NCBI GenBank assembly: GCA_020249145.1
Contig: JADCGF010000011.1
Coordinates: 75,012 to 139,011, forward strand
Reading direction: 5' to 3'
Length of the DNA: 64,000 nucleotides
Origin: Roseomonas sp.
Lineage (GTDB): Bacteria > Pseudomonadota > Alphaproteobacteria > Acetobacterales > Acetobacteraceae
How positions within the stretch are numbered: the stretch's first letter is position 1; every line of letters begins with the position of its first letter. Made by a program: the position numbers and the translations under genes. This document shows positions 1 to 64,000 of this stretch, one piece after another. The notes beneath the pieces were generated by a model. That model had not been told where the DNA came from. It saw only the letters and a list, made by a program, of their open reading frames with translations, and made no database searches.

Positions 1-273
1 TCAGGCGGCGGCTTCCGCGCGGCTTGCCCCGGTTGCTGCGGCCTGGAAGGCACGCTTCGCGCAGGAATCGGTGCTGACGGTATTTCGCACGGGCTGTGCG
101 GGGTTTTGATTTGAGCCGCACATGTTCGGATATGGTAACATATTGCACTGCCACGCGGATGGGGCGTGACGCTTGGCGGTCAAGTTTCCCTATTCAACCT
201 TGCATGGTCCTTGCCCCCCTTCCGCCCTCTTGCCGCTCGGTGCACTCTTCCACGCAGGAGGAACGACCCCACC

Positions 274-1110
274 ATGCAAGACAATACCCGCCTGACCGGC
301 AAGGTCGCGATCGTCACTGGCGCTGGCTCACGAAATCTCGGTGCGGGCGCCACCACTATCGGCAATGGCCGTGCCATTTCGGTGCTGATGGCCGCGCGTG
401 GCGCCAAAGTGCTTCTGCTGGATGTGGACCGCGCCGCTTTGGAAGAAACCGCACGCCTGATCGCTGAAGAAGGTGGCGTTTCTGCGCTCAAGGAAGCCGA
501 TGTCTCAAAAGCCGATGATTGCGCGGCGGCTGTCGCGGAAGCTGTCAGGCTTTGGGGGCGTGTGGATATTCTGGTGAATAATGTCGGCATCAGCGGCCCC
601 GCTGGCGATGCGGAGGGCGTTGATCCTGAAGCCTGGGATTACGCCATGCAGGTGAATGTGAAATCCGTGATGCTGATGGCGAAATATGCCGTGCCGGAAA
701 TGCGCAAATCAGGCGGCGGCGCCATTGTGAATCTGTCATCGGTGGCTGGGCTGCGCGCGGGGCATCCAGGCTTACTTTACGCCACAAGCAAGGGGGCGAT
801 CGTGCAAATGACACGCGCCATGGCCGGGCATCACGGGGCGAACAATATTCGTGTGAATGCGGTGGCGCCTGGCTATGTCTATACGCCAATGGTCGCATCG
901 CGCGGCATGACGGAAGAACTGCGCCAGCAGCGCGCGCAATCGGGCATGTTGAAGTTTGAAGGCAGCGCCTGGGATGTTGCGGAAGCGGCGTGCTTTCTGG
1001 CCTCACCTGCCGCGCGCTGGATCACGGGCCAGACCCTGCCGGTGGATGCCGGACGTTCGGCGGGCAATGCCGCGGGCGCATCGCCCAAGCCGCGCGGTGA
1101 TTTGCGGTAG
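274..1110 (+). CDS. SDR family NAD(P)-dependent oxidoreductase
   Basis: TGAGS..G glycine-rich motif, NNVG, YxxxK (YATSK), NAVAPG; AGGAGG RBS at 256-261 supports ATG 274 rather than the track start 166. Confidence 0.9.
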   Translation: MQDNTRLTGKVAIVTGAGSRNLGAGATTIGNGRAISVLMAARGAKVLLLDVDRAALEETARLIAEEGGVSALKEADVSKADDCAAAVAEAVRLWGRVDILVNNVGISGPAGDAEGVDPEAWDYAMQVNVKSVMLMAKYAVPEMRKSGGGAIVNLSSVAGLRAGHPGLLYATSKGAIVQMTRAMAGHHGANNIRVNAVAPGYVYTPMVASRGMTEELRQQRAQSGMLKFEGSAWDVAEAACFLASPAARWITGQTLPVDAGRSAGNAAGASPKPRGDLR

Positions 1111-1112
1111 AA

Positions 1113-2180
1113 TCAGCCTGTCTTCTGGAAGATGAAGTTATTCGAAAGCGCATCAGGCTCACTCGATACAACCCAAGTATCTTCGCGCAGATCAAGAAGC
1201 TGCATGCCGAGCGAGTGAGCCAAATCGAAGATTGCGCGCTGTGGCACGCAATGCATTTCCATATCGCTCCCAAGATCCGAAGCCAGGTATTTCTCAGTCG
1301 AGAAGCTGTAACCGATATGATATACGGGCACTTGAAACATCGCGACACCGCCTTTTCGCAGGCGAATGAATGCCTGTCTCAAGATTTCCATGGTTACCGG
1401 TGGCGGATTATGCTGCAAGACAATGCGCGAAAACCAGAAATCAAACCCCATGGCCGGCATCAATTCCATCGCGGATGCTTGCAGGAAGGAGACATTCTTC
1501 AAGCCAAGCTGCCCACAATATCTTCGAGCCAGATCAAGATGCGGTGCGGAGATATCAACGCCCATGACTTGCGGGAACATCCCGGCAAGACGCAGCGTCA
1601 AGCGGCCAACACCACAGCCAAATTCGGCACAAGACTGAAAATCAGCCGGCTTCATCCCAACCCTAGCGAGGCCGCTCAGGATGATCCCCTGGTCCACGCG
1701 AGAACTGCCAAAAAACGCTTGCTGGCGCGATTGAAGATTTTCCGGCAGGAATTCCCTTGCGGTCAAGACTGACCAATGCGGTGCCTTTCGCCCGATGGAA
1801 TCCCAATAATGGGCCGTTTTTGTCACCATTTGCGCCAGCATCGGCGGGCTTGCTTCGATTTCTATCTGCAAGGGGGTCGCGGTAATTGGCAGGCCCATGC
1901 GCCATCGCCGGAATTCCTGTGAATTGAGAAAGGTGGTTCTCAACGAAACAAGGTCACCGGTGAGCAGATTATGCCCTATTGCCTCTTCGCTTTCAGGTTC
2001 ACGGCCAAGAATGAGATGATAGGCGGCAATCACATCCTGCCGATCAATAGGTCGGTTGAAATTCTTCGACGAAGGAGGTTCAGGCGGCGAAGACATCAAT
2101 CCGTCCTTATTGGTACCGATCACAGACATGGGCGACCAAACTAGCCCTCCGCCGGCAACGGGATCAACCTTGTCAGGCAT
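1113..2180 (-). CDS. Class I SAM-dependent methyltransferase with N-terminal helical (DUF4214-like LGREP) module
   Basis: EFGCGVGR motif I, GVDIS, post-II FDFWFSRIVLQH; N-terminal AYHLILGREPE; start codon uncertain. Confidence 0.8.
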   Translation of the reverse strand: MPDKVDPVAGGGLVWSPMSVIGTNKDGLMSSPPEPPSSKNFNRPIDRQDVIAAYHLILGREPESEEAIGHNLLTGDLVSLRTTFLNSQEFRRWRMGLPITATPLQIEIEASPPMLAQMVTKTAHYWDSIGRKAPHWSVLTAREFLPENLQSRQQAFFGSSRVDQGIILSGLARVGMKPADFQSCAEFGCGVGRLTLRLAGMFPQVMGVDISAPHLDLARRYCGQLGLKNVSFLQASAMELMPAMGFDFWFSRIVLQHNPPPVTMEILRQAFIRLRKGGVAMFQVPVYHIGYSFSTEKYLASDLGSDMEMHCVPQRAIFDLAHSLGMQLLDLREDTWVVSSEPDALSNNFIFQKTG

Positions 2181-2225
2181 TTTGTGCTCAGTTTGGATGG
2201 CGGCTGAGCCAGCTGGGGTGCTCCA

Positions 2226-2918
2226 TCAAGGCGCAGGAATAACCAAGGCGGGCACCGCCAACCCACCGGCGCGGCCAAGAATTCCCTTGCTCTGCACAGC
2301 GATAATCGCAAAGCGGCCATCTGCGCCGCGCAGCAATAACGGCCCGCCGGAAGACCCCGTGGTGCCGGCGCAATCATGCGCGAGCATCACACCTTCCCCT
2401 TCAACCCGGCGCAGGCCCAGATAGCGACAAGCCGGGTCCACCAGCAGCGCGCCCGGCGCATCACGCTGAAAGCCAGGCAGGGCAAGGATACTGCGCTCCG
2501 GCGGCGTTTCGCGGAGCAAGGGCAAGACACGGCCAGCGCCAATCGGCGCGCTCAGCGACACCAACGCCCAATCCGAAGCCCAGGGCGCTTCGCGCACCGG
2601 ATCAAAACCGGCACCGACACGCAGCGCCACGCCGCGTGCATCTGCACCGCCGATGGAAACACGAATCCGCTCGGGCGGCAGTAGCGCCGTGCCAGGTTCA
2701 TCCCTAAGGCAATGCGCGGCCGTCAGCACCACCGCAGGCGCCACCATCGCCCCGGTGCAAAGCCCGGCCCCTTCCGCTTCAATCAAGGCCACCGCATGCC
2801 ATGGCGGATGCGCTGCCGGCGCGGGCAGGCGCGGATCGGGACCGGAGTTCATTCCCGCGACCTGGGCCAAAGCCGGTCCCGCCAGACACAGCACGAACAA
2901 CGCCAGGATCAACCGCAT
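2226..2918 (-). CDS. Secreted trypsin-like serine protease
   Basis: Signal peptide MRLILALFVLCLAGPALAQ; triad LTAAHC (His), SDWAL (Asp), GSSGGP (Ser). Confidence 0.9.
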   Translation of the reverse strand: MRLILALFVLCLAGPALAQVAGMNSGPDPRLPAPAAHPPWHAVALIEAEGAGLCTGAMVAPAVVLTAAHCLRDEPGTALLPPERIRVSIGGADARGVALRVGAGFDPVREAPWASDWALVSLSAPIGAGRVLPLLRETPPERSILALPGFQRDAPGALLVDPACRYLGLRRVEGEGVMLAHDCAGTTGSSGGPLLLRGADGRFAIIAVQSKGILGRAGGLAVPALVIPAP

Positions 2919-3616
2919 GAGCCGAGCATATGCTCCACAAAGGCCGGCACGATCTGCGTGGCGGGGCCGTGCTGCGCCTCATGAAACAGCGCCGTGCCTT
3001 CGGTTTCTTCCAGATTCAATTCCACGCAGCGCGCCTGTCGGCGCACCGCCTGCACAAAGCCTGCCGCCGGATAGACCTGGCCCGAGGTGCCGATGGCAAC
3101 AAAGACACCGCATTCATGCAAAGCGGCTTCGATGCGTTCCATTTCCAACGGGATTTCGCCGAACCAGACAACATGCGGGCGGAGCTGCCCTGCTACAGCA
3201 CAAGCCGGGCATGCGGCATGCGCGGTGATGTCATCCCCCCAAACGCTAACGGCGCCGCAGGCAAGGCAGCGCGCCTTTTGCAATTCTCCATGCATGGCAA
3301 TCACATTGCGTGACCCCGCGCGCGCATGCAGGCCATCAATGTTTTGCGTCACCAGTGTCACGGGTGCTGGCCAGGCTGCCTCCAGCCGCGCCAGCGCGTG
3401 ATGGGCGGCATTGGGCTGGATGGTGGGGTCGCGCAACTGCGCGCGCCGCGCATTATAAAAACCCTGCACCAGATCGGGATTGCGCGCGAAGGCCTGCGGC
3501 GTTGCCACATCTTCAATCCTGTGGCGCGCCCAAATGCCATCGGCATCGCGAAAGGTGGCGAGCCCTGATTCGCGCGAAATCCCCGCCCCGGTCAGAATGA
3601 CGATGGGCGGCGCCAT
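2909..3616 (-). CDS. cobB: NAD-dependent protein deacylase (class III sirtuin)
   Basis: GAGIS, QNIDGLH, HG, two CxxC zinc pairs, RPHVVWFGE, FYNARR (class III Tyr/Arg succinyl-binding residues). Confidence 0.93.
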   Translation of the reverse strand: MAPPIVILTGAGISRESGLATFRDADGIWARHRIEDVATPQAFARNPDLVQGFYNARRAQLRDPTIQPNAAHHALARLEAAWPAPVTLVTQNIDGLHARAGSRNVIAMHGELQKARCLACGAVSVWGDDITAHAACPACAVAGQLRPHVVWFGEIPLEMERIEAALHECGVFVAIGTSGQVYPAAGFVQAVRRQARCVELNLEETEGTALFHEAQHGPATQIVPAFVEHMLGSCG

Positions 3617-3774
3617 CAGCTTGTGGGTGGTGCGGGCGGGTTGCAGCTTTGCGGTGGGCGCGGAAAGGGCTGGTCCGGGCGCGGCGGCGCCGGGGTTTCG
3701 CTTTGCTGTGGCGCGGGCATCACCGGCGCATCAAGGCAGGGACCAAGAGCGAGCAGGGCAAGCATGATCAGCAT
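3616..3774 (-). CDS. Small proline-rich, probably exported protein (52 aa)
   Basis: AGGAGG five nt before ATG 3774; hydrophobic N-terminus; TGA overlaps the cobB ATG (TGATG). Confidence 0.6.
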   Translation of the reverse strand: MLIMLALLALGPCLDAPVMPAPQQSETPAPPRPDQPFPRPPQSCNPPAPPTS

Positions 3775-3887
3775 GGTGGCCTCCTGCATCAAGATCAGCA
3801 TAAACCAGCGCATATCCGCAATGGCGGGGCTTGCGGCGCGGCGCATCCTCAGGAAGGCTGTCAGGCAACACCAAGGGGAAACAGCGC

Positions 3888-5111
3888 GTGGCCGGAAGCG
3901 ATCAGGGCAGTATCGAAACGCGCTATTCCTGGCTGGTCGCCACCACGGCGGTGATCATGCTTTCGCTGGCCGCCGGTGGCCCCATCACGGTTGTGGTGGG
4001 GTTGGTTCAAATCGCCGAGGATTTCGGTTCTGGCCGTTCCCTGCCATCGCTTGCCAATTCGCTGGCGTATTTCGGCACCGCCATTGGCGGCATGGTCTGC
4101 GGCGTGATGGTGGCGCGCTTTGGCCAAAGGCTGGTCGCGATGGCGGGCGGCATCGCGGTGGCGCTGGGGCTAATGCTCGCTTCCTTTGGCGAAAGCTGGT
4201 CGCTGCTGGTCGGGCTTGGGCTGGGTGTTGGCCTTTTCGGCAATGGCGCGCTGTTTCCACCGATGCTCGCTTATGTCTCGCTTTGGTTTGATAGGCGCCG
4301 AGGCACGGCGTTGGCGCTGGTCGCCTCCGGGCAATATGTCGCGGGGTTTCTGTGGCCGCCGATATTTGAACGCGCCATCGCGGCTTATGGCTGGCAGCGC
4401 ACCATGTTTGGGTATGGCATTTTGGTGGCGGCCATTGCCGTGCCGCTGGCCGCTTTGGTGCTGCGCCCGCCGCCCGCACAGCCAACCACCGGCAGCTTTG
4501 CCGAGAAGATGCAGCCAGGCGCGCGCGTGCTTGGCATGAATGGCAATCTGGCATTCTTCCTGCTCGCTTTCTGTTCCTTCCTGTGTTGCATTCCTATGGC
4601 CATGCCGGCGGCACATCTTATCGCGTTTTGTGGTGATCTGGGCATCACCGCATCCCGCGGCGCGCTCATGCTTTCAGTGCTGACCTTGGCGGCCTTCATG
4701 GCACGACAATTCTGGGGCTGGCTTTCGGACAAGATCGGCGGGCTTTGGACGATTGTTCTTGGATCACTCGCGCAGATCCTAGGCATGCTGGGCTTTCTGG
4801 CCACGCAGGATGAGGCCGGGTTGTTCTTCGTGGCCGCTGCCTATGGGCTTGGCTTCAGCGGCATTATTCCCGCCTATGTGCTGACCTTGCGCGCGCTGTT
4901 CCCGGCTGCTGAGGCGCATTGGCGTGTGCCGACGCTATTGTTTCTGAGCCTTTCCGGCATGGCGGCGGGCGCCTGGTTGGCGGGCTATATCCATGATTGG
5001 CTGGGCTTTTACGCCGCCGCCTGGTGGGCCGGTATTGGCTTCAACCTGGTGCAATTCGCGCTGATCCTGTTCCTGCTGCAGCGCTGGCGGCGTGGCTTGG
5101 CGGCGGCCTGA
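3888..5111 (+). CDS. MFS transporter (OFA/MCT-like)
   Basis: About 12 hydrophobic segments, WFDRRRGTA loop, GWLSDKIG motif A; GTG start with AAGGGG RBS. Confidence 0.85.
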   Translation: MAGSDQGSIETRYSWLVATTAVIMLSLAAGGPITVVVGLVQIAEDFGSGRSLPSLANSLAYFGTAIGGMVCGVMVARFGQRLVAMAGGIAVALGLMLASFGESWSLLVGLGLGVGLFGNGALFPPMLAYVSLWFDRRRGTALALVASGQYVAGFLWPPIFERAIAAYGWQRTMFGYGILVAAIAVPLAALVLRPPPAQPTTGSFAEKMQPGARVLGMNGNLAFFLLAFCSFLCCIPMAMPAAHLIAFCGDLGITASRGALMLSVLTLAAFMARQFWGWLSDKIGGLWTIVLGSLAQILGMLGFLATQDEAGLFFVAAAYGLGFSGIIPAYVLTLRALFPAAEAHWRVPTLLFLSLSGMAAGAWLAGYIHDWLGFYAAAWWAGIGFNLVQFALILFLLQRWRRGLAAA

Positions 5112-5117
5112 TCGCGC

Positions 5118-5612
5118 TTGGTTTACGCCATTGCCGCACCGGCGGTGCAACAGCTTGGCGTGCCGCCTTTGGCGGCGCATTTTTTCATCCTCTACTACGG
5201 TATTCTCGCGGATCTGACGCCACCTGTTTGTGTCGCGGCCTATGCGGCGGCGGGGATTGCGGGGTCGAAACCTTTCCGCACCGGGATTACGGCCTTTCGC
5301 CTTGGTTTGGCGAAGGCCACGGTGCCCTTTGTTTTTGCCTATTCGCCCGCCATGCTGATCATGGTGGATGGCTTCACTTGGGGTGATTTCCTTTTCACCA
5401 CCATCAGCTGTGCCATTGGGGTATTGGTGTTGGGGATTGGCATGACCGGCTATGCCTTCACCCATATGGGGCTTGCCAGCCAAACCATATTAGTGATTTC
5501 AGCACTTTTGATGATTTCACCCAATGTGCCGATGACATTGGCGGGCGTGGTGCTGGCGCTGCCGGTCTTGGCGCTGAATTGGCGCGCTTCCAAGCGCGCT
5601 GCGCCAAGCTGA
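5118..5612 (+). pseudogene. C-terminal fragment of a TRAP transporter fused (4TM/12TM, DctQM) permease
   Basis: AAPA..LGVPPLAAHFFILYYGILADLTPPV.VAAYAAAGIAG is the late DctM signature; only 164 aa, the N-terminal roughly three quarters is absent, TTG start without an RBS. Confidence 0.75.
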
Positions 5613-5616
5613 TTCC

Positions 5617-7209
5617 TTACCCCGCTTCCAGCGCTGCGCGCAGCTTATGCAGCAGGGCTTCGCGCGCGGAATCATCCCTGGCGTTTTCAGTGGCACTTTC
5701 AATCGCCAGCATCAAGGCAGCGCGCTGATTATGCCAATCCGGCCTGCCGCTGCGCGCGGGGTCAGCGCGGCGGGCCTGGCTTTCCAGCCGCTTCGGCCGC
5801 GCGCCTTTGGGCAATGACCAACGCTCATCCAAAACAGGCATGATCACCTGATCGGGCGCGGTGATCTTGCCATCCTTCAGCCGTTGCGCGAGGGCTTCCA
5901 TCGCCTCTGCCTCTCCATGCACCAGGAACACGCCCCCCGGCACAGGCCCGCGCGCGGCCAACCATCGCGCCAATTCGGTCGCATCCGCATGGCCAGAGAA
6001 ATCGCGGACTTCCGTGATCTTCGCTGCCACGCTGATCGTCTCACCCTGGATGCGCACTTCTGGCTTGCCTTCCTGCAATAGCCGCCCGAGCGTGCCTTCC
6101 GCCTGATAGCCGGTCAGCATCACGGTCGCCGCCGGGCTCCAGAGCCAGCGCTTCAAATGATGCCGGATGCGCCCAGCATCGCACATGCCAGACCCTGCGA
6201 TGATGATGTGAAAGCCTTCGGCTTCCGCGATGCGGCGGCTGGCTTCCCCGCTTTCCGTCGGGCGGATCAGGGGTGAACGCAGCGCGCGGCTGATGGCCGA
6301 ACCATTTTCCAGCGCCTGCGCATGTTCCAGGAATACCTCTGTGGCTCGGATCGCGAGCGGGCTATCCATGAAAATCGGCGCTTCCGGTATGGTGCCGGCC
6401 TGCATCAGCGTCACCAAATCCCAGCAGATTTCCTGGGTGCGTTCCACGGCGAAGGCCGGGATCAACAGCACACCATCGGGCTTCGCCGCTTCCCGCACAA
6501 TGGCGGCCAATTTTTCCCTCCGCGCGGCATGGTCCACACAGGGCTTATCCTCATCGCCATAGGTGCTTTCCATGAAAACATGATCCACCGCACCTGGCGC
6601 TTCGGATTCATGATGAAACACCGAACAATCCGGCCCCAGATCGCCCGAGACCAGAATGCGCAAGGGCGCATCCTTGCCATTGGCGCATTCAATTTCGATG
6701 GAAGCTGAACCCAGCATATGCCCCGCATTCCACCAACGCGCCCGCACCCCCGGGACAGGTTCCATCCAGCGCCCGAAGGGTACCGCGCGAAACGCCGCAA
6801 TCGCCGCCGCGCCATCTTCCGCCGTGTAAATTGGCCGCACCGGTGCCCTGCCCCGATGGCGATTGCGGCGATTGAGCTGCGCGACTTCCATTTCCTGCAC
6901 ATGGCCTGAATCCGGCAGCATAACCGCACAAAGATCAGCGGTTGCCGCCGTGGCATGAATGGTGCCGCGAAAACCGGCGGCCCTCAGCTTTGGCAGAAGC
7001 CCGGAATGATCAATATGCGCATGGGTCAGCAAAACGGCGTCAATATCGCGCGGGTTGAAGGGGAAATCCTCCCAATTCAGGGATTTCAGCGTCTTTGGCC
7101 CCTGGAACATGCCACAATCCACCAGAAAGCGGACCTTTGCGGTCTCAAAAACCAGGCAATAGCCCGTGACGGTGCGCGCCGCGCCGCAAACCCTGACAGA
7201 AACACTCAT
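5617..7209 (-). CDS. MBL-fold/beta-CASP metallo-hydrolase (RNA-processing family)
   Basis: LVDCGMFQG, THAHIDHSG (HxHxDH), AGHMLGS, SGHAD, VHGE motifs. Confidence 0.92.
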   Translation of the reverse strand: MSVSVRVCGAARTVTGYCLVFETAKVRFLVDCGMFQGPKTLKSLNWEDFPFNPRDIDAVLLTHAHIDHSGLLPKLRAAGFRGTIHATAATADLCAVMLPDSGHVQEMEVAQLNRRNRHRGRAPVRPIYTAEDGAAAIAAFRAVPFGRWMEPVPGVRARWWNAGHMLGSASIEIECANGKDAPLRILVSGDLGPDCSVFHHESEAPGAVDHVFMESTYGDEDKPCVDHAARREKLAAIVREAAKPDGVLLIPAFAVERTQEICWDLVTLMQAGTIPEAPIFMDSPLAIRATEVFLEHAQALENGSAISRALRSPLIRPTESGEASRRIAEAEGFHIIIAGSGMCDAGRIRHHLKRWLWSPAATVMLTGYQAEGTLGRLLQEGKPEVRIQGETISVAAKITEVRDFSGHADATELARWLAARGPVPGGVFLVHGEAEAMEALAQRLKDGKITAPDQVIMPVLDERWSLPKGARPKRLESQARRADPARSGRPDWHNQRAALMLAIESATENARDDSAREALLHKLRAALEAG

Positions 7210-7278
7210 CAACCCCCCTTTGGCCGGGCGCACCGTGCCAGGCTGGTTCCATTACCATTCAATCTACGCCGATTTGTC

Positions 7279-7292
7279 TTGATAAAGCGCAA
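7279..7292. promoter_or_regulatory. Putative FNR/FixK box TTGAT-AAAG-CGCAA
   Basis: 8/10 match to TTGAT-N4-ATCAA, in the divergent promoter between the MBL gene and the fnr-like gene. Confidence 0.55.
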
Positions 7293-7374
7293 TTTCGGTA
7301 AGATAGTATCAACCCCGGCGCGAAGGCCAAGAGAAGCCAAGCGCCCTGAAGGCAAAGCGAACCGGCAGGTGAAA

Positions 7375-8127
7375 ATGAACCCGCTAGATGTCACGCGTTC
7401 AATGATGGACGGCCTGGGCGCCGAAGGTGACGTCTGCATGAAATGCGGATCACGTTCGCTTGGGCTTTGTGCGCCTTTGGATGCAGCGGCGCTGGATGAT
7501 GTGGCAGCCGATAGCGAAAGGGTAACGCTTGAAGCGCGCAGCCCCATTTTCCATCAGGGTGATGATGCGAAATACGTCTATACTCTAACGGAAGGCATGG
7601 CGCGGCTGATGCGCGTACTGCCAGATGGCCGGCAAGCCGCCATTGGTTTCCGCTTTGCGGGCGATATTCTGGGCTTTACGCCAATGCAGGAACACGCCTT
7701 CGGCGCCGAAATGCTGACCAGCGGCAGGGTCTGCCGCATGGAACGGCGCCGGCTTGAGCAATTATTCCGCCGCTACCCGCTGCTGGAACGCCGCTTTCTT
7801 GATCTTTGCGCGCGGGAATTGGCGCAAAGCCAGGAACATATCCTGGCGCTTGGTCGTTTCACCGCAGAAGAACGCGTGGCGGCCTTTCTGCTTTCACTGG
7901 TGGATGCTCAGCGCCGCCGTAACCATCGCGGACCGGTTTTTGACTTGCCGGCAACGCGCGCCGATATCGGCGAATTCCTGGGCCTGACCTTGGAAACCGT
8001 GAGTCGCGCCATTTCCAACTTCCGCCGCCGCAATCTGATACGTTTGCATGGGCAAAGCGGCATTGAAATCCTGAATGAGGCCGCTCTGACCGCTCTCGGC
8101 ACGGGCGAGGGTGAGGACGCGGCCTGA
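7375..8127 (+). CDS. fnrL: Crp/Fnr family oxygen-sensing regulator (FnrL/FnrN type)
   Basis: N-terminal C-x2-C-x7-C (CMKCGSRSLGLC), fourth Cys in GRVCRM, recognition helix LGLTLETVSR; exact start uncertain (7369/7375/7402). Confidence 0.85.
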   Translation: MNPLDVTRSMMDGLGAEGDVCMKCGSRSLGLCAPLDAAALDDVAADSERVTLEARSPIFHQGDDAKYVYTLTEGMARLMRVLPDGRQAAIGFRFAGDILGFTPMQEHAFGAEMLTSGRVCRMERRRLEQLFRRYPLLERRFLDLCARELAQSQEHILALGRFTAEERVAAFLLSLVDAQRRRNHRGPVFDLPATRADIGEFLGLTLETVSRAISNFRRRNLIRLHGQSGIEILNEAALTALGTGEGEDAA

Positions 8128-8191
8128 ACCCAAAAGCATTCACGGCCACATGCTGCTGCGATAGACTTCGCGCAGCATAAGGAAACTGCCC

Positions 8192-9151
8192 ATGTTCGAT
8201 TTGCCGCGCCAGGTGGATATCGCCGAAGAAGGCCCGCGTGAGGGTTTTCAGATCGAAAAGAAACCTCTTGCCAGCGCTGACAAGATCGCGCTGATTGATG
8301 CGCTTTCGGCAACCGGCCTCAAGCATATTCAGGTGGCGTCCTTTGTCTCACCCAAGCTGGTGCCGGGCTGGGCCGATGCGGAAGCGGTGGTGGCGGGCTT
8401 CACGCCAAAGGACGGCGTTCACTACACCGCGCTCTGGTTCAACGCGGCGGGGCTGGATCGCGCGCTGGCCTTCAGGGATCGGCTGCATCTTTTCGGTTCC
8501 ATCAGCCTTGCCGCGTCTGAGGCATTTTCGCTCAAGAATCTGAACCGCGATCGTGCCGGGCAGATTGAGGCCATGCGCAAGCAAACCGCCGCGCATATAG
8601 CCGCAGGTGTGCCGGTTACGCGCATCGGGCTGCAAGCGGCCTTTGGCTGCAATTACGCCGGCGATGTCGCGCCCGCGCAGGTGATGGCCGCGATCTCCGA
8701 TGGCTTGGACATCGCGGCGGAGGCCGGTGTGACCATTCGCGATTTGACGCTGGCCGATACCATGGGCTGGGCCAATCCGCGCCAGATTGAAGCTGTGGTG
8801 GGCGAAGTGCGCAACCGCTGGCCGGAACTGCGCCTGGCGCTGCATCTGCACGACACACGCGGGCTTGGCATTGCCAATGCCATGGCGGGTTTGCGGATGG
8901 GTGTGGTGCGCTTCGATGCCGCAGTGGGTGGGCTTGGCGGTTGCCCCTTTGCCGGCCAGCCAGGCGCGCCCGGCAATATCGCGACCGAAGAATTGGCGCT
9001 GCTTTGCGCCGAGCTTGGCATTGCAACCGGCATTGATCTGGAAGCGCTGGTGGAAGCCGGCAGGCTTGCGGAACGCATTCTTGATCGGCGCCTGCCAAGC
9101 GCTGTGTTGCGCGGCGGGACGCTGGCGCGGTTTCGCGCGCGCGCGGCGTAA
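8192..9151 (+). CDS. Hydroxymethylglutaryl-CoA lyase family protein
   Basis: EEGPREGFQ, LADTMG, LHLHDTRG, GGLGGCPFA, GNIATE motifs. Confidence 0.9.
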   Translation: MFDLPRQVDIAEEGPREGFQIEKKPLASADKIALIDALSATGLKHIQVASFVSPKLVPGWADAEAVVAGFTPKDGVHYTALWFNAAGLDRALAFRDRLHLFGSISLAASEAFSLKNLNRDRAGQIEAMRKQTAAHIAAGVPVTRIGLQAAFGCNYAGDVAPAQVMAAISDGLDIAAEAGVTIRDLTLADTMGWANPRQIEAVVGEVRNRWPELRLALHLHDTRGLGIANAMAGLRMGVVRFDAAVGGLGGCPFAGQPGAPGNIATEELALLCAELGIATGIDLEALVEAGRLAERILDRRLPSAVLRGGTLARFRARAA

Positions 9152-9155
9152 GTTG

Positions 9156-9764
9156 ATGTCAGCAGATGCGCGGCGCTTTGCGCCTGCCGTTGCGCGCAAT
9201 AAGACTGCCATCACCGAAGTTTTGGCGCGCCATTTGCCGGCATCGGGCCTGATACTGGAAGTCGCGAGCGGTTCCGGCGAACACGCGCTGCATTTCGCGG
9301 CGCATTTTCCAGCGCTGCGCTTTCAACCGACCGACCCCGATGCTGCTGCCCTTGCCAGCATCGCGGCGTGGCGAGAGGAAGCGCCGCTTGCCAATCTACT
9401 GCCGCCCCTGATGCTGGACGTGATGGCCGATGCCTGGCCGGTACAGAAGGCTGATGCGCTGCTATGCATCAACATGATTCATATCGCGCCCTGGGAAGCG
9501 ACAGCAGCGCTGATGCGGGGCGCCGCGCGCATTTTGCCGCCGGATGTAATGCTGTTCCTCTATGGCCCCTTCAAGCAGGGTGGTGCGCATACCGCCCCCA
9601 GCAATGCGGAATTTGATGCAAGCCTGCGCGCCCAGGATGCGCGTTGGGGTGTGCGTGATCTGGAAGCGGTGGCGCGCATCGCCAGCGCAGCGGGTTTCGC
9701 CGCGCCGGTGGTGGAAGTGATGCCCGCGAATAATCTGTCAGTTATCTTTCACCGATTGCCGTGA
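9156..9764 (+). CDS. DUF938 family SAM-dependent methyltransferase
   Basis: APAVARNK, LEVASGSGEH, FQPTD, CINMIHIAPW, LYGPF, SNAEFDASL, MPANN. Confidence 0.9.
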   Translation: MSADARRFAPAVARNKTAITEVLARHLPASGLILEVASGSGEHALHFAAHFPALRFQPTDPDAAALASIAAWREEAPLANLLPPLMLDVMADAWPVQKADALLCINMIHIAPWEATAALMRGAARILPPDVMLFLYGPFKQGGAHTAPSNAEFDASLRAQDARWGVRDLEAVARIASAAGFAAPVVEVMPANNLSVIFHRLP

Positions 9765-9827
9765 CGCCCCATTTGTGGACTCAAAAAAGCCATCGCTCCA
9801 CATGACGTCATCCACATTCACAAACAC

Positions 9828-11813
9828 TCACCCGCCCCGTTGCAGCAGCGCCACCACGGCGCGCTGCCACGCTTCAAAGGCACGGCTGGATGCGGCGCCT
9901 TTGGCTTCCGCGTCCCGGCTGGCGGAATTCAGCCGCTGACGTGCCGCCTGCTGTTCCCCGCCGGTGCGATCTTCCACCGCTTGGCGGGCGCGGGTCAGCG
10001 CTTGGTCGGCTGAGCGCGCTTCGCGTGCGGCAAGCCGCGCGGCATCGAGTAAGACGCGGATTTGCTGAAGCGCCGTGATGGTGGTGGCCAGCGCCTCACG
10101 CCCCGGCACATCGGCGCCGGTACGCGCCAGGATTTCCTGCAGTTTTTCGACCGAACCCGGCCCGCCCGGGATGCGGCGAAGCGAGGCTTCCAGATCGAAC
10201 TGCGCCGGTTGCAGCAAAAGCGGATCGCCAAGGCCCTGATCCCAAAGCGGCAAATCCTGGCGCTGATCACGTTCAAAGCCAAGCCGAATGGTTTTGGGCG
10301 CGGCTTCCAATTGCGTTTCATACCGCAAGCCGAAATCACCTTCCGCTGCCACCGGGAAACGCGGTGTGGCACCGGGGCGGCGCGGCAGGTCAATCACCAT
10401 CAGGCCGCTGGCGCCACGCGGATCAATCGCCAGCGCGGTTTCTTCGATGCGTTTTGAGTCAACGGTGATGAAACCACGCCGAAGGCTGATGCGCGTAATG
10501 TCGTCCCGGTTGCTGCTTTGGCTGGTCAGGCGCAGATCACGATCACGCGCAAAGGCGATAAGGCGTTGATCGCCGGGTGACAGAGCGCGCAATTCGGCAT
10601 CGCCGAGGAAGCTTGGCGCATCCGACCCGCCAAAAACCGTGACCAGGCCATCAGGCAGCACGTGGGTGGAGGTGTTGCGGAAGCGCAGCGCCTGCAAAGG
10701 GCGCGTCGCCGCCAGATCCTGCACCCACCAGAGCCGTTCTGCCGGCAGGTTGAGATCAAGGAAGGGCAGGTTGGCCGTTTCGCCGCTACGTATCGTCACG
10801 GGTTGTTCCAGAGTGAAGGCCACGCGCCCGGCAGCGGCTTCCGCCGCGACATTCACAGCGAGCGGCGCTGGCGCTGGGGCCGCTTCCGCGCGCATGGCGG
10901 CGCGCGGTGCAGGGGTGGGTGGCGGTGCCATCATCGGTGCCGCCGCCGCTACCATGGGCTGAGGGCCGGTATCGGGTGTCACGCGAATGGCTTCCGCAAT
11001 GCGCACCGGCATCTCAGGGCGCGGCACGGTGATGGGTTCGAATATCGGCTGATGGAAGGCAGCCGCTTCATCCGACACCAGCGAAATCCGCACGCCCTCC
11101 CAATCACTGCCCGAGGCATTTTCCACCACGGCCCAGCCCATGAGCCGCGCCTGAGCGCCCGTTGCGCCCAACGCGGGCGCCATCAGCCGATAGGAAGGCT
11201 TCCAGAGCGGCGCGCCGGCAATATAGATCACCGCCACTTGCCGCGCGCGATCTGACCTCAGGCGGATTTCGATGCGCCTTTCATCATCACTGCGCGCCGC
11301 CGCCAACGCTTCCGCCGCGCGCGCCACACGGGCGGCAAGCGTGGGGTCGGTCAGCGTCACTTCATCGCCGGGCTTCAGCAGGACAGAGAGCAGACCGCGC
11401 GGCGCGATAAGCGAAAGATGCAGCCCGGCTTCGGTTTCCGCCGCGGTTGCAATGCGCCCGCGCGCCCCGGCGGCTTCCGCTTCCTGACCGCGCAGCGCAT
11501 TCAGCAGGCTCGTGCGGTTGTCGAAATCCGCAGGGCGCAGCGGCAGGCCGCGAAAGGCCTCATTCAGCAAATCTCGCCCCGGCAGGCTGAGGCCTTCAAC
11601 ACGCCCGGTGGGATCAAAGATCATCAGCGATCGCAACAGATCATCCACATCACCAAGCGGGGCGCGAAACACGACCGGCGCATTTGCTGCGACTTCGCCA
11701 GCGCGTTCAATCTGCGCAATGCCGGCGGAGGAAAGTGTCACGCCACGGATCGGCATTTCTGACGCAAATGCCGCAGGGGCAATCAGCGAAAGGGCAAGGC
11801 TGGTGCGACGCAT
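9828..11813 (-). CDS. DUF4139 domain-containing exported protein
   Basis: Signal peptide, IRGVTLSSAGIAQIER, DDLLRSL, APLWKPSYRL, GWAVVENASGSDWEGVRISLVS. Confidence 0.8.
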   Translation of the reverse strand: MRRTSLALSLIAPAAFASEMPIRGVTLSSAGIAQIERAGEVAANAPVVFRAPLGDVDDLLRSLMIFDPTGRVEGLSLPGRDLLNEAFRGLPLRPADFDNRTSLLNALRGQEAEAAGARGRIATAAETEAGLHLSLIAPRGLLSVLLKPGDEVTLTDPTLAARVARAAEALAAARSDDERRIEIRLRSDRARQVAVIYIAGAPLWKPSYRLMAPALGATGAQARLMGWAVVENASGSDWEGVRISLVSDEAAAFHQPIFEPITVPRPEMPVRIAEAIRVTPDTGPQPMVAAAAPMMAPPPTPAPRAAMRAEAAPAPAPLAVNVAAEAAAGRVAFTLEQPVTIRSGETANLPFLDLNLPAERLWWVQDLAATRPLQALRFRNTSTHVLPDGLVTVFGGSDAPSFLGDAELRALSPGDQRLIAFARDRDLRLTSQSSNRDDITRISLRRGFITVDSKRIEETALAIDPRGASGLMVIDLPRRPGATPRFPVAAEGDFGLRYETQLEAAPKTIRLGFERDQRQDLPLWDQGLGDPLLLQPAQFDLEASLRRIPGGPGSVEKLQEILARTGADVPGREALATTITALQQIRVLLDAARLAAREARSADQALTRARQAVEDRTGGEQQAARQRLNSASRDAEAKGAASSRAFEAWQRAVVALLQRGG

Positions 11814-11868
11814 GGGGTTGGCTCCGTCAACTGCGACAATGCGTGTTTGCGTGCCCAAAGCGGCGAAT

Positions 11869-12327
11869 TTAGGGCGCCTTCACGGGACGATTGGCATGGC
11901 TTGATTGCGGCACACCGCGATTGAGCGACATATGCGAATGCACACACAGCCACGCATCAGGCTTGCCGTGGAATATGATGGTGGCGCGGCCTGGCCTTTC
12001 AAAGCGCGTGCCATCCGGGTGAAAACCGGTACTGGTCCAGGGCGCGACAACAACCACCATGGATTTGTCATCGGATGCCAGCATATGGGTTTCCGAAAGG
12101 GTGAAGCGAAAATCCTCGGTCTTTGGCCAGACATTATCCCATTGCGTCGCCTGCCACGCGGCAAGCCCTGGAATCACATCGCGATGCGTTCCAAAAGCCA
12201 GCACATCGGGATGAAACAGCGGGCGCGCGGACGCGTAATCAACTTCCCGCACAAAACCGGCGAAGCGATCCAGCCATGCATCAAACCAGGCGCGCGTTGC
12301 GGCATCGGCTTTTGGTAGATTGGTCAT
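11869..12327 (-). CDS. SnoaL/NTF2-like family protein
   Basis: NTF2-like pattern ending GRATIIF...WLCVHSHMS. Confidence 0.75.
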   Translation of the reverse strand: MTNLPKADAATRAWFDAWLDRFAGFVREVDYASARPLFHPDVLAFGTHRDVIPGLAAWQATQWDNVWPKTEDFRFTLSETHMLASDDKSMVVVVAPWTSTGFHPDGTRFERPGRATIIFHGKPDAWLCVHSHMSLNRGVPQSSHANRPVKAP

Positions 12328-12494
12328 GCGGCACACCCTTTCGGCTTCGGTGATGACAGCCTGATCCGAAGCGGCGGCGCTTTCAAGCCTTGCGGCTTGA
12401 GACTTGCCGGGCGGGTCTGTGCGGGCCTAGCCTTCCGGCGATGGATCGCGGCTGCGGCGCAAGGCCGTGGCACGCCATGCGAGAAGGAAAGACC

Positions 12495-13544
12495 ATGCCG
12501 AAACTCAGTGCCGATCGTGTCAAGGAAATCGGCCGCACATTGTTGATTGCTGCCGGCGCACCGGCGGATGAGGCGGAAACCGTTGCGCGGCATTGCACCA
12601 GCGCCAATCTTGTGGGCCATGATTCGCATGGCATCATCATGATCCCGGGCTATATCGAAAGGATCAAGGTTGGGCATATCGTGCCCGGTGCGCCATGGAA
12701 GATTGTGCAGGAATCCGCTACAACATCGGTGATTGATGGGCATTGGGGGTTTGGTTACGTCGCCAATGAAAAGGCCATGCGCTACACCATCGAAAAAGCG
12801 CAAACATCCAATGTCGCGGCCGCGACTGTGTTTCGGCAGGGGCATATTGGCAGGCTGGCGAGCTATCCGCTGATGGCCGCTGAAGCCGGCATGATTGGCA
12901 TTTGCACGGCGGATTCCGGGCGTTCGCCCAAGGCGGTGGCGCCTTTCGGTGGGCGTGAAGCGCGGCTTGGCACCAACCCGATTTCCATTGCGGTGCCCTC
13001 GGATTTGGCCGGGCCTTTTGTGCTGGATATGGCAACCTCGGCTGCCGCCGCCGGCAAGGTTTTTCTGGCGCAAGCGCGCGGGCAGGAAGTGCCGGATGGT
13101 TGGGTGATTGGCGCGGATGGCAAGCCCACGCGTGATCCTTCGCAATTGAAGAAGGGCGGCGCTTTGCTGCCACTTGGTGGCACGGAAGGCTATAAGGGCT
13201 TTGGCTTGGCGGCGATGGTGGAAATTCTTTGCGGCCTGCTGACGGGGCTTGGCTTTGGCGTGGAGCCCACGGGTCGGCATAATGACGGCTGCTTCATGGC
13301 GGTGTTCAAAGTGGATGCCTTCCGCCCTCTGGCGCAATTCAAACAGGAAGTTGCGGATTTCGCGCGCTATCTGAAGGACACACCGCCCGCCGAAGGCAGC
13401 CAGGGCGTTTTCTACCCCGGAGAGCTTGAAGCGATGCGTGAGGCTGATCGCCGCGCCAATGGCATTGAGATTGAAGACAAGACGATTGAAGTGCTCACCA
13501 AACTTGCCGGTGAATTGGGCGTGGCCGGCAAGCTTGGGTTGTAG
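12495..13544 (+). CDS. Ldh2-family (malate/L-lactate/ureidoglycolate/sulfolactate) dehydrogenase
   Basis: GHDSHG, IDGHWGFG, GHIGRL, LGTNPI, LDMATS, GYKGFGL; AAGGA RBS. Confidence 0.92.
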   Translation: MPKLSADRVKEIGRTLLIAAGAPADEAETVARHCTSANLVGHDSHGIIMIPGYIERIKVGHIVPGAPWKIVQESATTSVIDGHWGFGYVANEKAMRYTIEKAQTSNVAAATVFRQGHIGRLASYPLMAAEAGMIGICTADSGRSPKAVAPFGGREARLGTNPISIAVPSDLAGPFVLDMATSAAAAGKVFLAQARGQEVPDGWVIGADGKPTRDPSQLKKGGALLPLGGTEGYKGFGLAAMVEILCGLLTGLGFGVEPTGRHNDGCFMAVFKVDAFRPLAQFKQEVADFARYLKDTPPAEGSQGVFYPGELEAMREADRRANGIEIEDKTIEVLTKLAGELGVAGKLGL

Positions 13545-13546
13545 AT
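13524..13546 (+). repeat. Left copy of an imperfect 23-bp direct repeat (3' end of the Ldh2 gene)
   Basis: GCCGGCAAGCTTG-ggttg-TAGAT. Confidence 0.8.
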
Positions 13547-13571
13547 CGGAAAGCAGAACGAGTACTAAGAT

Positions 13572-14639
13572 ATGGAAAACATCCCAATTCTCAAATGGGC
13601 TGATCTCCAAGAGGAGAATTGGGATGCTCTATTGCTTGGTAACGGCGCGAGTATCGCTATAGATGACCGCTTCAGGTATCCATCGCTTTATGAAAAGGCC
13701 TACCCCAAAGAAGAAAAAAGTACAGAGCGAAAGCTCTTTGAGAAGCTCGAGACTAAAGATTTTGAGCAGGTTTTGCTTGCGTGCAGACACGCCGAGTTGG
13801 TGAATGATATTCTTGAGAAAGACACCAACGAAATCGACAAAATTTCCAATAAAATAAAAAATGCCTTGATTCGCGCCGTCCGCGAAGTTCATCCAGAGCA
13901 TAGCGATGTCCGCGATAAGCTTCTTAGCGCTGCGAGGTTCGCGTCACAATTTAAGACCGTAATAAACCTAAACTACGATCTAACATTCTACTGGGGCTTT
14001 CTCTTGTTCAACGATTCTGATGATGGACAAAAAAATCAATTCAAAGATGGATTTGGGAAGAAAAATCCGAATCCGCAACTTCTGTTTAACGAAAACTGGG
14101 AATGGTTACGACGTCCACCCGGGCCAAGCGACAAGACTACCAGAGTTTTTTATCCTCATGGAAATCTATGTTTAGCAAGAAGGCTTTCGGGCAATGAGTT
14201 TAAAATTACAGCCACCCCTCAAACTGAAACGCTTCTCAATGAAGTTACCAGAAAATGGAGTGAACCAGATTGTTTCCCGCTATACGTTAGCGAAGGAACA
14301 AGCCTCCAGAAAAGGGCCGCAATCCGCAGAAGTGACTATCTTTCAAATGTATATGAAAATGTTCTGACGAAAATTGATGAAACAGATGACGGTAACCTAT
14401 TGGTATATGGCTGGAGCTTTGGTGACGGAGATGACCATATTTTGGAAGCTTTAAGGGAGAATACGTTTCGTACGATAGTGATTTCAGTTTACAGCGGCGT
14501 CGAGCCTTCCGAGCAGCAGGCCTTTTGCCTAAAAGTTTCGGCAAAGATTCGCAAAAAGTTCGGTAACATGAAACTGGTCTTTTTTGAATCACAAAGTCCG
14601 GGGTGCTGGATACATCCAACAAGCTCGCCGAGCGATTAG
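13572..14639 (+). CDS. DUF4917 family SIR2-like protein (AT-rich insert)
   Basis: ALLLGNGASIA..F.Y.SLY, NLNYDL, YPHGNL, YGWSFGDGDDHI; codon usage and GC differ sharply from the flanks. Confidence 0.8.
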   Translation: MENIPILKWADLQEENWDALLLGNGASIAIDDRFRYPSLYEKAYPKEEKSTERKLFEKLETKDFEQVLLACRHAELVNDILEKDTNEIDKISNKIKNALIRAVREVHPEHSDVRDKLLSAARFASQFKTVINLNYDLTFYWGFLLFNDSDDGQKNQFKDGFGKKNPNPQLLFNENWEWLRRPPGPSDKTTRVFYPHGNLCLARRLSGNEFKITATPQTETLLNEVTRKWSEPDCFPLYVSEGTSLQKRAAIRRSDYLSNVYENVLTKIDETDDGNLLVYGWSFGDGDDHILEALRENTFRTIVISVYSGVEPSEQQAFCLKVSAKIRKKFGNMKLVFFESQSPGCWIHPTSSPSD

Positions 14640-14644
14640 ATGTC

Positions 14645-14667
14645 GCCGGCAAGCTTGCATTCTAGAT
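14645..14667 (+). repeat. Right copy of the imperfect 23-bp direct repeat
   Basis: GCCGGCAAGCTTG-cattc-TAGAT; 18/23 identical to 13524-13546. Confidence 0.8.
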
Positions 14668-14671
14668 TTTG

Positions 14672-15427
14672 TCAGGTGAGATCGAAAGTAATCTCACCAA
14701 ATCCCGCGAACCCGGCCTGCACGCGCTGGCCGGGTGGGACGAAGATGCAGCCCGTATAGGTGCCGGTCGTCACTACCTGACCGGCGCGCAAATGCTCGCC
14801 AAGCCCGTGCAGATGATTGGCGAGCCAGACCAAAGGCAGCACGGGATCGCCGGAGGGGTTGCCTCCCTTCTGATCCACCTGCACCGCGCCGGCATAGGAT
14901 TGCCGCACGGCAAGATTGGGCAGATCGCAGCGCCGCCAATCCGCGACATCAGCGCCCACCACATAGCCAAGATGCGCGATATTATCAGCCATGCCTTCAG
15001 CTTGTGCCACGATCTTATGATCGGCATAGCGCGATTGCACCAATTCCAGCAGCGGGAAGGCAGCGTCTATCGCGTCCAGTACTTCATCGCGGCTATAGGT
15101 GTTGCCGCGGGGCGGCAGATCACGTTTCAGGCGGAACGCAACTTCGGTTTCAAGACCGATGGGGCGGGTATTCGCAACCCCCCAGCGCCCGCCAGATTGG
15201 CGCGCGCCGCTGGCGGCCATGATGCCGAAATTGGTGGGCTTGCCAGGCGGTGTGGCGCATTTCCACCCGCCGATGGCGCCACCCAGCGCCTTCAATACAC
15301 CGCGTTGGATAGCGAAGATCTCGGCCTCATTGCCCGGTGCGGCATCGCCCAGATTGGCGATGGGCGCGCCGCCCTTATGGACGCCGACCAGTTTTTCAAT
15401 CGCGCGCTTAATGGTTTCGGATGACAT
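14672..15427 (-). CDS. 2-keto-4-pentenoate hydratase / FAH-superfamily protein
   Basis: IGGWKC, LETEVAFRL, ELVQSRY, ADN, LVWLAN, AGQVVTTGT. Confidence 0.85.
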   Translation of the reverse strand: MSSETIKRAIEKLVGVHKGGAPIANLGDAAPGNEAEIFAIQRGVLKALGGAIGGWKCATPPGKPTNFGIMAASGARQSGGRWGVANTRPIGLETEVAFRLKRDLPPRGNTYSRDEVLDAIDAAFPLLELVQSRYADHKIVAQAEGMADNIAHLGYVVGADVADWRRCDLPNLAVRQSYAGAVQVDQKGGNPSGDPVLPLVWLANHLHGLGEHLRAGQVVTTGTYTGCIFVPPGQRVQAGFAGFGEITFDLT

Positions 15428-15438
15428 ATTTGGCTTGC

Positions 15439-16404
15439 CTATTCGTTCAATTCCGGAATAACCCAAAGCGGCGCTTCACCCCGCGCGACACGCTGCACAT
15501 TGTCAAATGCGTTGCGCAGGCGTGCAATGTTGCTGTCTTGCGTGGGGCCGGCCATATGCGCGGTCAGCACGACATTATCCAGGTTGAATAGCGGATTATC
15601 CGGCGGTGGTGGTTCCTGATCAAACACATCCAGCCCAGCGCCCGCGATTTGACCGGAAGACAGCGCGCGATAAAGTGCTGCTTCATCAACCACCGGCCCA
15701 CGGCTGGTATTGATCAAAAAGGCAGTCGGCTTCATCAGCGCCAATTCAGCCTCACCCAATAGCCCCTTGGTGCTGGCATTGAGCGGCACATGGAGCGAGA
15801 CGATATCAGATGTCCGCAGCAATTCACGATAAAGCCGGAAGCGCACATTCAGCGCATCTTCGGTTTCTTCGCGCAGCCGCGCAGTATCATAGTAATGCAC
15901 ATTCATGCCGAAAGCCTGCGCAAGCCGCGCGGTTTTCTTGCCGATGGTGCCAAGCCCCACAATGCCAAGCGTGCGTCCGCGCAATTCATAAAGCTTCGGT
16001 GTCTGGTTGCCGCGCCAGCGACCGGCAGCGACATTGGCGTGCTGGCGGATCAATTGCCGCGATACCGCCAACATCAGCAGCACCGCATGTTCGGAAACTG
16101 CGGTGGAATTTGCGCCACCATTATTGGCAAAGGGCACACCGCCACGTCGGGCTGCCGCGATATCCGCACGGTCATATCCCGCGCTCAATACCTGGATCAG
16201 CTTCAACTTGGGGGCGATAGCGTAAAGCTCATTCTTCACCAGCATATCCACGAAGCCGACCAGATATTCGGCCCCACCCATGGCTTCCTTCCAATCCGCG
16301 CCGCCGGGCTTGGCGATGCGCAAATCAAAACCATCGGGCGCCATTTCCTGGATCACCGCTTCATCCACCATGGATTGCGTGACAACAACAATACGCGGCT
16401 TCAT
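15439..16404 (-). CDS. D-isomer-specific 2-hydroxyacid dehydrogenase
   Basis: SAGYD, VSEHA, GIVGLGTIG, SLHVPL, INTSRG, LDVFDQEP, LTAHMAG. Confidence 0.92.
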   Translation of the reverse strand: MKPRIVVVTQSMVDEAVIQEMAPDGFDLRIAKPGGADWKEAMGGAEYLVGFVDMLVKNELYAIAPKLKLIQVLSAGYDRADIAAARRGGVPFANNGGANSTAVSEHAVLLMLAVSRQLIRQHANVAAGRWRGNQTPKLYELRGRTLGIVGLGTIGKKTARLAQAFGMNVHYYDTARLREETEDALNVRFRLYRELLRTSDIVSLHVPLNASTKGLLGEAELALMKPTAFLINTSRGPVVDEAALYRALSSGQIAGAGLDVFDQEPPPPDNPLFNLDNVVLTAHMAGPTQDSNIARLRNAFDNVQRVARGEAPLWVIPELNE

Positions 16405-16574
16405 GTTTCCTCCGAATTCGCTTTCGGGCGCAGCATGAACCGGCACGCCCTGGCCGCCAAGGGGCGGGATTGCGGCGGGGCTTGGCTGGCGTCATGCTGC
16501 CTTGTGGAAAGCGATGGAAGCAGGGGCGATTTCAAGGTGAAGCGGCATTGCGCGCCAGCAGGGGCGGGTCCGGC

Positions 16575-17780
16575 ATGAAGGAAGCCCCTTCGCGGCGCGC
16601 CTGGTTTATCTTGGCGGGGGGCTTTCTTGCCTTCACCATCAGTGCCGGGCTGATGCATGCCTATAGTGTTTTTCTGCTGGCCTTCATTGCTGAGTTTCGC
16701 TGGACCCGAGCGGAAAGTTCCATTGCATATTCGGTCGGGCAGGTGGTGGGCGGTGTTTCATCGCCGCTTGTGGGCGGCATGGTGGATCGGCTGGGCGCGC
16801 GGCGCATGGTGCTGCTGGGGGGCTGCCTGCTGGCAGTTGGGCTTTTTGGCAGCGCCTTCGCAACAACACTCTGGCAAGTTGTGCTGCTTTACGGCGTGGT
16901 GATGACGCTGGGCGCCAATTGCATCAGCATGGTGGTCTTTGCGCCGCTGATTTCGCGGCTATTCGTTGCGCGGCGCGGCATGGCCATGTCCATGCTGCAA
17001 TCCGCCAATGGTTTTGGTCGTGCCATTTCGGCTCCCATTGCGCAGCTTATGGTCAGTGAAGTAGGTTGGCGCAGCGCCTATCTGCTGCAAGCGGGCGTGA
17101 TGGCAGCACTGATCCTGCCATTGGCGGCGCTGTTTCGGGGTGCCGAACAAACGCCCATCGCCAAGCCTGTTGCTGAAACCGCGCCGCTGCGTGATTGGTC
17201 CGTTGCGCAGGCGATGCGTACGCGGCATTTCTGGCTGTTGTTCATTGTCTATGGCCTTACCAGTATCGGCAGTTTTCTGGTGTCGCTCCATCAATTGGCC
17301 TTTGCCGTGGGTCGCGGTTTTGATCCGCTGTATGCCGCTTTCGTGATTGGGCTTGGCAGCTTGCTGGCGCTACCTGGCGTGATCCTGACCGGGACGATCT
17401 CGGATTACATCGGACGCGAAGGTGCGGCGATACTGGCTTATGCGATTTCCATCATTGGTGTCGCTGCGGCGCTGCTGATTGATAACGCGGATCAACACCT
17501 GCTGTTCTGGATACATGCTTGTTTCTTTGGCATTACCTGGGGCGCGCGCGGGCCGGCCGTTACGGCGAAAACGGCTGATCTTTTCGGCGGCCCCAGGCTT
17601 GGCACCATTCTTGGCATGATCACCATCGGTTCCGGTCTTGGCGCCGGGCTTGGTGCCTGGGGCGCGGGGTTCCTGTTTGATCTGACAGGCAGCTACCAGC
17701 TTGGCTTCATGCTTTCCATCGCCGCTTATGCAACTGGGGCCTGCGTGTTTTGGGCGCTGCGCAAGCCGGTGCGGACGTGA
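16575..17780 (+). CDS. MFS transporter
   Basis: GGMVDRLGARR and GTISDYIGR motif-A loops, about 12 TM segments. Confidence 0.88.
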   Translation: MKEAPSRRAWFILAGGFLAFTISAGLMHAYSVFLLAFIAEFRWTRAESSIAYSVGQVVGGVSSPLVGGMVDRLGARRMVLLGGCLLAVGLFGSAFATTLWQVVLLYGVVMTLGANCISMVVFAPLISRLFVARRGMAMSMLQSANGFGRAISAPIAQLMVSEVGWRSAYLLQAGVMAALILPLAALFRGAEQTPIAKPVAETAPLRDWSVAQAMRTRHFWLLFIVYGLTSIGSFLVSLHQLAFAVGRGFDPLYAAFVIGLGSLLALPGVILTGTISDYIGREGAAILAYAISIIGVAAALLIDNADQHLLFWIHACFFGITWGARGPAVTAKTADLFGGPRLGTILGMITIGSGLGAGLGAWGAGFLFDLTGSYQLGFMLSIAAYATGACVFWALRKPVRT

Positions 17781-17816
17781 AACAGGCACTTGCTGCCAAT
17801 TGGCAGGAAAGGCGCT

Positions 17817-18800
17817 TCAGCTTTGCAGCCTGATCCCTGAATCCCTGATCACGCGCGCCCATTTGGCGATGTCATCAGCAATCCTGGCACGCATCTGTTC
17901 GCTATCGCCATCCACAATATCAAGGCCAAACCCTGTAAAGCGCTGGCGCATGGCGGGGTCCGCCAGAACGGCCCGCGATGTCGCCTGTACGCGATTCAGG
18001 ATTGGTTGCGGCGTACCGGCCGGCGCCATGGTGCCGAACCAGGAACTCGCTTCAAAGCCGGGGAAGCCTTGATCCACCAGCGTTGGTATTTCCGGCGCAT
18101 TGGCCGAACGTGCCAAGGTGGTGATGCCAAGCCCGCGCAATTGGCCATCGCGCACCATGGGAAGCACGGCGCCGATATTCTGGATGCCAAGCTGGACACT
18201 GCCATTCAGCACGTCGGCCATATTCGCGCCGCGATAGGGAATGTGTTCCATCTTGATGCCGGCCTGGCTGCAGAACATCTCACCAGCAGCATGCTGCGGC
18301 GTACCGACGCCCGGCGTGCCATAGGATACCTTGCCGGGATTGGCGCGGGCGTAAGCGACCAATTCCTGGATCGTGCGCGGCGGAAAATCGCGGTTCGACA
18401 CAAAAAGCGATGGCATGGCGAAGGCAAGGTGGATCGGTGCCAGATCCTTCACGGGATCAAAAGGCAGGCGCTGCAGGTTTGGCAGAAGGGTCAGCGCAGC
18501 GCTTGCCGCCCACATCAGCGTATAGCCATCCGGCGCTGATTTCGCGACACGATCAACGCCAATGGCGCCAGAATTGCCGGCGACATTCTCAACAACGACC
18601 GGCTGGCCCCAGGCTTCAGAAAATCTTTGCGCGAAAATACGCCCCGTCACATCCGTGGCGCTGCCGGCGGTGAAACCAACAATCAGCCGCACCGGGCGAT
18701 CCGGCCAATTGGTTTGCGCCAAGGCGCCAGCCGAAGCGCTGACGCCAACAAGTCCGATGCCACCCAGAAATACCCGGCGCCGCAAAAGCGATGCTGTCAT
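17817..18800 (-). CDS. Bug/TctC tripartite tricarboxylate transporter substrate-binding protein
   Basis: Tat-like RRRVF signal, WPDRPVRLIVGFTAG, APDGYTL, HIPYRG, PTLVDQG. Confidence 0.9.
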   Translation of the reverse strand: MTASLLRRRVFLGGIGLVGVSASAGALAQTNWPDRPVRLIVGFTAGSATDVTGRIFAQRFSEAWGQPVVVENVAGNSGAIGVDRVAKSAPDGYTLMWAASAALTLLPNLQRLPFDPVKDLAPIHLAFAMPSLFVSNRDFPPRTIQELVAYARANPGKVSYGTPGVGTPQHAAGEMFCSQAGIKMEHIPYRGANMADVLNGSVQLGIQNIGAVLPMVRDGQLRGLGITTLARSANAPEIPTLVDQGFPGFEASSWFGTMAPAGTPQPILNRVQATSRAVLADPAMRQRFTGFGLDIVDGDSEQMRARIADDIAKWARVIRDSGIRLQS

Positions 18801-18920
18801 GAAACCCTCTCCCGTTGGTTTTGGTTGTGCCGGTAATCAAACCGCCAGCACTTCAACGGAAGAATACCGCAGGGGCAGCGCCGCCGTCCATGCGTATATG
18901 AAGGCCAGCGCCCGAGTGTT

Positions 18921-19532
18921 TCAGGCCGATACCTGCCGCACCAGATCCCGCTTGGCGAGCGCCGCCCCCGCCGCCCAGGCCGGCACCAGCGGGCGCGATT
19001 TTTCAAACCAAAGGCAGGTTTCCTCGATACCGCGTGCGGGGCACCAGATGCGCCCTTCCCCAAGCGGCCCGAATCCCAGCAGGCGAACAACCGCGAGCGA
19101 GGCTACATTATCCGGCTGCACCGCCGCCCGCAGGCAATCAATATCCATATGCTTGAAGGCGAGTTCGACCGCGACCGGCCCCGCTTCACGCATCAGCCCC
19201 TGGCCTTGATATTGTTCCCCGAGCCAATAGGTCGTCAGCGCCACCCGGTCATCGCCCGGCGGGCAGATCAGGCTGACCCAGCCGCAAATCGCACCATCGG
19301 ATTTCCGTTCCAGTGCCAGCGGCAGGGACCGCCTTTCCGCGGCCGCACCGCGGGCCGAACTGATTTTCTCCTCCGCCATGGGCGAAGAGAATGGCACGGG
19401 CCAGGAGGCCAATCGCTTGCTGATCGCTTCCGTCATCATCTCCGCAATGGCCGGGGCATCGCGACCTTCGACGCAGCGCAACCGAAGGCGAGGCGTTTCT
19501 GCTACGGGAGCAGATGGGAGAAAAACAACCAT
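18921..19532 (-). CDS. GNAT N-acetyltransferase (RimJ/RimL type)
   Basis: ETPRLRLR, YWLGEQYQGQGLMREA, NVASLAVVRLLGF. Confidence 0.85.
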   Translation of the reverse strand: MVVFLPSAPVAETPRLRLRCVEGRDAPAIAEMMTEAISKRLASWPVPFSSPMAEEKISSARGAAAERRSLPLALERKSDGAICGWVSLICPPGDDRVALTTYWLGEQYQGQGLMREAGPVAVELAFKHMDIDCLRAAVQPDNVASLAVVRLLGFGPLGEGRIWCPARGIEETCLWFEKSRPLVPAWAAGAALAKRDLVRQVSA

Positions 19533-19556
19533 AAGATGTATATAGACTGTGGAAAT

Positions 19557-20897
19557 CTATTTGGCTAGAAAATTTTTTAACCTTTCCGCAGCTTTTCCGC
19601 GAGGTTGATCAAACATCCTCGACAGGGAAAACTTCCCATGATGCACGCGGGCGCGGCGGTGGGAGAATTCCAGAAAGCCGGCCAGCCCATTGCGTCGCCC
19701 GAAGCCAGAATCACCAGATCCACCAAAACCCAAAGCCTGGAAGCCCGCGAATTCCACGGTGCGCCCAGCGATGATGGCGCTGCCCTTGGCGATCCGTGCA
19801 ACCTGATTTTCTTCCTCAGACGTCGCACCAAAAAGGTAGATGGCCAGGGGTGATGGACGGTCTACAACCCAGGCGAGTGCCATCCGAAGCGAATCTTCTT
19901 CACGCATAAGTAGTATCGGGCCGAAGATTTCCTTATGGCAGATTGCCGCTTCGGGCGGGGCTTCCGCCAGCATCAGCGCCATGTGTCGCCCCGGACCGTT
20001 CTCAGCCAGCGGGGTCAGGCTGGCGCCGGCCATCAGGCGTTGAAGCCGGGCAAGCTGGGCGGCATTGATCACGGCGGTCTCAGGCAGGCCGATGCCGCTT
20101 TCGCGGCAGGCTTCGATGAAGGCCTGCTTGCTATGCCCGACCAGCAGCACGGTATCCGGCGCCACGCAGGTCTGCCCTGCATTGAAGGCCTTGCCCGCCA
20201 GAATATCGCGCGCAGCCCGCTTCAAATCCGCCCCCGGCAGCACCAGCACCGGGCATTTGCCGCCAAGTTCCAGCGTCAGCGGCGTTAGATTCGGTGCGGC
20301 GGCGGCCATGATCTTGCGCCCCGTGGCCGTGCTGCCGGTGAAGACCAGATGATTCCAGGGTTGCGCCGCGAAATCCGCACCCACTTCCGCGCCGCCTTGC
20401 ACGCAAAGCGCAATGCCATCGCCCCAGGCATCGCGCAAAACATCGGCAATCAGCGCGGCGGTGCGCGGCAGCGCTTCCGATGGTTTCACACAAACCCGGT
20501 TACCGGCAGCAATGGCATCAATCGCGGGCAGCAGCGCCAATTGCACCGGGTAATTCCAGGGCGCCATGATGCCAATCACGCCTTTGGGGACAAATTCTTC
20601 CCGCGCGCGCGCCGGCCAGAAGGGATAGGGCACGCTCACGCGGCGCGCGCGCGTCCAATGCCACAAATTGCGCCGCGCATAACGCGCCATGTCCGCGACC
20701 AGCAACACATCCGCAAGCAAGGTTTCTATCGGCGCGCGGCCTTCATATTCGGCATCCAGCACCGCCATGATCTCATGCGACCGCGCCATCACGGCGCGCG
20801 CGAGGCCCGCCAGCAGCGCGCGGCGTTGCTTCAAGTTGGGGATACCATCACGCGCTTCGGCGGCGCGCAGCGCAGCAAGGGCTTCGGCAGGGGTCAT
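19557..20897 (-). CDS. Aldehyde dehydrogenase (class 3 like); likely 4,4'-diapolycopene aldehyde dehydrogenase (AldH/CrtNc role)
   Basis: PWNYP, FTGS, LELGGK (catalytic Glu), NAGQTC (catalytic Cys), EIFGP; ATGA overlap with hpnE; role inferred from operon context. Confidence 0.85.
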   Translation of the reverse strand: MTPAEALAALRAAEARDGIPNLKQRRALLAGLARAVMARSHEIMAVLDAEYEGRAPIETLLADVLLVADMARYARRNLWHWTRARRVSVPYPFWPARAREEFVPKGVIGIMAPWNYPVQLALLPAIDAIAAGNRVCVKPSEALPRTAALIADVLRDAWGDGIALCVQGGAEVGADFAAQPWNHLVFTGSTATGRKIMAAAAPNLTPLTLELGGKCPVLVLPGADLKRAARDILAGKAFNAGQTCVAPDTVLLVGHSKQAFIEACRESGIGLPETAVINAAQLARLQRLMAGASLTPLAENGPGRHMALMLAEAPPEAAICHKEIFGPILLMREEDSLRMALAWVVDRPSPLAIYLFGATSEEENQVARIAKGSAIIAGRTVEFAGFQALGFGGSGDSGFGRRNGLAGFLEFSHRRARVHHGKFSLSRMFDQPRGKAAERLKNFLAK

Positions 20898-22120
20898 CGC
20901 GGTAAATCCTTTACCGCAGCCTCACCAGAAAGCACGGCGGCTTCAATGGTGGCGGGCAGGCGCGGCCAGGTCCAATCTCCGGCCAGGACCAGGTTGCGAT
21001 AAACCTGCCGCGGCGGTTGCGGCGGCATGCCCACCGCATGGCGCGGCGTAGCGCGGCGTTCCTTCACCGCGCGCATGGCGGGCGGCGCTTCCGGCCACTC
21101 ACCCGGTAGGCTGAAAGCCTTGGCAGCAGCACGAATTTCCGCCCAAGCACGCGGCGCAAGATCAGGCGCCTGTTCTTCCACTTCCGCATCTGCCGCGCTG
21201 ACCGTGACACTCACCCCACCTGGCCGCACCAGCACCCATTGCGTGAGGCCGCCCAACACCCCGATGAAGCGCACCGGCCCCGCCGTTTCATGCGCGAAAT
21301 GCAGATTGAGGATAGGCGCATGGCGTTCCGGCACGCGGAGTTTTGGGATCAGCCGCGCCACTTCCCAAGGCGGCAGCGCGAGCACAATGGCATCACGGGC
21401 TTCGAGCGCAAGGCTGTCATCACCAAAATGCAGCGCGATGATGCGCCCTTCCGCTTCTGTCATGGCGCGGAGCCTGGCGCCGAAACGAATAGTCGCGCCC
21501 GCCTGTTCCAAAGCGCGCAAGGCGGGCGCAATCAAATCCGGCCCCAGTCCCTCCCGCGCCACAAGCAGCGCACCTGCGCCAGGCCGCCCAAGCCGCCGCA
21601 GCACCACGCCAAGCCGCGCGGAAGAAGCCTCCTGCCCCGGTGTATTCAGTGCTGCCACGGTGAGCGGTTCGATCAGCGCACGATACAGCACGGGATGCGC
21701 CGCCATGGCTTCCGCGACAGGCCGATCCCCAATCGGCAGAGCAAGGCGCAGCAGCGCGGCGATGGCGCCCGCACTCAAGCCCGGCGGGCGTTTGTCAGGG
21801 TCGCGCCAGGCGAGTGGGCTGGCGGCGATGCGCCTCGCGCTGCCATCAGCCAAATCGAAAACCGGCAGGCCTTCCGGTTCGGCTTCCACCCAGCCCTCAC
21901 GCGCGCCGATATCCGTAAGGAAGCGCAAAGCAGCGCGGTTGGCGCCCATCAGCGCATGGGTGCCGTTATCCGTGCCATCCGGTAGCGCGCGGCAGCGCCC
22001 GCCGGCGACGGGTGTCGCTTCATGCAGCGTCACCCGGCGCCCGGATTGTGCCAGACGCAAGGCAGCCACGAGCCCCGCAACCCCGGCGCCAATGACATGA
22101 CAGGTAGCGTTCTGGCTCAC
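20894..22120 (-). CDS. hpnE: Hydroxysqualene dehydroxylase
   Basis: VIGAGVAGL, GGRCR, DNGTHALMGAN, KERRAT, LAGDWT..LPATIEAAVLSG. Confidence 0.85.
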   Translation of the reverse strand: MSQNATCHVIGAGVAGLVAALRLAQSGRRVTLHEATPVAGGRCRALPDGTDNGTHALMGANRAALRFLTDIGAREGWVEAEPEGLPVFDLADGSARRIAASPLAWRDPDKRPPGLSAGAIAALLRLALPIGDRPVAEAMAAHPVLYRALIEPLTVAALNTPGQEASSARLGVVLRRLGRPGAGALLVAREGLGPDLIAPALRALEQAGATIRFGARLRAMTEAEGRIIALHFGDDSLALEARDAIVLALPPWEVARLIPKLRVPERHAPILNLHFAHETAGPVRFIGVLGGLTQWVLVRPGGVSVTVSAADAEVEEQAPDLAPRAWAEIRAAAKAFSLPGEWPEAPPAMRAVKERRATPRHAVGMPPQPPRQVYRNLVLAGDWTWPRLPATIEAAVLSGEAAVKDLPR

Positions 22121-23778
22121 GCGCGGCTGGGGCTTGCTTGCGGCATGGGCATGACCCCCATGGCATAGGCCGCCATGCGGAGCTTTTCGCCGCGCGTCAG
22201 GCGGGGGCGTGGCCGAGGCAGGCCGAAGCCGCGCGCCATCAGGCGTTCAAACAACCGCTGATAACCCCACATCATGATACGCGCCGGCAAAAGGGCGCGT
22301 TGATCCAGATGCCGCAGTTCCGCTGCCGCTTGTGCAAAGCCTGCCTCTGCCTGCTGCGCCAAATGCGCCGCGGCGCGGGCAAATCCTGGGCTTGCAATCA
22401 GCGTTGTGGCCGGTGCGTCAGCCACACCTTCAGCGGCCAGCAGATCAAGCGGCAGATAGACGCGGTCGCGCAGTGCATCCTCATCCAGATCGCGCAGAAT
22501 ATTCACCAATTGCAGCGTGCGCCCCAAGCCAAGACCGAAATCAGCCGCTTCCGGCGCGCCAAAAATCCGCACCGCCATGGCGCCGACGCTACCTGCGACC
22601 CGGCGGCAATAAAGGTTCAGCGCTTCGGTATCAGCGATCCGCAGGCTTGGCGTGGAATCGGTTTCCATCCCCGCGATCATCGCTTCGCATTCCTGGATCG
22701 GTAGCGCGAAGTTCGCGCGCGCCAGCGCCAATTCACGCGAAAGCGCACAATCGGGCGCACGCAGCTTGCCGCGCCAATCGGCCAGGAAGCGGCGCTTTTC
22801 GGCTTCCGGCATTGCGCCATCAGCAATGTCATCCACCGCACGGCAAAAAGCATATACCGCCCAAAGCGCGCGACGCCTTTCGCCCTTCAGCGCCGACATG
22901 CCGCGCGCAAAGGAAGACCCCGCGCGCCCAACCCGCGCACTGACCAAAGCCGCGTCGCTTGGCCCGGTGCCGAGTGCAGCGCGAAAGCCATGCAGGAAAT
23001 CAAGGCGCGATAGGGCCACCCGCCCCAGAACCGGATCCGCCGCGCGCAGCCGCGCCAGCAGCCGCCGCGCGAGTGCGATGGTGACTGCGCTTTCGCGTGC
23101 CAGGCGCTTGGCCGAGAGCAACCGCGGCAAAGCAGCGGCGGCATCCAGCCTTTCCTCCACCTGATCCAGCGCAGCGTCCAGCACTGCGCGCCGCGCCTCG
23201 GTATTGGTGGGATCGAAGAAGCGCGCCTCACCCCCGGCCAAATCCATCCAGGCTTCCGGCAGATAAACGCGCCCGATATCGCGCCGATCCGGCACCAGAT
23301 CCTGCATATGGTTCAAGATTTGCAGCGCGGTACAAAGCGCATCCGCTGCTGCGATGGCCGCCGGCATCGCCTCATCATGTAAGCGCAGCAACATGCGTCC
23401 GACAGGATTGGCTGACCGTGCGCAGTAATCTTCCAAAGCCGCCCAATCGGCATACCGCGCCTGCGTTGCATCCTGCCGAAAGGCGGAGAGCATCAGCCGC
23501 GCTTCTGCCGTGCCACTGCCCGCGCGATGCAGCCCGATGGCGGCGGGTTCATCCGTGGCGGGATCATCAAGTGCTGCTTCAAGAACTGCCAAGCGCCGCA
23601 GCTTTTCATCCGGGCTCAGTGCTGGATCATCGGCGATATCATCCGCAGTGCGCACAAAGCGATAAAAGCCCAGCACCTTTGGGCGAATTTCCGGCGCCAG
23701 TAGCCGGGACGCGACAGGGAAATTCTCAGACCCCGCGTCACGTGTTGGCGCGCGGGAAGCAGCGCTTTCAGCAATCAT
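22117..23778 (-). CDS. hpnC-hpnD: Fused squalene synthase HpnC (N-terminal) and presqualene diphosphate synthase HpnD (C-terminal)
   Basis: N-half ENFPVAS...RTADDIADD...QILNHMQD; C-half GSSFARGM...AFCRAVDDIAD...QLVNILRDLDED; one 553-aa ORF. Confidence 0.88.
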   Translation of the reverse strand: MIAESAASRAPTRDAGSENFPVASRLLAPEIRPKVLGFYRFVRTADDIADDPALSPDEKLRRLAVLEAALDDPATDEPAAIGLHRAGSGTAEARLMLSAFRQDATQARYADWAALEDYCARSANPVGRMLLRLHDEAMPAAIAAADALCTALQILNHMQDLVPDRRDIGRVYLPEAWMDLAGGEARFFDPTNTEARRAVLDAALDQVEERLDAAAALPRLLSAKRLARESAVTIALARRLLARLRAADPVLGRVALSRLDFLHGFRAALGTGPSDAALVSARVGRAGSSFARGMSALKGERRRALWAVYAFCRAVDDIADGAMPEAEKRRFLADWRGKLRAPDCALSRELALARANFALPIQECEAMIAGMETDSTPSLRIADTEALNLYCRRVAGSVGAMAVRIFGAPEAADFGLGLGRTLQLVNILRDLDEDALRDRVYLPLDLLAAEGVADAPATTLIASPGFARAAAHLAQQAEAGFAQAAAELRHLDQRALLPARIMMWGYQRLFERLMARGFGLPRPRPRLTRGEKLRMAAYAMGVMPMPQASPSRA

Positions 23779-24878
23779 GCCGTGCCGCTGGCGGAATAGG
23801 CGCGGCCCTTCCAGCCGGCGGGGCGGCCAATCAACACGCGCACCAGCGCAGTCCATTGAATGGCGAGCCCAACCAATACGGCCAAGGGATGCAGCGGCAC
23901 TGTCCACCAGGCTTCACGCGTTTTGAAGGTAATGACGGCGCGCAACCCGAACACCAGCAGGATGGCAAGCGCTGCCTGCCATTCCGGCAGCAGAAAGAAG
24001 GGCCAGATATGCGCACCGGCCAGAAGCGTGGTCCAGATCGGCAGGCCCACCGGCGTCGCCATGCCTTCATGCGCATTCTTGATGAAGCCGTTCCAACTGG
24101 CGCGAAAGCCATCATACATCCGGCATTCCGCGAGGGCGACACCTTCCACCATTTCGGTACGAAAACCGGCGCCGCGCAGCTTGCGCGAAAGCTGCAAGCC
24201 ATCATGCAGCGACCCCCGGATTGCCCCATGCCCACCAAGGGTTTCGTAAGCGCCACGTTCAAACAGAATCAATTGCCCGCAAGCCGCGCCAAGCTCCGCA
24301 CGTTCAGTCTCGGCCCGTCCGCCGCCGGGCAGATAGCCGATCAGCAGCAGATTTATCATGGGCACCGTGAGTGCTTCACCCAATGAGCCAATGATCTGGC
24401 GCGGCACGCCTGTCACCATCGCCAGTTTCTGCCGCGCGGCATGGCCACACATCGCCGAAGCGGCATCACGCGCCAGGCGCACATCCGCATCTATGAACAG
24501 GAAATGCGTCCCGCGCGCCGCTTCCGCCAGCCGAGCGCAGGCGTGCACCTTACCGGTCCAGCCCTGCGGCAATGGTGGGCAAGCCAGCAGGCGCACCCGC
24601 GCATCCCGCGCGGCATAGGCGCCGACAATCGCTGCCGTGCGATCGGTTGACCCATCATCCATCACCAGCACTTCAATCGCGACACCCTGTTGCGCCAGCG
24701 CGGCATCAAGGCAGGCGCTGATGTGTGCTTCTTCGTTCCGCGCCGGTATCAGGATGGAAACCAGCGCATCCTTGGGCGCCGGCCCGCGCGCCTTGGCCAT
24801 GCGGCGCAGGTTATCAATCGCGAAACCCACAGGAAACAGCGCCAGGGCAAGCGCAATCCAGGGCAGGAATTCTGTCAT
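23775..24878 (-). CDS. GT2 glycosyltransferase (CrtQ-like carotenoid acid glycosyltransferase)
   Basis: SILIPARNEE, DDGSTD, GWTGK..AC, FIDAD, ACGQ, CRMY. Confidence 0.85.
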   Translation of the reverse strand: MTEFLPWIALALALFPVGFAIDNLRRMAKARGPAPKDALVSILIPARNEEAHISACLDAALAQQGVAIEVLVMDDGSTDRTAAIVGAYAARDARVRLLACPPLPQGWTGKVHACARLAEAARGTHFLFIDADVRLARDAASAMCGHAARQKLAMVTGVPRQIIGSLGEALTVPMINLLLIGYLPGGGRAETERAELGAACGQLILFERGAYETLGGHGAIRGSLHDGLQLSRKLRGAGFRTEMVEGVALAECRMYDGFRASWNGFIKNAHEGMATPVGLPIWTTLLAGAHIWPFFLLPEWQAALAILLVFGLRAVITFKTREAWWTVPLHPLAVLVGLAIQWTALVRVLIGRPAGWKGRAYSASGTA

Positions 24879-25693
24879 GGCGCAGTCTCCGCGCGTTGTT
24901 CATGTCGGGGGTCGAAGCGTTCGCCGCGCAGCAGCGCCTTGGCGCGGCGCCAGGCTTGATAAATGCCGCCCATGCCTTCGCGGCCCTGCACCAGGGTTTG
25001 AAAGGCGGCAGGATCACGCGCAATGGCATCCGTGCTGAGCTTTTCCATCACGCCCGCCAAAGCGTCAGACAGCATTGCGCTGCGGGCTTCACGCGGCGCT
25101 GCCAGCAGCGTCGCAGCCGGGATCGGCGCGCCGAAAGCAGCCAGCATTTCCGCCTTGCGCTCACTCCAGAAGGGATAATCCAGCGCAAGCGGCACAAACA
25201 CCGCATCAGGCGCGATTTCCGGCAGGCGGATCATGCCGGGCGCAATCGGCACGGGCCTTTCGCGCGCGTCGCTGAATCGCCCCGGCGCATTGATCCAGAG
25301 GATATGCGCAGGATTCGCCAAAACCTTTTCCACCACACGCAAAAACGCCACGGAACCGCGCGCCGATCCGGTTTCAATGCCAAATACGCCAAGTCGCTTC
25401 ATGAAGCGATATTTTTCGAGCGCCGCCGCATCCATCGGCGTGAACAAAGGCCGCTGCGGCAAAAGCCGGCGATAGAGCAGCATGAACGCCACGCCATCCC
25501 ACCAGGACGGATGATTGGCGAAAATCACCACGGGCTTGCCTGCCGGCAATTCAGGCAGGCCCCAGCGCGTCACGCGCAGCGCGCGCATATGCTTGGCGAA
25601 GAAACGCGTGAACATGAAATCGAAAAAATCCAGATGGCGCGCAGAACGCAGCGCCACCGGGTCAGGCACTTGTTTTGCCTGGCCTGTCGTCAT
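24875..25693 (-). CDS. Lysophospholipid acyltransferase (PlsC-like) family protein; probable glycosyl-carotenoid acyltransferase
   Basis: FANHPSWWDG (HxxxxD), WINAPG, PLALDYPFW. Confidence 0.8.
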   Translation of the reverse strand: MTTGQAKQVPDPVALRSARHLDFFDFMFTRFFAKHMRALRVTRWGLPELPAGKPVVIFANHPSWWDGVAFMLLYRRLLPQRPLFTPMDAAALEKYRFMKRLGVFGIETGSARGSVAFLRVVEKVLANPAHILWINAPGRFSDARERPVPIAPGMIRLPEIAPDAVFVPLALDYPFWSERKAEMLAAFGAPIPAATLLAAPREARSAMLSDALAGVMEKLSTDAIARDPAAFQTLVQGREGMGGIYQAWRRAKALLRGERFDPRHEQRAETAP

Positions 25694-27276
25694 TCCGCCG
25701 CGGCTGGCAGATCGGCCTCTCGCCGGCCGGCCAATTCAGCTTCGGGCGACATGCCGCGCCCGCCAAGATCACGGTCCAAAGCATCGGCCGCGATCCAGCC
25801 GGACATCATCACCATGGGCATGCCAGGGCCGGGATGCGCCGCACCGCCGGCCAGATAAAGCCCCTTGATCGCCTTGCTGCGATTGCTCGGCTTGAAGGCG
25901 CCGGTGAAGGAACCATGCGATGCCAGGCCATAAATCGCGCCATTCAACACCTTGTAGCGGTTATGGATATCCACCGGCGTCAATTGGCTTTCGCAGACAA
26001 TGCGGCTTTCGATGTCTTCCATCCCCGCAGTGCGCTTCAGCTTATCCAGGATTTTCTGGCGATAGGCCGGGAACATTTTCGACCAATCATGATGCGGGCG
26101 CAGATAGGGCGTGTGTACCAGCACATAAAGCGCTTCCCCACCTTCCGGCGCGACCGAAGGATCAGTGCACGATGGCGCGGCGAGATACGCAGTCGGGTCC
26201 GGCGCCGGTTCGCCCTTGCGATAGATGGCATCGAATTCTTCTTCCGCATCGCGGGAGAAGACGAAATCATGATGCGCCAAATGTTCGTAACGGCGATTGA
26301 GCCCGAGATAGAGCACAATACCGGAACAGGCGGGTTCATACTTCTTGGCGTAGCGCTGAGACGCATTGCCCTTCACCAATTCCGTATAGGTGCGGATCGC
26401 ATCCATGTTCGAAATCAGCGCATCGCAGGCAATGCGTTCGCCATTGGTCGTGACACTGCGCACCGCACCATTCACGATTTCAATATCCGTCACTTCGGCA
26501 TTGGTACGCAAATCAGCGCCCAGCGACGCGGCAAGATTGGCAAGCCCTTCCGCCGTGGCGCGCGTGCCACCTACGGGGTACCAGACACCTTCGGATGCCT
26601 GCATATCGCCAATGCTGCACAGCACCGCCGGCGCCAGATAGGGGCTCGATCCGACATATTGCGTGAAGTGATCCAGCATCTGCGCCAATTGCTCATTCGG
26701 CACATGGCCGCGAATCACCTTCGCCACCGTCTGGCCCATGCGCAGCGCCATCACATCGCGAAGCACATCAGGCTTGAAGTTGTCGCCAAGATTCAGCGTA
26801 TCGCCGATGCCTTCCACGGGCTTCCAGAAGAAGAATTTCTCGGAAACCTTGTGCAAATGGCGGGCCACGCGCTGGAATCGTTCATACCCCGCGCCATTCG
26901 GCCCGCCGGGAGCGAATTCATCCATCAGCCGTGCCATATCCTGCACGTTTTCGATCAGATCAATCTGCTTGCTGCCATCAAAAAAGCAGCGCCATTGCGG
27001 ATCAAGCCGGATCAGCGGCATTTCCTTTTGCTGATCGCGCCCCGCTTCGGCGAAGATGCGGCGCAGCACGCGCGGCACGGTCAGGATGGTGGGGCCCATA
27101 TCGAAGCGGAAATTCCCGCGCCCATCCGGCGATGGCATGCTCAGCACCGCCGCCTTGCCGCCCAGCCAGGAATTACGCTCAAGGACCGTGACCTGATGCC
27201 CACGCGCCTGCGCGGTGGCGGCGGCTGCAAGCCCACCCAAACCGCTGCCGATGACAACTACCTTGGCACCCATCAC
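25690..27276 (-). CDS. crtP: Phytoene desaturase family protein; probable diapolycopene oxygenase (CrtP/CrtNb)
   Basis: GSGLGGL, FDMGPTILT, GVWYPVGG, YGLASHG, GGAAHPGPGMPMVMMSG; second CrtI-family paralog in the operon. Confidence 0.75.
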   Translation of the reverse strand: MMGAKVVVIGSGLGGLAAAATAQARGHQVTVLERNSWLGGKAAVLSMPSPDGRGNFRFDMGPTILTVPRVLRRIFAEAGRDQQKEMPLIRLDPQWRCFFDGSKQIDLIENVQDMARLMDEFAPGGPNGAGYERFQRVARHLHKVSEKFFFWKPVEGIGDTLNLGDNFKPDVLRDVMALRMGQTVAKVIRGHVPNEQLAQMLDHFTQYVGSSPYLAPAVLCSIGDMQASEGVWYPVGGTRATAEGLANLAASLGADLRTNAEVTDIEIVNGAVRSVTTNGERIACDALISNMDAIRTYTELVKGNASQRYAKKYEPACSGIVLYLGLNRRYEHLAHHDFVFSRDAEEEFDAIYRKGEPAPDPTAYLAAPSCTDPSVAPEGGEALYVLVHTPYLRPHHDWSKMFPAYRQKILDKLKRTAGMEDIESRIVCESQLTPVDIHNRYKVLNGAIYGLASHGSFTGAFKPSNRSKAIKGLYLAGGAAHPGPGMPMVMMSGWIAADALDRDLGGRGMSPEAELAGRREADLPAAAE

Positions 27277-27288
27277 GCCGTCTCCTTC

Positions 27289-28860
27289 TCACTCACCAGC
27301 TACAGGCGCGCTGGCCCGCATGTGGCGTGGACTGCGCTCACTGCGCGCCATACCCAAATCCTGCAATAACAAATCGGTGCTGATGCGCGCACCTTCGTAA
27401 ATCACCGGTAGCCCACTGCCCGGATGCGTGCCGCCGCCCACCAGATACACGCCCCGCGCCTTACCGAAGCGATTGCGCGGGCGGAAATGCATCATCTGGC
27501 GCACATTATGCGCAAGATTGAAGGTCGCCCCATAGCCAACCGCATATTCATCTTGCCAGCCTTGGGGCGAGAGGATTTTCTCGTACCGAATGCGGCTTTC
27601 GATATCATGCAGGCCCAGCGCTTTCAGCCTATCCAAAGCAAGTCGCCGATAGCGCGGCGCTTCTGCCGCCCAATCAGCGCCGCCCAGCAAATTCGGCACC
27701 GGCACCAACATATAAAGCGTGGAATGCCCAGGCGGGGCCAGAGACGGATCAGTCCCTGCCGCCGCTTGCACATAAAGCGATGGATTTTGCGGAATAATGC
27801 CGGATTCGATTTGTGCGAGATTATTCTCGTAATCTTCGGCCAGCAGAACCGAGTGATGCGCCAGATCAAGTGGCCCTTCAATGCCAAGATAAAGCATGAA
27901 GGTGGAACAGGAATATCGCGCCTCGGCGATTTTCTTATCTGGCCATTGCGGGCGCTGTTCTTCTTCCATCAGCCCCGGAATGGCGTGCGCGAAATCGGCA
28001 TTCACCACCACCGCATCCGCGGCATGAAGCCGCCCGCCCGCTTCAACACCAACGGCGCGCCGGCCTTCAAAGACAATGCGATCAACCTTGGTGTTCAGGC
28101 GGATATCCACGCCCACACTCTCGGCCACCCGGGCCATGGCTTCCGATATCACGCCGCACCCGCCGCGCGGGTGAAACACGCCATGTTCATATTCCAGGAA
28201 GGACAGGATGGAGAACATGCTCGGGCAACGAAACGGACTCATGCCCAGGTATTTGGACTGGAAGGAAAACGCCAAGCGCGTGCGCGGATCGGAGAAGTGT
28301 CTTTGCAATTCCTGATCCAGCGAAAGCCAGGGCCGCAGATGCTTGAGCCCATTCATCACTTCCGGCGCCAGATAAGTCATCACGCCATGAAAGGGCCGTT
28401 CCAACACGGGGCGGAAGGCTTCCAGCTTCACGCGGTTTTCCGCCATGAAGCTGCGTACCCCCGCGGCATCGGCTGGGTTGATCTTCGCCACTTCCGCTTC
28501 CATGCGCGCCAGATCGGGCGTCGCTTCAATGGAAACAGGATTGGCGCCTTCAAAAATCAGCCGATACTGCGGATCAAGGCGGATCAAATCCACCTCATCC
28601 TCAAGCCGTGCGCCGCAGGCTTCGAAGATTTCCGCCAGGATGCGCGGATACAGGAAGAAGGTCGGCCCAATATCAAAGCGGTAGCCGCCAGGCGCCGTTA
28701 CGGTGCGGGTGCGCCCGCCTACCACGGCATCCTTTTCGAATACCGTGACGCGCACGCCTGAGGAGGCCAGCAGCATGGCCGCGGCCAAGCCTCCGGGGCC
28801 GGCGCCGATTACGGCGACATGGGGGCGAGTTTGTGAGAGCGAGGGAGGTGATGCGTTCAT
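27289..28860 (-). CDS. crtN: Phytoene desaturase family protein; probable 4,4'-diapophytoene desaturase (CrtN)
   Basis: GAGPGGL, FDIGPTFF, SFQSKYLGMSP, GGGTHPGSGLPVI. Confidence 0.8.
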   Translation of the reverse strand: MNASPPSLSQTRPHVAVIGAGPGGLAAAMLLASSGVRVTVFEKDAVVGGRTRTVTAPGGYRFDIGPTFFLYPRILAEIFEACGARLEDEVDLIRLDPQYRLIFEGANPVSIEATPDLARMEAEVAKINPADAAGVRSFMAENRVKLEAFRPVLERPFHGVMTYLAPEVMNGLKHLRPWLSLDQELQRHFSDPRTRLAFSFQSKYLGMSPFRCPSMFSILSFLEYEHGVFHPRGGCGVISEAMARVAESVGVDIRLNTKVDRIVFEGRRAVGVEAGGRLHAADAVVVNADFAHAIPGLMEEEQRPQWPDKKIAEARYSCSTFMLYLGIEGPLDLAHHSVLLAEDYENNLAQIESGIIPQNPSLYVQAAAGTDPSLAPPGHSTLYMLVPVPNLLGGADWAAEAPRYRRLALDRLKALGLHDIESRIRYEKILSPQGWQDEYAVGYGATFNLAHNVRQMMHFRPRNRFGKARGVYLVGGGTHPGSGLPVIYEGARISTDLLLQDLGMARSERSPRHMRASAPVAGE

Positions 28861-28945
28861 CCGGCAATCTGTCTTTACGGCCTATCGGTACCAAATGTCT
28901 AAAAGGAAGTAAAAGCCGGGACGGCCAAAGGGGTTTGGTCGGCCC

Positions 28946-30565
28946 TCAGGCTGCCATGGCCCCCTCGATTTCCGCGAAGCGCGCCCCAGCGCGCGGAAGA
29001 AGCCTGCGCAGATAGAAATCCGCCACCGCCCCATAAGCCGCGCCATCCGCCGCAGCCGCCCGCGCGAGAAGAGCACCCCCCAGCACCCAGCCCACCGCAT
29101 CCAAATAGGCAGTCGCGAGCGATTGGCTAGCCTCCGCATCGCGGCCTTGCACTTCCAACACCGCCTCCGTGGTCCGGGCCAGCCCCTCAGCCGCGGCGCG
29201 CAGCCTGGCATCGGGCAGGGCGGCGATCTCGCTGATGAGGCTCCGCATCTCCGCCCCGCCATCGCGGGCGAGCTTGCGGGTCAGCAGGTCAATGGCCTGG
29301 ATGCCGTTAGTGCCCTCATAAATCGGGGCAATGCGGGCATCGCGCAGCACCTGGGCGGCGCCGGTATCCTCAATAAAGCCCATGCCGCCATGCACCTGCA
29401 CGCCGAGGGACGCGGTTTCCACCCCGCGATCCGTGGCCCAAGCCTTCAGCACCGGGATCAGCAGCGCCAACCGCGTGCTGGCCGCTTTATCGCCCAAAAG
29501 CTCCGCCCTGTCGGCTGCCACTGCCGCTTCCAGCATGATCAGCCGGGCGGCGAGCGTGGTCGCGCGCATTTCCATCAGCATGCGCGCGACATCTGGGTGT
29601 TCCGCGATGCTGCGCCCGCTCTGCACACGCTGCGCGGCATAGGCTTCGGCCAGACGCAGCGCCGCCGCGCCATGCGCCACACCCTGGGTGCCCACGCCAA
29701 GCCTGGCATTGTTCATCATGGCGAACATGGCTTGCAGGCCGCGATGCGGTTCGCCGACCATCTCGGCCTCCGCCCCTTCATACAGCATGATGCAGGTGGG
29801 GCTGCCATGAATGCCCATCTTGCGTTCGATGCCACCGCAGCGGAAGGCATTGCGCGCGCCATCGGGTAGGATTTTCGGCGCGGCGAATAGCGAAATCCCG
29901 CGCGAGCCCGGCGGCGCATCCGGCAGGCGCGCCAGCACCAGATGCAGGATATTGCCGGCGCAATCATGTTCGCCCCAGGTGATGAAAATCTTCTGCCCGT
30001 GCAAGGCATAGCGCCCATTGCCCAGCGGTTCCGCGCGCGTGCGCAGCATGCCCAAATCGCTGCCGGCTTGCGGTTCGGTCAGGCACATCGCGCCGGTCCA
30101 TTCGCCGGCGATCATCGGCGGCAGCCAGCGCGCCGCCTGATCCGGCGTGGCGTGATGCCGCAGCAGATCAATCGCACCCGCCGTCAGCAGCGGGCCGAGC
30201 ATGAAAGACGTATCCGCAGCCATGCCCAATTCCACCATGGCAGTCCAAAGGCTGAGCGGCAGCCCCTGCCCGCCATGTTCCGCCGGTGCGGCCAGTCCCT
30301 GCCAGCCGCCTTCACGCCATTGATCATAAAGCGCTGGGTAATGCGCCGGCGTGGTCACCGTGCCATTGGCGTAGCGGGCACCCTGCTTATCGGCCTCCTG
30401 CGCCTTCGGTTGCAGGGCTTCGGTGCAGAAACGGTTCGCCTCGGTCACGATTTGGGCGATGTCATCGGCGGAAAGCGGCGCGCCGGCGGCATTGGTCAGG
30501 CCCGGCAGGTCAACCAGGCGCGTGAGGCCGAAAATCAGATCATCAGCGGCGGTGGTGTTGCTCAT
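28946..30565 (-). CDS. Acyl-CoA dehydrogenase
   Basis: MCLTEPQAGSD, GQKIFITWG, KMGIHGSPT, MMNNARL, VHGGMG, IYEGTNGIQ. Confidence 0.92.
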   Translation of the reverse strand: MSNTTAADDLIFGLTRLVDLPGLTNAAGAPLSADDIAQIVTEANRFCTEALQPKAQEADKQGARYANGTVTTPAHYPALYDQWREGGWQGLAAPAEHGGQGLPLSLWTAMVELGMAADTSFMLGPLLTAGAIDLLRHHATPDQAARWLPPMIAGEWTGAMCLTEPQAGSDLGMLRTRAEPLGNGRYALHGQKIFITWGEHDCAGNILHLVLARLPDAPPGSRGISLFAAPKILPDGARNAFRCGGIERKMGIHGSPTCIMLYEGAEAEMVGEPHRGLQAMFAMMNNARLGVGTQGVAHGAAALRLAEAYAAQRVQSGRSIAEHPDVARMLMEMRATTLAARLIMLEAAVAADRAELLGDKAASTRLALLIPVLKAWATDRGVETASLGVQVHGGMGFIEDTGAAQVLRDARIAPIYEGTNGIQAIDLLTRKLARDGGAEMRSLISEIAALPDARLRAAAEGLARTTEAVLEVQGRDAEASQSLATAYLDAVGWVLGGALLARAAAADGAAYGAVADFYLRRLLPRAGARFAEIEGAMAA

Positions 30566-31722
30566 GTTGTGATCTCCAATCCGGCCAGCAGGCCAGGTGC
30601 CGGGGCATCACGCCCGGCGGCCCAGCCCGGTAGTGCGCGGGCGAGCGCAGTATCCTCCGCCGCCGCGGCCAGGGCCAGACCTAAAAGCGGGGCGAATTTG
30701 AAGCCATGGCCGGAAAAGCCGGACATGACAAAGCAGGCGGGGGCGGCGGCTTCCAGGATGAATTCCTCCCGGTCTTCCACATCGTAATAGCAGGCCTGGG
30801 CGCCCAGCACGCGATAGCCAGCCGCACCGATCAGGCGCGGGCGGGCGAGGGCCAGGATTTCCTCGATTTCTGCGGGCGTTGCCGCGCGCGGATCCGCCCC
30901 GGCATCGCCCTGGCGGGAAAAGCGGTGATCGCCAATCTTGAGCGCGGTGCCGGCCACTGGCGGTACGGCGTAGAACCCGCCATCCTCGGCCAGATCAAGC
31001 AGCATGGGTGCGGCTTCCCAAGCGGCACGGAAGGCCGGCGGGGCTTCAAGACGCACCAGGATTTGCCGGGACGGCACCACGCGGCCAGTAAGCCGGGTGC
31101 CGAGCAGCCTTGGCCCCCAGGGTCCGGCGGCCAGTACCAGCAGATCAGCGCTGCGTTCCACGCCATTGGTGAGCCACAGCGCCGCACGATCCGGCAGGGC
31201 GGCGGCAACCTCGGCGGCCTCGAACACCACGCCTTGTGTGGCGAGATGCGCGGCGAGCCCGGCGACGATGCGTTCCGCGAGCAGCGCGCCACCGCGCGGC
31301 AAGGTGAAGGCCGCGGCTATGCCGGTATCTGACAGCATGGGAAAGCGCGTGGTGATCTGATCCGGCGACAGGTCAGCACATGCATGCCCATCGGCCCGCA
31401 ATGCAGCACGGCTTTCCGCAAGCCAGCCACCCTGGTGATTGGCGAGTGCCAGCACGCCGGTTTCCACATAATGCCGGGTGCCGAGTGCGGCCCAGATCAT
31501 GTCCCAAGCCGCATAGGCAGGGTCAACCATCCGCATATAGCCAGCCTGCGCGCCATAGGCGTGGCGGATCAGCCGGTGCTGATCCACCGAAGCGCCGCGC
31601 GGATTGGGGATGGGTGCCTGTTCAATCACGCGCACCTGCCAGCCGGCGCGGGCCAGCGCCCAGGCGGTGCAAAGCCCCATGATGCCGGCGCCGAGAATCA
31701 GGGCGTTTCGTTGTGCTGCCAT
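30562..31722 (-). CDS. FAD-dependent oxidoreductase (monomeric sarcosine oxidase-like)
   Basis: GAGIMG, RLIRHAYG, ACYY (covalent-FAD Cys position), GFSGHGFKFAP. Confidence 0.85.
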   Translation of the reverse strand: MAAQRNALILGAGIMGLCTAWALARAGWQVRVIEQAPIPNPRGASVDQHRLIRHAYGAQAGYMRMVDPAYAAWDMIWAALGTRHYVETGVLALANHQGGWLAESRAALRADGHACADLSPDQITTRFPMLSDTGIAAAFTLPRGGALLAERIVAGLAAHLATQGVVFEAAEVAAALPDRAALWLTNGVERSADLLVLAAGPWGPRLLGTRLTGRVVPSRQILVRLEAPPAFRAAWEAAPMLLDLAEDGGFYAVPPVAGTALKIGDHRFSRQGDAGADPRAATPAEIEEILALARPRLIGAAGYRVLGAQACYYDVEDREEFILEAAAPACFVMSGFSGHGFKFAPLLGLALAAAAEDTALARALPGWAAGRDAPAPGLLAGLEITT

Positions 31723-31856
31723 AGGGCAAGCCTATGCCGGTTTGGGCGGGGATTGGAAATGCTTGTTTTATCAAACCGCCAAGGGCAAACCTTCTTTGCC
31801 TAATCGGTGCAAGGCAAGGCCCCTTCCCGCCAAAGCCAAAAGGAACCCATCCCGCC

Positions 31857-32243
31857 ATGATCATCGCCTTCTGGACCCTGCCTTTGACCGTGATCTTCCT
31901 CTGGCTCAGCTTCCGCGTGATCCGCCACCGTCGCGCCGAGCGGACCCCGCTTGGGTCGGGCGGTAATCCCGCGCTGGAACGCGCCATCCGGGCGCATGCG
32001 AATTTCGCGGAATTTGTGCCCTTTGCGGTGCTGCTGCTGATCCTGGCGGAATGGGGCGGTGCCTGGCCATGGCTGCTGCACGCGCTTGCGGCGCTGCTGG
32101 TCGCGGCGCGCCTGTCCCATGGCATGGGTATAGCGAAGGACCCGGAAGATTATCGCTTTCGCGTCTTTGGCATGACGGGGACCTTTAGCGTCATGGGTAT
32201 CGCGGCGGTCGCGGCCTTCCTGGGGGCTCTTTCGCGCGGGTGA
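31857..32243 (+). CDS. MAPEG family membrane protein
   Basis: RAHANFAEFVP, ARLSHG; 3-4 TM segments. Confidence 0.88.
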   Translation: MIIAFWTLPLTVIFLWLSFRVIRHRRAERTPLGSGGNPALERAIRAHANFAEFVPFAVLLLILAEWGGAWPWLLHALAALLVAARLSHGMGIAKDPEDYRFRVFGMTGTFSVMGIAAVAAFLGALSRG

Positions 32244-32303
32244 GGCTTGCGGGATTCGACTGATTGCGCCCCTCACGCCCCTTCATTCGGGGAGAAATGA
32301 TCC

Positions 32304-32735
32304 ATGACCTTGGCCCCCCAGACGTGTCCCGCCGACCTCGTCCCAGAGCTTTCGGTGCGCGACCTCGCTGCAAGCCTTGCCTTCTGGTGCGGGCCCTGTG
32401 GCTTCGCCGTGGTCTTCGACCGGCCGGAGCAAGGCTTCGCCTGCATCCAGCGCGGCACGGCGCGGGTGATGCTGGACCAACTCGGCACGGGCCGGGACTG
32501 GGTGACGGCGCCGCTCGAACCGCCGCTTGGGCGGGGGATCAACCTTGAGATTGCGGTCGAGGATATCGCGCCAATCCTGGCGGCGCTGGAGGCGGCGGGC
32601 TGGCCGCTTTTCCTCGGCCCCGAGGAGAAGACCTACCGCGTCGGCGAGGAGTTAGTGACGGTGCGGCAATTCCTGGTGCAGGATCCGGACGGCTACCTGC
32701 TGCGCTTCTCCGAGAGGGTCGGCCATGGCGCATGA
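32304..32735 (+). CDS. VOC family (bleomycin-resistance-like) protein
   Basis: LVPELSVRDL..SLAFW, PLGRGINL, QFLVQDPDGYLLRF. Confidence 0.88.
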   Translation: MTLAPQTCPADLVPELSVRDLAASLAFWCGPCGFAVVFDRPEQGFACIQRGTARVMLDQLGTGRDWVTAPLEPPLGRGINLEIAVEDIAPILAALEAAGWPLFLGPEEKTYRVGEELVTVRQFLVQDPDGYLLRFSERVGHGA

Positions 32736-32857
32736 ATTCAAGGCCTTCGAAATCTTTACCGACCAGCGCTTCGGGGCATCATCATGCGCAGCAGAACGCT
32801 TGTGCGATGACCGTGAATGCGGCCTATGATGGCCCCGTACTAACGGAGAGCTAATCC

Positions 32858-33238
32858 ATGACCTTGACCGTCCAACAAATGCTTGCCGCCGCCGAAGCCG
32901 TGGTGCCGCGCATCAGCGCAGATGAAGCGAAAGGCCTGCTCGGCCGCGCCGATGTGGTTTTTCTGGATGTGCGCGAACCGGCAGAAGTCGCTGCTTCCGG
33001 CAAGGTGCCAGGTGCGCTGACGATCCCTCGTGGCTTGGTGGAATTCCGCGCCGATCCTTCTTCCGCGCTGCATGATGCGGCCTTTGATCGCGCCAAGACC
33101 ATTATTGCCTATTGCGCATCCGGCGGGCGTTCCGCGCTGGTGCTGAAGACGCTGCATGACATGGGCTATGCCAATGTGCGCAATCTGGGCGGCTTCAAGA
33201 ATTGGGTAGATGGCAACGGCGAGATCGAAAAGGTCTGA
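32858..33238 (+). CDS. Single-domain rhodanese/sulfurtransferase
   Basis: LDVREP.E, active loop YCASGGRS, NLGGF..W. Confidence 0.9.
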   Translation: MTLTVQQMLAAAEAVVPRISADEAKGLLGRADVVFLDVREPAEVAASGKVPGALTIPRGLVEFRADPSSALHDAAFDRAKTIIAYCASGGRSALVLKTLHDMGYANVRNLGGFKNWVDGNGEIEKV

Positions 33239-33246
33239 CCTTCACA

Positions 33247-33274
33247 TGGGGATCGCGCAACGACGCGATCCCCA
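33247..33274. terminator. Hairpin between convergent genes
   Basis: TGGGGATCGCG-caacga-CGCGATCCCCA, 11-bp stem. Confidence 0.6.
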
Positions 33275-33288
33275 AGTTATGCACGCCT

Positions 33289-34245
33289 TTATTGTGGCTG
33301 AATGCCCGCCGCGCGCGCGGCATCGCCCCATTTCTTCATCTCCGCTTCCGTGAAGGCGCGCATTCCTTCCGGTGTGTTGGAGATGATCTCGGCGCCCAAA
33401 GTCTTGTGGCGTTCCACCACGCTTGGCACTTGCAGCGCGGCACGGATATCGGCGTTCAGCTTCGCCAGAATGGGCGCGGGAATGCCGGCCGGGCCAATCA
33501 CCATGCCCCAGGTTGAAGCCTCAAAACCTGGCAGGAAGGCTTCGCCAAGCGTGGGAACATCGGGCAATTGCGGGCTGCGCCGCGCGCCGGTGGTGGCAAG
33601 GGCTTTCAGCGTGCCAGCCTGGATATGCGGCAACGCAGCCGGCACCGTGTCAAACATGATATTCACGCGATTGGCGATCAGGTCCGGATGCGCCTGGGTG
33701 CTGCCGCGATAAGGCACGTTTTCCAGCTTGATCCCGGTACGCTCGGCAAACAGTACCGGCGCCAGGCGCACCACGCCACCCGTGCCGGCAAAGGTCACGC
33801 CCGGGTTGCGCTTGGCATAATCCACCAATTCAGCCGGCGTATTGGGCGCGAAGGCTTTCGGCGCACACAGCACCAAAGGTGTCGCGGTGGTTTGAGAGAT
33901 GAAGGTGAAATCCCGCATCGTATCGAAGGGCAGCCGATAAAACGCCGCATTGATCGGGTGCGCAACCGAAACCAAGCCAAGCGTATGCCCATCCGGCGCG
34001 CTGCGCGCCACCACTTCCGTGCCGATCACGCCATCCGCCCCGGCGCGGTTTTCCACTGGCACAGGATGGCCCCAAGTGGCGGCCAAGGGCTCAGCGATCA
34101 GCCGCGCCGTGATGTCCGAAACGCCCCCCGGCGTATAGGGCACAATCATGCGCACGGCGCGATTGGGAAAGCCGCTTTGCGCCCTGGCACTGACAGCAAG
34201 CAATAGGGCGGGCGCGGCCAAAGCCGTGCGGCGGGTGAATTTCAT
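33289..34245 (-). CDS. Bug/TctC substrate-binding protein
   Basis: MKFTRR signal, FPNRAVRMIVPYTPGG, APDGHTL, VPYRG, PDVPT. Confidence 0.9.
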   Translation of the reverse strand: MKFTRRTALAAPALLLAVSARAQSGFPNRAVRMIVPYTPGGVSDITARLIAEPLAATWGHPVPVENRAGADGVIGTEVVARSAPDGHTLGLVSVAHPINAAFYRLPFDTMRDFTFISQTTATPLVLCAPKAFAPNTPAELVDYAKRNPGVTFAGTGGVVRLAPVLFAERTGIKLENVPYRGSTQAHPDLIANRVNIMFDTVPAALPHIQAGTLKALATTGARRSPQLPDVPTLGEAFLPGFEASTWGMVIGPAGIPAPILAKLNADIRAALQVPSVVERHKTLGAEIISNTPEGMRAFTEAEMKKWGDAARAAGIQPQ

Positions 34246-34377
34246 GGTGTTTCTCCCCTTGGGTATTGAGAGTAGTCTGCCTGATCGAGAGATTTTTGCC
34301 AGGGGTCGCATATAGTGATCTTGTGTCAATGAAAAACCGATATTGAAGGTGACCCCTTAATGCGCGTGATCCCGCCC

Positions 34378-35664
34378 ATGACACATCAGCGCCAGGACGT
34401 TTTCCAAGGTTTTTCGCGCCGTGCCCTATTCGCTGCCCTGCTCGCGGCGCCCGCCTGTGCTGAGACCAATGCGAATCCCGTCATTCTTCAAGGGGGCATC
34501 GGCCGCAATCCAGCGGGCCCCAATATGGCGCTTTATGCCGATGCGCTGGGTATCTATCCGCGCGCCGACCGCAGCACTTGGTGGCGGCCAAGCCATAGCG
34601 TGGACGGTTTTTCTCGCCTGGATGAGATTTTCCCGAGCGCGATTTCTGCCGCGCCTGCCACTGCCAGCCCCCTCCGGCGCGCCGGCGCCGAGCTCGCAAT
34701 TTCCTATGATGGTACGCCAAACCTTGGTGCCGGGCGCTTCGGGCTAAACGCCTATTTGGCACGCAATCCCACCACTGGATTGCTGATCGCGAAAGATGGC
34801 GAAATACTGATTGAACGCTACCAATATGGTCGCACCGATCAGCATCGCCTGACGTCCTTTTCCATGGCCAAAACGCTGATCGCCATGCTGATCGGTATCG
34901 CGGTGCAAGAAGGCCGCATCAAATCCATCGACGATACCGCGGCATTCTACGTTCCCGCCTTGTCCGGCACGGAATATGGCGCAACACCCATCCGGCATTT
35001 ACTGACCATGTCATCCGGCGTCGCTTTCCGTGAAGAATATGACGGCACTGATGACTCCGCGCGGCTTTCCGCACTTAGCTTCCGCCGGCAAAGCGCCGGT
35101 GGTGCCGCGGTGCCGCCCAATTTCAACCAGCGCATCGCACCACCCGGCCAGCGTTGGTATTACGCATCGGGCGAGACTTTCGTGCTTGCGCTGGTGCTGC
35201 GCCAGGCCCTTGGTCGTTCCATCGCCGATTATTTTAGTGAGAAAATATGGCGGCCTATTGGTGCGGAGGCACCGGCAAGCTGGCTGACCGATGCCTCGGG
35301 CCTGGAGATCGGCTATATGGGCTTCAATGCCGTGCTGCGTGATTATGCCCGGCTTGGCATGATGTTGGCGCGCGGCGGGGAAGCGCAGGGCCGTCAGCTT
35401 ATCCCCCCGGCCTGGTTCAGGGAAATGACGCGCGCGCATTTTCCGCCAAATGCTACGCGGCGCTATTACGGCTATGGCTTTCAGACCTGGGTCTTTCCCG
35501 CCATGGATGGCAGCTTTGCCTTGCTTGGTGTGCGCGGGCAGGCAATGTTTGTAGACCCGGCAAGGCGGCTTATCCTGGTGCATACTGCGGTGCGGCCTGA
35601 TGCTCGCGATCCTGGCGGGGCAGAAACCAATGCCCTCTGGCGCGGCGTACTCCGCGCCGTGTGA
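34378..35664 (+). CDS. Serine hydrolase, beta-lactamase/NylB-like family
   Basis: SFSMAKT (SxxK), HLLTMSSG, YGYGFQTW; RR signal. Confidence 0.88.
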   Translation: MTHQRQDVFQGFSRRALFAALLAAPACAETNANPVILQGGIGRNPAGPNMALYADALGIYPRADRSTWWRPSHSVDGFSRLDEIFPSAISAAPATASPLRRAGAELAISYDGTPNLGAGRFGLNAYLARNPTTGLLIAKDGEILIERYQYGRTDQHRLTSFSMAKTLIAMLIGIAVQEGRIKSIDDTAAFYVPALSGTEYGATPIRHLLTMSSGVAFREEYDGTDDSARLSALSFRRQSAGGAAVPPNFNQRIAPPGQRWYYASGETFVLALVLRQALGRSIADYFSEKIWRPIGAEAPASWLTDASGLEIGYMGFNAVLRDYARLGMMLARGGEAQGRQLIPPAWFREMTRAHFPPNATRRYYGYGFQTWVFPAMDGSFALLGVRGQAMFVDPARRLILVHTAVRPDARDPGGAETNALWRGVLRAV

Positions 35665-35703
35665 CCCATGGCGGTGCCTACCTAAACGAACGATCCGCCG
35701 CTA

Positions 35704-36471
35704 TCACTCAGGCTGCGACGTACCAGATGCCGAACCAGGCTCGACAAAGCGCCGGCTATCCATGGTGATACTCACGGCGCGCCCTTGGCGGCAATTGTTC
35801 ATGCAGGCGCTATCTTCCGTGTCTGGCCGCGCTTCCAGCACAAAGCCATCGCGATTGGGCATGGCGATGTTGCGCAGGCTTGTCGCATCCATCTTGTCGT
35901 CTTCGCCAATCAGCTCATTCAGAAAAAGCACATAGGCGGTGATGGCGTAGTATTCGTCATTGGAAAGGCTTTGCGGTGCGGCATAAGGCATGGCGCGGCG
36001 GATGTAGTCAAAGACACTCGGCGCATGCTGCCAGAAGGATCCAACCGTGCGCTTTGGCTGGTCAGACCGCAGGCTACCACGCCCACCCATCAGCGCGGGC
36101 CAGCGTTCCAGCCCCTCACCGAAATCGCCATGGCAGGCTGCGCAATGCGTGACGTAAAGCTCCTCACCTTCTTTCGCGGTACCGCTGCCGGGCGGCAGGT
36201 TATGGCCATCACCGCGCACGGCGATATCCCAGCCGGCGATTTCCGCCGTTGTTGCGGCACGGCCGATCCCTGGGATGGGTGCCGGAAGCGCTGCCGCACT
36301 GGCGGGCCAGGCGATATCGGCGCGCGTTCTATCGCCCGGAGGTGCCGTGAAGGGGCGATAAATTTCGCTGATGGCCGCTGAAGAATTGGGCGCTTGCTGC
36401 GCCTGCACAATTCCAGCAATCAGGATGATGGCTACGGCGCAACCCGCAATCTTAAGCATCAATCTGGACAT
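35704..36471 (-). CDS. soxD: Sulfur-oxidation c-type cytochrome SoxD (monoheme)
   Basis: GIGRAAT..EIAGWDI, CAACHG, TVGSFW, DYIRRAMP, MPNRDGF, CMNNC; overlaps the soxC stop. Confidence 0.88.
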   Translation of the reverse strand: MSRLMLKIAGCAVAIILIAGIVQAQQAPNSSAAISEIYRPFTAPPGDRTRADIAWPASAAALPAPIPGIGRAATTAEIAGWDIAVRGDGHNLPPGSGTAKEGEELYVTHCAACHGDFGEGLERWPALMGGRGSLRSDQPKRTVGSFWQHAPSVFDYIRRAMPYAAPQSLSNDEYYAITAYVLFLNELIGEDDKMDATSLRNIAMPNRDGFVLEARPDTEDSACMNNCRQGRAVSITMDSRRFVEPGSASGTSQPE

Positions 36472-37726
36472 TCACCACCGTCCCGTCGCGGTCAACCAGC
36501 CAGGTATGGATGCTGTTCTTGTGATAAATGCTTTCGGTTCCGCGCGCGCGCCGCAAGGCGGTGATGGTGGGCTGGACGCGCCCGGTTTCATCCATGGCGC
36601 GGCTTTGCAGATACGCGGTCTGGCCTTCAGCCCATTCCCAGGGAATGCGAAAACGTGTGAGTGCCTTGGGTAGCACCGGGTCCTGCAAGGTTGCGCTGCG
36701 CCAATTATCGCCGCCATCCACACTCACATCCACGCGCGTGATGCGCCCGGCGCCAGACCAGGCAAGGCCAGAGATTTCCACAAAGCCCGGGCGCCCGCGC
36801 AGTGGTTTTTCGGGGCAGGGTGCGGTGATGACCGAATTCACCTCATTCACAAAGGTGAATTGGCGGGAAAGGCCATCGGGCATCAAATCCGTATAGGTGC
36901 GCGTTTCCCAACGCGTGAACCAGGGACGATCACCGATTTCAATGCGGCGCAACCACTTGATCCACATATTGCCTTCATAGCCAGGCAGCACGAGCCGCAC
37001 GGGATAACCCTGCTGTGGGCGCACTGCCTCACCATTCTGGCCAAAAGCGATAATGGCATCATCAAGCGCTTTGGAAAGCGGAATGGACCGCGCCAGATGC
37101 GACGCATCGGATGCTTCCGCCAATAGCCATGAAGCGCCCGCGCGAAGTCCCGTTTGGGCCAGTAATACCTTCAACGGCACACCAGTCCATTCCGAACAGG
37201 AAAGCATGCCATGGGTGAATTGCACGCCAGACATTTGTGCGCCGCGCCATTCCATGCCGCCATTGGCAGGGCATTCGATGAAATGAATGCGAGAGACTGA
37301 TGGCAGGCGCTTCAGATCTTCCAGTGTGAAAATCAGCGGGCGTTCTACCATGCCATGGATCATCAGCCGATAATCTGCAGGGTCTATATCCGGCACGCCG
37401 CCATGATGGCGTTCAAAATGCAGCCCGGATGGCGTGATGATGCCATGCATATCCGCCAGCGGCGTGAAGGAGACTGAAGAAACCCGATCAGGCGTCAACC
37501 ACGGCACATAGCGGCGCAGTGCGGTTTCATGCCGGCTGCGCGTGCCATAGGTTTCCTCGATCACACCGGGGCCAAGGTTGCGGGACCATTCGGGCAGGTT
37601 TGGCGGTTGGTTTTCGGCATTGCCGGCGGCCTGCGCGATACCGCCGGCGCTGGCCAAACTTGCCGCGCCGGCGGCCCGCAGCAAACCGCGCCGAGAGGAG
37701 GATTTCCGGTCTCTTTCAAGACTCAT
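36452..37726 (-). CDS. soxC: Sulfane dehydrogenase molybdoprotein SoxC
   Basis: Tat RR signal, ITPSGLHFERHHGG, FIECPANG, GYPVRL, NMWIKWLRR, SRAMDETG..QP. Confidence 0.93.
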   Translation of the reverse strand: MSLERDRKSSSRRGLLRAAGAASLASAGGIAQAAGNAENQPPNLPEWSRNLGPGVIEETYGTRSRHETALRRYVPWLTPDRVSSVSFTPLADMHGIITPSGLHFERHHGGVPDIDPADYRLMIHGMVERPLIFTLEDLKRLPSVSRIHFIECPANGGMEWRGAQMSGVQFTHGMLSCSEWTGVPLKVLLAQTGLRAGASWLLAEASDASHLARSIPLSKALDDAIIAFGQNGEAVRPQQGYPVRLVLPGYEGNMWIKWLRRIEIGDRPWFTRWETRTYTDLMPDGLSRQFTFVNEVNSVITAPCPEKPLRGRPGFVEISGLAWSGAGRITRVDVSVDGGDNWRSATLQDPVLPKALTRFRIPWEWAEGQTAYLQSRAMDETGRVQPTITALRRARGTESIYHKNSIHTWLVDRDGTVVNVQIDA

Positions 37727-37813
37727 TGCGGCTTCCCCTGGACAGTGCCTCTCACCACCTGTTGGTCATTGAACATCGCCAGGATAATCAGGGCTTTGTC
37801 CCTTGACCCTATT

Positions 37814-39106
37814 TCATCCGAACATCTCATCCGTGATGCTGTCATACCAGCCATCGGCATAAAGCGCTTCAAGCTGGCGATGTTCTTTACGCCGTTCGGC
37901 CGTCAGCGCCGCATTGCGCGGGCTGATCCCGCCGGAGCCTTCAACCTCGGCAAAGCCATTCGGGCCGGGGCGGAAGACGCCGACAATCGAAATACCGTAA
38001 TCAGCTCCAACATGGCTGTAGCAGGTGTTGAAGAAGGTTGCGGATGGTGGCGCGCGGCCGGCGAGAGATGCGGCGATGCAGGCCACCGCATGCTTGGCAT
38101 GCGATGATGCGACATAGCCTGATTTCGGCATGGGGGCGGCGATGGTGGCATCGCCCAGCACATGGATGCCTTCCACCTGCGTGCTTTCGAGCGTTGCGGG
38201 CTTGATCGGGCACCAGCCCGATTGATTGGCTAGCCCCGCATCGCGCGCGATCTTTGCCGCCATTTGCGGCGGGATGACATTGATCACGGCGCCCTTTAAT
38301 TTTTCGCCAAATTCTGTTTCCACTTCCATGGCGGCGGCATTCACCCGCGTCACGCGGCCATCATTGGAAGCGCCGCGCCATTCGATGATGCCGGGGTAAA
38401 GTTCTGCCCATGCGTCCTGAAACAGTGGCTGCTTGGAAAACCCATTCTTCGCATCAAGCGCAATCAGCTTGCTGCGCGGCTTGGCGCGCTTCAGGTATTC
38501 CGCGACCATGCTGATCCGTTCATAAGGACCGGGCGGGCAGCGGAAGGGATTATCCGGGATAACCATAATGAAATTACCGCCATCCGGCATGGCTTCAAGT
38601 TGGCGGCGCAGCAGGGAAATAGGTTGCAAGGATGGCACCCAGCCATGCGGCATACGCTCACTGGCGGCTTCGTCATAGCCTTCAATGGCACCCCAGCGCA
38701 GATCAATGCCAGGCGACATGATCAACCGGTCATAAGGCACCTGCGCCCCATCCGCGAGCCGGACCTGCTTCGCGCCCGCATCCACCGCGACCACGCTTTG
38801 ATGGACCACACGCACACCGCGCGCGGCAAGCTTTTCATAGCCGAAGGTGATGCTGTTCATCTCCCGCCGCCCGGCCAGAACCAGATTGCCATAGGGGCAG
38901 GTGGTAAAGGTCCGGCTTCGTTCAATCAGCGTAATGTCAAGGGTGGGGAAATTGTCGCGTGCGAAACGCGCGGCGGAAGCGCCACCAAAGCCCCCACCAA
39001 TGATGACAACGCGGCCCGCCCCGGCTTGGGCACGGGCAAGGCGTGGCGCTGACAGGGTTGCGGGAAGCGCGGCGGCGGCAAGGAAGGCGCGGCGGGAAAG
39101 GGCCAT
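37814..39106 (-). CDS. fccB: Flavocytochrome c sulfide dehydrogenase, flavoprotein subunit (FccB/SoxF)
   Basis: Tat signal, GGGFGG, TTCPYGN (covalent-FAD Cys), RCPPGPYER, MPKSG, NTCYS. Confidence 0.92.
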   Translation of the reverse strand: MALSRRAFLAAAALPATLSAPRLARAQAGAGRVVIIGGGFGGASAARFARDNFPTLDITLIERSRTFTTCPYGNLVLAGRREMNSITFGYEKLAARGVRVVHQSVVAVDAGAKQVRLADGAQVPYDRLIMSPGIDLRWGAIEGYDEAASERMPHGWVPSLQPISLLRRQLEAMPDGGNFIMVIPDNPFRCPPGPYERISMVAEYLKRAKPRSKLIALDAKNGFSKQPLFQDAWAELYPGIIEWRGASNDGRVTRVNAAAMEVETEFGEKLKGAVINVIPPQMAAKIARDAGLANQSGWCPIKPATLESTQVEGIHVLGDATIAAPMPKSGYVASSHAKHAVACIAASLAGRAPPSATFFNTCYSHVGADYGISIVGVFRPGPNGFAEVEGSGGISPRNAALTAERRKEHRQLEALYADGWYDSITDEMFG

Positions 39107-39123
39107 GATCTGTTTCCTCCGGC

Positions 39124-39417
39124 TTATTGCGGGCGCGCGTAATGCGCCGCCAGAATCGAGATTTGTTCAGCGGTATAGCCGCGGCTGATGCGCCCCATCA
39201 CTGTGGCGGGTTTTTCATTTGCGCTGAAGGCGCGCATCAGGGCGACAAATTCATCCCGGCTATGGGCGCCCTTGATGGAAGGAATGCCATGTCCACCTTG
39301 GCCAGTTACACCATGGCAGCCCTGGCAGCCGCCAATCAGCAGCGGCACATCTGTCGCCTGCGCGAAAGCCGGCCCGCCCGAGAAAAGTAACAAGCACAGC
39401 GCGAACCTGATCTTCAT
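39124..39417 (-). CDS. fccA: Monoheme cytochrome c subunit of flavocytochrome c (FccA)
   Basis: Signal peptide, CQGCHG, TVMGRI..GY; C-terminal part of track ORF 39124..40047. Confidence 0.85.
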   Translation of the reverse strand: MKIRFALCLLLFSGGPAFAQATDVPLLIGGCQGCHGVTGQGGHGIPSIKGAHSRDEFVALMRAFSANEKPATVMGRISRGYTAEQISILAAHYARPQ

Positions 39418-39486
39418 GGTTTTGCGTCCCCCAAAAAAGCCGCTTGCATGCGCGCTCTTCATTGATGATAAGGCGAGCCTAGCCAC

Positions 39487-39515
39487 CGGGTTTTGAGCGG
39501 TCAACACAAAACCCG
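39487..39515. promoter_or_regulatory. Inverted repeat in the divergent fccA / cytochrome c promoter
   Basis: CGGGTTTTG-agcggtcaaca-CAAAACCCG. Confidence 0.45.
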
Positions 39516-39558
39516 CAGCAATCCGGTCGGCCCGAATCCTTTGCCGGGAGAATTGAAA

Positions 39559-39945
39559 ATGAAGTTTCGTATCGCCATGCTGGCCGCACCCTTGCTGATG
39601 GCCCCCAGCTTTGCCTCGGCGGCGGATGCTGAGGCTGGGCAGCGCGTCTTTAACCAATGCCGCGCCTGCCATACGGTGGATCAAGGCGGGCGCAATGGTG
39701 TCGGCCCCAATCTTTATGGCGTTTTTGATCGCCGCGCGGGCGCTGTGGAAGGCTTCCGCTACTCCGCCCCCATGCGCGCCAAAGCGGAAGAAGGGCTCAC
39801 CTGGAATGAAGCCAACCTCCGCGCCTATATCACCAACCCGAAGGCGGTGGTGCCAGCCGGGTCCATGGCCTTTGCCGGGCTGCGCAATGAACAGCAAATG
39901 AATGATCTGATCGCCTATCTGCGCCGCGCCACGGGCGCCAATTGA
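39559..39945 (+). CDS. Class I cytochrome c (c2/c550, SoxE-like)
   Basis: Signal peptide, CRACH, GPNLYG, FRYS, PAGSM.F.GL. Confidence 0.92.
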   Translation: MKFRIAMLAAPLLMAPSFASAADAEAGQRVFNQCRACHTVDQGGRNGVGPNLYGVFDRRAGAVEGFRYSAPMRAKAEEGLTWNEANLRAYITNPKAVVPAGSMAFAGLRNEQQMNDLIAYLRRATGAN

Positions 39946-39954
39946 CGTGCTGTT

Positions 39955-39993
39955 GCGATATGCCGTTCCGGTAATGCCGGAATGGCATATCGC
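39955..39993. terminator. 17-bp stem hairpin between the convergent cytochrome c gene and soxB
   Basis: GCGATATGCCGTTCCGG-taatg-CCGGAATGGCATATCGC, one G-T pair. Confidence 0.7.
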
Positions 39994-40043
39994 CCCCGCT
40001 GCCTTGAAATTCCGAAAAAGCGATGCGCCGGAAATGGCGCGCC

Positions 40044-41705
40044 TCACACCCCGCGCAATTCAATGTCCTGGCGCGGTGTTACCTTCAGCGGCCCCTTGGC
40101 CAAATGGCGAAACACCAAATCCCAGATCGGTGGGCCTTCCGCCGCCTGATTGATGCTGGCCCAGCCAGCCAACACGTAGTCACGCGACGCTTCAATCGGC
40201 TGCCCGCTTCGCTTCAGGCGCAGATTCGAAATGCGCTGTCCGGCGCCTGCCGCGACATCCAGGGTGAAGGTAATGCCGGCGCTGCGCACCATATCCCCGC
40301 CCTGCTGATAGAAGGGATCGGGGTGGAATAGGTTATCGGCAATATCCTCAAGCAAGGCCTTGATCGCCGCCCCCTTCATCACGCTGCGATAGGCCGCCGG
40401 ATAGGTGATGGCGGTCTGCGCCCAGACATCCTCGGCGGTGATATCCGTATCGGGCAGCAGCGTAGTGCCCCAGCGAAAGCCAGGCGAAAGCGCAATCTCG
40501 GCATCGCGCTGTTCCAGCAGCGCATCGCAGATCACATCATCCCAGGTGCCGGCGGTATTGCCGCGCCGCCACAGCAGGCTTTCCGTTCGGCCAACCACCG
40601 GCGCCAAATCCGCCGCATGGGGTTCGCGCAGGCCGCGCACCAAGGCCGCCATATCGGCATCGGGCGCAATGCTGTTGCTGAAGATCGGGATCAGGGCATG
40701 GCGGTAATCCGCCACGCGCCCACCCTGCACATCAAGATCAAGCCGGCTGATGAATTTGCCTGAAGCACCCGTCGCGATCAGCAGCGTGCGCCCAATTTGC
40801 ACGGGCCGCGGCAGCGCATCATGCGTATGGCCGGTCAGGATCACATCAATCCCCGGCACGCGCGCCGCGAGCTTCCGGTCCACCTCAAACCCGTTATGGG
40901 ATAGCAGCACAACCAGGCCAGCGCCCTCATCACGCGCAGCCTGCACGCGGGCCGCGATTTTTTCTTCCTTGATGCCGAATTCCCAATCCGGAAACATCCA
41001 GGATGGGTTGGCGATCGGCGTATAGGGAAAGGCCTGGCCAATCACCGCAACCTTGACCCCGCCGCGGTCGAACATGGCATGCGTCGGGAAGACATCCTCA
41101 TTCCATTCACGGTCCTGGATATTGCCGGCGAGGAAGGGAAAGCCGAGCCCTTTGGCCAATTCCGTCACACGATCCGCGCCATAGGTGAATTCCCAATGGC
41201 CGACCATGGCTTCAACGCCCAAAGCCTTTTGCACCGCCACCATATCGGCGGCCTTGGTCTGCAAATTGGTCCAGGCGCCTTGCCAGGTATCGCCGCCATC
41301 CAGCAACAGGCAGCGCCCGGGGCGTTCCGCACGGATCGCCTTGATGATGGTTGTCATGCGATCTGCCCCACCCATGGGGCCGAAGCGCCTGGCGAGGTCA
41401 GCAAAATCAAGATCGGTCAACGCATGGGCCTGCGCCGTCCCGCGCGTGAGGCCGAATTCAGTGAGGAAAGCCTCACCAGTGATATGCGGCACGCGCCCGC
41501 GTGCCTCACCCACGCCGATCTTGGCCGAGGCTTCCCGAAAAAACATCGGCATCAACTGGCCGTGCAAATCCGTCATGTGGATCAGCGTGACTTGGCCAAG
41601 CGGCGCAAAGCGCAACAATTCCGTCTGGGTCGGCGCTTCAGCATGCGCGCGGATCACCGGCGCCAGCGCCGCGGCAGCCACGAGCAAATCGCGCCGCGTG
41701 ATCAT
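40044..41705 (-). CDS. soxB: Thiosulfohydrolase SoxB
   Basis: Tat signal, TDLHGQL, DGGDTWQG, GHWEF, LSHNG, TGHTHD, RRGN, SPGFRWG, PFYQQGGDM. Confidence 0.95.
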   Translation of the reverse strand: MITRRDLLVAAAALAPVIRAHAEAPTQTELLRFAPLGQVTLIHMTDLHGQLMPMFFREASAKIGVGEARGRVPHITGEAFLTEFGLTRGTAQAHALTDLDFADLARRFGPMGGADRMTTIIKAIRAERPGRCLLLDGGDTWQGAWTNLQTKAADMVAVQKALGVEAMVGHWEFTYGADRVTELAKGLGFPFLAGNIQDREWNEDVFPTHAMFDRGGVKVAVIGQAFPYTPIANPSWMFPDWEFGIKEEKIAARVQAARDEGAGLVVLLSHNGFEVDRKLAARVPGIDVILTGHTHDALPRPVQIGRTLLIATGASGKFISRLDLDVQGGRVADYRHALIPIFSNSIAPDADMAALVRGLREPHAADLAPVVGRTESLLWRRGNTAGTWDDVICDALLEQRDAEIALSPGFRWGTTLLPDTDITAEDVWAQTAITYPAAYRSVMKGAAIKALLEDIADNLFHPDPFYQQGGDMVRSAGITFTLDVAAGAGQRISNLRLKRSGQPIEASRDYVLAGWASINQAAEGPPIWDLVFRHLAKGPLKVTPRQDIELRGV

Positions 41706-41751
41706 GCGCCGCCGCTAAAAGGCAAAACCGCCCGCATGGCTGCGGCGCCTT

Positions 41752-42084
41752 TCACCCAAGCTTCAATTCGGCGTTTGCGCTGCGTGTTTCCCCGGCATCA
41801 TTCGTCCAGGTCATTTCGAAACGCCCTGCACGCTCCGCCCGGAAGGGGAAGGCGATATAGGGGTTGGCGGCGATGGCCGGCGCCAAATCCATGGCGAAGA
41901 CCAATTCCCCGTCAAAGCGTGCTTCGAAGCGGCGGATGATGTCGCGCGGAATCTCCTGGCCTTCCGGCGTGCGGCGCTGGCCGGTTTCCATGACATGGGT
42001 GATCAGGGTGCGAATTTCGATGACATCGCCGGCCCGGATCTGGGCGGGAAGACGCAGCCGGGGCTGGCCAATGGCTGAGGACAT
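41752..42084 (-). CDS. soxZ: Sulfur carrier subunit SoxZ
   Basis: IRTLITHVMETGQR, AANPYIAF, WTNDAG. Confidence 0.92.
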   Translation of the reverse strand: MSSAIGQPRLRLPAQIRAGDVIEIRTLITHVMETGQRRTPEGQEIPRDIIRRFEARFDGELVFAMDLAPAIAANPYIAFPFRAERAGRFEMTWTNDAGETRSANAELKLG

Positions 42085-42103
42085 GATGCGCTTTCCTTCC
42101 GCT

Positions 42104-42559
42104 TTAGCCGCCGCAGCCGCCGATGGTGACCTTCACCTCGGCGCGCGCCATGAACAATCTGCCATCAGCCATTTCCGCGAAGGCCATCACATCCTGCGTT
42201 TGGCCCAGGCGAATGCGCGTATCCACCGTGGCGCGGCCCATCGCGGGCGTCAGGTGAAAAACTGCAACCTCCGGCGTTGGATTGCCGGTGGCGAAAACAT
42301 GGATCGCCTTCACATGATCAGCCGCGGTCATGGGGCTTTCCACCATGACATTCAGCGGCACGGCATTGCCATTTTCTGCAATCGCCGGCAGCCGTAGCGT
42401 AATTCGGCCTTCCTGCGCAGCACGCCCTGCGCGGAGCTTATCAATGGCGGCCTGCACCTTATCCGGCAGGTTCGCGAGACCTGGGCGCGGCACCAGCACT
42501 ACCCCGGCCAGGGCCAGCGCCAATATTGTGCGGCGAGAAGGTTGGTGTTGCAGCTGCAT
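42104..42559 (-). CDS. soxY: Sulfur carrier subunit SoxY
   Basis: SRR signal, PAIAENG.VP, TRIRLGQTQ, C-terminal VKVTIGGCGG swinging arm; GGAGG RBS. Confidence 0.95.
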   Translation of the reverse strand: MQLQHQPSRRTILALALAGVVLVPRPGLANLPDKVQAAIDKLRAGRAAQEGRITLRLPAIAENGNAVPLNVMVESPMTAADHVKAIHVFATGNPTPEVAVFHLTPAMGRATVDTRIRLGQTQDVMAFAEMADGRLFMARAEVKVTIGGCGG

Positions 42560-42656
42560 CCTGTTCCTCCATTTTGAGGGTTCAGTAGCATGTCTTGCTG
42601 CTGTGCCGCCAGTATTTGGAAGAAACATCGTCCGGCTTGAATGCCGCCGCGCGCCT

Positions 42657-43739
42657 TCAGCGCGCGCGCAATCTGGATCGCATGCGCTCCCATGCCTCCA
42701 AAAACAGCGTTGGCGTATTCGCCCCGGCATTCCAAGGCAGCGAAACACGGATCGCGCAGGCTGCATCCGCGCCAAACCCCATCGCCGCCAGCACATGGGA
42801 TTGTCGCACCTTGCCGGATGAACAGGCAGCCCCCGCAGAAACCGCAACCCCTGCCAGATCAAGCGCAATTACCTGAGTCTCTGCCGCCACCCCCGGCAGG
42901 ATCAGGCTGGTGGTATTGGGCAGGCGCGGTGCGGTGCCGCCCGCGATGATCACCTCAGGCGCCAAAGCCTTCACCCCGGCCTCAATCGCATCCCGCAGCG
43001 CCGCCAGGCCTTCCGGCATAGGGCGGGGAAGGGCGGCGGCGAAGCCGGCAATGGCGGGAAGCGCCTCGGTCCCGCCGCGCCGGCCGGATTCCTGCCCGCC
43101 GCCGGTCAAAAGCGGCGCGGGGTCCAGACCGGGGCGGAGCAGCAGGGCGCCTACGCCCTTGGGGCCGCCAAGCTTATGCGCGGAAAGCGCCAGCGAATCG
43201 GCAGGGCCAAGCGAGAAGGGCAAGCGCCCCGGCATTTGCACCGCATCAAGATGCAGCAAGGCGCCGTGCTGCCGGCAAAGTTCTGCAATAGCTTCAATGG
43301 GATGCAGCACGCCGGTTTCATTATTGGCCGCCATCACCGCAACCAGCGCGGGGCCAGCGGCCTTCAACGCCGCTTCCAGCGCCGCCAAATCCAGAGTGCC
43401 ATCGGAAAGCACGGGGAGCATCTCGGCCTCTGATCCCGCCGCGGCCAGCACGGCGGGGTGTTCCGTCGCCCCCACCAGCACGCGCCGCCCTGCAGAAAGG
43501 CCCCTTATGGCCAAGGCATTCGCCTCTGTCCCGCCCGAGGTGAACACCAAATCCCGCCCGCGCGCCCCGAAGCACGCCGCAATCGCCTCCCGCGCTTCTT
43601 CCAACACGCGCCGCGCCGCACGGCCTTCGGCATGGACCGAGGATGGGTTGCCCGGCAGGGCCAGCGCCTCGGCCATGGCGGCGATGGCTTCCGGGCGCAT
43701 GGGCTCGGTCGCGTTGGCGTCCAAGTATAGGCGAGGCAT
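42657..43739 (-). CDS. iscS: Cysteine desulfurase (IscS/NifS group I)
   Basis: YLDANAT, GNPSS.H, ANNETG, SAHKLGGPKG (PLP Lys), SAGAACSSG (catalytic Cys). Confidence 0.9.
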   Translation of the reverse strand: MPRLYLDANATEPMRPEAIAAMAEALALPGNPSSVHAEGRAARRVLEEAREAIAACFGARGRDLVFTSGGTEANALAIRGLSAGRRVLVGATEHPAVLAAAGSEAEMLPVLSDGTLDLAALEAALKAAGPALVAVMAANNETGVLHPIEAIAELCRQHGALLHLDAVQMPGRLPFSLGPADSLALSAHKLGGPKGVGALLLRPGLDPAPLLTGGGQESGRRGGTEALPAIAGFAAALPRPMPEGLAALRDAIEAGVKALAPEVIIAGGTAPRLPNTTSLILPGVAAETQVIALDLAGVAVSAGAACSSGKVRQSHVLAAMGFGADAACAIRVSLPWNAGANTPTLFLEAWERMRSRLRAR

Positions 43740-43745
43740 GGCGGG

Positions 43746-44207
43746 TCAGCCGGGGGGCAAGGGCGCGGCGGCGCGGCCCAAAACGCGCCCGGCCAGCACA
43801 TCCGCCAGCGTCACGCCTGCCAGGAAAAGCCGGATTTGCCCGCCCAACTCCGCCCAAAGATCATGGGTGTCACAGCGCTGACCGGCCAGGCAGCCGGGGT
43901 TGCCTTCCTCACATCTGGTGGCCGAAATCGGTTCTTCCACCGCATCTATGATGGCGGCGATGGTGATGCGTTCCGGCGCCGGCAGCAGCCGATAGCCCCC
44001 CCCTGGCCCGCGCGCCGATTCCACCAGCCCCGCGCGGCGGAGCCGTCCAAAAAGCTGTTCCAGATAGGCCGCCGAGAGATGCTGGGCGGCGGCGATATCG
44101 GCGATGGAGGCTGGTCGCGCCTCCAACGGCTCCCGCTGAGCAGCCTCCCGCCGCGCCATTTCGGCGAGTGCCATGACGGCATAGCGACCTCGGGTTGAGA
44201 GCCTCAT
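43746..44207 (-). CDS. iscR: Rrf2 family regulator, IscR type
   Basis: MRLSTRGRYAV, YLEQLF..LRR, SARGPGGGY, C-x6-C-x5-C-x2-H cluster ligands. Confidence 0.9.
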   Translation of the reverse strand: MRLSTRGRYAVMALAEMARREAAQREPLEARPASIADIAAAQHLSAAYLEQLFGRLRRAGLVESARGPGGGYRLLPAPERITIAAIIDAVEEPISATRCEEGNPGCLAGQRCDTHDLWAELGGQIRLFLAGVTLADVLAGRVLGRAAAPLPPG

Positions 44208-44593
44208 CTGTCAGTACAATCTGACACCGAAGGAGGAGGCAAAAAAAATCGCGACTCCCTGCATGAATCCATTAGGAATTTCCCGATGTGATCATTATAT
44301 TACACGCTCCTTTGGGGGATGGGAAACCCCTCTGAGGCATCGGGGTGGCGGCTTCGGCGGCACCTCGGCGATAGGATACCGCGGCGCTTCCGTGGCATTG
44401 ATAGCTGGGTTTGCCGATCTTGGCGGTCAAGATTTCCGCGGTCGGTAAGTGGGCGATCAATGCGTATCCTGGTCGTGGGCTTTGGTTTCCCTCAAATGCG
44501 GCGCCGGTGCCGCTGGGTTCGCATCGCCCATCCCCCATGGGCGATGATGCGTGAACCCCGCACCGGCCAAAAATGGAATGGATAAGGAAGACC

Positions 44594-45262
44594 ATGCCAG
44601 AAGTGATGTTCGCCGGGCCTGATGGACGGCTTGAAGGACGCTATCACCATTCCAAGCGCCCGAACGCCCCCACGGCGCTGTTGTTGCACCCGCACCCGCT
44701 TCATGGCGGCACCATGAATAACCGCGTCATTCATGCGCTGTATCAGCGCATGCAGGCTTTGGGCTTTTCCGTGCTGCGCTTCAATATGCGTGGCGTGGGG
44801 CGCAGCCAGGGCCGTTATGATGGTGGCATTGGCGAAATCTCCGATGCCTGCGCGGGGCTGGATTTCCTGCAAACCGTCAACCCCAACGCGTCTTCGCAAT
44901 GGGTGCTGGGCTATTCCTTCGGCGCCTATGTCGGCATGCAGGTGCTGATGCGTCGGCCGGAAATGGGCGGCTTTGTGTCCATCAGCGCGCCTGCTTCGCA
45001 TTATGATTTCGGCTTCCTGGCCCCCTGCCCCTGCGGCGGGCTGATCCTGCATGGCGCCGATGATGAATTGGTGCCGGAAATTTCCGTGAAGAAGCTCGTG
45101 GAAAAGCTGAATACGCAAAAGGGTGTCAGCATTGACTATCGCATCATGGCCAGCGCCGGCCATGTCTTCACGCCGGAACAGACCGAAAAGGTTGTGGATG
45201 CGGCGGAAGATCACGTGATGGGCATTCTGAATCGCAATCGCATGGCGCTGGCGGCTGATTAA
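44594..45262 (+). CDS. Alpha/beta hydrolase (usually divergent from iscR in Alphaproteobacteria)
   Basis: MPEV.F.GP.GRLEGRY, HPHP..GGTMNN, GYSFG nucleophile elbow, GHVF. Confidence 0.9.
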   Translation: MPEVMFAGPDGRLEGRYHHSKRPNAPTALLLHPHPLHGGTMNNRVIHALYQRMQALGFSVLRFNMRGVGRSQGRYDGGIGEISDACAGLDFLQTVNPNASSQWVLGYSFGAYVGMQVLMRRPEMGGFVSISAPASHYDFGFLAPCPCGGLILHGADDELVPEISVKKLVEKLNTQKGVSIDYRIMASAGHVFTPEQTEKVVDAAEDHVMGILNRNRMALAAD

Positions 45263-45282
45263 GGCTTGAAGCCACGCTTCGA

Positions 45283-45318
45283 AAAAAGGCCGCGCGGGTC
45301 ATTCCGGGCGGCCTTTTT
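45283..45318. terminator. Rho-independent terminator
   Basis: AAAAAGGCCGC...GCGGCCTTTTT. Confidence 0.8.
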
Positions 45319-45366
45319 CATGGGCAGCTTTTGTGCTTGGATCGTATCAATAACCGGGAGGTCACC

Positions 45367-46326
45367 ATGAAGCTTTCACGACGCACGCTGATCGCCAGCG
45401 CCCTTGCCACCCCCGCCATTGCCCGCGCGCAAGGCGGCTGGCGGCCGGATAGGCAGATCACCATGATCGTTGCCTTCGCTGCTGGTGGCGGTACGGATGT
45501 CGCCGCGCGCACCATTGCGCGCTTCATGGAAGCGGATCTCGGCCAGTCTGTAGTCGTGCTGAACCGCCCTGGCGCCGGTGGCGAAATCGGCTTCACCGAA
45601 TTGGCGCGCGCCAGGCCCGATGGCTATACGATCGGCTTCATCAATACGCCGACCATCGTTACAATCCCGATCGAAAGGCGCGCGCGCTTTTCGCTCGATG
45701 ATTTTTCGCTGATTGGCAATATCGTGGATGATCCGGGCGGCATGTGGGTGCTGCCTGACAGCCCCCACAAAACGCTTGCTGATCTGCTGGCGGCGGCGCG
45801 GGCCAATCCGGGCACAATCGGGTACGGCACCACGGGCATTGGTTCGGATGACCATCTGGCAATGCTGGCGTTGGAACGCGCTTCCGGTACCAAATTCCTG
45901 CATATCCCCTTCGCCGGATCATCACTGGTGAAGCAGAATGTGTTTTCGCGTACCATTCCACTCGCGGTGATGAATGTCGCCGAAGGGCTGAATGATTGGC
46001 GCCAGGGCACACTGCATCCACTGGCGCAAATGGGCGAAACCCGCTGGGATCGTGCGCCCACCATCCCGACCCTGCGCGAATTGGGTTTTGATGTGGTGGA
46101 AGGGTCCATGCGCGGCATGGCAGCCCCCGCAGGCATGCCTGCTGAGATCATCACGCGCTTGGCTGAATCCGTGAAAAAGACGGTGGATAATCCGGAATTC
46201 CAGAAGCTTGCCGATCAGCAATTCCTGCCGCTGCGCTTCCTGGCGCCCGATGCCTATCGGGCGGAGCTGATTGGGCTGCGCACACGCTATCAGGCGCTGT
46301 GGAACCAGCATCCCTGGCGGGAATGA
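45367..46326 (+). CDS. Bug/TctC substrate-binding protein
   Basis: MKLSRR signal, FAAGGGTD, NRPGAGG, RPDGYT, HIPF.G, IPTLRELG. Confidence 0.9.
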   Translation: MKLSRRTLIASALATPAIARAQGGWRPDRQITMIVAFAAGGGTDVAARTIARFMEADLGQSVVVLNRPGAGGEIGFTELARARPDGYTIGFINTPTIVTIPIERRARFSLDDFSLIGNIVDDPGGMWVLPDSPHKTLADLLAAARANPGTIGYGTTGIGSDDHLAMLALERASGTKFLHIPFAGSSLVKQNVFSRTIPLAVMNVAEGLNDWRQGTLHPLAQMGETRWDRAPTIPTLRELGFDVVEGSMRGMAAPAGMPAEIITRLAESVKKTVDNPEFQKLADQQFLPLRFLAPDAYRAELIGLRTRYQALWNQHPWRE

Positions 46327-46358
46327 TGGTGGAGGCATGATCCAGAAAGCCTGATCCG

Positions 46359-46982
46359 TCAGGGCTTCCACTTGTCGCAAAACGCGGCGACATCTTCCTG
46401 CTGGAAATCTTCAAGCCTGGCCATGATGACCTCAAAGGGCCAATCCCACCAGGCAATCGCTTGCAGCCCTGCGGCGATATCGCGCGGGAAGCGTTCCTTG
46501 ATCATGCGCGCGGGAACGCCGCCCACAATGGTGTAAGGCGCCACATCGCGCGCCACGACCGCACCCGCTGCCAGCACGGCGCCATCACCCACCGTCACAC
46601 CGGCCAATACCGTGACGCCATGGCCAATCCAGACATCATTGCCGATCTTCACACGCGCCGCGCGGCGTTCGGCAAAAAACGCAGCGTCGCGCTGCCTTGT
46701 CCCATCATAGTATTCCGGCACATAGGTGAAGCGATGCTGCGCCGGGCGGCCCATCGGGTGATTGGGCGGGCCGATGCGCACACAAGCCGCAATGGCGCAA
46801 AACTTGCCAATATCCGCATCCGCCACCTGGCAGTCATGGCCAAGATAGGAAGCATCGCCAAGCGTCGAATATGCCACCGAGGATCGTTCCAGAATCTCGC
46901 AGCGCGCGCCAATCTGCGCTTCGCGCAGCTTCACGCTTGAATGGATGAAGGTCTCGGCGATTTTCGGCCCGGCTGGGGTCAT
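46359..46982 (-). CDS. Hexapeptide-repeat (LbH) acetyltransferase, CatB/phosphonate-cluster type
   Basis: [40 protein letters not shown]. Confidence 0.88.
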
Positions 46983-47082
46983 GGTGCTACTCCCCCCTTT
47001 CTCGGAGAACAGCAAAACGCCCGAAAGATGCGGTTCGGTCAATCGGATGGCCCCGCCACCTATCCATGATGATGGCGTTTTC

Positions 47083-47096
47083 TTGATCTTCCTCAA
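47083..47096. promoter_or_regulatory. Putative FNR/FixK box TTGAT-CTTC-CTCAA
   Basis: 9/10 match to TTGAT-N4-ATCAA in a divergent intergenic region. Confidence 0.55.
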
Positions 47097-47194
47097 TATG
47101 CGCGCCCCAGCCCTTGGCATGATGCACGGGCCGCGCTTCAAGTGCGGCGCAAACATATCAGCGGCGCAACACAACCAGGCGCGGCTTTGGGGGC

Positions 47195-47839
47195 ATGATG
47201 GCTGAGATTGATCATCTTGTGATTGGCGCCGCGACGCTGGAAGCTGGCGCAGCCTGGCTGGAACGGCATTTGGGCACGCGCCCGGTTCCCGGCGGGGCGC
47301 ATCCTGGTGTTGGCACACATAACATGCTGCTCGGCCTTGGGTCGGAACAGTATATTGAAATCATCGCCCCGGATCCCGCCCAGGGCACCCCTGCCCATCC
47401 CCGCCCCTTTGATCTGGATGACCCGGCGCTGAAACTGGCGCTGGAGGCCGAACCGCAGCTGATCGCCTATGTCGCCGCGACGCCGGCGATTGAAGCTGTT
47501 GTTGGACGGCTTGGCGCGTCCCATGGCGGGGAGGTGCGCGCCATGCGCCGCGGGGCGCTTTCCTGGCGCATGGCCTTCCCGCCACAGCGCCAGGATATGG
47601 GCAATCTGATCCCGCCCTTGATCCAATGGGATGGCGCGCGGGCCGCCGCGCAAATACCCGATTCCGGTTGGCGCATGACCGGGTTTGAGGCGCAGCACCC
47701 GGATATGGACGCGCTACGCCAAGCCATCGCCGCCCGGGGTCTGGAGGAGGCCGTGAAGCTCCGCCAAAGCCCAAGCGCCAGGCTGATTGCGCATTTGCGC
47801 CATCGGGATGGGCGGGAAGCCGTATTGGCCAGCGCGTGA
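47195..47839 (+). CDS. VOC / glyoxalase-like family protein
   Basis: [31 protein letters not shown]. Confidence 0.88.
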
Positions 47840-47998
47840 GGCAGGCGGGCAAAACCCTTTGGGCGCTCTATCCTTCCGCGTAATTTCGGGACATATTTCC
47901 CGCATGGGACGCATTACCCCCCCCTTGCGCCACCGCTGCGCCCAAGGCCCATCGGCGGTTCCGTTTACCGGGTGCCTTTTCGCCGGAGCGGCGGCGGC

Positions 47999-49375
47999 AT
48001 GACTGCGCGCGTTTTGGTGGTAGATGACAGCCTGCCCAACCGCAAGCTGCTCGAAGCCCGGCTGCAGGATGAGTATTTTGAGGTTCTGGGCGCAGCCTCG
48101 GCGGCGGAGGCCATTACGCTCGCGCAGCGCTGGTCGCCCGATATCATCCTTTTGGATGTGCTGATGCCCGTGATGGATGGGTTTGAGGCCTGCCGGCGCC
48201 TGAAGGCCCAGCCGGCCACGGCGCATATCCCCGTGGTGATGGTGACGTCACTCAATGACCAAAGTGAACGGGTGTGCGGCCTTGATGCCGGGGCGGATGA
48301 TTTCCTGGTCAAGCCGGTGGATCAGGCAACGCTTTTCGCGCGGCTGCGCGCGCTGTTGCGGGTGAAGCAGGTGCTGGATGCCTGGCGCCTTCGCGCGGAG
48401 ACCGTGCGCGATCTGGGCTTTGAACCGCCAAGCGCGCCGCCCGAGGAATTTGAGGGTGCCAAGGTGCTGCTGCTTTCGGATAATGTGGCTGAGGCTGCTG
48501 CACTTTCCGGCGCGCTGGCCGCCGATGGCATGGCGCTTGAGCAATTCCGGGATGAGAAGACGGTTTGGGCCAGGTTGCAGGACCCGAAGGCGCATTACGA
48601 TCTTGTGTTGACCTCTCTCCCCATGCCGGAAGGTGATCCGCTGCGCCTTGCGTCACGCTTGCGCGCAGAAGCCGAGACGCGCGATTTGCCGCTGATGCTG
48701 ATTGCGGATGATGAACAACGTGATCTGGTGCTGCGCGCCTTTGAATTGGGCGCATCCGATCACGTGCTGCGCCCGATCAATGAGGAGGAGTTGCGCGCGC
48801 GCGTGCGCAATCAGGTGCGCCGCCGGCGTTATCAGCTCAGGCTGCGGGCGGAATTTGATCGCTCACTTGAATTGGCGGTGACCGATGGGCTGACGGGCCT
48901 GCGCAATCGCCGTTATGTCTTTCGCCATCTGGAATCCCTGCTGCGCGCCGGCACCGCGTGTGGTGTGCTGATGATTGATGTGGATCGCTTCAAGCCGCTC
49001 AATGATTATTATGGCCATGCGGCGGGCGATGCTGCCTTGCGCGAAGTGGCGGCGCGGCTGCGTGAGCATGTGCGCGCTTCCGATATTGTCGCGCGCTATG
49101 GCGGAGAGGAATTCCTGGTGGTGATGTCCGGCGCCGGTGCTGAGGAGACCGCTGTTATTGCCGAAAGGCTCCGCGTTGCCATTGGTGACCGGCCGATTGA
49201 TATTGGCCAGGCCAAGCTGCCGGTCACGGTGAGTATCGGCAGTGCCTTGGCCGGCAATATGACGGAAGCCGAAGCGCTGATCGCAGCCGCAGATGTGGCC
49301 ATGTATCGTGCGAAAGCGCTGGGCAGAAACCGCGTGGAAGCGGCGACAGCGGCGGATTTGCGCCTGCCGAAATAG
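47999..49375 (+). CDS. pleD: PleD family response regulator / diguanylate cyclase
   Basis: REC domain (VVDD, LLDVLMP), pseudo-REC domain, TDGLTGL.NRR, DVDRFK, RASD I-site, GGEEF. Confidence 0.92.
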   Translation: MTARVLVVDDSLPNRKLLEARLQDEYFEVLGAASAAEAITLAQRWSPDIILLDVLMPVMDGFEACRRLKAQPATAHIPVVMVTSLNDQSERVCGLDAGADDFLVKPVDQATLFARLRALLRVKQVLDAWRLRAETVRDLGFEPPSAPPEEFEGAKVLLLSDNVAEAAALSGALAADGMALEQFRDEKTVWARLQDPKAHYDLVLTSLPMPEGDPLRLASRLRAEAETRDLPLMLIADDEQRDLVLRAFELGASDHVLRPINEEELRARVRNQVRRRRYQLRLRAEFDRSLELAVTDGLTGLRNRRYVFRHLESLLRAGTACGVLMIDVDRFKPLNDYYGHAAGDAALREVAARLREHVRASDIVARYGGEEFLVVMSGAGAEETAVIAERLRVAIGDRPIDIGQAKLPVTVSIGSALAGNMTEAEALIAAADVAMYRAKALGRNRVEAATAADLRLPK

Positions 49376-49393
49376 GCATGAGAAAAGCAATAT

Positions 49394-49541
49394 GCGTTCA
49401 GATGGAATCATCTGAACGTGTGAAGATGCTCGAAAAACAACGATGTAGAGCGGGTTGCGTGAACCCATGTGAACGCAACACGCTCTAGCAGGTCGCGTTC
49501 AGATGGCACCATCTGAACGGGTGAAGATGCTCGTGAAACAA
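49394..49541. repeat. Intergenic palindromic mosaic element (1.5 tandem units)
   Basis: CGTTCAGATG-N4-CATCTGAACG..GAAGATGCTCG at 49395 and 49496 (101-bp period), separated by TAGAGCG...CGCTCTA (49446-49487). Confidence 0.85.
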
Positions 49542-49599
49542 AGGATACCATTCAATTGCGCCCGACGGATCGTTGACGGCGCGGCGTTTTCGCTTTGCC

Positions 49600-50211
49600 T
49601 CAGTAAAGATTGGCCTTCATCCGCGCCGGTGCCGCCAGGTCATAGGCCACCGCATCCACCGCGCCCTTCTTATGGGCGGAAATCATCTGCCCCATGCTCG
49701 GTGCCTCAGCCGGGCGCGGGTGGCCGCCCCATAAGGCTGATCGCATCAGCGCTTTCGGGCATTGCATGAAGATTTCGCTGATTTTGATGATCAGCACCGT
49801 GGCCGGTTCCTTGCCCTGCGCCAGGCAGCGCGCACGCAATTCCGGATCGGTTGAAATTGTGGCGGTGCCATGCAGCCGCAGCGTTTCATTCACGCCGGGG
49901 ATCAGGAACAGTAGCGATACCCGGTTGTCTTCCAGAATATCGCGCAGCCCATCAAGCCGGTTATTGCCCTTGCGATCAGGCAGCATGACGTGGTGGTCAT
50001 CCAGCACCTGGACAAAGCCAGGTGCATCGCCACGCGGCGTGATGTGGTTCCCCCGCGAAGCCTGCGTGCCCAACAGCACAAAGGGGCAAGCGGCGATGAA
50101 GGCGCGCGTCGGCGCATCCAGCCTATCGGTGGATTTATTCGCGGCTGTCTCCAGCACCTGATCATACAGGGCTTCAAGCGCGGCGACGCTGGTGACGGCG
50201 TGTTGTTCCAT
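49600..50211 (-). CDS. Pyridoxamine 5'-phosphate oxidase-like FMN-binding protein (MSMEG_1061 family)
   Basis: TPRGDAPGFV, PDRKGNNR.D, LFLIPG..ETLR..G, QCPKAL.RS.LW. Confidence 0.9.
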   Translation of the reverse strand: MEQHAVTSVAALEALYDQVLETAANKSTDRLDAPTRAFIAACPFVLLGTQASRGNHITPRGDAPGFVQVLDDHHVMLPDRKGNNRLDGLRDILEDNRVSLLFLIPGVNETLRLHGTATISTDPELRARCLAQGKEPATVLIIKISEIFMQCPKALMRSALWGGHPRPAEAPSMGQMISAHKKGAVDAVAYDLAAPARMKANLY

Positions 50212-50318
50212 GGGGATGAAAGTCGCAAAATTCAGAGCCACAGGCAAGCAATAGGGAGTGGCGTGGCGCATCGGCTGCGCTTAGTCTGATCCATTAACCC
50301 TTTGAAGGAGCCCCAACC

Positions 50319-50657
50319 ATGATCATTGACCTCCGCATCTATACCTGCCTGCCCAATAAGGTCGCTGACTTTGTCGCGCTTTATGAAAAGGAAGGCTGGG
50401 ACATCCAGAAAAAGCATCTGGGCCGTTGCTATGGCTGGTTCACGACCATCGAAGGTGAATTGAACACCATCGTCCATATGTGGGCCTATGAGGATCAGGC
50501 GGATCGTGAACGCCGCCGCGCCGCCATGGCGGCTGATCCGGCCTGGGCGGCGTATTTGAAGAAAGTCGCGGATACCGGCGCGCTGGTGCAGATGCAGAAC
50601 CGCATCGTCAAGCCGACAGCTTTCTTTGAAGCCTTCCAGGCCGCGCAAAAGGGCTGA
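50319..50657 (+). CDS. NIPSNAP family protein
   Basis: DLRIY, HMWAYED.ADR..RRAAM.ADP.W. Confidence 0.9.
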   Translation: MIIDLRIYTCLPNKVADFVALYEKEGWDIQKKHLGRCYGWFTTIEGELNTIVHMWAYEDQADRERRRAAMAADPAWAAYLKKVADTGALVQMQNRIVKPTAFFEAFQAAQKG

Positions 50658-51190
50658 TGGTCATGGCCGCGCCCGAGGTGCCGATTGATGTGGACCCCGA
50701 AACCGGGATCTGGCGCACTGATGGGCTGCCCATGATCTATCTGCCGCGCCACTTCCTGGTGAATATCCAGAAAAGCGTGGAAGAAGCGATCGGCGCTGAT
50801 CGCTTCCGCGGCATCATGTATGGCTCGGCTGATCTTTCCGCGCTGCAATGGTGCCGCGCGGAAGCGAAGACGCATGGGCTGACAGCCGTTGAGACCTTTC
50901 GGCATTACCTGAAGCGGCTTTCGCAGCGCGGCTATGGATTGTTTGAAATCACTGCCTTGGATGAAGCCGCCGGCACTGCCGCAGTCACGGTGCGCCATTC
51001 GGCCTATGCGCTGGCCTATGGGCAGGTGGGGCGCCCGGTCTGCTACATGTTCGAAGGCAGTTTTGGCGGCGCCATGCGGTATGTGATGGAACAGGCGGGA
51101 CGGCCGACAGAGCCTTCCAGCCGAGAAATTGCCTGTGCTGCCCATGGTGCCAGTGAGTGTCGCTTTGAATTGCGCTGCGATCCGGTGTGA
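50657..51190 (+). CDS. V4R (4-vinyl reductase) / DUF5943 domain protein
   Basis: PIDVDPETG.W.TDG.PMIY.PRHF, RLSQRGYG, CYMF.G, E..C......C.F. Confidence 0.82.
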   Translation: MVMAAPEVPIDVDPETGIWRTDGLPMIYLPRHFLVNIQKSVEEAIGADRFRGIMYGSADLSALQWCRAEAKTHGLTAVETFRHYLKRLSQRGYGLFEITALDEAAGTAAVTVRHSAYALAYGQVGRPVCYMFEGSFGGAMRYVMEQAGRPTEPSSREIACAAHGASECRFELRCDPV

Positions 51191-51201
51191 TGGATCAGGC
51201 G

Positions 51202-51534
51202 CTACACCACCCGCGCCTCAAAGGGCGGCTGCAAATCCGGCGCGTCGAATTCCACCACCCAAAGGTCTGGATCACGCTGGACTTGCCGCGCGACATAGGC
51301 ATCAGCGGTTTCCTGATCCACCGCGCCAGGGCCGGTCGCGCGTAGCCAGGCGGGCCGGCCCTCGGCGTCACGGATTTGGGACAGCACCTGCACGCCCCCC
51401 CGCCCCCGCATCACGCACAGGATGCCGCCGCTATCGGGGTCCCCCTTGCGCAGCACGGCAGCGGCGCGCCCGGCCATGTCGGAAAGCCGGATCGCCATGG
51501 AAACCCAAATGCCGGCCTTTACTTTCGCATCCAT
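51202..51534 (-). CDS. DUF1491 family protein
   Basis: VLRKGDPDSG, Y..RQ..RDPDLWVVE. Confidence 0.85.
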   Translation of the reverse strand: MDAKVKAGIWVSMAIRLSDMAGRAAAVLRKGDPDSGGILCVMRGRGGVQVLSQIRDAEGRPAWLRATGPGAVDQETADAYVARQVQRDPDLWVVEFDAPDLQPPFEARVV

Positions 51535-51613
51535 GGGCGCCTTCTGCCACGTCTTGCCCCTTGCCGGAAGCGCCGCGCCGCGCCATTCAGGCCCCGCGAA
51601 AGAAGGTGTTCCC

Positions 51614-51826
51614 ATGGCTGACCGCAAATTGACCGAAGCGCAACGCGCCTATGAAGCCAAACGCGCCGCCAAGGCAGGCATGAGCCTGGAAAAATGGCTG
51701 ACAGAAAAGGAAAAGCGCGCCGCCGCCGAAGCCAAGGCCGCGGCTGAGGCCACCAAGCCGCCCGCTGAGCCAAAGAAGCCTGGCTTCCTGGGCCGCTTGC
51801 TCGAAAAGGCACAAAAGCCGCTTTGA
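51614..51826 (+). CDS. Small basic Ala/Lys/Glu-rich hypothetical protein (70 aa)
   Basis: AGAAGG RBS, host-like codon usage, fills an otherwise empty gap. Confidence 0.7.
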   Translation: MADRKLTEAQRAYEAKRAAKAGMSLEKWLTEKEKRAAAEAKAAAEATKPPAEPKKPGFLGRLLEKAQKPL

Positions 51827-51895
51827 ACCCGAGCGGGCTTGGATATTGCCGAAGCCGCCCGTAAGCTTCCCTCCTACACCGTATCGAATACAAGC

Positions 51896-52765
51896 ATGCG
51901 CTACACTTATTGGCTCGCCGGTGACCCTACCGATGAATTGCACCCCGCCTTGATGCCCCTCGCGGCTTCCGCGACCATCGCGGAAACGCCTTGTGGGTCC
52001 GGCAGCATGTTCTGGCGCGTTTGGGGTAGGGGTGCGCCGCTGGTGCTGCTGCATGGCGGTTCTGGGTCCTGGCGGCATTGGGCGCGCAATATCGGCCCGC
52101 TAGGTCAGGGCCGCATGGTGATCGCGCCCGATCTGCCCGGGCTTGGCGATAGCGCCATGCCGGAAGGTGTCTCAACGCCCGAAGGCGTGGCGGAAATCCT
52201 GGCACGCGGGCTGGATGGCATTCTGCCCAAGGGCAGCCGCTACGATCTGGCGGGGTTTTCCTTTGGCGCGCTCTGCGCCGGGCATCTGGCCGCGCTTGAT
52301 CAGGACCGTGTGCAAAGCCTCACCATCATCGGCGCCGGCGCGCTTGGCTTTCAAAGAAGCCCAACGCAGCTGGTAAAGGTGCGCGCGCTCTCCGGCGAGG
52401 AACGCATGGCCGCGCATCGGCATAACCTCGTGGAATTGATGTTCGCCGATGCCAGCAAGATTGATGATGTGGCACTCGCCATTCAGGAAACCTCCACACG
52501 CGGGGCGCGCTTCAAAAGCCGTGGTTTTGCGAGCACGGATTCGCTGAAACAGGCGCTGCTGCGCGGGCGCGGGCAGCTCAATGCCATTTACGGCGAATGG
52601 GATGCGATTGTGCGGCCCCATGTGCAGTGGCGGCTTGATCTGGTGCATGGGCTGCGGCCCGGTGCGCGCGCACATGCCATTCCCGGTGCCGGCCATTGGG
52701 TGGCCTATGAAGCCGCCGAGGCATTCAACGCCACGCTGCTGCGTTTTTTGACTGAACAAGCATGA
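51896..52765 (+). CDS. Alpha/beta fold hydrolase
   Basis: LLHGGSG, PDLPG.G.S, GFSFG elbow, AGHW; start uncertain. Confidence 0.88.
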   Translation: MRYTYWLAGDPTDELHPALMPLAASATIAETPCGSGSMFWRVWGRGAPLVLLHGGSGSWRHWARNIGPLGQGRMVIAPDLPGLGDSAMPEGVSTPEGVAEILARGLDGILPKGSRYDLAGFSFGALCAGHLAALDQDRVQSLTIIGAGALGFQRSPTQLVKVRALSGEERMAAHRHNLVELMFADASKIDDVALAIQETSTRGARFKSRGFASTDSLKQALLRGRGQLNAIYGEWDAIVRPHVQWRLDLVHGLRPGARAHAIPGAGHWVAYEAAEAFNATLLRFLTEQA

Positions 52766-53637
52766 GCGATGCTGCCGCGGCACCTCGTAAGGCGGTGCTG
52801 CGCGGCATGGCCTTCATTGCTGTATCGGGCCTGTTGTTCACGCTGCTGAACACCATCATGCGGCAGATGACCTATGAACTTGATCCCTTGCAGGTGCAAT
52901 TCCTGCGCTATCTGATGGGGCTTGTGGTGATGCTGCCCTTCATGCTGCGCGGCGGTGTCATGGCCTGGATGCCGCATAATCTGCGCGGGCAGGTCTGGCG
53001 CGGCTTGGTGCATACGCTTGGGCTGATGCTGTGGTTCATCGCGCTGCCGAATGTGGCGATGGCGGATATGACCGCCATGGGCTTCACAGGGCCGATTTTC
53101 ATCATGGCCGGCGCGGTGTTGTTTTTGGGTGAGCCGATGATTCGGGCGCGCTGGATTGCCGCGGGCATTGGCTTTATCGGCGTTCTGATTGTCGTTGCCC
53201 CTGGCCTGCGGGGCGATGGCGGCTATTGGAATCTGGTGATGTTGGCAAGCACGCCCTTATTCGCCGCATCCTTCCTGATCACCAAGGCACTCACGCGCCA
53301 CGACAAGCCAGAGGTGATTGTGGCTTGGCAATCCATCATGGTGGCGCTGTTTACGCTGCCCTTTGCACTCGCGGTCTGGACCTGGCCGACCGCCGAGCAA
53401 TGGGGCTGGTTTGTGCTGACAGGGATACTCGGCAGTGTTGGCCATTGGTTCCTGACGGAAGCCTTCCGTATTGCCGATATGTCGGCGATCCAGCCGGTGA
53501 AGTTTCTTGATCTGATCTGGGCCAGCCTGATGGGGTGGTTGATCTTCAGCGAAGAACCGGCGCTGACAACCTATGCCGGCGCGTTGGTGATTTTCCTGGC
53601 CACCACCTGGATCGCACGGCGCGAAGCTCGGCGCTGA
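52762..53637 (+). CDS. DMT/EamA family transporter
   Basis: Ten TM segments, FLGE...RARW, two EamA repeats. Confidence 0.9.
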   Translation: MSDAAAAPRKAVLRGMAFIAVSGLLFTLLNTIMRQMTYELDPLQVQFLRYLMGLVVMLPFMLRGGVMAWMPHNLRGQVWRGLVHTLGLMLWFIALPNVAMADMTAMGFTGPIFIMAGAVLFLGEPMIRARWIAAGIGFIGVLIVVAPGLRGDGGYWNLVMLASTPLFAASFLITKALTRHDKPEVIVAWQSIMVALFTLPFALAVWTWPTAEQWGWFVLTGILGSVGHWFLTEAFRIADMSAIQPVKFLDLIWASLMGWLIFSEEPALTTYAGALVIFLATTWIARREARR

Positions 53638-53638
53638 A

Positions 53639-54325
53639 TCAGCCCAACAACAAATCCCGCGCCGCATTGATGCGCGCGGCCAACCACGCGCTGCCACCCT
53701 GATCTGGATGCGCCGTTTTCATCAGGCGCCGATGCGCAGCGCGGATCGCATCCTCATCCGCGCCTTCCTTCAAACCAAGGATATCAAGCGCTTCTTCTCG
53801 TGTTATCGCAGCGCTGCGCGGTTCGGCGGCGGGCTCACTGCGCCAATCAGGATGGGCGCGATCAAGCCAGGCTTCCAGCAGCGCCACGGAATCAATATCC
53901 GCGATTTGGCATTCTTCCAGCAGCAACAGAAGCTCCGGCAGGTTCAGCGCTGCCAGATCGCGCCCGGCGAATTGCCCTGCCTTCACGCTGCCCGTCATGC
54001 GCCCGCTATCATGGTCAAGTGCCATGATCAGAAAGGCGGTTTCCACGCTATTCGCCGCGCCGGTTTGCGGTGCTGGCCCGCCAAAGCGCTTATTGGTGCG
54101 CCAGCGCTGCGCCCATTGCAGCAGCAGCGGCAGAAAGAAGGCCAGCGCGAAAATCGCCTGCTGCCCGCGCGCCGTGAAAAGCCCAAGCAGCAACAGCACG
54201 ACGCCAATGGAGGCCAGCATCACCGCGCCGAATTGCCTGACGCGTGCAACCGGCGCATTGGCGAAAGCGCGCAGCAGCAGGAAAAGCAGAAACAGCGCAA
54301 TGGCGCCAAGCGCAAGCCAGGTCAT
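53639..54325 (-). CDS. Membrane-anchored J-domain (DnaJ-like) protein
   Basis: N-terminal TM segments; C-terminal EALDILG...AHRRLMKTAHPDQGGS...INAARD. Confidence 0.88.
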   Translation of the reverse strand: MTWLALGAIALFLLFLLLRAFANAPVARVRQFGAVMLASIGVVLLLLGLFTARGQQAIFALAFFLPLLLQWAQRWRTNKRFGGPAPQTGAANSVETAFLIMALDHDSGRMTGSVKAGQFAGRDLAALNLPELLLLLEECQIADIDSVALLEAWLDRAHPDWRSEPAAEPRSAAITREEALDILGLKEGADEDAIRAAHRRLMKTAHPDQGGSAWLAARINAARDLLLG

Positions 54326-55032
54326 GCGCCGGCCTTGGGTTTGGGCAATAGCCCCGCCACTTGCCGCGCCGCCACGCCAGGCAGCCGCGCCAAAGCGCCC
54401 TGCCCGCCCGCCGCATAAACCGCAATGGCGCGCAGCAGATCGCGCAATTGGCCAATCGCCGCCGAATCAAAGGGCAGATAGGCGCCCCCGGTCAGCCGCG
54501 CGATTTGCCGAAACACCGCCCCCGCCACCGGATCAGCGCCTTCGTGGAAGATGAAGGCCTGCGTGCCGCGCAGGCCAAGCTCCCCTGCCGTGTGGCAGAG
54601 CGCATCGGCATTTTCTTCCATCGCATCGCCGATGAAGATCAGCGCGCGGATGCGGCCTTGTTTCGTTTCCGCCAGCGCATGATCCAGCACTGCCTGGATT
54701 TGGGTTTTGCCACCCAGGCAGGAAACACCGGAAAGCCGCCGCGCCAAATCCTGCGCATCCTGCAAGAAGGGTGTCGCGCGAAATTCGCCAAAGCCACGAT
54801 AATAGGCAAGCGATAGCGCAAGCCCGCCGATACCCTGCGCCGCTTGCAGCATTTCCGCCGTCAGCCCCGCCGCCTGATCCCAGGTGCGCTCCCGCGATGC
54901 GGTGGCGTCAATGGCGAAGATCAGCCGCGCGATGGTGTTGGGCGCAGTGCGCAACGCCGGCACCCGCGCCGCCTGATCCAGAAAGGCGGCCACGGCGGCG
55001 GAAGGGGCGCGCGGGGCGGGGGGTTTGCTCAT
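54322..55032 (-). CDS. VWA domain protein
   Basis: IFAIDATASR (MIDAS), YYRG, GGKTQI, FIGDAMEE. Confidence 0.85.
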   Translation of the reverse strand: MSKPPAPRAPSAAVAAFLDQAARVPALRTAPNTIARLIFAIDATASRERTWDQAAGLTAEMLQAAQGIGGLALSLAYYRGFGEFRATPFLQDAQDLARRLSGVSCLGGKTQIQAVLDHALAETKQGRIRALIFIGDAMEENADALCHTAGELGLRGTQAFIFHEGADPVAGAVFRQIARLTGGAYLPFDSAAIGQLRDLLRAIAVYAAGGQGALARLPGVAARQVAGLLPKPKAGA

Positions 55033-55099
55033 TGGGGGGATGTGGGGGTGGGGCGAGACGGTTAAAGGCCACAGGGGGCTCTGACCCCTGGCGCGCGGA

Positions 55100-55807
55100 T
55101 CAGGCAAGCGGGCTCCGCAGCCAGGCTGCGTCTGTCGCCACCGTCACCCGGCGCAACCGCGCCACCACCGCGTCCAGCTCCTCCGGCCGGGCGGAGCTGC
55201 TGACCAGGGTCGCCAATATCGCCACCTGCCCGTCCCGCAACGCATGCTGTTCCCACCCCGCCACCGGGAAGCCGCCCGCCGAGAGCGCCTGGCTCAGCGT
55301 CTCCCGCGCTTCCGCCACTGCTGGCTCGGGCACGGTGATGGCCACCTGGTAGCGCGCCTCAGCCGCCTGGTCGCGGATCGGTAGGCGGTCAATCAGTATG
55401 CCGAGCGGCCGCAGCGCAGTGTTGCAGACCAGCACAAATGTCGCGATCGCGATCGCCTGTACCGGCAGGTTAGCCCCTGCCGCCGCGCCCACAGCCGCCG
55501 AGCACCAAACGGTCGCCGCGGTATTGAGCCCGCGGATCGTCCCGCCCTCCCTCAGGATCAGCCCAGCGCCGAGGAAGCCGACCCCAGTGACAACATTCGC
55601 CAGCACCCGCATCGCGCCATCGCCGCCGGCCATCTGGATGCCCAAATCCACAAAGGCCGCCGCACCAAGCGCGACCAGAACATTGGTGCGGAGCGAGGCT
55701 ATACGCTCCCGATACTGGCGTTCTGCCCCGATCACCGCACCAAGCAGCAGCGCGAGTGCCAGGCTGCCGGCGGTATCGGCGATACCTGCGAGGCTTTCGG
55801 GGATCAT
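55100..55807 (-). CDS. MgtC/SapB family protein
   Basis: GAVIGAERQ, LRTN.LVALG, VVTGVGFLGAG, GLNTAATVW. Confidence 0.92.
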   Translation of the reverse strand: MIPESLAGIADTAGSLALALLLGAVIGAERQYRERIASLRTNVLVALGAAAFVDLGIQMAGGDGAMRVLANVVTGVGFLGAGLILREGGTIRGLNTAATVWCSAAVGAAAGANLPVQAIAIATFVLVCNTALRPLGILIDRLPIRDQAAEARYQVAITVPEPAVAEARETLSQALSAGGFPVAGWEQHALRDGQVAILATLVSSSARPEELDAVVARLRRVTVATDAAWLRSPLA

Positions 55808-55912
55808 GCCGCAGCGAGCGGCGGGCGGCGGGTTTCCATTACCGCCACTGCCTTAACGTCAGCGAAGCGCCGCCTGGTTTTCATCCGTGTTTTTATCCGG
55901 CCTGAAATGCTG

Positions 55913-58186
55913 TCACCCAACCCTATTCGCCTCGGCCACCGCCAGCGCGGTCAGGTTCAGAATGCCGCGCGCGGTGACACTTGGCACCAGCACATGCACG
56001 GGCTTTTTCATGCCCAGCAGCAGCGGCCCCAATTGCAGCCCATCGGTCGCCGCCTTGGCCAGGTTGAAGGCGATATTCGCGGCATCAATGCCGGGCATCA
56101 CCAGCAAATTCGCCGCGCCGGTCAGCCTGCCATCCGGCACGGCGCGGTCGCGAATGGCCGGCACCAGCGCGGCATCGGCATGCATTTCGCCATCCACTTC
56201 CAAGGCCGGATCACGCGCCTGGATCAGCGCCAGCGCTTCGCGCATCCGCCGCGCGGATGGCGCGTGGGAGGCACCAAAGGAAGAATGCGACAGCAACGCC
56301 ACCTTCGGCTGCAAGCCAAAGCCGCGCACCTGTTCGGCGGCCAGTAGCGTCATTTCCGCGATCTGTGCGGCGGAGGGTTCCACGCAAAGATGCGTATCAA
56401 CAACGAACATATGTTCGCCATTGCGGGTGATTAGGCCGGATACCGCATAAACGCGCCCGACATCATCGCGCTTGCCGATGATATCCAGCACGTGATGCCA
56501 CTGATCCATCCAATCCTGCGTGCCGCCGCACAGCGCGGCATCCACCAGCCCCGCTTCCAGCAATAGTGAAGCCGCAACCGCAGGGCGTGTGGCCACATGG
56601 CGCGCGGCAGCATCCGGCGGTACACCACGGCGCGACACCTTGCTGCGATACAGATCCACCAGCGGGCCGAAGATTTCCGTATCGCGCGTGGGGTCCAGCA
56701 CTTTCACGCTATCGCCGACCGACATGCGCAAGCCCAACGCCTCACAGCGCGCGGCGATCACATCGGCGCGGCCAATCAGATAAGGTTCGGCAATGCCTTC
56801 ATCCAACACGGATTGTACGGCGCGGAGCGTGCGCTCATCCTCACCTTCCGCATAGGCGATGCGGCGCGGACGCTTGCGCGCCGCTTCGAACACCGGGCGC
56901 ATGAGGTTGCCAGAACGGAAGACATTGCGTTCCAGCCGGCGGCGATAGGCGCTGAAATCCTCAATCGGGCGCGTAGCCACACCGCTTGCCATGGCAGCCC
57001 GTGCTACCGCCGGCGCCACTTCCAAGATCAAGCGCGGATCAAAGGGTTTCGGGATGATGTAATCTGGCCCGAAAATCGGTGCCTGACCGCCATAGGCTGC
57101 CGCCACAACTTCGGAAGCTTCAACGCGCGCCAAGGCGGCGATGGCATCGGCGGCGGCGACCTTCATATCCTCATTGATGGTGGTGGCGCCGACATCCAAG
57201 GCGCCACGAAAAATAAAGGGGAAACACAGAACATTATTGACCTGGTTCGGGTAATCCGTGCGCCCCGTCGCCACAATCGCATCGGGCCGCGCGGCGCGCA
57301 CCGCTTCGGGCAGGATTTCCGGCTCGGGATTGGCCAGCGCCAAGACTAAGGGGTTGGGTGCCAGCAGCTTCAGCCATTCCGGCTTCAAGACGCGCGGTGC
57401 GGAAAGGCCAAGGAAGATATCAGCGCCGGGCAAAGCATCTTCCAAGCTCCGCGCATTCGTCTCGATCGCCCATTTCGCCTTATAGGGGTCAAGATCATCG
57501 CGCCCCTTATGCACCACGCCGCCAATATCGCAGATGGTCACGTTTTCGCGCTTGAGCCCCATGGCCACCAGCAGATCAAGGCAAGCAAGCGCCGCCGCAC
57601 CCCCGCCGGTATTGACCAAACGCACATCTTCAAGCCGCTTGCCTTGCAGCAGAAGCGCATTCCGCACCGCGGCGGCCACAATAATCGCCGTGCCGTGCTG
57701 GTCATCATGAAAAACCGGAATGCGCATGCGTTCGCGCAGCCGGCGTTCCACTTCAAAACATTCGGGCGCCTTGATGTCTTCCAGATTGATCGCACCGAAG
57801 GAGGGTTCCAGCGCGGCAATCACCTCAATCAGCTTATCGGGGTCGCGTTCGTCAATTTCGATATCAATGGAATCAATGCCGGCGAATTTCTGAAACAGAA
57901 CCGCCTTGCCTTCCATCACGGGCTTGGACGCCAGCGCGCCGATGGCGCCAAGGCCCAGCACCGCCGTACCATTGGTAATCACCGCCACCAGATTGCCGCG
58001 CGCGGTATAGTCAAAGGCAGCGCGGGGATCGGCGGCTATCGCCTCACACGCGGCGGCGACACCGGGCGAATAGGCCAGGCCAAGGTCGCGCTGGGTTTCC
58101 ATCCGCTTGGTCGGCGTGATGGAAAGCTTCCCGGGGCGGGGCAGCCGGTGGTAATCCAGCGCGGCTTTGCGGAAATCATCATCCAT
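55913..58186 (-). CDS. maeB: NADP-dependent malic enzyme with PTA-like C-terminal domain
   Basis: [56 protein letters not shown]. Confidence 0.96.
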
Positions 58187-58226
58187 GAGGGCACCCTTAC
58201 CCGGCAACACCCGAAAGAGTGAAATA

Positions 58227-58312
58227 TGGTGCGGCCAAGAAGATTCGAACTTCCACGGGGTTTCCCCCACCAGCACCTCAAGCTGGCGCGTCTACCATTC
58301 CGCCATGGCCGC
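58227..58312 (-). tRNA. tRNA-Leu (anticodon GAG)
   Basis: Reverse complement GCGGCCATGGCGGAATGGTAGACGCGCCAGC-TTGAGGT-GCTGG...GTTCGAATC...GGCCGCACCA; long variable arm; encoded CCA. Confidence 0.95.
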
Positions 58313-58342
58313 AAACCAGGTAGAAGGCGGGCGCTATAGCCG

Positions 58343-59005
58343 ATGAATGCGCTGCCATCAACGCCCGCCCTTGAATGGGAAACCCTGCCGGGCCTCACCC
58401 CCTATGCCGAGACGCTGGCACGTATGGAAGCGCGCGCGGCGGCCATTCGCGCGGGCATGGCGGGGGAGGCCGTGTGGCTGGTGGAACACCCGCCGAGCTA
58501 CACCGCCGGCACTTCCGCCCGCGCTGAAGATTTGCGCGATGCCCGCTTTCCCGTGTTTGAGGCCGGGCGCGGCGGGCAATGGACCTATCACGGGCCGGGG
58601 CAGCGCACCGGCTATGTGATGCTTGACCTGCATTACCCCCATGGCGGCATTCCGGCGCGCGATATCCGGGCTTTTGTGGCGGGGCTGGAGGAATGGCTGA
58701 TCCTGACGCTGGCCCATTTCGGCGTGCAGGGCGAAAGGCGCGAAGGCCGTGTTGGCATTTGGGTGGCGAATAAGGCGACAGGGCAGGAAGCAAAGATCGG
58801 CGCCATTGGCGTGCGTGTGACGCGCTGGGTTTCCTGGCATGGCGTGGCGTTGAATGTGGCGCCTGATCTGGCGCACTTCGGTGGCATCGTGCCCTGCGGC
58901 ATTGCCGAACATGGCGTCACCAGCCTGCATGCACTCGGCGTTTCGGTCAGCATGGCGGAAGTGGACCAGGCGCTGCGCCATGCTTGGGGTCAGGTTTTCG
59001 GCTGA
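58343..59005 (+). CDS. lipB: Lipoyl(octanoyl) transferase
   Basis: [39 protein letters not shown]. Confidence 0.95.
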
Positions 59006-59072
59006 AACCCAGGCTGCGAATCGTGCGGTTTTCCGTTAAAGTGATATCTCCCGGCCAACGGAGCCCCCGCCC

Positions 59073-59540
59073 ATGCCCATCCCCATCGCCTCTGACCATG
59101 CCGGCCTGCCGCTCAAACAGGCGCTGAAATCAGCGCTGGCAGCCGAGGGGCTGAGTTTCGATGATCTCGGCGCCCATGGCCCTGAATCGGTGGATTACCC
59201 GGATTTCGCCCATGCGGTTTGCGCCAAGGTGGCGGACACCGAAGGCTTCGGCATTCTGGTCTGCGGCACTGGGATTGGCATGGCAATCGCCGCCAATCGC
59301 CACCCCGGCATTCGCGCTGCCGTCTTGCATAACGCGACCGAAGCGCGGCTGACCCGCGCCCATAACAACGCCAATATCGCCTGCCTTGGCGCCCGCACGA
59401 CGGGGATTGAAGTGGCGCTGGATGCCATCCGGGCTTTTCTGGCCTCGCCCTTTGAAGGTGGGCGGCATGTAGGGCGGGTACAAAAACTCGATCCGGCGCT
59501 TGCCAAGCAGGGCGTGGCGGGCGCAAAAACAACGCCATGA
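59073..59540 (+). CDS. rpiB: Ribose-5-phosphate isomerase B
   Basis: ASDHAG, DYPD, CGTGIG, ANR, HNNAN, FEGGRH. Confidence 0.95.
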
Positions 59541-60874
59541 AAACCCCCCTCCCTGCCCTGGTCCGTGCGCCGGAAGGCCTCGGCGCCGCCCCGCCCCCTG
59601 CCGGCTTTTTCACCGCGAGCCTCGCCGCATCCGATCCTGAAATCGCCGCCGCCGTGGCACAGGAATTGGAACGCGAACAGGATGGGATTGAGCTGATCGC
59701 CTCAGAAAACATCGTCTCCCGCGCCGTGATGGAAGCGCAGGGGTCGGTGATGACGAATAAATACGCCGAAGGCTATCCGGGCCGGCGGTATTACGGCGGT
59801 TGCGAGGCGGTGGATATCGCCGAAAGGCTTGCGATTGAGCGCGCCTGCAAGCTGTTTGGGTGCGGCTTTGCGAATGTGCAGCCGCATTCGGGCGCGCAGG
59901 CCAATCAGGCGGTTTTCCTGGCGCTGCTGCAGCCAGGCGATTGCATCATGGGGCTTGATCTCGCGGCCGGTGGGCATTTGACGCATGGGTCACCCGCCAA
60001 TCTTTCCGGCAAATGGTTCAAGCCGGTGCCCTATACGGTGCGCCGCGAAGACCAGCAAATTGATATGGCGGAAGTCGCGCGCATTGCGCGTGAAGCGAAG
60101 CCAAAGCTGATCATCGCCGGCGGCAGCGCCTATGCGCGTATTTGGGATTTCGCGGCCTTCCGCGCCATTGCCGATGAGGTCGGCGCCTATTTTCTGGTGG
60201 ATATGGCGCATTTCGCAGGCCTGGTTGCCGGCGGCGCCCATCCTTCGCCCTTCCCCCATGCGCATGTGGCGACCACCACCACGCACAAGACTTTGCGTGG
60301 GCCGCGCGGTGGGATGATTCTGACGAATGACGAAGCGCTGACGAAGAAATTCAACAGCGCCGTATTCCCTGGCCTGCAAGGTGGGCCGCTGATGCATGTG
60401 ATCGCCGCCAAGGCGGTTGCGTTCGGGGAAGCGCTGCGCCCGGAATTCCGCACCTATTCGCGCCAGATTGTCGTTAATGCCAAGGCGCTTGCGGGTGAAT
60501 TGCAGGCGCAGGGTTTGGATTTGGTGACGGGCGGCACTGACAATCACTTGTTGCTGGTTGACCTGCGGCCCAAGAAACTCACTGGCAAAGTCGCGGAAGC
60601 CGCGCTCAATCGCGCGCATCTGACCTGCAACAAGAACGCCATTCCCTTCGACCCGGAAAAGCCGATGGTAACATCGGGGGTGCGCCTTGGCACGCCCGCC
60701 GGCACCACGCGCGGCTTTGGAGAGGCAGAATTCCGCCAAATTGGCAAGCTGATCGGCGAAGTGCTGGATGGCGCGGCGCGCGCCAATGATGAAGCCGGCA
60801 ATGGCGCGGTGGAAGCTTCGGTGAAGGCGCGGGTGATGGAACTCTGCCATCGCTTCCCGATCTATCCGGCATGA
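59537..60874 (+). CDS. glyA: Serine hydroxymethyltransferase
   Basis: [42 protein letters not shown]. Confidence 0.97.
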
Positions 60875-61326
60875 AGTGCCCCTTCTGCGGATTTGACGAT
60901 ACGCAGGTGAAGGATAGCCGCCCGGCGGAAGATAGCGCGGCCATTCGCCGCCGCCGCGCCTGCACAGAATGCGGCGCGCGTTTCACGACTTTTGAACGTG
61001 TGCAACTGCGCGAGATTACCATCATCAAAACCGATGGCCGGCGCGTGCCGTTTGAACGGGAAAAGCTTGCACGGTCCATCCGTGTGGCACTCCGCAAGCG
61101 CCCGGTGGATGAGGACCGCATCGAAAAACTGGTCAATTCCATCCAGCGCCGGCTGGAAACCGAAGGCGAAAGCGACATCCCCTCCAACAAGATCGGGGAG
61201 ATTGTGATGGAAACGCTGAAGGAATTGGACCAGGTGGCCTATGTGCGCTTTGCCAGCGTTTATCGCAATTTTGGCGAGGCGAAGGATTTCCAGTCCTTTT
61301 TGGGCGAATTGGGGCGGAAGGAATAG
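60871..61326 (+). CDS. nrdR: Transcriptional repressor NrdR
   Basis: MKCPFC, RRRRAC..C..RFTTFE, ATP cone, [10 protein letters not shown]. Confidence 0.97.
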
Positions 61327-61429
61327 AGCATTTTCAAGCCAAGTGCACTCACTTGGCGACTCGGAAAATGCGACCAAACAAGGGTCTAGAGCATGTCTGA
61401 TGAGCCATTGCGAAACGGGCATGCTCTAG
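61324..61429. repeat. Intergenic palindromic mosaic element (same family as 49394-49541)
   Basis: TAGAGCATTTTC..GCCAAGTG-cact-CACTTGGC..GAAAATGC-gaccAAACAA..CTAGAGCATG...CATGCTCTAG. Confidence 0.82.
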
Positions 61430-61462
61430 CGCCCATTCGGCGCTTGCCCTCATGATGCTGCG

Positions 61463-62566
61463 ATGAATGATGATCTGCTTCACATGCGCGCGGCCCTTGC
61501 CCTGGCGCGGCGGGGCCTGGGCAATGCCTGGCCTAACCCTGCCGTGGGCTGCGTGCTGGTGAAGGAAGGCCGCGTGATTGGCCGCGGCTGGACCCAGCCC
61601 GGCGGTCGCCCCCATGCGGAAACCGAAGCACTGCGCCGCGCCGGGGCTGCCGCACGCGGCGCCACCGCCTATGTCACGCTTGAGCCCTGTTCGCATCATG
61701 GCCGCACGCCACCCTGTTGTGAGGCTTTGGCCGAGGCCGGCGTTGCCCGCGTGGTGATGGCGATGCGTGATCCTGATCCGCGCGTGAATGGCCGCGGCCT
61801 GGCCATGCTGCGCGGCGCCGGGATTGTGGTGGAAGAAGGGCTGCTGGAAGGCGAAGCCCGCGCGCTCAATGCCGGGTTTTTCCGCCGCATTCAGGCGGGC
61901 ATGCCGGTGGTGACGCTGAAGCTTGCCTCCACCTTGGATGGCCGCATCGCCACCGCCTCCGGCGAAAGCCGCTGGATCACCGGGGAGGCCGCGCGGCGCG
62001 AAGTGCATGCGCTGCGCGCGCGGCATGATGCGATTCTGGTGGGGTCCGGCACTGTGCTCGCGGATGATCCCGACCTGACCTGCCGGATTCCGGGCATGGA
62101 ACGCGTGCCCATGTTGCGCGTGGTGGCGGATGCCAGGTTGCGCACGCCGCCCCAAGCCCGGTTGGTGCAAAGCGCGGGCACGGCGCCGGTGCTGGTGATT
62201 ACCGCGCCCGGCCATCCGCCGGCGGCGCAGGCGCCCTTCATTGCCGCCGGGGCGGATATCATCACCGCCCCCGCCCATGTGGCTGGCGGGCTTGATCTGC
62301 CTTCCCTGCTGCGCGCCCTGGGCCGGCGCGGCGTGACCCGCGTGCTGGCCGAAGGCGGCGCGGGGCTGGCGGCGGCGCTGCTCCGGCAGGGCTTGGTGGA
62401 CCGGCTGGTCTGGTTTCACGCCCCCGCCGTGATGGGTGGCGATGGCCATCCGGCAACTGAGGGCTTGCGTCTTGCCGCGCTCAGCGCCATGCCTCGTTTT
62501 CGTCGCACGGGGTTCAGGCCCATTGGCGATGATATGCTCTCTGAATTCGAACGCATTGGGGATTAG
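61463..62566 (+). CDS. ribD: Riboflavin biosynthesis deaminase/reductase
   Basis: NPAVG, HAE, TLEPCSHHGRTPPC, KLASTLDG, EGG. Confidence 0.97.
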   Translation: MNDDLLHMRAALALARRGLGNAWPNPAVGCVLVKEGRVIGRGWTQPGGRPHAETEALRRAGAAARGATAYVTLEPCSHHGRTPPCCEALAEAGVARVVMAMRDPDPRVNGRGLAMLRGAGIVVEEGLLEGEARALNAGFFRRIQAGMPVVTLKLASTLDGRIATASGESRWITGEAARREVHALRARHDAILVGSGTVLADDPDLTCRIPGMERVPMLRVVADARLRTPPQARLVQSAGTAPVLVITAPGHPPAAQAPFIAAGADIITAPAHVAGGLDLPSLLRALGRRGVTRVLAEGGAGLAAALLRQGLVDRLVWFHAPAVMGGDGHPATEGLRLAALSAMPRFRRTGFRPIGDDMLSEFERIGD

Positions 62567-62570
62567 CGCC

Positions 62571-63182
62571 ATGTTCACCGGCATTGTCACAGCGCTTGGC
62601 ACGGTCAGAGAGGTGCAGCCGATTGGCGGCGGCCACGATCTGCGCCTGGTGATGGGCGTGACCCCCGATTTCCTGCTGCAACCAACGCCGGCTGTCCTGG
62701 GCGCTTCCATTTGCTGTTCGGGCGTTTGCCTGACGGTGGTGCAGCTTTCGGCGGATTCCTTCAGCGTGGATGCCTCGGCTGAGACGGTCGCTAAAACCAC
62801 TTTGGGCGGCTGGAAGAAAGGCGCCAAGGTCAATCTGGAACGCGCGCTCAAGCTTGGGGATGAATTGGGCGGGCATTTGGTTTCTGGCCATGTGGATGGC
62901 GTGGCGGAGGTGATGTCCGCGACGCCCGAAAATGCCTCCGTCCGCTGGCGCTTCCGTGCGCCGGATGCTTTGGCGCCCTTCATCGCGCCCAAGGGATCGG
63001 TCGCGCTTGATGGTGTTTCATTGACCGTGAATGAGGTTGACGGCGCGACATTCGGCGTCAACATCATCCCCCATACCGCCGCGATGACGGGCTTTGGCAC
63101 CTTGCAGCCCGGTGATCGCGTCAATATCGAAATAGACACGCTGGCCCGTTACGTTGCCCGCATGATGGAGTTCAGGGCATGA
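62571..63182 (+). CDS. ribE: Riboflavin synthase (alpha chain)
   Basis: MFTGIV, GASICCSGVCLTV, VNLERAL, GGHLVSGHVD, GVSLTVN. Confidence 0.96.
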   Translation: MFTGIVTALGTVREVQPIGGGHDLRLVMGVTPDFLLQPTPAVLGASICCSGVCLTVVQLSADSFSVDASAETVAKTTLGGWKKGAKVNLERALKLGDELGGHLVSGHVDGVAEVMSATPENASVRWRFRAPDALAPFIAPKGSVALDGVSLTVNEVDGATFGVNIIPHTAAMTGFGTLQPGDRVNIEIDTLARYVARMMEFRA

Positions 63183-64000
63183 CTTCCCAAACGGCGGAAA
63201 CCGCCATCCGCACTTCCTTCGCTGACTTCATCTCGCCCACCGAGGAATTGCTGGAAGAAGCGCGCCGCGGGCGCATGTTCATCCTGGTGGATGATGAAGA
63301 CCGCGAGAATGAGGGCGATCTGGTGATCCCCGCGCAATTCGCGACCCCGGATGCGATCAATTTCATGGCGCGTTATGCGCGCGGCTTGATCTGCCTTTCC
63401 ATGACGCGTGCGCGGGTGGATCAATTGGGCCTGCCGCTAATGGCGCAATCCAATGGCACGCGGCATCAAACCGCCTTCACGGTTTCCATTGAAGCGCGCG
63501 ATGGCGTGACCACGGGCATTTCGGCGGCGGATCGTGCGCGCACCGTCGCGGTTGCGATCAATTCCGAATTGGGGCGGGAACATATCGTCACCCCCGGCCA
63601 TGTCTTTCCGCTGGTGGCGCGCGAAGGCGGCACCCTGGTGCGCGCGGGGCATACGGAAGCGGCGGTGGATTTCGCGCGTCTTGCAGGGCTCAATCCGTCA
63701 GGCGTGATCTGTGAGATCATGAATGATGACGGCACCATGGCGCGGATGCCGGATCTGGTGGCCTTCGCGCAGCATCACGGGCTGAAGCTTGGCACGATTG
63801 CGGATTTGATCGCGCATCGGCGCCGCACGGAAAAGCTGGTGCGCCGCGTGCAGGAAGGTGAGGTTGAGCAGGCCATCGGCGGCACTTGGCGCGCCATTGT
63901 CTATGAAAGCACGGCAGCACCTGGTGAGCATTTGGCGCTGGTAAAGGGCGATGTCAGCACCGATGCGCCGGTGCTGGTGCGCATGCATGCGGCATCCTTG
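63179..64000 (+). CDS. ribB: 3,4-dihydroxy-2-butanone-4-phosphate synthase (RibB/RibBA), truncated by the window end
   Basis: Own translation from ATG 63179: [53 protein letters not shown]. Confidence 0.93.

Follow-up and report, generated by a model that had tools for sequence, protein, structure and literature searches.

The locus described here raises the question of whether a single gene cluster could encode a complete C30 carotenoid pathway, running from farnesyl diphosphate (FPP) through squalene to a decorated pigment. The DNA analyzed (the window) is a 64,000-nucleotide stretch from a freshwater Roseomonas-like phototroph, in which a check of open reading frame coordinates located seven tightly packed minus-strand genes at positions 19557 to 28860. 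The preliminary description had placed seven genes on one strand; all were present at these positions, and their family assignments were confirmed. From crtN onward, the features are as follows.

27289 to 28860, minus strand: crtN, predicted squalene/4,4'-diapophytoene desaturase (523 aa; crtI_fam, 508 bits)
25690 to 27276, minus strand: crtP, predicted 4,4'-diapolycopene oxidase (528 aa; crtI_fam, 395 bits)
24875 to 25693, minus strand: lysophospholipid-type acyltransferase, predicted sugar acylation (272 aa; PF01553)
23775 to 24878, minus strand: GT2 glycosyltransferase, predicted glycosyl ester formation (367 aa; PF00535)
22117 to 23778, minus strand: fused hpnC-hpnD (553 aa; HpnC, 329 bits, plus HpnD, 309 bits)
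20894 to 22120, minus strand: hpnE, predicted hydroxysqualene dehydroxylase (408 aa; top NCBIfam match HpnE, 241 bits)
19557 to 20897, minus strand: aldH, class-3-like aldehyde dehydrogenase (446 aa; PF00171 [Aldedh], 209 bits)
28861 to 28945, minus strand: likely operon promoter region, the 85-bp gap upstream of crtN

A probable translationally coupled operon

When the junction sequences were read, five proved to be the 4-bp overlaps listed earlier (ATGA, ATGA, ATGA, GTGA, and ATGA), and the sixth, between crtN and crtP, was a 12-bp gap containing GAAGGAG, a ribosome-binding site ahead of crtP. Overlaps of 4 bp are also annotated in the corresponding clusters of Microvirga ossetica and Azospirillum brasilense, indicating that they are kept across orders and are no chance feature. 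Judged from its sequence, the cluster very probably forms an operon, with translational coupling, that directs synthesis of a C30 carotenoid by the squalene route, a reading to which we assign a probability of about 0.8.

The gap upstream of crtN holds a weak terminator-like hairpin at 28926 to 28914, past the upstream acyl-CoA dehydrogenase gene. Among relatives, this gap ranges from 39 to 202 bp and its sequence is kept only inside the genus. River and lake metatranscriptome contigs, which derive from other strains (relatives ~92 to 95% identical) and may contain DNA, include sequence for both crtN and crtP, with individual contigs spanning the crtP/acyltransferase and hpnE/aldH junctions; no contig in this set crosses the gap upstream of crtN.

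The proposed route would begin with the C-terminal HpnD half of the fusion protein (presqualene diphosphate synthase), which is predicted to join two molecules of FPP into presqualene diphosphate, and the N-terminal HpnC half (hydroxysqualene synthase) would convert this to hydroxysqualene, to be reduced to squalene by HpnE. CrtN would then desaturate squalene to 4,4'-diapolycopene and CrtP would oxidize its terminal methyl groups to aldehydes, with the aldehyde dehydrogenase most likely finishing the oxidation to 4,4'-diapolycopenedioic acid. Finally, the GT2 enzyme would esterify a sugar onto a carboxyl group, and the PF01553 acyltransferase would attach a fatty acyl chain to the sugar. The result should be similar to the acyl-glucosyl diapolycopenedioate found in Methylobacterium extorquens. 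This order of steps, as first suggested for the locus, is consistent with all of the homology evidence.

Both desaturases group with C30 enzymes

CrtN carries the FAD motif GAGPGG at residue 19, begins with an MNA start that is kept in relatives, and shares 58.7% identity with the CrtN of A. brasilense Sp7 (RS25220) and 63% with the M. ossetica homologue. In the desaturase phylogeny, these three fell into one clade (support, 100/100), and a clade of CrtI proteins from Pantoea, Roseobacter, and the photosynthesis cluster of the source genome itself stood apart from it (100/99). CrtP has the FAD motif GSGLGG at residue 10, shares 61.8% identity with A. brasilense CrtP (RS25215) and 33.6% with Staphylococcus pasteuri CrtP, and grouped with the former (98/99), apart from the CrtD clade (100/100), the source genome's own CrtD included, and with a weak link to the latter (81/47). 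Grouping with CrtI or CrtD, which would have spoken against a C30 pathway, was thus seen for neither enzyme.

These placements bear on whether the CrtN- and CrtP-like enzymes might instead act on CrtB-made C40 phytoene, yielding glycosylated C40 carotenoic acids while the hpn-derived squalene serves another purpose. The genome does encode crtB and crtE, and NCBIfam assigns both desaturases only to the general crtI_fam model, a family in which substrate chain length is unreadable from sequence. Against this, both enzymes cluster with the C30 enzymes of A. brasilense, the genome already encodes a CrtI and a CrtD next to crtB, translational coupling links the hpn genes to those for tailoring, and the genome has no squalene consumer such as a squalene-hopene cyclase (SHC). 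We consider a C40 product very improbable.

Probable squalene supply by a fused HpnCD and HpnE

Residues 14 to 268 of the fusion protein match HpnC at 329 bits and residues 284 to 537 match HpnD at 309 bits, above the NCBIfam equivalog cut-offs of 250 and 279, respectively. Its Asp-rich motifs are DDIADD (residue 46), NHMQDLVPD, DDIAD (316), and DLDED (430). Fused hpnCD genes were reportedly described in 2017. In our comparison, every Roseomonadaceae and Microvirga locus had hpnCD as a single frame, against two frames in hopanoid-type loci. HpnE has the FAD motif GAGVAG at residue 11 and shares 51% identity with its positional counterpart in Microvirga; it aligned to model positions 2 to 426 of 430 at 241 bits, which is below the cut-off of 283, and is ~20 residues shorter than the model.

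The low score and short length of HpnE could be taken to mean that the fusion protein and a divergent HpnE skip free squalene and directly hand CrtN dehydrosqualene (4,4'-diapophytoene) or a different intermediate, particularly as a fusion could channel intermediates and as CrtM-type enzymes are described as promiscuous between squalene and dehydrosqualene (PMC10870770). Such a bypass seems highly unlikely, given that both halves of HpnCD keep HpnC- and HpnD-type motifs and exceed their cut-offs, that color in Planctopirus limnophila requires HpnE, and that deletion of crtNPOQ in A. brasilense Sp7 not only abolishes the pigment but causes squalene to accumulate (PMC13274349). In that strain, deletion of hpnCDE likewise eliminates the pigment (PMC13274349).

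We searched the 99.9%-complete source genome for other genes that might make or consume squalene. A genome-wide search with the TIGR01507 profile returned no SHC candidate, and tblastn with two verified SHCs (those of L074 and L075) reached an E value of 0.54 at best. As a positive control, the cyclase gene was found directly after hpnE in six hopanoid-type loci, which bears out the gene order that had been assumed for hopanoid clusters. A whole-genome PF00494 scan detected only hpnC, hpnD, crtB, and a 277-aa protein lacking Asp-rich motifs, with no CrtM, Sqs, or second hpnCDE. These searches, which support the proposed reading, show that the genome lacks shc, crtM, and a second hpnCDE and that the only squalene genes are those in the pigment operon. 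With neither a cyclase nor another squalene or dehydrosqualene synthase, squalene synthesis in this organism appears to be dedicated to the C30 pigment.

The statement that crtM and crtB are both lacking held for the operon, and for crtM it held genome-wide; crtB, however, is present on another contig (C50), in a photosynthesis gene cluster that also contains crtI and crtD, and the genome also has crtE. The C30 pigment would therefore coexist with the spirilloxanthin-type C40 carotenoids encoded by the photosynthesis cluster. Because crtB, crtI, and crtD lie elsewhere in the genome, a pink color need not stem from the operon alone, and the suggestion that the operon explains such pigmentation is not supported for the operon by itself.

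Tailoring genes

The acyltransferase and GT2 genes directly follow crtP, in the same order as in the crtNPOQ-type cluster of A. brasilense. The acyltransferase has an HX4D motif (HPSWWD, residue 61) and is 46% identical to A. brasilense "CrtO" (RS25210) and 44% identical to its Microvirga counterpart; sequence comparison with the staphylococcal (S. pasteuri) CrtO found no similarity. The GT2 enzyme has a DAD motif at residue 130 and shows 51% identity to A. brasilense "CrtQ" (RS25205), 56% to the Microvirga protein, and 24% (E value, 2e-23) to S. pasteuri CrtQ.

AldH retains the catalytic ELGG (Glu210) and GQTCVAPD (Cys244) sequences and shares 47% identity with a Microvirga aldehyde dehydrogenase encoded divergently from crtN, but only 31% with the one adjacent to crtN in A. 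brasilense. From this context, we infer that it carries out the conversion of diapolycopene dialdehyde to the dioic acid. In M. extorquens, deletion of two candidate aldehyde dehydrogenase genes left the pigment unchanged (PMC10448405). The idea that aldH has taken the place of shc did not hold up as a demonstrable replacement: the operons of R. pecuniae, R. indoligenes, and two other Roseomonas strains (L056 and L057) lack aldH, and in Microvirga it is upstream and divergent.

Comparison with known systems

The cluster of A. brasilense Sp7 shares the order crtN-crtP-acyltransferase-GT2 (identities of 59%, 62%, 46%, and 51%), overlapping junctions, and an adjacent aldH. It differs in that crtN-crtP-crtO-crtQ lie on plasmid p3 and hpnC, hpnD, and hpnE at a second locus (PMC13274349), that its 31%-identical aldH is divergent, and that a DUF2141 gene follows its glycosyltransferase gene. 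Another match is the generically annotated locus on the megaplasmid of M. ossetica V5/3m (NZ_CP016619), where crtN, crtP, acyltransferase, GT2, a fused hpnCD (552 aa), and hpnE are arranged as in our operon, again overlapping by 4 bp, and are accompanied by the orthologous aldH (47%); trees place its HpnCD, CrtN, and CrtP as the closest outgroup to those of the Roseomonadaceae. In contrast to the operon described here, the Microvirga locus is plasmid-borne, belongs to a different order (Hyphomicrobiales), and has its aldH upstream and divergent, a SAM methyltransferase gene between crtN and crtP, and ispH after hpnE.

M. extorquens AM1/PA1 also makes its pigment from squalene, using CrtN and CrtP together with a glycosyltransferase and an acyltransferase (META1p3663-3670; PMC10448405). 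We modeled our predicted product on this pigment, 4-[2-O-acyl-glucosyl]-4,4'-diapolycopenedioic acid. There, the glycosyltransferase META1p3663 was demonstrated by deletion and complementation and the acyltransferase META1p3664, which occupies the same cluster position as our PF01553 enzyme, by deletion; unlike in our operon, hpnCDE-shc (META1p1815-1818) is shared with hopanoid synthesis, and an AldH was not identified in that organism (PMC10448405). In P. limnophila, HpnCDE-made squalene is likewise the substrate of CrtN and carotenoic acids are the products, whereas in planctomycetes the genes are scattered and also serve hopanoid synthesis, with no fused hpnCD or glycosyl/acyl tailoring operon described in the accessible part of that work (Santana-Molina et al. 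2022, PMC9907078). The staphyloxanthin operon crtOPQMN encodes homologous CrtN (30%), CrtP (34%), and CrtQ (24%) and follows the same chemical logic of desaturation, oxidation, glycosylation, and acylation, but it uses CrtM (dehydrosqualene) instead of HpnCDE, and its CrtO has no homology to our PF01553 acyltransferase. From the hopanoid locus hpnC-hpnD-hpnE-shc, both the operon and its genome differ in lacking the cyclase. The genetics of A. brasilense and M. extorquens together cover the squalene-forming, desaturation/oxidation, glycosylation, and acylation steps, leaving the aldH step as one that we infer.

Distribution and mobility

We found the same operon at ~50 public Roseomonadaceae loci and on the M. 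ossetica megaplasmid, its order kept at 54 to 98% identity across this set, and an earlier study had already noted hpnCDE near crtN in some alphaproteobacteria (Santana-Molina et al. 2022, PMC9907078). The layout is thus not the unusual arrangement it was at first taken for. Both the pathway type and the gene layout are already known in related bacteria, and the operon is a clean new example rather than a new system. This operon with its fused hpnCD seems to be mobile across bacterial orders.

The cyclase is missing from 11 of the 81 family genomes sampled, including those of the source genus, yet their "squalene synthase" genes are kept; Humitalea also lacks it. Nine family genomes with an operon-type fused hpnCD present the opposite case, with an SHC encoded elsewhere and a single hpnCD copy, meaning that the operon there must also feed hopanoids. 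In some lineages, the fused-hpnCD operon is the sole squalene source for a cyclase encoded elsewhere. These nine genomes, and P. limnophila work in which squalene alone was slightly stress-protective, lend something to the view that the main product of hpnCD-hpnE is squalene itself or another squalene-derived lipid, with the operon position reflecting inherited gene order only. That view is nevertheless very improbable for the source organism: SHC is absent from its genome and genus, its hpn genes are flanked by the glycosyltransferase gene and aldH, which they overlap by 4 bp, and the fused hpnCD travels with crt genes onto the Microvirga plasmid.

Building on the C30 carotenoid reading, a broader scenario is possible but doubtful. 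The operon may be a self-sufficient, laterally mobile "FPP-to-pigment" module that passed between Acetobacterales and Hyphomicrobiales (on a megaplasmid in the latter) and, once there, became its hosts' only squalene source, after which hopanoid synthesis was lost in the source genus and Humitalea. The acylated C30 carotenoid might then act as a membrane-ordering, photoprotective hopanoid substitute in an aerobic phototroph, and aldH might be the long-missing proteobacterial dialdehyde dehydrogenase.

Significance

The biology is largely known, and the value of the locus is practical and incremental. With all steps from FPP to the decorated pigment in one predicted transcription unit, the 9.3-kb operon would lend itself conveniently to producing C30 carotenoids in a heterologous host. 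The aldH in the cluster, whose orthologue neighbors crtN in Microvirga, offers a concrete candidate for the oxidation step to which no gene could be assigned in M. extorquens. The family survey corrects the published generalization that hopanoids occur in all Acetobacteraceae and concerns genomes whose "squalene synthase" genes, in the absence of a cyclase, are read as hopanoid clusters by antiSMASH-style surveys. The operon would also serve as an example of a pigment operon capturing precursor-supply genes and then carrying them between orders.

Gene content and organization of the operon

Seven open reading frames on the minus strand occupy positions 19557-28860 of the window. Their coordinates agree exactly with those first reported, as do five 4-bp overlaps at successive junctions (ATGA, ATGA, ATGA, GTGA, and ATGA). 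The sixth junction, between crtN and crtP, is a 12-bp gap carrying a GAAGGAG ribosome-binding site. The annotations of the homologous Microvirga ossetica and A. brasilense clusters show identical 4-bp overlaps, indicating that the coupling is conserved and not accidental. The operon consists, in order, of the following genes.

Genes 1 and 2 (crtN and crtP), minus strand: crtI-family flavoproteins (TIGR02734, 508 and 395 bits)
Third gene, minus strand: PF01553 acyltransferase (Pfam)
Fourth gene, minus strand: GT2 glycosyltransferase (Pfam)
Fused hpnCD, minus strand: 553 aa; HpnC at residues 14-268 (329 bits) and HpnD at residues 284-537 (309 bits), both above the NCBIfam cut-off
hpnE, minus strand: HpnE-like flavoprotein, 241 bits, below the NCBIfam cut-off of 283
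Seventh gene (aldH), minus strand: aldehyde dehydrogenase

The FAD-binding, Asp-rich, HX4D, DxD, and aldehyde dehydrogenase Glu/Cys motifs are all intact in the encoded proteins. The function of the sub-threshold hpnE product is putative, and the role of aldH and the exact pigment product are likewise putative.

Both flanks carry further minus-strand genes. At 17817-19532, a GNAT acetyltransferase gene begins 24 bp past the aldH stop codon, and the gene after it encodes a TctC-family solute receptor; a GNAT gene also lies 3' of hpnE or aldH in Humitalea and one assembled genome, and the gene in the window could be cotranscribed with the operon. Directly upstream of crtN, at 28946-31722, are two genes that overlap by 4 bp: one encodes a 539-aa acyl-CoA dehydrogenase that carries PF12806 at its C terminus, and the other a 386-aa flavoprotein resembling sarcosine/N-methyltryptophan oxidases. 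Almost every Roseomonadaceae locus has this pair 5' of crtN (56-99% identity), though Microvirga and Azospirillum do not, and family scans and locus comparison revealed no evident link to the pigment pathway.

A scan for sigma-70 promoters upstream of crtN found nothing, and the aligned intergenic regions of relatives share no motif outside the genus; the gene upstream of crtN is followed by a weak terminator-like hairpin. Contigs matching the region at 92-99% identity occur in four metatranscriptome assemblies from rivers and lakes, and coverage is highest over crtP, crtN, and the acyl-CoA dehydrogenase gene preceding them. The crtP/acyltransferase (25598-27048) and hpnE/aldH (20768-21003) junctions are each spanned by single contigs, and no contig in the four assemblies extends across the 85-bp gap that precedes crtN. 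This pattern is consistent with a transcript starting upstream of crtN, where the weak hairpin of the upstream gene lies. The contigs, 92-95% identical over operon genes and the two junctions, give a weak hint that close relatives express the operon in nature, since they derive from relatives and may include carried-over DNA.

The desaturases are of the CrtN and CrtP types

NCBIfam includes no CrtN- or CrtP-specific model, and family scans alone cannot separate C30 from C40 desaturases. We therefore built a tree whose labelled references came from plasmid records: the p3 locus of A. brasilense Sp7 (aldH and crtN-crtP-acyltransferase-GT) and the Staphylococcus pasteuri crtOPQMN plasmid, along with CrtI and CrtD of Roseobacter litoralis and CrtI of Pantoea ananatis. 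In the maximum-likelihood tree (LG+C20), gene 1 forms a clade with A. brasilense CrtN (100/100; 59% identity) and gene 2 with A. brasilense CrtP (98/99; 62% identity), while CrtI and CrtD from the same genome as the window fall into separate CrtI (100/99) and CrtD (100/100) clades. Neither operon desaturase thus groups with CrtI or CrtD, in keeping with their original assignment. The only PDB structures were those of CrtI (4dgk) and a CrtD-like protein (4rep), neither of them C30 specific, and a search for homologous proteins returned only generic "phytoene desaturase" names.

Comparison with experimentally studied pathways

In A. brasilense Sp7, deletion of either hpnCDE or crtNPOQ abolishes pigment, and squalene accumulates in the crtNPOQ deletion strain (PMC13274349). 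The window GT2 shares 51% identity, and the acyltransferase 46%, with their A. brasilense counterparts; relative to the staphylococcal operon, the GT2 is distantly homologous to CrtQ and the acyltransferase is unrelated to CrtO. For M. extorquens AM1, the published account gives the product as 4-[2-O-octadecenoyl-glucosyl]-4,4'-diapolycopenedioic acid, describes proof of the glycosyltransferase and acyltransferase by deletion, and identifies the squalene source as hpnCDE, there adjoining the squalene-hopene cyclase gene shc (PMC10448405). CrtN of Planctopirus limnophila is fed by HpnCDE-made squalene (PMC9907078). Homology to these genetically tested systems makes the proposed reading of the operon as a squalene-route C30 carotenoid pathway well supported. 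No paper on the carotenoid chemistry of Roseomonas turned up in our literature searches. Within the wider literature, C30 carotenoid-dioate glucosyl esters were reportedly described from Roseococcus thiosulfatophilus by Yurkov et al. in 1993.

The operon layout is widespread

The nearest public loci to the window (90-98% identity) belong to freshwater "Roseomonas sp." genomes from lake and river metagenomes. When the seven operon proteins were compared by tblastn with 78 related loci, the full crtN-crtP-acyltransferase-GT2-hpnCD-hpnE order was found in essentially all freshwater-clade loci. Several metagenome-assembled genomes also share it, as do Roseomonas pecuniae, R. indoligenes, Roseicella frigidaeris, Humitalea sp., and Roseomonas sp. 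CCTCC AB2023176, with identities of 54-82%. The position of aldH varies: in some of these assembled genomes, as in the window clade, Humitalea sp., and Roseicella, it lies 3' of hpnE, and R. pecuniae, R. indoligenes, and two other strains have unrelated genes there instead. In two assembled genomes of unclassified Pseudomonadota, crtN-crtP-acyltransferase-GT is divergent from unfused hpnC-hpnD-hpnE.

The 977-kb plasmid of Microvirga ossetica (NZ_CP016619, 204607-214829; locus L094) holds the same operon with a fused hpnCD of 552 aa. Unlike in the window, its orthologous aldH (47% identity) is upstream and divergent, a SAM methyltransferase gene is inserted between crtN and crtP, and the MEP pathway gene ispH is appended after hpnE, making this an even more "self-supplying" version. 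A 2017 paper had described fused hpnCD from Acidobacteria, Actinobacteria, and Rhodospirillum centenum (PMC5462960). The single-operon arrangement, which the preliminary description had called unusual, is therefore neither rare nor unreported. In Humitalea rosea (L052, 9364-13619), fused hpnCD-hpnE-GNAT lies apart from the crt genes with a divergent BLUF blue-light sensor gene immediately upstream, a hint that light may control the supply of squalene.

The host genome lacks SHC and encodes a separate C40 pathway

The genome (3.83 Mb in 52 contigs, 99.9% complete), of which the window is C3:75012-139011, yielded no squalene-hopene cyclase (SHC) candidate in a TIGR01507 profile search, and tblastn with two SHC queries (verified at 758 and 784 bits) gave a best E value of 0.54. 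In six hopanoid-type loci, which served as a positive control, the same queries located SHC immediately 3' of hpnE.

A genome-wide scan for PF00494 (SQS_PSY) found four domains: the two halves of fused hpnCD, crtB on contig C50, and a 277-aa protein on contig C2. Both Asp-rich motifs are missing from the last, so it is not a synthase such as a hidden CrtM; it is probably noncatalytic and NDUFAF6-like. Its gene, within C2:33000-44000, adjoins those for an Fe/Mn superoxide dismutase and a 1,099-aa LRR-Roc-COR protein with a weak TIR match. The crtB gene is part of a larger cluster.

C50:224000-243999: photosynthesis gene cluster with pufL, pufM, pufC, crtI, crtD, crtB, a polyprenyl synthase gene, and a CrtF/BchU-like methyltransferase gene

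Here crtI scored 611 bits, and crtD, which exceeds the cut-off, 688 bits. The cluster identifies the organism as a purple-type anoxygenic phototroph, probably aerobic, with a C40 carotenoid pathway separate from the operon. The proposed absence of crtM and crtB thus holds for the operon and, for crtM, genome-wide, but fails genome-wide for crtB, and pigmentation cannot be ascribed to the operon alone.

SHC distribution and apparent transfer of the fused operon

We surveyed 81 genomes of the family, 63 of high quality. SHC was present in 70 and missing from 11 (8 of the 63 high-quality genomes). Named genomes show the same split: SHC occurs in R. pecuniae, R. indoligenes, Roseicella, Microvirga puerhi, and the Roseomonas sp. 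strains CCTCC AB2023176 and LUR113, and is missing from both genomes of Humitalea and from three assembled genomes of freshwater Roseomonas. These results contradict the published view that every member of the Acetobacteraceae produces hopanoids (PMC8776678). A CrtN orthologue occurs in 31 of the 81 and operon-type fused hpnCD in 13, plus one partial match (G039). In nine of the 13, the only SHC gene lies elsewhere in the genome and hpnCD is not duplicated, so the operon would there be the source of hopanoid precursor as well as of pigment. The other four lack SHC: the genome studied here, the same-genus G005, G006, and G036. Squalene supply apparently dedicated to pigment in a genome without shc is a small distinguishing point of this operon.

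Frame analysis of the compared loci placed HpnC and HpnD in one reading frame in only four groups.

Roseomonadaceae operon-type loci
Two Microvirga species
L060, an unclassified alphaproteobacterial assembled genome
L061, an unclassified proteobacterial assembled genome

In Acetobacter, Rhodopila, Acidisphaera, Stella, and others, the hopanoid-type loci have hpnC and hpnD as two genes. Long open reading frames at this position in three loci (L064, L071, and L087) were considered as fusions and proved to be two separate genes. In the HpnC+HpnD tree, the fused Roseomonadaceae and Microvirga sequences form one clade (100/99), apart from the hopanoid-type Acetobacteraceae, which form their own (100/100). 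The Microvirga-sister pattern recurs for CrtN and CrtP, and from this agreement the fused-hpnCD operon appears to have crossed as a unit between Acetobacterales and Hyphomicrobiales. This evidence of lateral mobility is a small, modestly new point.

Follow-up and report, generated by a model that had tools for sequence, protein, structure and literature searches.

In Zymomonas mobilis and Rhodopseudomonas palustris, squalene is produced by a three-enzyme route consisting of HpnD, HpnC and HpnE (review PMC7839719), with HpnC and HpnD encoded as two polypeptides. Fused hpnCD genes have been known since 2017, from Acidobacteria subdivision 2, some Actinobacteria and Rhodospirillum centenum (Sinninghe Damste et al. 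2017, PMC5462960); the fusion goes unmentioned in the two main papers on the evolution of hpnCDE. [quoted passage not shown] The location of hpnCDE beside crtN has been noted in some orders of Alphaproteobacteria (PMC9907078, PMC10448405, PMC13274349).

Here we analysed a 64,000-nucleotide stretch of contig JADCGF010000011.1 from Roseomonas sp. (the window), which carries an hpnCD gene of the fused kind. As the initial annotation had proposed, an N-terminal HpnC and a C-terminal HpnD share one uninterrupted frame of 553 amino acids, and every motif named in that annotation sits where it had been placed in the protein. The frame, which has no internal stop in the translation of the window, comprises the following parts:

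22117..23778, minus strand: hpnCD fusion, a single 553-aa open reading frame, above both the HpnC and the HpnD equivalog cut-offs (AF2 pLDDT 94, pTM 0.92)
22975..23739, minus strand: HpnC-type domain, residues 14-268, the predicted hydroxysqualene synthase half (TIGR03464; match to PDB 4HD1; invariant motif residues)
22930..22974, minus strand: inter-domain junction, residues about 269-283, flanked by the two HMM envelopes (pLDDT 87-92; partly helical)
22168..22929, minus strand: HpnD-type domain, residues 284-537, the predicted presqualene diphosphate synthase half (TIGR03465; invariant motif residues)

Both halves are assigned at the equivalog level and carry the same motif sets as the Zymomonas and Rhodopseudomonas proteins. 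In NCBIfam, the N-terminal half scores 328.7 bits against the HpnC model TIGR03464 (cut-off 250.45), residues 14-268 covering model positions 3-265 of 267, and the C-terminal half scores 309.4 bits against the HpnD model TIGR03465 (cut-off 278.6), residues 284-537 covering positions 3-262 of 267; Pfam SQS_PSY matches the frame twice. The score against the Sqs model TIGR01559 is only 41.3 bits (cut-off 286.75), and the CrtB equivalog models give 108-120 bits against cut-offs of 480-550. The HpnC-type half contains ENFPVAS (18-24), ADDIADD (45-51) and NHMQD (156-160), with the Asp-rich motifs formed by D46/D47/D50 and Q159/D160/D164; the HpnD-type half contains GSSF (287-290), VDDIAD (315-320) and NILRDLDED (426-434), with D316-D320 and N426/R429/D430-D434. 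Across 49 fused homologues, down to 28% identity, no substitution occurs at D46, D50, Q159, D160 or D164 or at D316, D320, N426, R429, D430 or D434, and D47 is nearly invariant. A phmmer search matched the HpnC-type half to PDB 4HD1, 'squalene synthase HpnC' (E 1.7e-19), and the best PDB matches of the HpnD-type half, by sequence and by fold, are CrtM-like proteins and phytoene/dehydrosqualene synthases. Because a single chain holds both catalytic motif sets intact, the conversion of farnesyl diphosphate (FPP) to presqualene diphosphate (presqualene-PP) and on to hydroxysqualene is the best prediction for this protein from its sequence. The protein has the same fold as Sqs and CrtM and is predicted to catalyse the same first half-reaction, from two FPP to presqualene-PP; however, in Sqs and CrtM a single domain with one active site performs both half-reactions, whereas hpnCD has two paralogous domains with one predicted step each.

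The genes around hpnCD form a translationally coupled operon in the order crtN-like, crtP-like, acyltransferase, GT2, hpnCD, hpnE and aldH:

27289..28860, minus strand: CrtI-family desaturase 1, CrtN-like by position, probably the first gene of the operon (TIGR02734, 508 bits)
25690..27276, minus strand: CrtI-family desaturase 2 of the amine-oxidase type, CrtP-like by position (TIGR02734, 395 bits; conserved synteny)
24875..25693, minus strand: acyltransferase, CrtO-like by position (Pfam PF01553; conserved synteny)
23775..24878, minus strand: GT2 glycosyltransferase, CrtQ-like by position (Pfam Glycos_transf_2)
20894..22120, minus strand: hpnE-like FAD oxidoreductase, predicted to convert hydroxysqualene to squalene (TIGR03467 as best family)
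19557..20897, minus strand: aldehyde dehydrogenase, AldH-like (Pfam Aldedh)

Five consecutive 4-nt start/stop overlaps run from the crtP-like gene through aldH. hpnCD starts with the ATG at 23778, which shares an ATGA with the end of the GT2 gene; its own stop runs into the GTG start of hpnE (GTGA), and the start of aldH in turn overlaps the hpnE stop (ATGA). At the other end, 85 nt that contain a terminator-like hairpin lie between the crtN-like gene and an acyl-CoA dehydrogenase (ACAD) gene. All the enzyme families of a squalene-route C30 carotenoid cluster are present in one operon, with the CrtN and CrtP labels given by position only: the sources name the two CrtI-family genes simply 'phytoene desaturase', and the homologue search with the first of them was equally generic. 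The hpnE-like gene reaches 241 bits with its best family, TIGR03467 HpnE, below the cut-off of 283.

Like the fused genes described in 2017 (PMC5462960), the gene in the window is roughly double the size of a lone hpnC or hpnD, encodes HpnC followed by HpnD and precedes hpnE, which also adjoins in the Zymomonas and Rhodopseudomonas type of system. Unlike those genes, which were described in hopanoid clusters, it lies in a carotenoid-type operon of a genome without hopene cyclase, and it represents a separate fused lineage that comprises the Roseomonas group and Microvirga. The enzyme families are those of the C30 pathway of Planctopirus limnophila, Methylobacterium extorquens and Azospirillum brasilense (PMC9907078, PMC10448405, PMC13274349), and the crtN-P-O-Q order is the one after which the Azospirillum cluster, crtNPOQ, is named. 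In Methylobacterium and Azospirillum, however, the squalene genes occupy a separate locus, whereas in the window everything is in one operon and hpnC and hpnD are fused. The novelty claimed for the fusion in the initial annotation was therefore overstated, given that fused hpnCD was published in 2017 (PMC5462960), that some members already bear the JGI name 'squalene synthase HpnD/squalene synthase HpnC', and that the form is frequent; what is new is the carotenoid-type operon context. The literature searched contained no assay, genetic or pigment work on this protein or on any natural hpnCD fusion, and no report of a C30 carotenoid in Roseomonas.

The survey of the distribution of the fusion that the initial annotation had called for revealed a frequent form that occurs in several lineages. 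The same unbroken architecture is found in about 24 of the 143 sampled genera of Acetobacteraceae, as well as in Microvirga, Geminicoccus, Inquilinus and Niveispirillum; of the 150 best clusters at 50% identity, about 70 have it, as do 32 of the 97 loci examined, in a single frame. The trees of the C-half and the D-half are congruent, with the clade of the window monophyletic in both (SH-aLRT 94-98) and apart from the usual, hopanoid-linked split genes of the family. A single origin of all fusions is rejected because the trees force at least six independent changes between the fused and split states. Such changes are cheap given that split hpnC and hpnD abut, either with an ATGA overlap or with one in-frame stop between them. 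In the clade of the window, a single event would have produced the fusion in the ancestor shared by the Roseomonas group and Microvirga, when two directly adjoining, translationally coupled genes lost the boundary that separated them; events of this kind have recurred in other lineages. The possibility that fusion tracks the loss of hopene cyclase (shc) was also rejected, shc being retained in 15 of the 23 genomes of the fused clade.

Gene order is substantially conserved along with the fusion. Twelve of 14 clade loci, and Microvirga as well, have the GT2 gene directly ahead of hpnCD, and hpnE follows directly at all related loci examined except four (L048, L066, L094 and L100); aldH is downstream of hpnE in 11 of the 14 clade loci, though it does not adjoin hpnE in every case. 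The order crtP-crtO-crtQ-hpnCD-hpnE is common to several genera and to Microvirga, a member of a different alphaproteobacterial order. In the 19.5-kb stretches around two of the clade loci (L011 and L014), hpnCD-hpnE occurs without matches to carotenoid genes.

Taking these observations together, we assign a probability of roughly 80% to the interpretation that hpnCD is a true bifunctional enzyme, kept by selection, that feeds squalene-route C30 carotenoids via the coupled HpnE and the rest of the operon. The C-terminal, HpnD-type domain would condense two FPP into presqualene-PP, the N-terminal, HpnC-type domain would convert the latter to hydroxysqualene, and the neighbouring, translationally coupled HpnE would reduce hydroxysqualene to squalene, which the other operon genes would desaturate, oxidise, glycosylate and acylate to a C30 carotenoid acid glycoside ester. 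By analogy with the characterised Zymomonas and Rhodopseudomonas enzymes we infer what each half catalyses; that the desaturases are C30-specific, and that the fusion brings any kinetic benefit, is likewise inferred. The genome, 99.9% complete, has no match to the squalene-hopene cyclase models TIGR01507 or PF13243, and hopene cyclase is also absent from two congener genomes; given this lack of squalene-hopene cyclase, the fusion here most likely contributes, via the squalene route, to C30 carotenoids rather than to hopanoids. In split-gene relatives, by contrast with this genome, shc lies 1-3 kb from hpnD. C40 carotenoids are probably accounted for, judging by the gene content, by a CrtE/CrtB plus CrtI/CrtD set on contig C50, where a CrtB-type phytoene synthase candidate adjoins a GGPP synthase-like gene and a separate CrtI/CrtD pair is present.

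The most trivial alternative is that an ordinary hpnC and hpnD were merged when a base was missed or a stop was miscalled near 22930-22990. The split pair in the family of the window is joined only through a 4-nt ATGA overlap, so that a one-base error would be enough to fuse the genes, and three apparent fusions of low identity (L022, L023 and L024) indeed have garbled or fragmented, frameshift-like junction regions; these probably reflect frameshifts or faulty assembly and were left out. Nevertheless, among the matches listed, the same open frame is present in more than 100 homologues of 527-575 aa from independent sources, and it spans both domains in 14 of 14 clade loci (two genomes of the same genus and 12 other genera). 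Full-length homologues of 545-555 aa are unbroken at 64-95% identity to the hpnCD protein, and one homologue cluster at 95% identity contains 731 member sequences. Furthermore, the junction between the domain envelopes is of near-constant length, 11-15 aa in the clade of the window compared to 16-42 aa in other fused lineages, is conserved in sequence (GPSDAALV..RAGSSF) and is modelled with confidence. The sequencing error that the initial annotation had named as a possible refutation is thus not borne out, the same unbroken architecture being found across independent genomes; these full-length homologues exclude, at the level of sequence comparison, a hidden stop or frameshift at the junction. 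With a vanishingly small probability left to it, the merged-gene alternative can be regarded as effectively refuted by the comparative data.

The functional alternatives are also improbable, to different degrees. Given that a dead domain is often retained in enzymes with duplicated folds, only one half might be active and the other a degenerate structural or regulatory domain, which would make the protein an incomplete hydroxysqualene synthase; however, both halves exceed strict equivalog cut-offs, the metal-binding Asp residues of both are invariant in the 49 sequences, and no second HpnC, HpnD or Sqs gene was found elsewhere in the genome, so no other HpnC or HpnD is there to fill the missing step. 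We consider a half-dead enzyme very unlikely. Somewhat less far-fetched, but still improbable, is the direct formation of another C30 product, such as dehydrosqualene (4,4'-diapophytoene), in the manner of CrtM, in which case squalene would be dispensable to the desaturases and HpnE would serve some other purpose. The location in a carotenoid operon, the CrtM-like nearest solved structures of the C-terminal half and the sub-threshold score of HpnE are all compatible with such a product, whereas the 309 bits with the HpnD model, against 108-120 with the CrtB models, the retention of the coupled hpnE-like gene beside hpnCD in all but four related loci, and the lack of pigment with Planctopirus hpnC and hpnD in the absence of hpnE (PMC9907078) speak against it. 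Squalene could also be destined mainly for a non-carotenoid sink (hopanoids, free membrane squalene or another triterpenoid), with the operon neighbours being coincidental: in the 15 of 23 fused-gene relatives that keep hopene cyclase, the cyclase is unlinked and the fused gene is the only hpnC/hpnD, and two loci lack carotenoid neighbours. Since most fused-gene relatives have hopene cyclase elsewhere, the fusion in itself carries no necessary link to carotenoids. In this genome and its two congeners, however, there is no hopene cyclase, five consecutive 4-nt overlaps bind hpnCD to carotenoid-type genes, and the gene order is kept into a different order of Alphaproteobacteria, so that we give a predominantly non-carotenoid use of squalene here little credence.

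Within the preferred interpretation, a bifunctional enzyme feeding C30 carotenoids, the arrangement of the two halves deserves attention. The AF2 model of the 553-aa protein (pLDDT 94) contains two complete all-helical isoprenoid-synthase folds, and the pTM of 0.92 suggests that the halves hold a fixed mutual orientation. The linker FRAALGTGPSDAAL named in the initial annotation, which occupies residues 265-278 (nt 22945-22986), is short as stated, the junction comprising only about 11-15 residues, but it is less a tether than an ordered segment in the prediction, the HpnC tail running into the HpnD N-terminus (pLDDT 87-92). Combined with the ordered junction of near-constant length, the pTM points to a rigid pseudo-heterodimer whose communicating active sites might pass the labile, amphipathic presqualene-PP without release, with split HpnC and HpnD forming the same complex non-covalently; we view this picture as tentative and, on balance, doubtful. 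If split HpnC and HpnD do form the same complex, this would explain both their near-universal translational coupling, or separation by a single in-frame stop, and the fixation of the covalent fusion at least six times. A higher product yield was reportedly obtained when SSL-1 of Botryococcus was fused by engineering to SSL-3 or SSL-2 (Niehaus et al. 2011). These fusions likewise joined a presqualene-PP synthase to a presqualene-PP-converting paralogue; being artificial and eukaryotic, they are relevant only as a precedent that fusing two steps can help flux. Channelling by the natural fusion, and its engineering value, are conjecture.

The hpnCD fusion is neither a new enzyme class nor a new architecture, and its importance is modest. 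The analysis corrects database labels, the NCBI name being only 'squalene/phytoene synthase family protein'. As a natural, compact, predicted FPP-to-hydroxysqualene enzyme with a short ordered junction, the protein is a reasonable part for squalene engineering, and it is a good subject for the question of presqualene-PP channelling between HpnC and HpnD. As for the organisms themselves, a large group of pink-pigmented Acetobacteraceae, and likewise Microvirga, carry no hpnC/hpnD-type gene other than the fused one. In the present genus it most likely serves the synthesis of carotenoids, not hopanoids, which bears on the use of hpn genes as hopanoid markers in metagenomes.

The hpnCD gene is a single minus-strand open reading frame, running from 23778 to 22117, that encodes 553 aa counted from the ATG; an alternative upstream GTG start would yield 596 aa and run into the preceding gene. 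Pfam detects two SQS_PSY domains in the protein, and the NCBIfam equivalog models separate them cleanly: the HpnC model scores 328.7 bits over residues 14-268 (cut-off 250.45) and the HpnD model 309.4 bits over residues 284-537 (cut-off 278.6), with only 108-120 bits for the CrtB models (cut-offs 480-550) and 41 bits for the single-chain squalene synthase model (cut-off 287). Because these models resolve two domains, each passing its equivalog cut-off, the two-domain HpnC-HpnD description in the initial annotation is correct, and every motif quoted there was found at its place.

The initial annotation had left room for a stop codon or frameshift hidden between the domains. Searching 5.8 billion proteins for homologues of hpnCD gave more than 1000 matches. 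The best 120 come from NCBI, JGI, ENA and Logan, with Roseomonas, Roseicella, Belnapia, Crenalkalicoccus, Dankookia, Paracraurococcus, Siccirubricoccus and Caldovatus among the named sources; nearly all have a length of 527-575 aa, with 95-100% query coverage and 65-95% identity. A single open frame spans both domains in all 14 fused loci fetched. Given these full-length homologues and single-frame loci, sequence comparison excludes a hidden stop or frameshift.

The distribution of the fusion, which the initial annotation had proposed to survey, is wide. Among 151 Acetobacteraceae genomes from 143 genera, about 24 contain one contiguous full-length hpnCD match (64-76% identity), about 105 contain two adjacent separate matches, and 11 contain no match. 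When 1.84 billion cluster representatives were scanned in full with HMMER, 9561 relatives emerged, and about 70 of the best 150 clusters at 50% identity are full-length fused proteins (500-620 aa, 30-62% identity), with Geminicoccus, Inquilinus limosus and Niveispirillum among the named members; some carry the JGI label 'squalene synthase HpnD/squalene synthase HpnC'. Scanning one genome per species adds Sediminicoccus, Rubritepida, Pseudoroseomonas, three Microvirga and Acetobacter sacchari. Fused hpnCD has also been reported by Sinninghe Damste et al. in Acidobacteria subdivision 2, Actinobacteria and Rhodospirillum centenum (PMC5462960), so that the novelty claimed for the fusion was overstated. 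Because fused genes are published and no biochemical study of a natural HpnC-HpnD fusion was found in the literature searched, the architecture is known and frequent but uncharacterised, and hpnCD is a new, uncharacterised member of it.

Trees built separately from the C halves and from the D halves are congruent. In both, hpnCD belongs to a Roseomonas-group clade (19 sequences; SH-aLRT 97-98) that groups with Microvirga (SH-aLRT 94-96) and then with one further fused alphaproteobacterial MAG; the ordinary hopanoid-linked genes of the family form a distinct clade (SH-aLRT 95-99) that holds three more, independent fusions. At least six changes between the fused and split states are forced by the starred branches. 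The cause of repeated fusion is visible in the DNA, because split hpnC and hpnD either overlap, as is mostly the case (through ATGA or GTGA) among 20 split loci from Acetobacteraceae, or share a frame with exactly one stop between them, as in many other lineages (Xanthobacteraceae, Betaproteobacteria and others; L053-L104, e.g. L056, L062-L064, L085-L091). This lone stop is followed within a few codons by ATG and is TGA in 20, TAA in 9 and TAG in 5 cases, in a phylogenetically clumped sample biased by tblastn towards same-frame pairs. At such junctions one small mutation suffices to fuse the genes, and 'split' species with a single in-frame stop could possibly make an occasional read-through fusion protein. 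Metagenomic gene calls from the same gene neighbourhood include further candidate boundary-loss fusions (P0123, P0208, P0250, P0261 and P0188), among them a GT2 + HpnC + HpnD protein (P0123; 946 aa, 59% identity to hpnCD), three GT2 + HpnC proteins (675-690 aa) and a NUDIX + HpnC + HpnD protein (P0188; 724 aa). Three hopanoid-linked loci, L022 (G017), L023 (G012) and L024 (G139), have fragmented or out-of-frame-looking hpnC/hpnD middles next to an intact squalene-hopene cyclase gene (shc), and probably represent frameshifts, assembly errors or decaying genes.

Across an alignment of 49 fused proteins with identity down to 28%, D46, D50, Q159, D160 and D164 are invariant in the HpnC half, and D316, D320, N426, R429, D430 and D434 in the HpnD half. 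The AlphaFold2 model built from this alignment (pLDDT 94.0, pTM 0.92) predicts two complete, all-helical domains with a junction, residues 270-283, at pLDDT 87-92; the high pTM suggests that the domains are held in a fixed arrangement. Among solved structures, the N-terminal half matches PDB entry 4HD1, whose deposited name is squalene synthase HpnC, and the C-terminal half matches structures of CrtM-like enzymes and phytoene synthases. By homology with characterised enzymes (PMC7839719), the C-terminal HpnD domain would convert 2 FPP to presqualene-PP, the N-terminal HpnC domain would convert this to hydroxysqualene, and HpnE would then produce squalene. The domain order is that of the usual hpnC-hpnD genes and opposite to the reaction order, as expected if a gene boundary was read through. 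The fusion may either channel the intermediate or merely fix a 1:1 stoichiometry.

The gene is the fifth of a seven-gene minus-strand run with 4-nt start/stop overlaps at five consecutive junctions.

Genes of the operon around hpnCD
27289-28860, minus strand, CrtI-family desaturase
25690-27276, minus strand, CrtI-family desaturase
24875-25693, minus strand, acyltransferase
23775-24878, minus strand, GT2 glycosyltransferase
22117-23778, minus strand, hpnCD
20894-22120, minus strand, hpnE-like gene
19557-20897, minus strand, aldehyde dehydrogenase

The gene order is kept in 12 of 14 related loci, and also in three loci of Microvirga, which belongs to a different alphaproteobacterial order. Directly upstream (28946-31722, minus strand) lie genes for an acyl-CoA dehydrogenase-family protein and for an FAD oxidase of the DAO family, the latter best matching an N-methyltryptophan oxidase-like protein; they keep this position in 11 and 7 of the 14 loci, respectively. 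A terminator-like hairpin upstream of the first desaturase gene (crtN-like) stands between it and these two genes. The G+C content of the two CrtI-family genes (0.575-0.62 over 25500-28500) is lower than that of hpnCD and hpnE (0.65-0.68 over 20000-23000), a hint that the cluster may be of mosaic origin.

In its set of enzymes and its N-P-O-Q order, the run matches the squalene-route C30 carotenoid pathway, for which there is genetic evidence from Planctopirus limnophila (PMC9907078), Methylobacterium extorquens (PMC10448405) and Azospirillum brasilense (PMC13274349). In P. limnophila, hpnC and hpnD give no pigment without hpnE (PMC9907078); in A. brasilense, deletion of hpnCDE or crtNPOQ abolishes pigment, and the crtNPOQ deletion accumulates squalene (PMC13274349). 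Two models detected no squalene-hopene cyclase in the 99.9% complete genome, nor does it contain another HpnC, HpnD or Sqs. C40 carotenoids appear to be covered by a second gene set on contig C50 (~227-242 kb; L001, L125, L128), in which a GGPP synthase-like gene (crtE) adjoins a CrtB-type phytoene synthase gene (~241-242 kb) and a strong CrtI (611 bits) lies next to a CrtD-like gene (227-230 kb); the organism probably makes C40 as well as C30 carotenoids. With no cyclase, no other HpnC, HpnD or Sqs and a separate C40 set, C30 pigment is the most likely fate of squalene from hpnCD and HpnE in this genome. A fourth SQS_PSY-domain protein (contig C2, L004 1426-2259, minus strand; 277 aa), whose N-terminal part lacks the canonical DxxxD context and whose gene adjoins a superoxide dismutase-like gene, is presumably closer to the NDUFAF6-like alphaproteobacterial family than to triterpene synthases.

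The carotenoid link of the fused gene is not universal. Of the 23 genomes that share this fused gene, 15 retain an unlinked hopene cyclase, and in those the gene therefore probably feeds both pathways. The cyclase is absent from the fused-gene genomes G000 (the window's own), G005, G147, G036, G123, G006, G148 and G135, of the window's genus and a few others, which suggests that hopanoid synthesis was lost repeatedly while squalene synthesis was retained. What is notable about hpnCD is its context: the genome lacks the cyclase, and the probable squalene-route carotenoid operon around the gene is self-contained.
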